13,630 nt of DNA from the NCBI GenBank assembly GCA_019057635.1, contig DXJL01000159.1, forward strand, positions 1 through 13,630, given 5' to 3'. This document shows, one piece after another, positions 1-13,630 of this stretch (positions within the stretch are counted from its first letter, which is position 1; every line of letters starts with the position of its first letter). Under the pieces are notes generated by a model. It made no database searches. It was not told the DNA's origin and saw nothing but the letters and a program-made list of their open reading frames with translations. The DNA is from Candidatus Heimdallarchaeota archaeon (lineage in GTDB: Archaea; Asgardarchaeota; Heimdallarchaeia; Hodarchaeales; Hodarchaeaceae). The position numbers were made by a program, and so were the translations under genes.

Positions 1-2
1 CA

Positions 3-569
3 GGACCTATTTTTGGATTTATTATCGCAACTATATTCTCAATCATTGGTCTGATGAATTCGATTGTTATACCAGCAGCAGATGTTACTCAAGAATTTTC
101 AAATCCATTGGGATTATTTGACCTGAGATTAAATAGTCCAGATCGAATGAGAATTCTATTATTTGAGATTATTGCCTTGATTTTTGTTCCACAACATGGT
201 AGTAATGTAGTAATATTTCTGCATCCGTTTGCGTATGCAGGGTTTATCGGATTTCTCCTTACAGGTTTAAATTTGATTCCTATTGGTCAGAGTGATGGGG
301 GTCATGCCGCACGAAGTATGTTTTCAGAAAAGAATCATCGTATGGTCACTTATATTAGCGCAGGTGTTCTTGTAGTAATTGGTTTCTGGTTTTTTGCAAT
401 TTTGCTATTATTTATGTATTCACAAACAGGACATTCAGGTCCATTAGATGATTTAACTGAATTATCTCTTTCTCGGAAAATTGTAGCAGGAGCTATATTG
501 ATATTAATTTTACTATGCCTACCCTTACCCGCTGATTTGTTTTCGATGATTTTTCCCGTCTTTGGATAA
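3..569 (+). CDS. Site-2 protease (peptidase M50) family intramembrane metalloprotease, 5'-truncated by the window edge
   Basis: The frame is open from position 3 (GPIFGFIIATIFSIIGLM...), giving the M50 '(A)GP' helix. It has the NLIPIGQSDGGH motif (NxxPxxxLDGG type) and several hydrophobic helices. HExxH would lie upstream of the window. Confidence 0.9.
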   Translation, partial: GPIFGFIIATIFSIIGLMNSIVIPAADVTQEFSNPLGLFDLRLNSPDRMRILLFEIIALIFVPQHGSNVVIFLHPFAYAGFIGFLLTGLNLIPIGQSDGGHAARSMFSEKNHRMVTYISAGVLVVIGFWFFAILLLFMYSQTGHSGPLDDLTELSLSRKIVAGAILILILLCLPLPADLFSMIFPVFG

Positions 570-604
570 AAGAGTGACGAATCATTTTCTCCTAAAGGCA
601 CAGC

Positions 605-2392
605 TTAGAAATCATGATAATAGGCATCATTTTTTCGCTGGTCCCGATCTAAGCGGCTTCCCAACTTGTTTAACCGGGCTCGTCCAGTTTCAGGATCTCT
701 ACGAAAAGTAACATCTATTTCCTTCAAAAATCTATTAAGACCCGCCTTTTTTGATAATGGTCCAACTGTTTGACCTATACTCCCAGGAGTTCCTTCGAAG
801 AGCATAATCCTATCTGCTAACGCATCAGCAATTTGGATATCATGCTCGATTGCAATGCATGCAGCATTGTTTTTTGATACTATATGACGTATAACACGAG
901 TGGCATTCAAACGTTCTTCAACATCAAGAAATGCGCTTCCTTCATCAATAATGTACAAGTCTGCTTTTTTCCCTAAACAACCTGCAAGAAAACATCGTTG
1001 AAGTTCTCCTCCGCTCAGTTCGCGTATTGGTTTATCTAACAGATGGGAAATTGAGAATGGTTTCAATATATAAATGCTAAAAGCACGAGAGCCTATGAAT
1101 GAATTTGTATAGCGAGTTAAAAACTCCCGTACTGTTCCTGTAAATTTTCGGTGTAGAAATTGTGGCTTAAAGGAAACCCTCACTGACTTTAATGATTGAG
1201 TAAGGTGACGAGCGAAAGTGGTTTTCCCTAATCCATTTTCCCCAAGAATGCAGAGTATTTCCCCAAAATAATTTATCCCTTTATCAACAGTTAAATTAAA
1301 CGACCCGACTTGTTTTTGGAATGCTGGAAATTCCACCCCAGATCTTCCCTCCCAATCTCTTTCTTTAATTACACGGGTAAATTGAATACGTTTGCCACGT
1401 ATCCGAACATTCTCATCTTTTAATCGACCGAGAAGAAAGTTATTGATACCTTTCTTAGTACTATATGCTAAAGTTGAGATAACCCCAAATTTGTGTGGTT
1501 CTCCATAAAATAAATAGATCAGATCACTTTGAAAGTCAAGGATGGCAATATCATGCTCAGCAATAAAGACAGTTTTCCCTGCAGAAGCCAGTTGGTGAAA
1601 AATCTTTGCCATTTTTATGCGTTGCCGGAAATCCAAAAATGTACAGGGCTCGTCAATGAGAAAGACATCTGCATTCTGTAATAGAACTTTACCGATGGCT
1701 AGTCTTTGCAACTCTCCCCCGGATAATTCTTTAGGAATTCGATTTAGAATTGGAGTGAGCTCCATCAGCTCAATTACTTCTGTTAGGGAATAATATCCTT
1801 GATTATCACTTTGTGATAAGATGTCTGATACCGAATCTGAAATTTCAGTAAGATGGGTGAAGATTTGAGGTTTATGCGCAACCCGAAGAGCATTAGCATC
1901 AACTTCTGCAAGAAATTGACGAAAACTTGAGATCTTTAGTTGTGAAAGAAAATGCTCGTATCCCTTTTCTGACTCTTGGTGATCTCCTCCATTGGGTCGC
2001 ATTCCAGCTAAAATGTCTAATATAGTAGATTTACCAATACCATTTACTCCTAATAAACCGATAACCTTTCCAGAGTGTAATTGAGGGACACCAAAAAATC
2101 GAAACCCATTTTCATCATAACTATGTACTAATAACCCAGCTGTTTCAATTGAAGGTAAATTAGTTACACTAAGAGCACGTGGAAAACATTTATTGATGCA
2201 AACGCCACATGTTCCCTTTTTCGCCATTAAACAAGTATTATTATTGATAATAGGTTTACCAGTCCCCTTTCGAATGGTTATAACGTTCTTCTGACCTTTA
2301 ATAACTAAAGGACAGTATTTTAAACACGCATATCCACATAAATCAGGTTTACACTTATCATAATTAATACTCAAGATTCGGATAGTAACCAC
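605..2392 (-). CDS. rli: ABCE1/Rli1 ribosome-recycling ATPase, divergent copy
   Basis: N-terminal Fe-S domain CKPDLCGYACLKYCP...CLMAKKGTCGVCINKC; two NBDs (GVNGIGKST and GENGLGKTT, LSGGELQR twice, EHD His-switches); hinge GINNFL..ENVRIR; C-terminal TFRRDPETGRARLNK..S.LDR.Q. GTG start. Confidence 0.93.
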   Translation of the reverse strand: MVTIRILSINYDKCKPDLCGYACLKYCPLVIKGQKNVITIRKGTGKPIINNNTCLMAKKGTCGVCINKCFPRALSVTNLPSIETAGLLVHSYDENGFRFFGVPQLHSGKVIGLLGVNGIGKSTILDILAGMRPNGGDHQESEKGYEHFLSQLKISSFRQFLAEVDANALRVAHKPQIFTHLTEISDSVSDILSQSDNQGYYSLTEVIELMELTPILNRIPKELSGGELQRLAIGKVLLQNADVFLIDEPCTFLDFRQRIKMAKIFHQLASAGKTVFIAEHDIAILDFQSDLIYLFYGEPHKFGVISTLAYSTKKGINNFLLGRLKDENVRIRGKRIQFTRVIKERDWEGRSGVEFPAFQKQVGSFNLTVDKGINYFGEILCILGENGLGKTTFARHLTQSLKSVRVSFKPQFLHRKFTGTVREFLTRYTNSFIGSRAFSIYILKPFSISHLLDKPIRELSGGELQRCFLAGCLGKKADLYIIDEGSAFLDVEERLNATRVIRHIVSKNNAACIAIEHDIQIADALADRIMLFEGTPGSIGQTVGPLSKKAGLNRFLKEIDVTFRRDPETGRARLNKLGSRLDRDQRKNDAYYHDF

Positions 2393-2419
2393 GCTACTTC
2401 ATGTGAATGAAAGCTAAAA

Positions 2420-2447
2420 GGATAACGTATAACTTCTACGGATAACG
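2420..2447. promoter_or_regulatory. Direct repeat GGATAACG x2 (20-bp period) flanking a TATA-like element in the divergent ABCE1/hydrolase intergenic region
   Basis: GGATAACG at 2420-2427 and 2440-2447, with TATAAC between them (GTTATA on the minus strand, about 36-41 nt upstream of the ABCE1 start). Confidence 0.3.
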
Positions 2448-2648
2448 GTTGGAAGCATATCTAGTAAATGGAGGAAGAGAATAAGTTACCTCTGCTATTC
2501 AAATGGACTCTTATCCTTCGCCTAATGAGGATTATTGCCAAGAAAAACGTTACAAAATGATTTAAAGAATATTGAAGGGTTCATATTTCTTGTCAGCGCC
2601 TGCCGAGAGAGCAGTGATAATAATATACTTTGATTGTAGGAGATACCA

Positions 2649-3161
2649 GTGGACCCAATTGGGCACTTAGAATGGACTTTAGGCTTTGGGTTAATTCTAT
2701 TTGCGATTTTTCAGATTCCTCTTGACGCTTTAAGTTTTTTATTATTAGGAATAGGCTCCGACTTTCCAGATATCTTTGATTGGATTTTCTATAGAGGTAA
2801 GAATTTCCAAGAAGGCCACCGTGAAATATCCCATACAGTATTTTTCATTGGCGCTTTGCTAATTATCAGTTACTTTATTCCTGTTGTAAGATTCTTAACA
2901 CTCGGTTCTATCATGCACATACTGGAAGATATTCTCGCAGGAAGAGATCCGATTTATCTATTTTCCCCGATCTCACATAGAGGTGCAATTCGTTTAGTGT
3001 CAATGGAACAATCAATAGCAATCGGTGGAAGGGTCAGGAATTTGATAAAAAGTTCTTATCATGGTTCAGAAAACATCGGTGATGAACTATCTTGGTTGTG
3101 GTTTTTGACTATTTTGGGATCATGGTTTTTTATATTAGGAATATTCATGTACTTTGGTTAA
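2649..3161 (+). CDS. Membrane-bound metal-dependent hydrolase (YdjM-like), motifs intact
   Basis: N-terminal H (PIGH), GSDFPDIFD, HREISHT and HILED motifs separated by transmembrane helices. GTG start preceded by AGGAGA. Confidence 0.8.
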   Translation: MDPIGHLEWTLGFGLILFAIFQIPLDALSFLLLGIGSDFPDIFDWIFYRGKNFQEGHREISHTVFFIGALLIISYFIPVVRFLTLGSIMHILEDILAGRDPIYLFSPISHRGAIRLVSMEQSIAIGGRVRNLIKSSYHGSENIGDELSWLWFLTILGSWFFILGIFMYFG

Positions 3162-3177
3162 ATAGTGGGAATGAAAA

Positions 3178-3714
3178 ATGGAAGCCTTGAAACATACCGA
3201 ATGGGTATTTGGGGTTATTTTTTTCTGGTTTGCATTTTTCCAGGTCGATCTTTCCTCGAATCCTCATTGGGTTCTCTACATCATACTGGGGAGTCAAATC
3301 TCCGATTTTCTGGAATTATTTCTAGTTAAAGTTAATATTTCAGAAAAAATGGCTCGTAGAGCTACTCATGATTACTTATTTGTCCTAATAATGTGGGTAG
3401 TTTTTCCAGTTAGGATATATCCTGCAATAAACATGTTTGCAATAGCAGTTGCCGTTCATTATATAATCGATTTATTTTCTGGTCTCGAACCCATTTATTT
3501 AGGAGGGTTATTATTTGGTGAGCGAACCGCGTTTATCTATGTAACTCAATCTCATCGTGCTTCTATTGGGAAGAGAATTGAGGCATGGGGATCGGATTAT
3601 TTTGTTGCTCAAACTGAAAGCCCCACTGCTGAGCTTGCATGGTTTTGGGTGATGCAAATTTCAGGATCTGTTTTTTGTGGTTTAGGGATTCTTACATACT
3701 TGTGGCTTGGGTAA
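3178..3714 (+). CDS. Paralogous membrane metal-dependent hydrolase-like protein with degenerate motifs
   Basis: Collinear with the upstream gene: KHTEW, GSQISDFLE, RRATHD, HYIID, EPIYL, SIGKRI, ELAWFWVMQISGS. Starts 16 bp after the first gene's stop. Confidence 0.75.
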   Translation: MEALKHTEWVFGVIFFWFAFFQVDLSSNPHWVLYIILGSQISDFLELFLVKVNISEKMARRATHDYLFVLIMWVVFPVRIYPAINMFAIAVAVHYIIDLFSGLEPIYLGGLLFGERTAFIYVTQSHRASIGKRIEAWGSDYFVAQTESPTAELAWFWVMQISGSVFCGLGILTYLWLG

Positions 3715-3940
3715 TTCCAAATATTAATCATCGTAATAAATAGAAAAAATCCTTTAATTCAATTTCTAGCTGTTCTATCTGGATAATTCTCTGAAAATTA
3801 AGGTGAAGAATATTTGCTCCAAGATATTCCAAAAAATTTGATAGATTTGCTGAGTTTAGCGTTTCCCATTTGAATATCATTTTAAGAATGAAAGAAGTGT
3901 TGCCTAGTAGAGAAGAATAGCTCACCTCGGGGTAAATAAT

Positions 3941-5836
3941 ATGGTCTGGTCAAAAATAGTCTCAATCAGTTTATTTCTACTTGTTTGTAGCTCTGGAATC
4001 GGATACATTTCAGTATTAACAACGACTACAGATTCACCGACAATTGAATTATCTGAATCAGTTAATTCTTTATTACAAACGCCAACAAGTAGCAGAAATG
4101 AAGATTCACAATTAATTTCTACAGAACACTCCGCCCTTCAATCAGTAAGAGACATTCCAACAATTTCTCCCGGTTCGCAAGCTGTAGAACAAGCAGTTAA
4201 TAGTTCACTTCTATTTTGGGTTCCCGATGTCTCAACCTATCCTTATGAATTCTATGAAATTAATGCCACCTTGAAGGTCAATGGACCACATAGTTTAATC
4301 TATTCAAATACAACAGCTGTTTCTGATCTGGAATTACTGGATATGAATGATAGCTTCGAAAGTCTTGTCTATCCAACCATCACAGATTTCTTTGGTATGC
4401 CCCCCGATATTGATGGTAATAATAAAATTATCCTTCTTGTTTATGATATTGATGAAATTGAGTATGGTTTTGTTGCTGGATTTTTCTATTCGCTTAATCA
4501 ATATTTGAACACCGAGCTTCAACCCTCAGAACGTTATAGTAATGAGGCAGAAATTCTCCATATTGATATTTTAGCAGCAGACAACATGGATACAGTCGCT
4601 CACGAATTTCAACATCTTATTCATTTTGGCCATGATGAAGATGAAGAAACTTGGTTCGAAGAAGGAGCATCAATGTTTGCAGAGTATTTAATTGGCGGTG
4701 ATGCTTTTAGTGGTGGAGTTGGTACAGATTTTCAAGATAATCCTGATGTTTCATTAACTTATTGGGATCTAGGAGGTTCCTCGGTTCTAGCTAATTATGG
4801 TGCATCCTACACATTCTTCTTATATTTAGCTGAACAATATGGGGGTAATCTCATTATCAAAGATTTGGTTGAACGATCAGCAAATGGAATTGCAAGTATA
4901 GAGGATGCTTTGATCCAGAGTGGATATAATGTACCATTTGTTGAAGTATTCCGCAATTGGACAATTGCTAACTTTCTAGATGATACTTCATTCGCAGATG
5001 GGACTTATGGGTATTACAACGATAGTGTAACAGTCAACACAGAACCACCTACCTATGCATCATCACCGTTACCTCGTATCGAGAATTCAGTTCCGTATTG
5101 GGGCACAGACTACTTAAAATTCAGTTATCCTAGTGATCTACCTTTCACATTCGAGTTTCAAAGTGAATCTTCTGATGGTTTTCTAGTTACAACGATCATG
5201 AAAAACACAACAACTGATCCACTGAATACAGAGGTCATTCCGATTATGATCTCACCTGATGGCTTCGGAAACTTTTCTACAACAGAACTTAACATCACAG
5301 CTGACGAAATATATGTTGTCGTAAGTGCCTACACTGAGGATGGAACTCCTGACCACGACAATGAGAATCCTGCACCTGCACAAGATTATTGGTTCATTGT
5401 TAATCCAGAAGGAATCTATATTTCCACAGGGACCCTCATCTATTTAGAAAATATCCTCAATCTCAGTAATATTACCGTGTCTGACTCCAATGGCTTTGTA
5501 TGGGTAGCTGCTGATGGTGCCATCTACGAAATATTATCCGCCACGGGTGAAACAACTGGTATTAATGGTACCTTCGTCTATGATTCAGAGACCCATAGTT
5601 GGCAAGCGCTCAATATCGATCTTGGAACGCTTTCACAAGGCGAGTATACCGTTAAATATATGTTTTATAATACCACAGCAACTGGAATCACTTATTCAGA
5701 AATATTTGGCACCATTATCTCGACGACACCAACCACATCGGCCTCTAACTCCACAAATACAATAATTCCAGGATTTCTTGCAGTCTTTTTAATCATTACA
5801 TTGGGAGCATTTACCCGTTCACGGAAACGGAAATAA
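3941..5836 (+). CDS. Secreted, surface-anchored zinc metalloprotease (HEFQH; M30/immune-inhibitor-like neutral metalloprotease) with a PGF-CTERM-like anchor
   Basis: N-terminal hydrophobic signal; PDIDGNNKI, AGFF, AHEFQHLIH (HEFQH at 4601-4615), WFEEGAS and YGASY.F..YL.EQYG motifs; many NxS/T sequons; Thr/Ser linker followed by IPGF, a hydrophobic helix and RSRKRK. Confidence 0.85.
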   Translation: MVWSKIVSISLFLLVCSSGIGYISVLTTTTDSPTIELSESVNSLLQTPTSSRNEDSQLISTEHSALQSVRDIPTISPGSQAVEQAVNSSLLFWVPDVSTYPYEFYEINATLKVNGPHSLIYSNTTAVSDLELLDMNDSFESLVYPTITDFFGMPPDIDGNNKIILLVYDIDEIEYGFVAGFFYSLNQYLNTELQPSERYSNEAEILHIDILAADNMDTVAHEFQHLIHFGHDEDEETWFEEGASMFAEYLIGGDAFSGGVGTDFQDNPDVSLTYWDLGGSSVLANYGASYTFFLYLAEQYGGNLIIKDLVERSANGIASIEDALIQSGYNVPFVEVFRNWTIANFLDDTSFADGTYGYYNDSVTVNTEPPTYASSPLPRIENSVPYWGTDYLKFSYPSDLPFTFEFQSESSDGFLVTTIMKNTTTDPLNTEVIPIMISPDGFGNFSTTELNITADEIYVVVSAYTEDGTPDHDNENPAPAQDYWFIVNPEGIYISTGTLIYLENILNLSNITVSDSNGFVWVAADGAIYEILSATGETTGINGTFVYDSETHSWQALNIDLGTLSQGEYTVKYMFYNTTATGITYSEIFGTIISTTPTTSASNSTNTIIPGFLAVFLIITLGAFTRSRKRK

Positions 5837-5861
5837 TACTCTCCAATAATACTGCCTCTTA

Positions 5862-7532
5862 TTATTTTTCAAAAATAAGAATACTTTGATGAACAACGCT
5901 TGGGATATAAGAATAGGGATAACCAAAAATGTGAAGGGCCTTATCGGGTGCATACCACACAATTTCCTCACGAAAATGATAACCAAGTGACACTAGGATT
6001 TCTGCAAGTGACGAAGCAAGGAGTAAAAATCGACCAACCTTAATTGATCGTCCCTCTTGTTGTTCTGTTAATGTTCGATACATATTACCGATAAATACGG
6101 CTAAAATTCTTCCATTAGCGAGCTTGCTATAGCAATCCCTGAAGACATTCTGAACCAGATCGCGCCATTCCTGGATTGTAAGGATTGCAGCTTGATCAAA
6201 CTGTTTAAGAGAGGAATGAAGCTTTTCTTTTGACTCCTGCCCCGCTTTGGAAAATCGACCACGAGTTTTCCTCAATTTGTCCATTGCCCAGTATGGAACA
6301 TCTGTCATTATCATCCCTATACTTTCATCTTCAATAATCTCATTTACGGTGTGAGTTGAGTCTCCGACCACGTATGTTTGTTCTGGTAATTGCATACGTC
6401 GACACACTTCATAGTATACCTCTTGCCATTGAGTATTGATATCAATACCAATCGCTTTCCGACGAGCAAGGGAAGCACCTAACAAAGAACCTCCAACACC
6501 CACAAATGGATCAAGAATGAGGTCAGTCTGGTTTGGGGAATAACGATGAATTAAATACTCTATTAATTCAGGTGGTTTCATTCCACCATGTTGACCACGC
6601 AATTTATGTTCAAAAGAAGGGGGAAAACTTCTGTGCAACATGAAAGTAGGTCCTAAGAAGAGCTGCGATTGATCAGAATAATTATGCTCCGGATAAGGAT
6701 TTGATATAAATGACTCTTTACGCATTACCAGGAATCGTCTTTGAGGAAGTATGACAGTTATTTCTTCTTTGGAGTTTGAAGGTTCAAACCAGAATCGCTC
6801 AGCCTTTAATACTAGTCCTAACGAATTCAGTTGAGTCGTTATTATTTTTGTCAAAGCAAAATTCCATTCTTGAGATCTTTTGGACTCATCAGTCGTAAAT
6901 TGATTATAGAAAGGAATTGCTAAGACCATATACCCATTTTCTATCAACTTTGTAACAGAACTTCTGAGTTTATTAGTAATCTCCGTTACCCACCTATTTA
7001 TTGCGGCAGTAAACTGAAAGTTTGTTAACTGTTTTTCCTTAATACTTTGATTGAGTATATCTGTTAAAACAAAATTGACAGATTTATCAGCAACATGGTT
7101 AAGCTCAGAAAATGGTTCATATGTTATTCTACCTAAATTTGTGATCTTTAAATAATCCACTACCTTCCTAAATCTATCTAAATTAACTGGGTCATCATCA
7201 AAACCAATTATTGATCGGTTAGATGGTTCAGATTTCATATTGGTATAATATCCTGCTAATAATGTACTCCCAAGTCCTGCGAATGGATCAAGAATGGTCC
7301 CATCTGATTTAGTGAATGTTTCAATGAACTCTTGACTCAAATCGATTGGTAGTGGACGAAAACCGTGATCATTAGTTGGGGGAGGAAAACGAGAGTGGTA
7401 AACTTTTGGAATAATGGTTTTAGTCGAAAACAACCACTCTTTCCCTGTTAAATCATTGAGAGCATTTCTTCGATCATATACCCCACGCTCAAAACGATCT
7501 TCCTGATAGTCTTTTAACGGTTTTATTGGCAT
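5862..7532 (-). CDS. Tandem-domain SAM-dependent N6/N4-type nucleic-acid methyltransferase
   Basis: Two DPFxGxG motifs (ILDPFAGLGST and ILDPFVGVGGS). Catalytic-type TDVPYW in domain 2 versus TDIL in domain 1. N-terminal NALNDLTGKEW segment; HGGMKP before the second motif I. Confidence 0.8.
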   Translation of the reverse strand: MPIKPLKDYQEDRFERGVYDRRNALNDLTGKEWLFSTKTIIPKVYHSRFPPPTNDHGFRPLPIDLSQEFIETFTKSDGTILDPFAGLGSTLLAGYYTNMKSEPSNRSIIGFDDDPVNLDRFRKVVDYLKITNLGRITYEPFSELNHVADKSVNFVLTDILNQSIKEKQLTNFQFTAAINRWVTEITNKLRSSVTKLIENGYMVLAIPFYNQFTTDESKRSQEWNFALTKIITTQLNSLGLVLKAERFWFEPSNSKEEITVILPQRRFLVMRKESFISNPYPEHNYSDQSQLFLGPTFMLHRSFPPSFEHKLRGQHGGMKPPELIEYLIHRYSPNQTDLILDPFVGVGGSLLGASLARRKAIGIDINTQWQEVYYEVCRRMQLPEQTYVVGDSTHTVNEIIEDESIGMIMTDVPYWAMDKLRKTRGRFSKAGQESKEKLHSSLKQFDQAAILTIQEWRDLVQNVFRDCYSKLANGRILAVFIGNMYRTLTEQQEGRSIKVGRFLLLASSLAEILVSLGYHFREEIVWYAPDKALHIFGYPYSYIPSVVHQSILIFEK

Positions 7533-7562
7533 TTCCTTAAACGCCTAGCATTTAGAATTTCA

Positions 7563-7862
7563 TTATACTGATAAAAGCACCCACAATACAACAGGGAGAC
7601 CAAACATTAGTAATAGCCCAATGTAACCTGCTAATCGAATACGTACCACTCGTGTTTGGCATGGTTTACAATAATATTTTTGAATGAAATCACGTTTCTG
7701 CCCAATAAACTGCGAAAAAAAGTTCTCGTGCCAATCCTCCACAATGCAATCAGTACAAAAGAATTTATGACATCTCTCACATTCTTTCGTGTCATAACTC
7801 CCTGAATGATTGACACACACTGATCCCTTTTTGCGTGAGATTTGTCTTTTTGTGTTACCCAT
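7563..7862 (-). CDS. B-box-like zinc-finger protein with a C-terminal transmembrane helix
   Basis: CVNH-x8-CERC-x4-CTDC...YCKPC, followed by LAGYIGLLLMFGLPVVLWVLLSV at the extreme C-terminus. Lies 30 bp upstream of the methyltransferase on the same strand. Confidence 0.75.
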   Translation of the reverse strand: MGNTKRQISRKKGSVCVNHSGSYDTKECERCHKFFCTDCIVEDWHENFFSQFIGQKRDFIQKYYCKPCQTRVVRIRLAGYIGLLLMFGLPVVLWVLLSV

Positions 7863-8032
7863 GTTTCAATCACAATTCATGTTTTAAGGGGTAGTAATGG
7901 TTAAAAAAATACCTTGATTCTGAGTATTTATCATTAAAGATCATTCTTACCATATGAGTATTTTCCGTCCCAATGTTTTGAATTTTTACCAAAATAATAA
8001 TATATTAAATCTGTTCACTTTTAATTTGTAAG

Positions 8033-9241
8033 ATGATATCTATGATCTGCCGCCTAGCCACAAATGATGACAAAGAAGCAATTAGAAAAATTAGAGTCTA
8101 TGCATTCGAGGGAAGAAAAAATCAATATGACCCTCCAAAAACAGCTGGTACAAAACCTTTAGTGGTTTATCCATTAATAGATTATGTCGTAGAAGAGAAT
8201 AATACGATTACAGCGGTCATAGGCGTTATAAATTTTAGTCAGCGTATTCGAGGAGTATGGGTGAAAATGGCAGGCATTTCAGCTGTCGCATGTAAACCTG
8301 AATATCGACGAAAACATCACATCACGAAATTATTCGAATTTATATTCCAAGATCTTCACAATAAAGAATATCTTGTCTCTTCTCTCTACCCCTTCTCACA
8401 TAAATTTTATGAAAATGTAGGGTATGCACATGTAGATTCCCTAGAAATTTATACCATTCGTTGTTCCAACATAAACCAAAAACCCACTCCAAACCGTAGG
8501 ATCGAAGAAGATTATCATCCCGATTTTACACGATGTCAACCCCTGTACCAGAAAATGACAGAGAAAATAGATGGATTAGTAAAACGTCCCACGAATATTT
8601 GGAAAGACTTGTTGGGATGGAGATGGTATGAAAAAGGGTTTCAATTCCTTTGCCAGGATCTTGAAGGGAATGATTTAGGATATGTGATCATTCGGTTTGA
8701 GCAAAAAAGTCACCAAAACAAATTTCCCTTTATTGAAGTAAAAGAAATGATAAGTTTTGACCCTGAAACGAAGCAGGCGTTATTAAATTTTCTGGCAAAT
8801 CATGACTCACAACGAAAATATATACAATTTGCTCCGCTTGATTCAAACTACCTGCTCTTTATGAAGAATCCTGATATTAAAGAAAAACGGTCAAAGACTA
8901 GTTCGATGTTTAGGATAATAAATGTCGAGAAACTTCTCCCTAAACTAAATTTCCCTGCAGAACTTACTGAGAATGTATGTTTCACACTTACTGACCCCAA
9001 TTGCTCTTGGAATAATAAAACATTCGAATTACAAATAATTAAAGGCAAGGGTCAAGTAATGATTAGCCAAAAAGAATCTAATCTTCAATTGACCATTAAC
9101 TCATTAAGTCAAATCATTTTTGGGTTTTATTCAGTATCAGAATTGGCAGAAGTAGGAAAAATAACTGGTTCTCCTACTGAGATCAATAAATTATCACACA
9201 TATTCCCAAAACAGTTAGCAACTCTTCGTGATTACTTCTAA
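8033..9241 (+). CDS. Eis-like (enhanced intracellular survival) GNAT acetyltransferase with an SCP2-like C-terminal domain
   Basis: GISAVACKPEYRRKH (acetyl-CoA motif A), SSLYPFSHKFYENVGY, MFRIINVEKLL, D..CSWNNKTF, LSQIIFG and C-terminal DYF. About 400 aa, as for Eis. Confidence 0.88.
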   Translation: MISMICRLATNDDKEAIRKIRVYAFEGRKNQYDPPKTAGTKPLVVYPLIDYVVEENNTITAVIGVINFSQRIRGVWVKMAGISAVACKPEYRRKHHITKLFEFIFQDLHNKEYLVSSLYPFSHKFYENVGYAHVDSLEIYTIRCSNINQKPTPNRRIEEDYHPDFTRCQPLYQKMTEKIDGLVKRPTNIWKDLLGWRWYEKGFQFLCQDLEGNDLGYVIIRFEQKSHQNKFPFIEVKEMISFDPETKQALLNFLANHDSQRKYIQFAPLDSNYLLFMKNPDIKEKRSKTSSMFRIINVEKLLPKLNFPAELTENVCFTLTDPNCSWNNKTFELQIIKGKGQVMISQKESNLQLTINSLSQIIFGFYSVSELAEVGKITGSPTEINKLSHIFPKQLATLRDYF

Positions 9242-9266
9242 CCGTCTTTTAATCACCCTTTCAGCA

Positions 9267-9272
9267 TTTTTT
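9267..9272 (+). terminator. Putative oligo-T archaeal terminator after the Eis-like gene
   Basis: T6 tract about 25 nt after the stop codon, in a pyrimidine-rich stretch. Confidence 0.3.
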
Positions 9273-9433
9273 AGGAATAAAAAACTCAGGAAACAACCAG
9301 CTGTAAGCACTAATGATTGTATATACAAATTGAAACGTTCAACAGCAATTTATCCTAGTCACTGTTCCGTCATTTATACCTTTAAATAGATCTGTGCCCT
9401 GAAGTATATCAGAAGATAGATTTTATTAGAGTT

Positions 9434-9709
9434 GTGAATTGGATGATGGAAAATGTAACATTAGAAGTGGCTGAAGCAAAGTTGATAGCATCTCTAAGTA
9501 ATTTAGTTTGGATACTCCCTTGTTTAATGATATTAGAGAATATTATATCTATTGGTATCTTACAGAACGATACCTGGAATTCCAAGGGGACAATGTCAAT
9601 TTTAACAACTGTTCTATGGATTGTTGTAATCTTCAAAGTCGTCAATGTTGTAGAACGTCAACTCAATGCTGAACGAGAACTCCGAATTAAAAGGTACAAG
9701 TCTAAGTAA
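9434..9709 (+). CDS. Small hypothetical membrane protein (about 2 TM helices, basic C-terminal tail)
   Basis: Two hydrophobic segments, then charged ERQLNAERELRIKRYKSK. TTTAAATA TATA-like box at 9381-9388. Stops 10 bp from the convergent radical SAM gene. Exact start uncertain (GTG 9434 or ATG 9443/9446). Confidence 0.55.
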   Translation: MNWMMENVTLEVAEAKLIASLSNLVWILPCLMILENIISIGILQNDTWNSKGTMSILTTVLWIVVIFKVVNVVERQLNAERELRIKRYKSK

Positions 9710-9719
9710 TACGATTTAA

Positions 9720-10982
9720 TTACTCTGTCTTACTAAACGAATATTGACAATCAAAATCTCCCGAGAGAATCTCATCATGAGCTAGACGACCGATTTCGGA
9801 GTGAACTTGGGAAAAAAGGGGAACGGGCTTTTCTGATGACCAGGGTGTACCAGGTAGTGGCATGAAATAATGTAACCGAACACGGGCTTTTCTTCCAAGG
9901 TCACGCATCACTTCAAGCGTATCCCATTGATCTTGCTCAGTTTCTGAAGGAGTTCCGAGAATGAAATCAAAGACTGGTGTATATCCCTGAGAAGTTAGTA
10001 GATCGTACGCACGCATTCCTGCGTCTACGGTGTGTCCACGACGCATATCATGAAGGATTTTGTCAGAACCACTTTGAAATCCAACCGAAATTTGAGTATT
10101 ATCGACAGAGGAAAAGATAGAAACAATATCTTCTGTGATATATTCGGGTCTAACTTCAGAAGGAAAGGTTCCTAAAAATAACCGAACATCATACTGGTGA
10201 ATACGCTGAATTAATTCCTTGAGTATGGGGATATTCGGTATCCCACGTTTTTTCTCCCTGTAACCTAATGAATTTGGTGCAATAAATCGTATATCCACCT
10301 GTTTTTTCAATGGATGAAAGTAGTTGTAATAATGCTCAATTATCTTTAAGATGGCATCTATAGATCGAAACTTTGGATTTCCATACATATATGGTACTTG
10401 GCAGAAACGACAACGAAACGCACAACCACGCATGATTTCAATGGGTGGATGAAGAGGAAAAGGTTCATGAACGGAATAAGGACAATAATGATTAAGATCA
10501 ATACGTGGACGTGCGGGTGTTTGCACCAAATCATCAGTTGTATCCAGATACCCAATACCTGGAATGGTAAGTGGATGATGGAGAGAAAAATGTTGTTTAC
10601 TCAACGAGTGTATGAGTTCAGGAAAGGTTACCTCTCCTTCACCAATTACGACGAAATTAGCACCCATTTTCAGAATCTTAAGGGGGTCTCCTGAAGCATG
10701 AGGGCCTCCGATAACTGAGATCACTTCTGTAGAGGAAAAATTGTCATTTAAACTCTTTAATCGAGTTTTCAACTCTGAAAGAGTCATATTTCGTGAAGAT
10801 TCTCCATAAATTACCCTATATCCCTTGGAAGTCCAATTTTCAATCGTTTTAATGACTTCCCCCTTGATAACTTCAAATGGAATATTATGCTGAGAAAGAC
10901 TTGCTGATATTGCTCCAAAAGCATACCAAGTTATTTTGTCCCAATAAAGGAGTACTATGTATTTGTTGGTATCTTTTACCAT
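9720..10982 (-). CDS. B12-binding domain radical SAM protein (MJ1487/TIGR04013-like); start corrected to MVKDTNKY, 420 aa
   Basis: B12-binding signature IGGPHASGDP...VVIGEGE; CxxxCxxC in PIEIMRGCAFRCRFCQVP; IRFIAPN, FLGTFPSEVRPE, GFQSGSD, HYFMPLPGTP. The ORF-track extension to 11090 overlaps the tRNA. Confidence 0.88.
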   Translation of the reverse strand: MVKDTNKYIVLLYWDKITWYAFGAISASLSQHNIPFEVIKGEVIKTIENWTSKGYRVIYGESSRNMTLSELKTRLKSLNDNFSSTEVISVIGGPHASGDPLKILKMGANFVVIGEGEVTFPELIHSLSKQHFSLHHPLTIPGIGYLDTTDDLVQTPARPRIDLNHYCPYSVHEPFPLHPPIEIMRGCAFRCRFCQVPYMYGNPKFRSIDAILKIIEHYYNYFHPLKKQVDIRFIAPNSLGYREKKRGIPNIPILKELIQRIHQYDVRLFLGTFPSEVRPEYITEDIVSIFSSVDNTQISVGFQSGSDKILHDMRRGHTVDAGMRAYDLLTSQGYTPVFDFILGTPSETEQDQWDTLEVMRDLGRKARVRLHYFMPLPGTPWSSEKPVPLFSQVHSEIGRLAHDEILSGDFDCQYSFSKTE

Positions 10983-11062
10983 AGGAAAAAGCCCTTGTAA
11001 TAGGATAAGCAAATAAAAGTAAGGAATCCCTTGGCCGTGATTTGAACACGGGACAACTCGGT

Positions 11063-11116
11063 AAATGCCAAAGGCTAACATCCTCATCATCGAATTCTCT
11101 GAGGTGTGGCTTTCGC
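11063..11116 (-). other. Canonical 37/38 tRNA intron containing a box C'/D'-like K-loop
   Basis: BHB-like geometry: exon CTGT (32-35) opposite intron GCAT, bulges AG|G and TT|A. Rod-like stem AAAGC..ACA-CCTCA/TGAGG-A-TGT..GCCTTT. Confidence 0.88.
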
Positions 11117-11132
11117 CTACAGCCGAGGGCTC

Positions 11133-11162
11133 ATTAGACTAAGGTTCTACATGAACCATAGC
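11133..11162 (-). other. Non-canonical tRNA intron in the D-loop (position about 21/22)
   Basis: GCTATGGTTCATGTAGAACCTTAGTCTAAT forms the hairpin CTA-T-GGTTC/GAACC-T-TAG. Removing it restores a standard D-arm. The splice motif is a relaxed bulge-helix type and the junction is ambiguous by about 1 nt. Confidence 0.8.
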
Positions 11163-11219
11163 TTCCAGGCTGAGCTACCAAGGGTAAAGCATGAATCACT
11201 ACTCAAACAGGCGGCTGAA

Positions 11220-11239
11220 TGAATCTATATAAAGATTCA
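11220..11239 (-). promoter_or_regulatory. TATA box of the tRNA-Tyr gene (TTTATATA) embedded in an inverted repeat
   Basis: The minus strand reads TTTATATA at 11233-11226, about 42 nt upstream of tRNA nucleotide 1. The plus strand reads TGAATCT-ATATAA-AGATTCA. Confidence 0.65.
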
Positions 11240-11250
11240 CATGGCCTCAG

Positions 11251-11277
11251 AGGTAGAATTGAATGAAAATTCTACCT
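11251..11277 (-). terminator. Stem-loop just downstream of the 11288-11692 gene (possible terminator or processing signal)
   Basis: Perfect 10-bp inverted repeat AGGTAGAATT-N7-AATTCTACCT, 10 nt after the stop codon and just upstream of the tRNA promoter. Confidence 0.45.
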
Positions 11278-11287
11278 TGAAAAGCAG

Positions 11288-11692
11288 TTATTCTTGAGAA
11301 ATTTTGGTTTCTAATAGGGTTTCTATGTTATCGAGACGCTTGTTGATTTTTACTAGGGAACCCATAATTAGTTCTAGACGGCGATCGAGAGCAGAAGCAT
11401 CGCCTGTTGTTTCGAATTCTTGGGGTACTAGCGATTTGCCTTCGGCTAATCCCGCATTTTTATATAGTTCTCCAGCGACTTGACTTAGTAATGCTTTAGG
11501 CACTTGATGTTCGATGTCTGCTTCTTTACAGGCTAATTTCAGACCAGTTTCAATGACTGCTTCTGATAAATTTTCGCCTAAGTCAACAGAAGTAGCTACA
11601 TCGCCACGAAAAATAAGTTCAACGACAGGATTCCCTTCTCTTTTAGTTAAACGGGCTTTAAAGGCCATCCCTGGAATATTTGCTTCGGGCAT
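11288..11692 (-). CDS. Hypothetical protein: small globular N-terminal domain plus C-terminal coiled coil
   Basis: Likely start MPEANIPG (ATG 11692, preceded by GAGGA). C-terminal heptads LDRRLELIMGSLVKINKRLDNIETLLE. The alternative start is 11707. Confidence 0.75.
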   Translation of the reverse strand: MPEANIPGMAFKARLTKREGNPVVELIFRGDVATSVDLGENLSEAVIETGLKLACKEADIEHQVPKALLSQVAGELYKNAGLAEGKSLVPQEFETTGDASALDRRLELIMGSLVKINKRLDNIETLLETKISQE

Positions 11693-11745
11693 TAGATTTT
11701 TCCTCATAAAAGTATATTCAATATTCTAGAATAATAGGTGAATCG

Positions 11746-11764
11746 GAAAGTGATATACACTTTC
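11746..11764. promoter_or_regulatory. Inverted repeat GAAAGTG-ATATA-CACTTTC centred on a TATA-like core upstream of the coiled-coil gene
   Basis: Perfect 7-bp arms. A second palindrome, TATTCTAGAATA, lies at 11722-11733. Confidence 0.4.
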
Positions 11765-11820
11765 TAGTATTTCAGTGCGCATTAATAATGATTTGTAAAT
11801 TCAGAGAGGGGATTGGAAGT

Positions 11821-12177
11821 CTAACCACCGAACATATCTTTAAATCCACGGCGAATAGAATCAAGGAAAGATAACCCATTCATCATTAGGCGTTGGATCT
11901 CCAGTAAATATCGTCTACGAGAAAGAGTTTCTTGAAATACTAAGTAAAATATACCGATGTTACTGATAGCCGCAAGACCAACGATTAATCGTATAAAGAT
12001 TAAGCTTTCATTACTTTCAAACGCAAAAAGTAGAATAGATGCCACAATCAATAATATACTTGAGAGAGCCGACAATAATGTTGCTACTAGCCAGAAGTTA
12101 TATTCGTGTTCGAGCTGTCGTACTTCTCCATGTCCTGAATCAAGAAATTTTCGAATAGAAGGGGGAATAGCTGATAT
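11821..12177 (-). CDS. Hypothetical 2-TM membrane protein, probably initiated at a non-canonical ATA (or CTG 12180) codon
   Basis: The frame of the 84-aa ORF stays open upstream to 12180 (ISAIPPSIRKFLDSGHGEVRQLEHEYNFWLVATLLSALSS...). SD-like GAGGTG at 12189-12184. The ORF-track TTG start falls inside the first hydrophobic helix. Confidence 0.6.
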   Translation of the reverse strand: MSAIPPSIRKFLDSGHGEVRQLEHEYNFWLVATLLSALSSILLIVASILLFAFESNESLIFIRLIVGLAAISNIGIFYLVFQETLSRRRYLLEIQRLMMNGLSFLDSIRRGFKDMFGG

Positions 12178-12226
12178 CAGTTACACCTCTCAGTATACAA
12201 CTCTTGAGTCCCCATAGAATGCCAGA

Positions 12227-13036
12227 TTAATTAACACTTCTACTTTCTGCTTCTGATTGAAGATCAGGTATAATATACTTTAATCCGGTCGAGGCATCTC
12301 GTCCGACTATTACTTTCACACCATACGCATCAAGGATAGATTCTACATTAATCACATCATCAGGCGATCCAATAACTCGAATCTGTCCATCTTTCAAGAT
12401 TATGAGGCTATCACAATATTGGGCAGCAAGAGCAAGGTCGTGCAGTACAAGTATCACTCCAATCTGTTTGGTATGACATACTTCTTTACATAACTCCATA
12501 ATTTTATACTGCATATTGATATCAAGATGGAGCGTTGGTTCATCAAGACAGAGGATTTTTGGGTCCTGTGCAAGACCTAGTGCAATAGTCACAAGTTGTT
12601 TTTCCCCTCCACTGAGCTCACTAACATCTCTATTCACAAGATGAGTTATTCCCACTCGCTCCAATGCTGAATTCACAATTTGATAGTCCTTTTCTGACTC
12701 TCGTTGATATACCCCCAAATGCGGATATCGCCCCATAAGAACGGTTTCAAATACTGTAAATCCTGCAGTAAAACTACTAATTTGTGGGACAACTGAAAGT
12801 ATTCGTGCAAGTTCTTTCCTTTTATATTGGTTTATTTCCTTGTCGTTGATATGAATAGAACCCTGATCCACTTTTAATATACCAGCAATACACCGCAAAA
12901 GCGTGGTTTTTCCAGATCCATTAGGCCCAATAATCCCAATAATCTGCCCTTGACCCGCATTAAACGTGATGCTATCGAGGATTTTTACGTCTTCATACTG
13001 AAAGGACACTTTTTCAACCTTTATTTCCATTTTCAT
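12227..13036 (-). CDS. Iron-siderophore/heme/cobalamin ABC transporter ATP-binding subunit (FepC/BtuD-like)
   Basis: GPNGSGKTT, VVPQ, VLMGRYPH, LSGGEKQ, LDEPTLHLD, VLHDLALAAQYCD. Confidence 0.93.
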   Translation of the reverse strand: MKMEIKVEKVSFQYEDVKILDSITFNAGQGQIIGIIGPNGSGKTTLLRCIAGILKVDQGSIHINDKEINQYKRKELARILSVVPQISSFTAGFTVFETVLMGRYPHLGVYQRESEKDYQIVNSALERVGITHLVNRDVSELSGGEKQLVTIALGLAQDPKILCLDEPTLHLDINMQYKIMELCKEVCHTKQIGVILVLHDLALAAQYCDSLIILKDGQIRVIGSPDDVINVESILDAYGVKVIVGRDASTGLKYIIPDLQSEAESRSVN

Positions 13037-13043
13037 TCCTCGT

Positions 13044-13630
13044 TCAGTATCCTGTCTTCTTGTATTTTCTTAAAAGATAGAGAAAAAATGGTGCACCACA
13101 AAAAGCAGTAATTATTCCAACAGGTAGCTCAGTTGGATAAATAATTGTTTTTGCAACAATATCTGCTAAAATCAAAAAGCTTGCACCACTTAGAGCGGAA
13201 ACAGGAAGCAAAATTCGATGGTCAGGCCCTGTTATCAATCGAACAAGATGCGGAATAATCAGGCCAACGAAACCAATAACTCCTGTAAATGCAACAGAAA
13301 TCGCAGTCATTAAAGTAGCTAAGACTAATAATAATTGTCGAAGCTTTTGTACATCTAATCCACGAAATTGTGCAGATTCTTCACCTAACAATAATAAATT
13401 TAAGGGTCGAGATAATAAAAGGCAAAGGAAACAGGAGGGGATAATAACCATGGCTGCAATAAGCACAGAATCCCAATCCCCTTCAACTAATGATAAACCG
13501 CCCATTAACCAAAAAACAATAGGTCGTAAATGTTCTCCTGAAATATATGTTAAAAAAGATGTGATTGCAGTCATGAAAGATCCAACTGTAATTCCTGATA
13601 GAAGTAAGGTATCAACACTAATTGTACCAC
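13044..13630 (-). CDS. FecCD/BtuC-family ABC transporter permease, 5'-truncated by the window edge
   Basis: The frame is open to the window end (GTISVDTLLLSGITVGSFM...). Motifs FWLMGGL, LLLGEESAQFRG, GVIGFVGLIIPHLVR, ELPVGIITAFCGAPFFLYLL. Confidence 0.93.
   Translation of the reverse strand, partial: GTISVDTLLLSGITVGSFMTAITSFLTYISGEHLRPIVFWLMGGLSLVEGDWDSVLIAAMVIIPSCFLCLLLSRPLNLLLLGEESAQFRGLDVQKLRQLLLVLATLMTAISVAFTGVIGFVGLIIPHLVRLITGPDHRILLPVSALSGASFLILADIVAKTIIYPTELPVGIITAFCGAPFFLYLLRKYKKTGY

Follow-up and report, generated by a model that had tools for sequence, protein, structure and literature searches.

A conserved K-loop hairpin in the anticodon intron of Heimdallarchaeia tRNA-Tyr genes as a candidate H/ACA-type guide for U35 in cis

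The tRNA-Tyr gene and its two introns

The window analyzed in this study, a stretch of 13.6 kb, is a whole contig of the source genome (3.19 Mb, 214 contigs, approximately 37% G+C; labeled G000). The ABCE1/RLI protein of this genome shares 97% identity with that of a 'Candidatus Heimdallarchaeota' MAG and 88% with those of 'Hodarchaeota' MAGs, which places it in the Asgard class Heimdallarchaeia. It contained a tRNA-Tyr(GUA) gene interrupted by two introns (Table 1). The gene was read by hand from its acceptor stem (CCCUUGG/CCAAGGG), D arm, anticodon arm (CUCGG-CUGUAG...A-CCGAG), and T arm (CCGUG-UUCAAAU-CACGG), and its cloverleaf helices were recovered by a single-sequence fold with -56.2 kcal/mol (z = -2.4). 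Neither ARAGORN nor Rfam, used with gathering thresholds, detected this gene in the window, because of the additional 30-nt intron in the D loop. This D-loop intron was found only in the source genome, G004, and G002 among the extracted orthologues, and most relatives read GCUCAGCCUGG..AGAGC without an insert. The other intron is located at the canonical position 37/38, where two covariance models (R1 and R2, see below) matched positions 11057-11127 with 79 and 72 bits, respectively. In addition, an open reading frame at 9720..11090 has its ATG within the AUGAUGA of this intron; it represents a read-through of the downstream radical-SAM/B12 gene, the likely start of which is the ATG at 10982.

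Table 1. Positions of the tRNA-Tyr gene, its introns, and the predicted elements of the 37/38 intron in the window.
Feature	Position	Strand	Remarks
tRNA-Tyr(GUA) gene, two introns	11184..11027	minus	Hand-read; 158 nt, 74 nt without both introns; CCA not encoded
D-loop intron, about 30 nt	11162..11133	minus	Boundaries uncertain by 1-2 nt
Anticodon G34 U35 A36	11120..11118	minus	Proposed target: U35 (11119)
Canonical 37/38 intron, 54 nt	11116..11063	minus	Limits from the anticodon stem and CUGUAG...A
P1 (5' duplex): exon G37 and intron bases 1-2 (11117-11115) with GCC (11110-11108)	11117..11108	minus	GAAA loop; across the 5' splice site
GA stem, 5' strand ACACCUCA, 8 nt	11107..11100	minus	
K-loop: GA (11099-11098), loop GAAUUCGAU (11097-11089), GA (11088-11087)	11099..11087	minus	Tandem sheared pairs (predicted)
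GA stem, 3' strand UGAGGAUGU	11086..11078	minus	A11081 bulged
Putative 3' guide arm UAGCC, complement of exon G30-G34 (11124-11120)	11077..11073	minus	
Intron tail	11072..11063	minus	Bases -6 to -3 (11068-11065) and C32-U35 form the bulge-helix-bulge central helix

Conservation of the K-loop hairpin

The middle of the 37/38 intron, from 11104 to 11082 on the minus strand, reads CCUCA-GA-GAAUUCGAU-GA-UGAGG, exactly as the original prediction had described it. A K-loop descriptor consisting of an 8-nt strand, GA, a loop of 4-14 nt ending in U, GA, and seven pairs with at most one bulge gave 571 matches in the 3.19-Mb genome, compared with 408, 411, and 380 matches in three shuffles, and roughly one or two matches are expected in a window of 13.6 kb. 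In one sequence alone, such a hairpin is no more than chance would provide. The K-loop was therefore judged to be real because it is conserved, and not because it is improbable. Within the source genome, a GA...UGA motif above a stem of at least 4 bp occurred in the Tyr intron only, among 32 tRNA genes (31 predicted by ARAGORN and the hand-built tRNA-Tyr).

A BLAST search of the gene against 60 relatives gave matches in 25 of them, which mostly covered the anticodon intron and not the D-loop intron. An alignment of 25 orthologues (A1) was used for building the covariance model R1, which had exactly one match per genome in 57 of the 83 genomes of the class, including the source genome. With the source genome excluded, the matches were distributed over the families f1 to f7 as 16/21, 2/2, 27/31, 9/12, 2/12, 0/1, and 0/3 genomes, respectively. 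Five genomes of the genus of the source genome had no R1 match and also lacked both tRNA-Tyr exons, indicating that the module is present in this genus wherever the gene has been assembled. A second alignment (A2) comprised 54 distinct sequences, namely 53 tRNA-Tyr genes and one extra copy. A free-standing second copy of the module was observed in genome G014, approximately 1 kb from the tRNA gene.

In A2, the GA of the 5' side and the UGA of the 3' side were each found in 54 of 54 sequences, and the loop between them varied from 5 to 14 nt. The position adjoining the sheared pairs was non-Watson-Crick in 44 of the 54 sequences (UU in 30, GA in 9, CA in 3, and other combinations in the rest); in K-turns, the 3b.3n position is typically expected to be non-Watson-Crick. 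Tandem sheared pairs, a non-standard 3b.3n position, and a bulge or loop base preceding the GA, by which K-turns and K-loops are recognized, are thus all predicted for this motif. The stem below it was highly regular in length. Its 5' strand was exactly 8 nt long in 53 of the 54 sequences, and its 3' strand carried one bulge and measured 9 nt in 41 sequences, whereas 12 had an unbulged 3' strand of 8 nt. Counting the two sheared pairs, the GA stem had 10 layers (8 + 2) in 53 of 54 sequences, whether bulged or not. Compensatory changes were identified at six of the eight stem pairs, one of which, for example, was GC in 23 sequences, CG in 11, AU in 9, and UA in 9. The GA/GA pairs and the stem covariation, for both of which the original prediction had looked to an alignment of orthologues, were therefore confirmed, and the K-loop of the L7Ae-binding kind in the tRNA-Tyr anticodon intron is borne out as a conserved predicted motif.

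The proposed structure had standard pairs in 88.8% of the cells of A2, an alignment that was fitted to a covariance model and hence favors this structure, compared with 27-46% when the 3' partners were slid by one to three columns; in the same alignment, none of 500 shuffles attained the observed pairing or covariation score. RNAalifold, run independently on an unfitted MAFFT alignment, recovered the anticodon stem together with a portion of P1 and three inner pairs of the stem, and compensatory changes were present. This consensus was weak (-4.7 kcal/mol), and the alternative that it offered has G34-U35 paired with the base of the stem. The explanation of the hairpin as a functionless chance occurrence can point to the 380-411 K-loop-like hairpins per shuffled genome, but is refuted by the comparison, which revealed a single, identically placed copy in 57 of 83 genomes, an invariant GA/UGA, and compensatory stem changes; we consider its probability to be close to nil.

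The motif had also been interpreted as a box C'/D' half-module, with an exact box C (AUGAUGA) facing a D'-like CAGA, or as the relic of a C/D methylation guide. The precedent for this interpretation is the pre-tRNA-Trp intron of euryarchaea, which acts as a box C/D guide in the formation of Cm34 and Um39 (PMC7994747). The two boxes do face each other in the source genome, but they did not hold across the orthologues: of 53, only 4 had RUGAUGA (AUGAUGA or GUGAUGA) and 6 had CUGA, the conserved portions being RUGA and NNGA only. The boxes are therefore unconserved beyond the K-turn core. Terminal boxes were rare or absent as well: none of the 53 orthologues had RUGAUGA in the 5' part of the intron, and a single one had CUGA in the 3' tail or exon. 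Moreover, the 8 nt upstream of the supposed D' box constitute the covarying 5' strand of the stem, which makes a role as a methylation guide impossible. A relic, for its part, would not stay under selection across the class and into other Asgard families. We regard a C/D half-module or relic as extremely improbable, and agree with the original prediction that the intron is not a classical guide. As a candidate C'/D' module, the intron was rejected: conserved boxes, a terminal K-turn, and a single-stranded guide of 10-12 nt are all missing.

Flanking arms and two mutually exclusive folds

The flanks of the stem show, at the level of predicted pairing, the layout of an H/ACA-type pocket, a reading that was absent from the earlier interpretation. 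Directly 3' of the stem, an arm with the consensus YAGY(C) (UAGCC in the source genome) pairs with exon G30-G34 in 95.4% of cells. All variation in this duplex is from G-C to G-U and the exon partner G30-G34 is invariant, so that covariation of the 3'-arm duplex is impossible to show. An extension of the duplex to exon positions 27-29 was not supported (86 of 159 cells, compared with a permuted mean of 82.5 and reached by 185 of 1000 permutations). On the other side, the three bases directly 5' of the stem pair with G37 and intron bases 1-2 in 91.8% of cells, forming the short duplex P1. Its G37-C pair was invariant (54/54), and the second pair was AU in 24, UA in 20, GC in 6, GU in 3, and CG in 1 sequence. 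Compensatory changes were found in two of the three P1 pairs. The 5' duplex is just 2-4 bp long and is closed by a loop of 3-8 nt. In all 54 sequences, U35-A36 were the sole unpaired bases between the two duplexes, and both duplexes abut the stem without a spacer.

The original prediction had described the intron flanks as pairing with each other. This pairing was present in the single-sequence fold of the source genome, but not in the RNAalifold consensus. What the conserved flanks pair with is the exon, on either side of U35.

The layout of an H/ACA pocket, the 10-layer rule for the GA stem, and the exchange of K-turns and K-loops have been described for H/ACA RNAs (PMC4652768). Compared with a canonical archaeal H/ACA RNA, the predicted intron structure has the GA stem and the bipartite pocket, the latter in cis, and is missing a lower stem as well as an ACA/ANA box. 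For a lower stem of 7-9 bp, no upstream strand able to form one was found, the 5' arm being joined to the target by the 3-8-nt loop. The tail from the stem to A38 spans 8-28 nt, and no conserved trinucleotide was detected in the aligned tails that could represent an ACA/ANA box at 14-15 nt. The architecture predicted from these alignments, with a K-motif hairpin, a 10-layer GA stem, two arms, and no lower stem or ACA box, matches that of an atypical H/ACA(-like) guide.

For splicing, the intron ends match the archaeal bulge-helix-bulge motif, which is defined by two 3-nt bulges on either side of a 4-bp helix. Of 63 orthologues, 40 had a central helix of 4 bp, formed by C32-U35 with intron bases -3 to -6, and 20, including the source genome, had one of 3 bp; the outer helix h' was weak, with 0-1 bp in 42 of the 63. 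The guide fold uses G30-G34 and places the 5' splice site inside P1; guide and splicing folds are therefore mutually exclusive. In the source genome, the guide fold had an energy of -16.7 kcal/mol, tRNA-like alternatives ranged from -12.5 to -16.7 kcal/mol, and the unconstrained minimum was -20.6 kcal/mol. These values indicate that the guide fold, being similar in energy to the tRNA-like folds, is accessible.

The covariation of P1 shows selection for a structure that is confined to the unspliced precursor and incompatible with cleavage. It argues for a function at the anticodon loop before splicing, and speaks against a role for the excised intron alone. The latter role is central to another explanation, in which the tRNA gene merely hosts a stable atypical H/ACA-like sRNA: the intron, once excised and possibly circularized, would direct the pseudouridylation of another RNA in trans. 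Archaeal tRNA introns are among the known circular RNAs (PMC7994747), and the free-standing copy in G014 would suit such an RNA. However, the 5' arm covaries with its own first intron bases (GGC/GCC, GAC/GUC, and GUC/GAC), a pattern to be expected if the arm pairs in cis rather than with a conserved external target. Additionally, G37 of the exon is an invariant partner (54/54), and in all families the 3' arm fits the exon. Guiding in trans therefore appears very unlikely.

Distribution, protein genes, and possible function

In an evenly drawn sample of 151 Asgard genomes, R1 matched 28, and R2, a broader model built from 61 sequences, matched 55 at a cut-off of E <= 0.01. The matches of R2 included 22 of 25 genomes of family f14, 6 of 19 of f17, 3 of 4 of f8, 2 of 5 of f20, and one genome each of f15, f22, and f27. 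There were no R2 matches in the genomes of f11 (0/26), f12, f18, f19, f21, f23, f24, and f25 included in this sample. In several other Asgard families, a true K-turn, made up of a short hairpin (the C-stem) and a 3-nt bulge whose last base is U, occupies the same place, and P1 and a CAGC(C) arm are retained. Such an exchange of K-turn and K-loop is the behavior described for H/ACA RNAs (PMC4652768). By eye, some of the other families have nine layers and a bulge instead of 10 layers. The 3' arm reads CAACC in two families, resulting in a C32.A mismatch, and the weak matches in f8 lacked the K-motif. Furthermore, in three Asgard families without strong matches, the hairpin of the tRNA-Tyr 37/38 intron is plain and has no K-motif, yet a CAGC-like element is present. 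The exon-complementary element may accordingly be older than, or independent of, the K-motif. Its occurrence in introns without a K-motif means that the element alone is no proof of an H/ACA pocket, which weakens this part of the evidence.

The source genome encodes Cbf5 (a 334-aa ORF with a DKCLD domain), Nop10, and two proteins of the L7Ae family (PF01248). A Pfam search of this genome for Gar1 gave no match; a Gar1-like ORF was 76% identical to an ORF of a relative that is itself a weak Pfam Gar1 match. Canonical K-loop H/ACA sRNAs were not enriched in the source genome, with six matches compared with four, three, and one in shuffles, using a descriptor that requires a K-loop, a 10-layer stem, a pocket, a lower stem of at least 6 bp, and ANA at 14-15 nt.

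Pus7, which forms Psi35 in eukaryotes (PMC2651775), is also encoded in the source genome as a Pus7/TruD protein of 394 aa with the catalytic Asp of the KD motif, and therefore a guide is not obviously needed. Pus7 was identified in 143 of the 151 sampled Asgard genomes. In the source genome, motif II of Pus7 reads KD-AH-A, compared with KD-[KR][RH]-A, and the first basic residue is missing in all five genus members examined (AH, AH, AL, AQ, and A followed by a truncation). These changes recall the substitutions described for Sulfolobales (PMC2651775). For Thaumarchaeota, Pus7 motif II substitutions have been noted as well, there without a trans guide (PMC2651775). In family f3, which carries the module, motif II is canonical (KD-K[RK]). 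Overall, a canonical motif II was found in 8 of 20 module-bearing genomes (the source genome included; one locus gave no match) and in 12 of 20 genomes in which no module was found, with kin among them that are not independent; judging from these sequences, motif II does not appear to track the module. Separately, the Pus7 gene looks broken in two genomes of the genus, in G011, by stops, and in G012, where it is in two pieces with residues 100-238 missing, possibly through assembly errors.

On balance, we consider it probable, by a modest degree of confidence, that the 37/38 intron is an atypical H/ACA-type guide acting in cis on its own U35 before splicing. Starting from the conserved anatomy and the protein genes, which were directly observed, we infer that binding, catalysis, and formation of Psi35 by the guide route would occur in the following order. 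L7Ae would bind the K-loop that caps the 10-layer GA stem, and Cbf5-Nop10, possibly with Gar1, would dock onto this stem. UAGCC on the 3' side of the stem would pair with exon G30-G34, and G37 together with intron bases 1-2 would pair with the three bases on its 5' side, leaving U35-A36 unpaired at the junction, in the position of the target uridine of an H/ACA pocket. In this guide fold, half of the anticodon stem would be sequestered and the 5' splice site buried in a helix, so that splicing would need a refold, whereby C32-U35 would pair with another segment of the intron, at its 3' end, and so give the bulge-helix-bulge.

The two exclusive folds also fit the splicing switch that had been suggested originally. 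In its L7Ae-only version, this idea is the main rival to the cis-acting guide: the K-loop would be a structural element that binds L7Ae without Cbf5, stabilizes one fold of the pre-tRNA, and in this way times or licenses splicing, or assists another enzyme, for example Pus7, in recognizing the anticodon loop. Conservation of the K-motif requires just L7Ae. The folds exclude each other, since P1 and the 3' duplex are incompatible with the bulge-helix-bulge, whose central helix has at least 3 bp in 60 of 63 orthologues. The wide occurrence of Pus7 and the exon-complementary elements of introns without a K-motif are likewise consistent with this explanation. Nevertheless, it leaves unexplained why the 8 + 2 layers are kept in 53 of 54 sequences while loops and tail vary, why exon-pairing arms adjoin the base of the stem without a spacer, and why the gap falls exactly at U35-A36, three features that together define an H/ACA pocket as described in PMC4652768. 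We view the L7Ae-only element as a rather unlikely explanation, but as the strongest of the alternatives.

The cis-acting guide has counterparts in several known systems. In Sulfolobales, a trans-acting H/ACA sRNA guides Psi35 formation in the intron-containing pre-tRNA-Tyr, where it forms base pairs with both the intron and the anticodon stem-loop (PMC2651775), and sR115 of S. islandicus is described as the guide for tRNA-Tyr U35 (PMC11077068). Target, intron-containing precursor, pairing with anticodon stem-loop and intron, and a K-turn in the upper stem are shared between Sso1/sR115 and the Asgard module (PMC2651775, PMC11077068), whereas in the Asgard case the intron itself would serve as the guide, linked to its target and without a lower stem or ACA. 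Similar in form are the atypical H/ACA RNAs described from Pyrobaculum and S. islandicus, which have a single K-turn or K-loop hairpin, a 10-layer GA stem, and single-stranded arms, and which are devoid of a lower stem and ACA (PMC4652768, PMC11077068). Those of S. islandicus bind L7Ae and Cbf5-Nop10 and are active in vivo and in vitro; they also pseudouridylate uridines located in their own 5' arm, for which 2-4 bp are formed with the 3' guide (PMC11077068). The cis topology proposed for the Asgard intron is the same. Proteins of P. furiosus likewise accept atypical guides (PMC11077068). In these reports, the RNAs differ from the Asgard module in being free-standing, mostly rRNA-directed sRNAs known from Crenarchaeota (PMC4652768, PMC11077068), while the Asgard module is a tRNA intron with its 5' arm closed on the target by the short P1 loop. 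The euryarchaeal pre-tRNA-Trp intron is likewise an intron-borne, L7Ae-binding guide for the anticodon region of its own precursor, but belongs to the C/D class, with methylation by fibrillarin, four boxes, and guides of 10-12 nt (PMC7994747).

Among tRNA introns, that of pre-tRNA-Trp is already known to contain a box C/D methylation guide. In full-text searches of the literature, no H/ACA-type guide or K-turn was found described in a tRNA-Tyr intron, nor an H/ACA guide in any tRNA intron, and a 2026 preprint on Asgard tRNA introns makes no mention of Tyr, K-turn, kink, L7Ae, pseudouridine, or guide. If the proposed function is true, the module would represent the first intron-borne, cis-acting pseudouridylation guide, would extend atypical H/ACA RNAs beyond Crenarchaeota, and would provide a functional reason for the retention of a tRNA intron across a whole archaeal class.

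In eukaryotes, the formation of Psi35 in pre-tRNA-Tyr by Pus7 is intron-dependent and protein-only, and tRNA-Tyr nearly always keeps its intron. Neither a K-turn nor guide pairing is known from the eukaryotic system. The two systems are alike in that the same uridine is concerned and its modification depends, or in the Asgard case would depend, on the tRNA-Tyr intron. The module is carried by Asgard archaea, among them the group that is placed closest to eukaryotes, and this shared uridine would make the origin of the eukaryotic intron dependence testable, if the guide is confirmed. A more speculative proposal is that Heimdallarchaeia and several other Asgard lineages make Psi35 by an intron-built, self-targeting atypical H/ACA RNP that serves as a checkpoint of modification before splicing, and, in its boldest form, that this RNP is ancestral to the eukaryotic intron-dependent Psi35 and was later replaced by the protein-only Pus7. 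We consider this proposal improbable at present. At a practical level, the covariance model gives a means of finding a tRNA-Tyr gene that is missed by standard tools.

Additional inserts in tRNA-Tyr genes

Among the orthologues extracted, the D-loop intron of the tRNA-Tyr gene was restricted to the source genome (G000) and the two genomes most closely related to it (G004 and G002). The tRNA-Tyr gene of another relative, G011, carried an insert at a similar site that was unlike the D-loop intron of G000 and had a direct repeat of GAGCCCUCGG on its flanks. By eye, we also found a T-loop insert (UUCAAA...AUCACGG) at loci L015, L016, L020, L024, and L026, which belong to the genomes G009, G013, G008, G032, and G049, respectively. 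The presence of this insert in five relatives indicates that some tRNA-Tyr orthologues have a T-arm intron too.

Features identified in the window and in related genomes
Feature	Location	Strand	Remark
Second (D-loop) intron of tRNA-Tyr gene	window 11133-11162	minus	~30 nt
456-aa ORF	window 9720-11090	minus	ATG inside K-loop
TTTATATA-like box	window ~11226-11235	minus	identified by eye
Pus7/TruD, G011	G011:C12:327538-328702		disrupted-looking; internal stops
Pus7/TruD, G012	G012:C3:120209-121077		disrupted-looking; two ORF pieces, residues 100-238 absent
Second copy of UGUAG and intron module, G014	L043:409-467	minus	30.6 bits
Second tRNA-Tyr-like anticodon arm, G025	L142 (G025:C77:21400-21480)		29.7 bits
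Candidate classic H/ACA sRNA, G000	G000:C116:4975-5040	minus	canonical H/ACA descriptor

Genes and possible signals near the intron

The TTTATATA-like box was located about 45 nt upstream of the tRNA-Tyr 5' end and may represent the archaeal TATA element of this gene. The 456-aa ORF starting in the K-loop was rejected as an artefact, with its open frame continuing across the 3' half of the tRNA; the probable start codon of the radical-SAM/B12-binding gene is the ATG at 10982.

Further module copies and pseudouridylation candidates

The additional copy of the intron module in G014 retained P1, the 10-layer stem, the K-loop, and a UAGUU arm, and was free-standing, lacking tRNA exons and lying approximately 1 kb away from the tRNA-Tyr gene; this copy may be either a fragment of a pseudogene or a guide in its own right. 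In G025, the loop of the second anticodon arm read CUAUAG, that is, with A at position 34, and the arm carried a degenerate version of the tRNA-Tyr intron.

G011 and G012, in which Pus7/TruD looks disrupted, both belong to the genus of G000. Within the genus, Pus7 (a protein-only pseudouridine synthase) showed just 43-55% identity to that of G000, except in G002 (98%); the RLI protein of G000 showed 71-88% identity to those of Hodarchaeota and other Asgard MAGs. Finally, the candidate classic H/ACA sRNA of G000 was the sole descriptor match to combine a lower stem of 9 bp with an AUA box at a distance of 15 nt from the stem.
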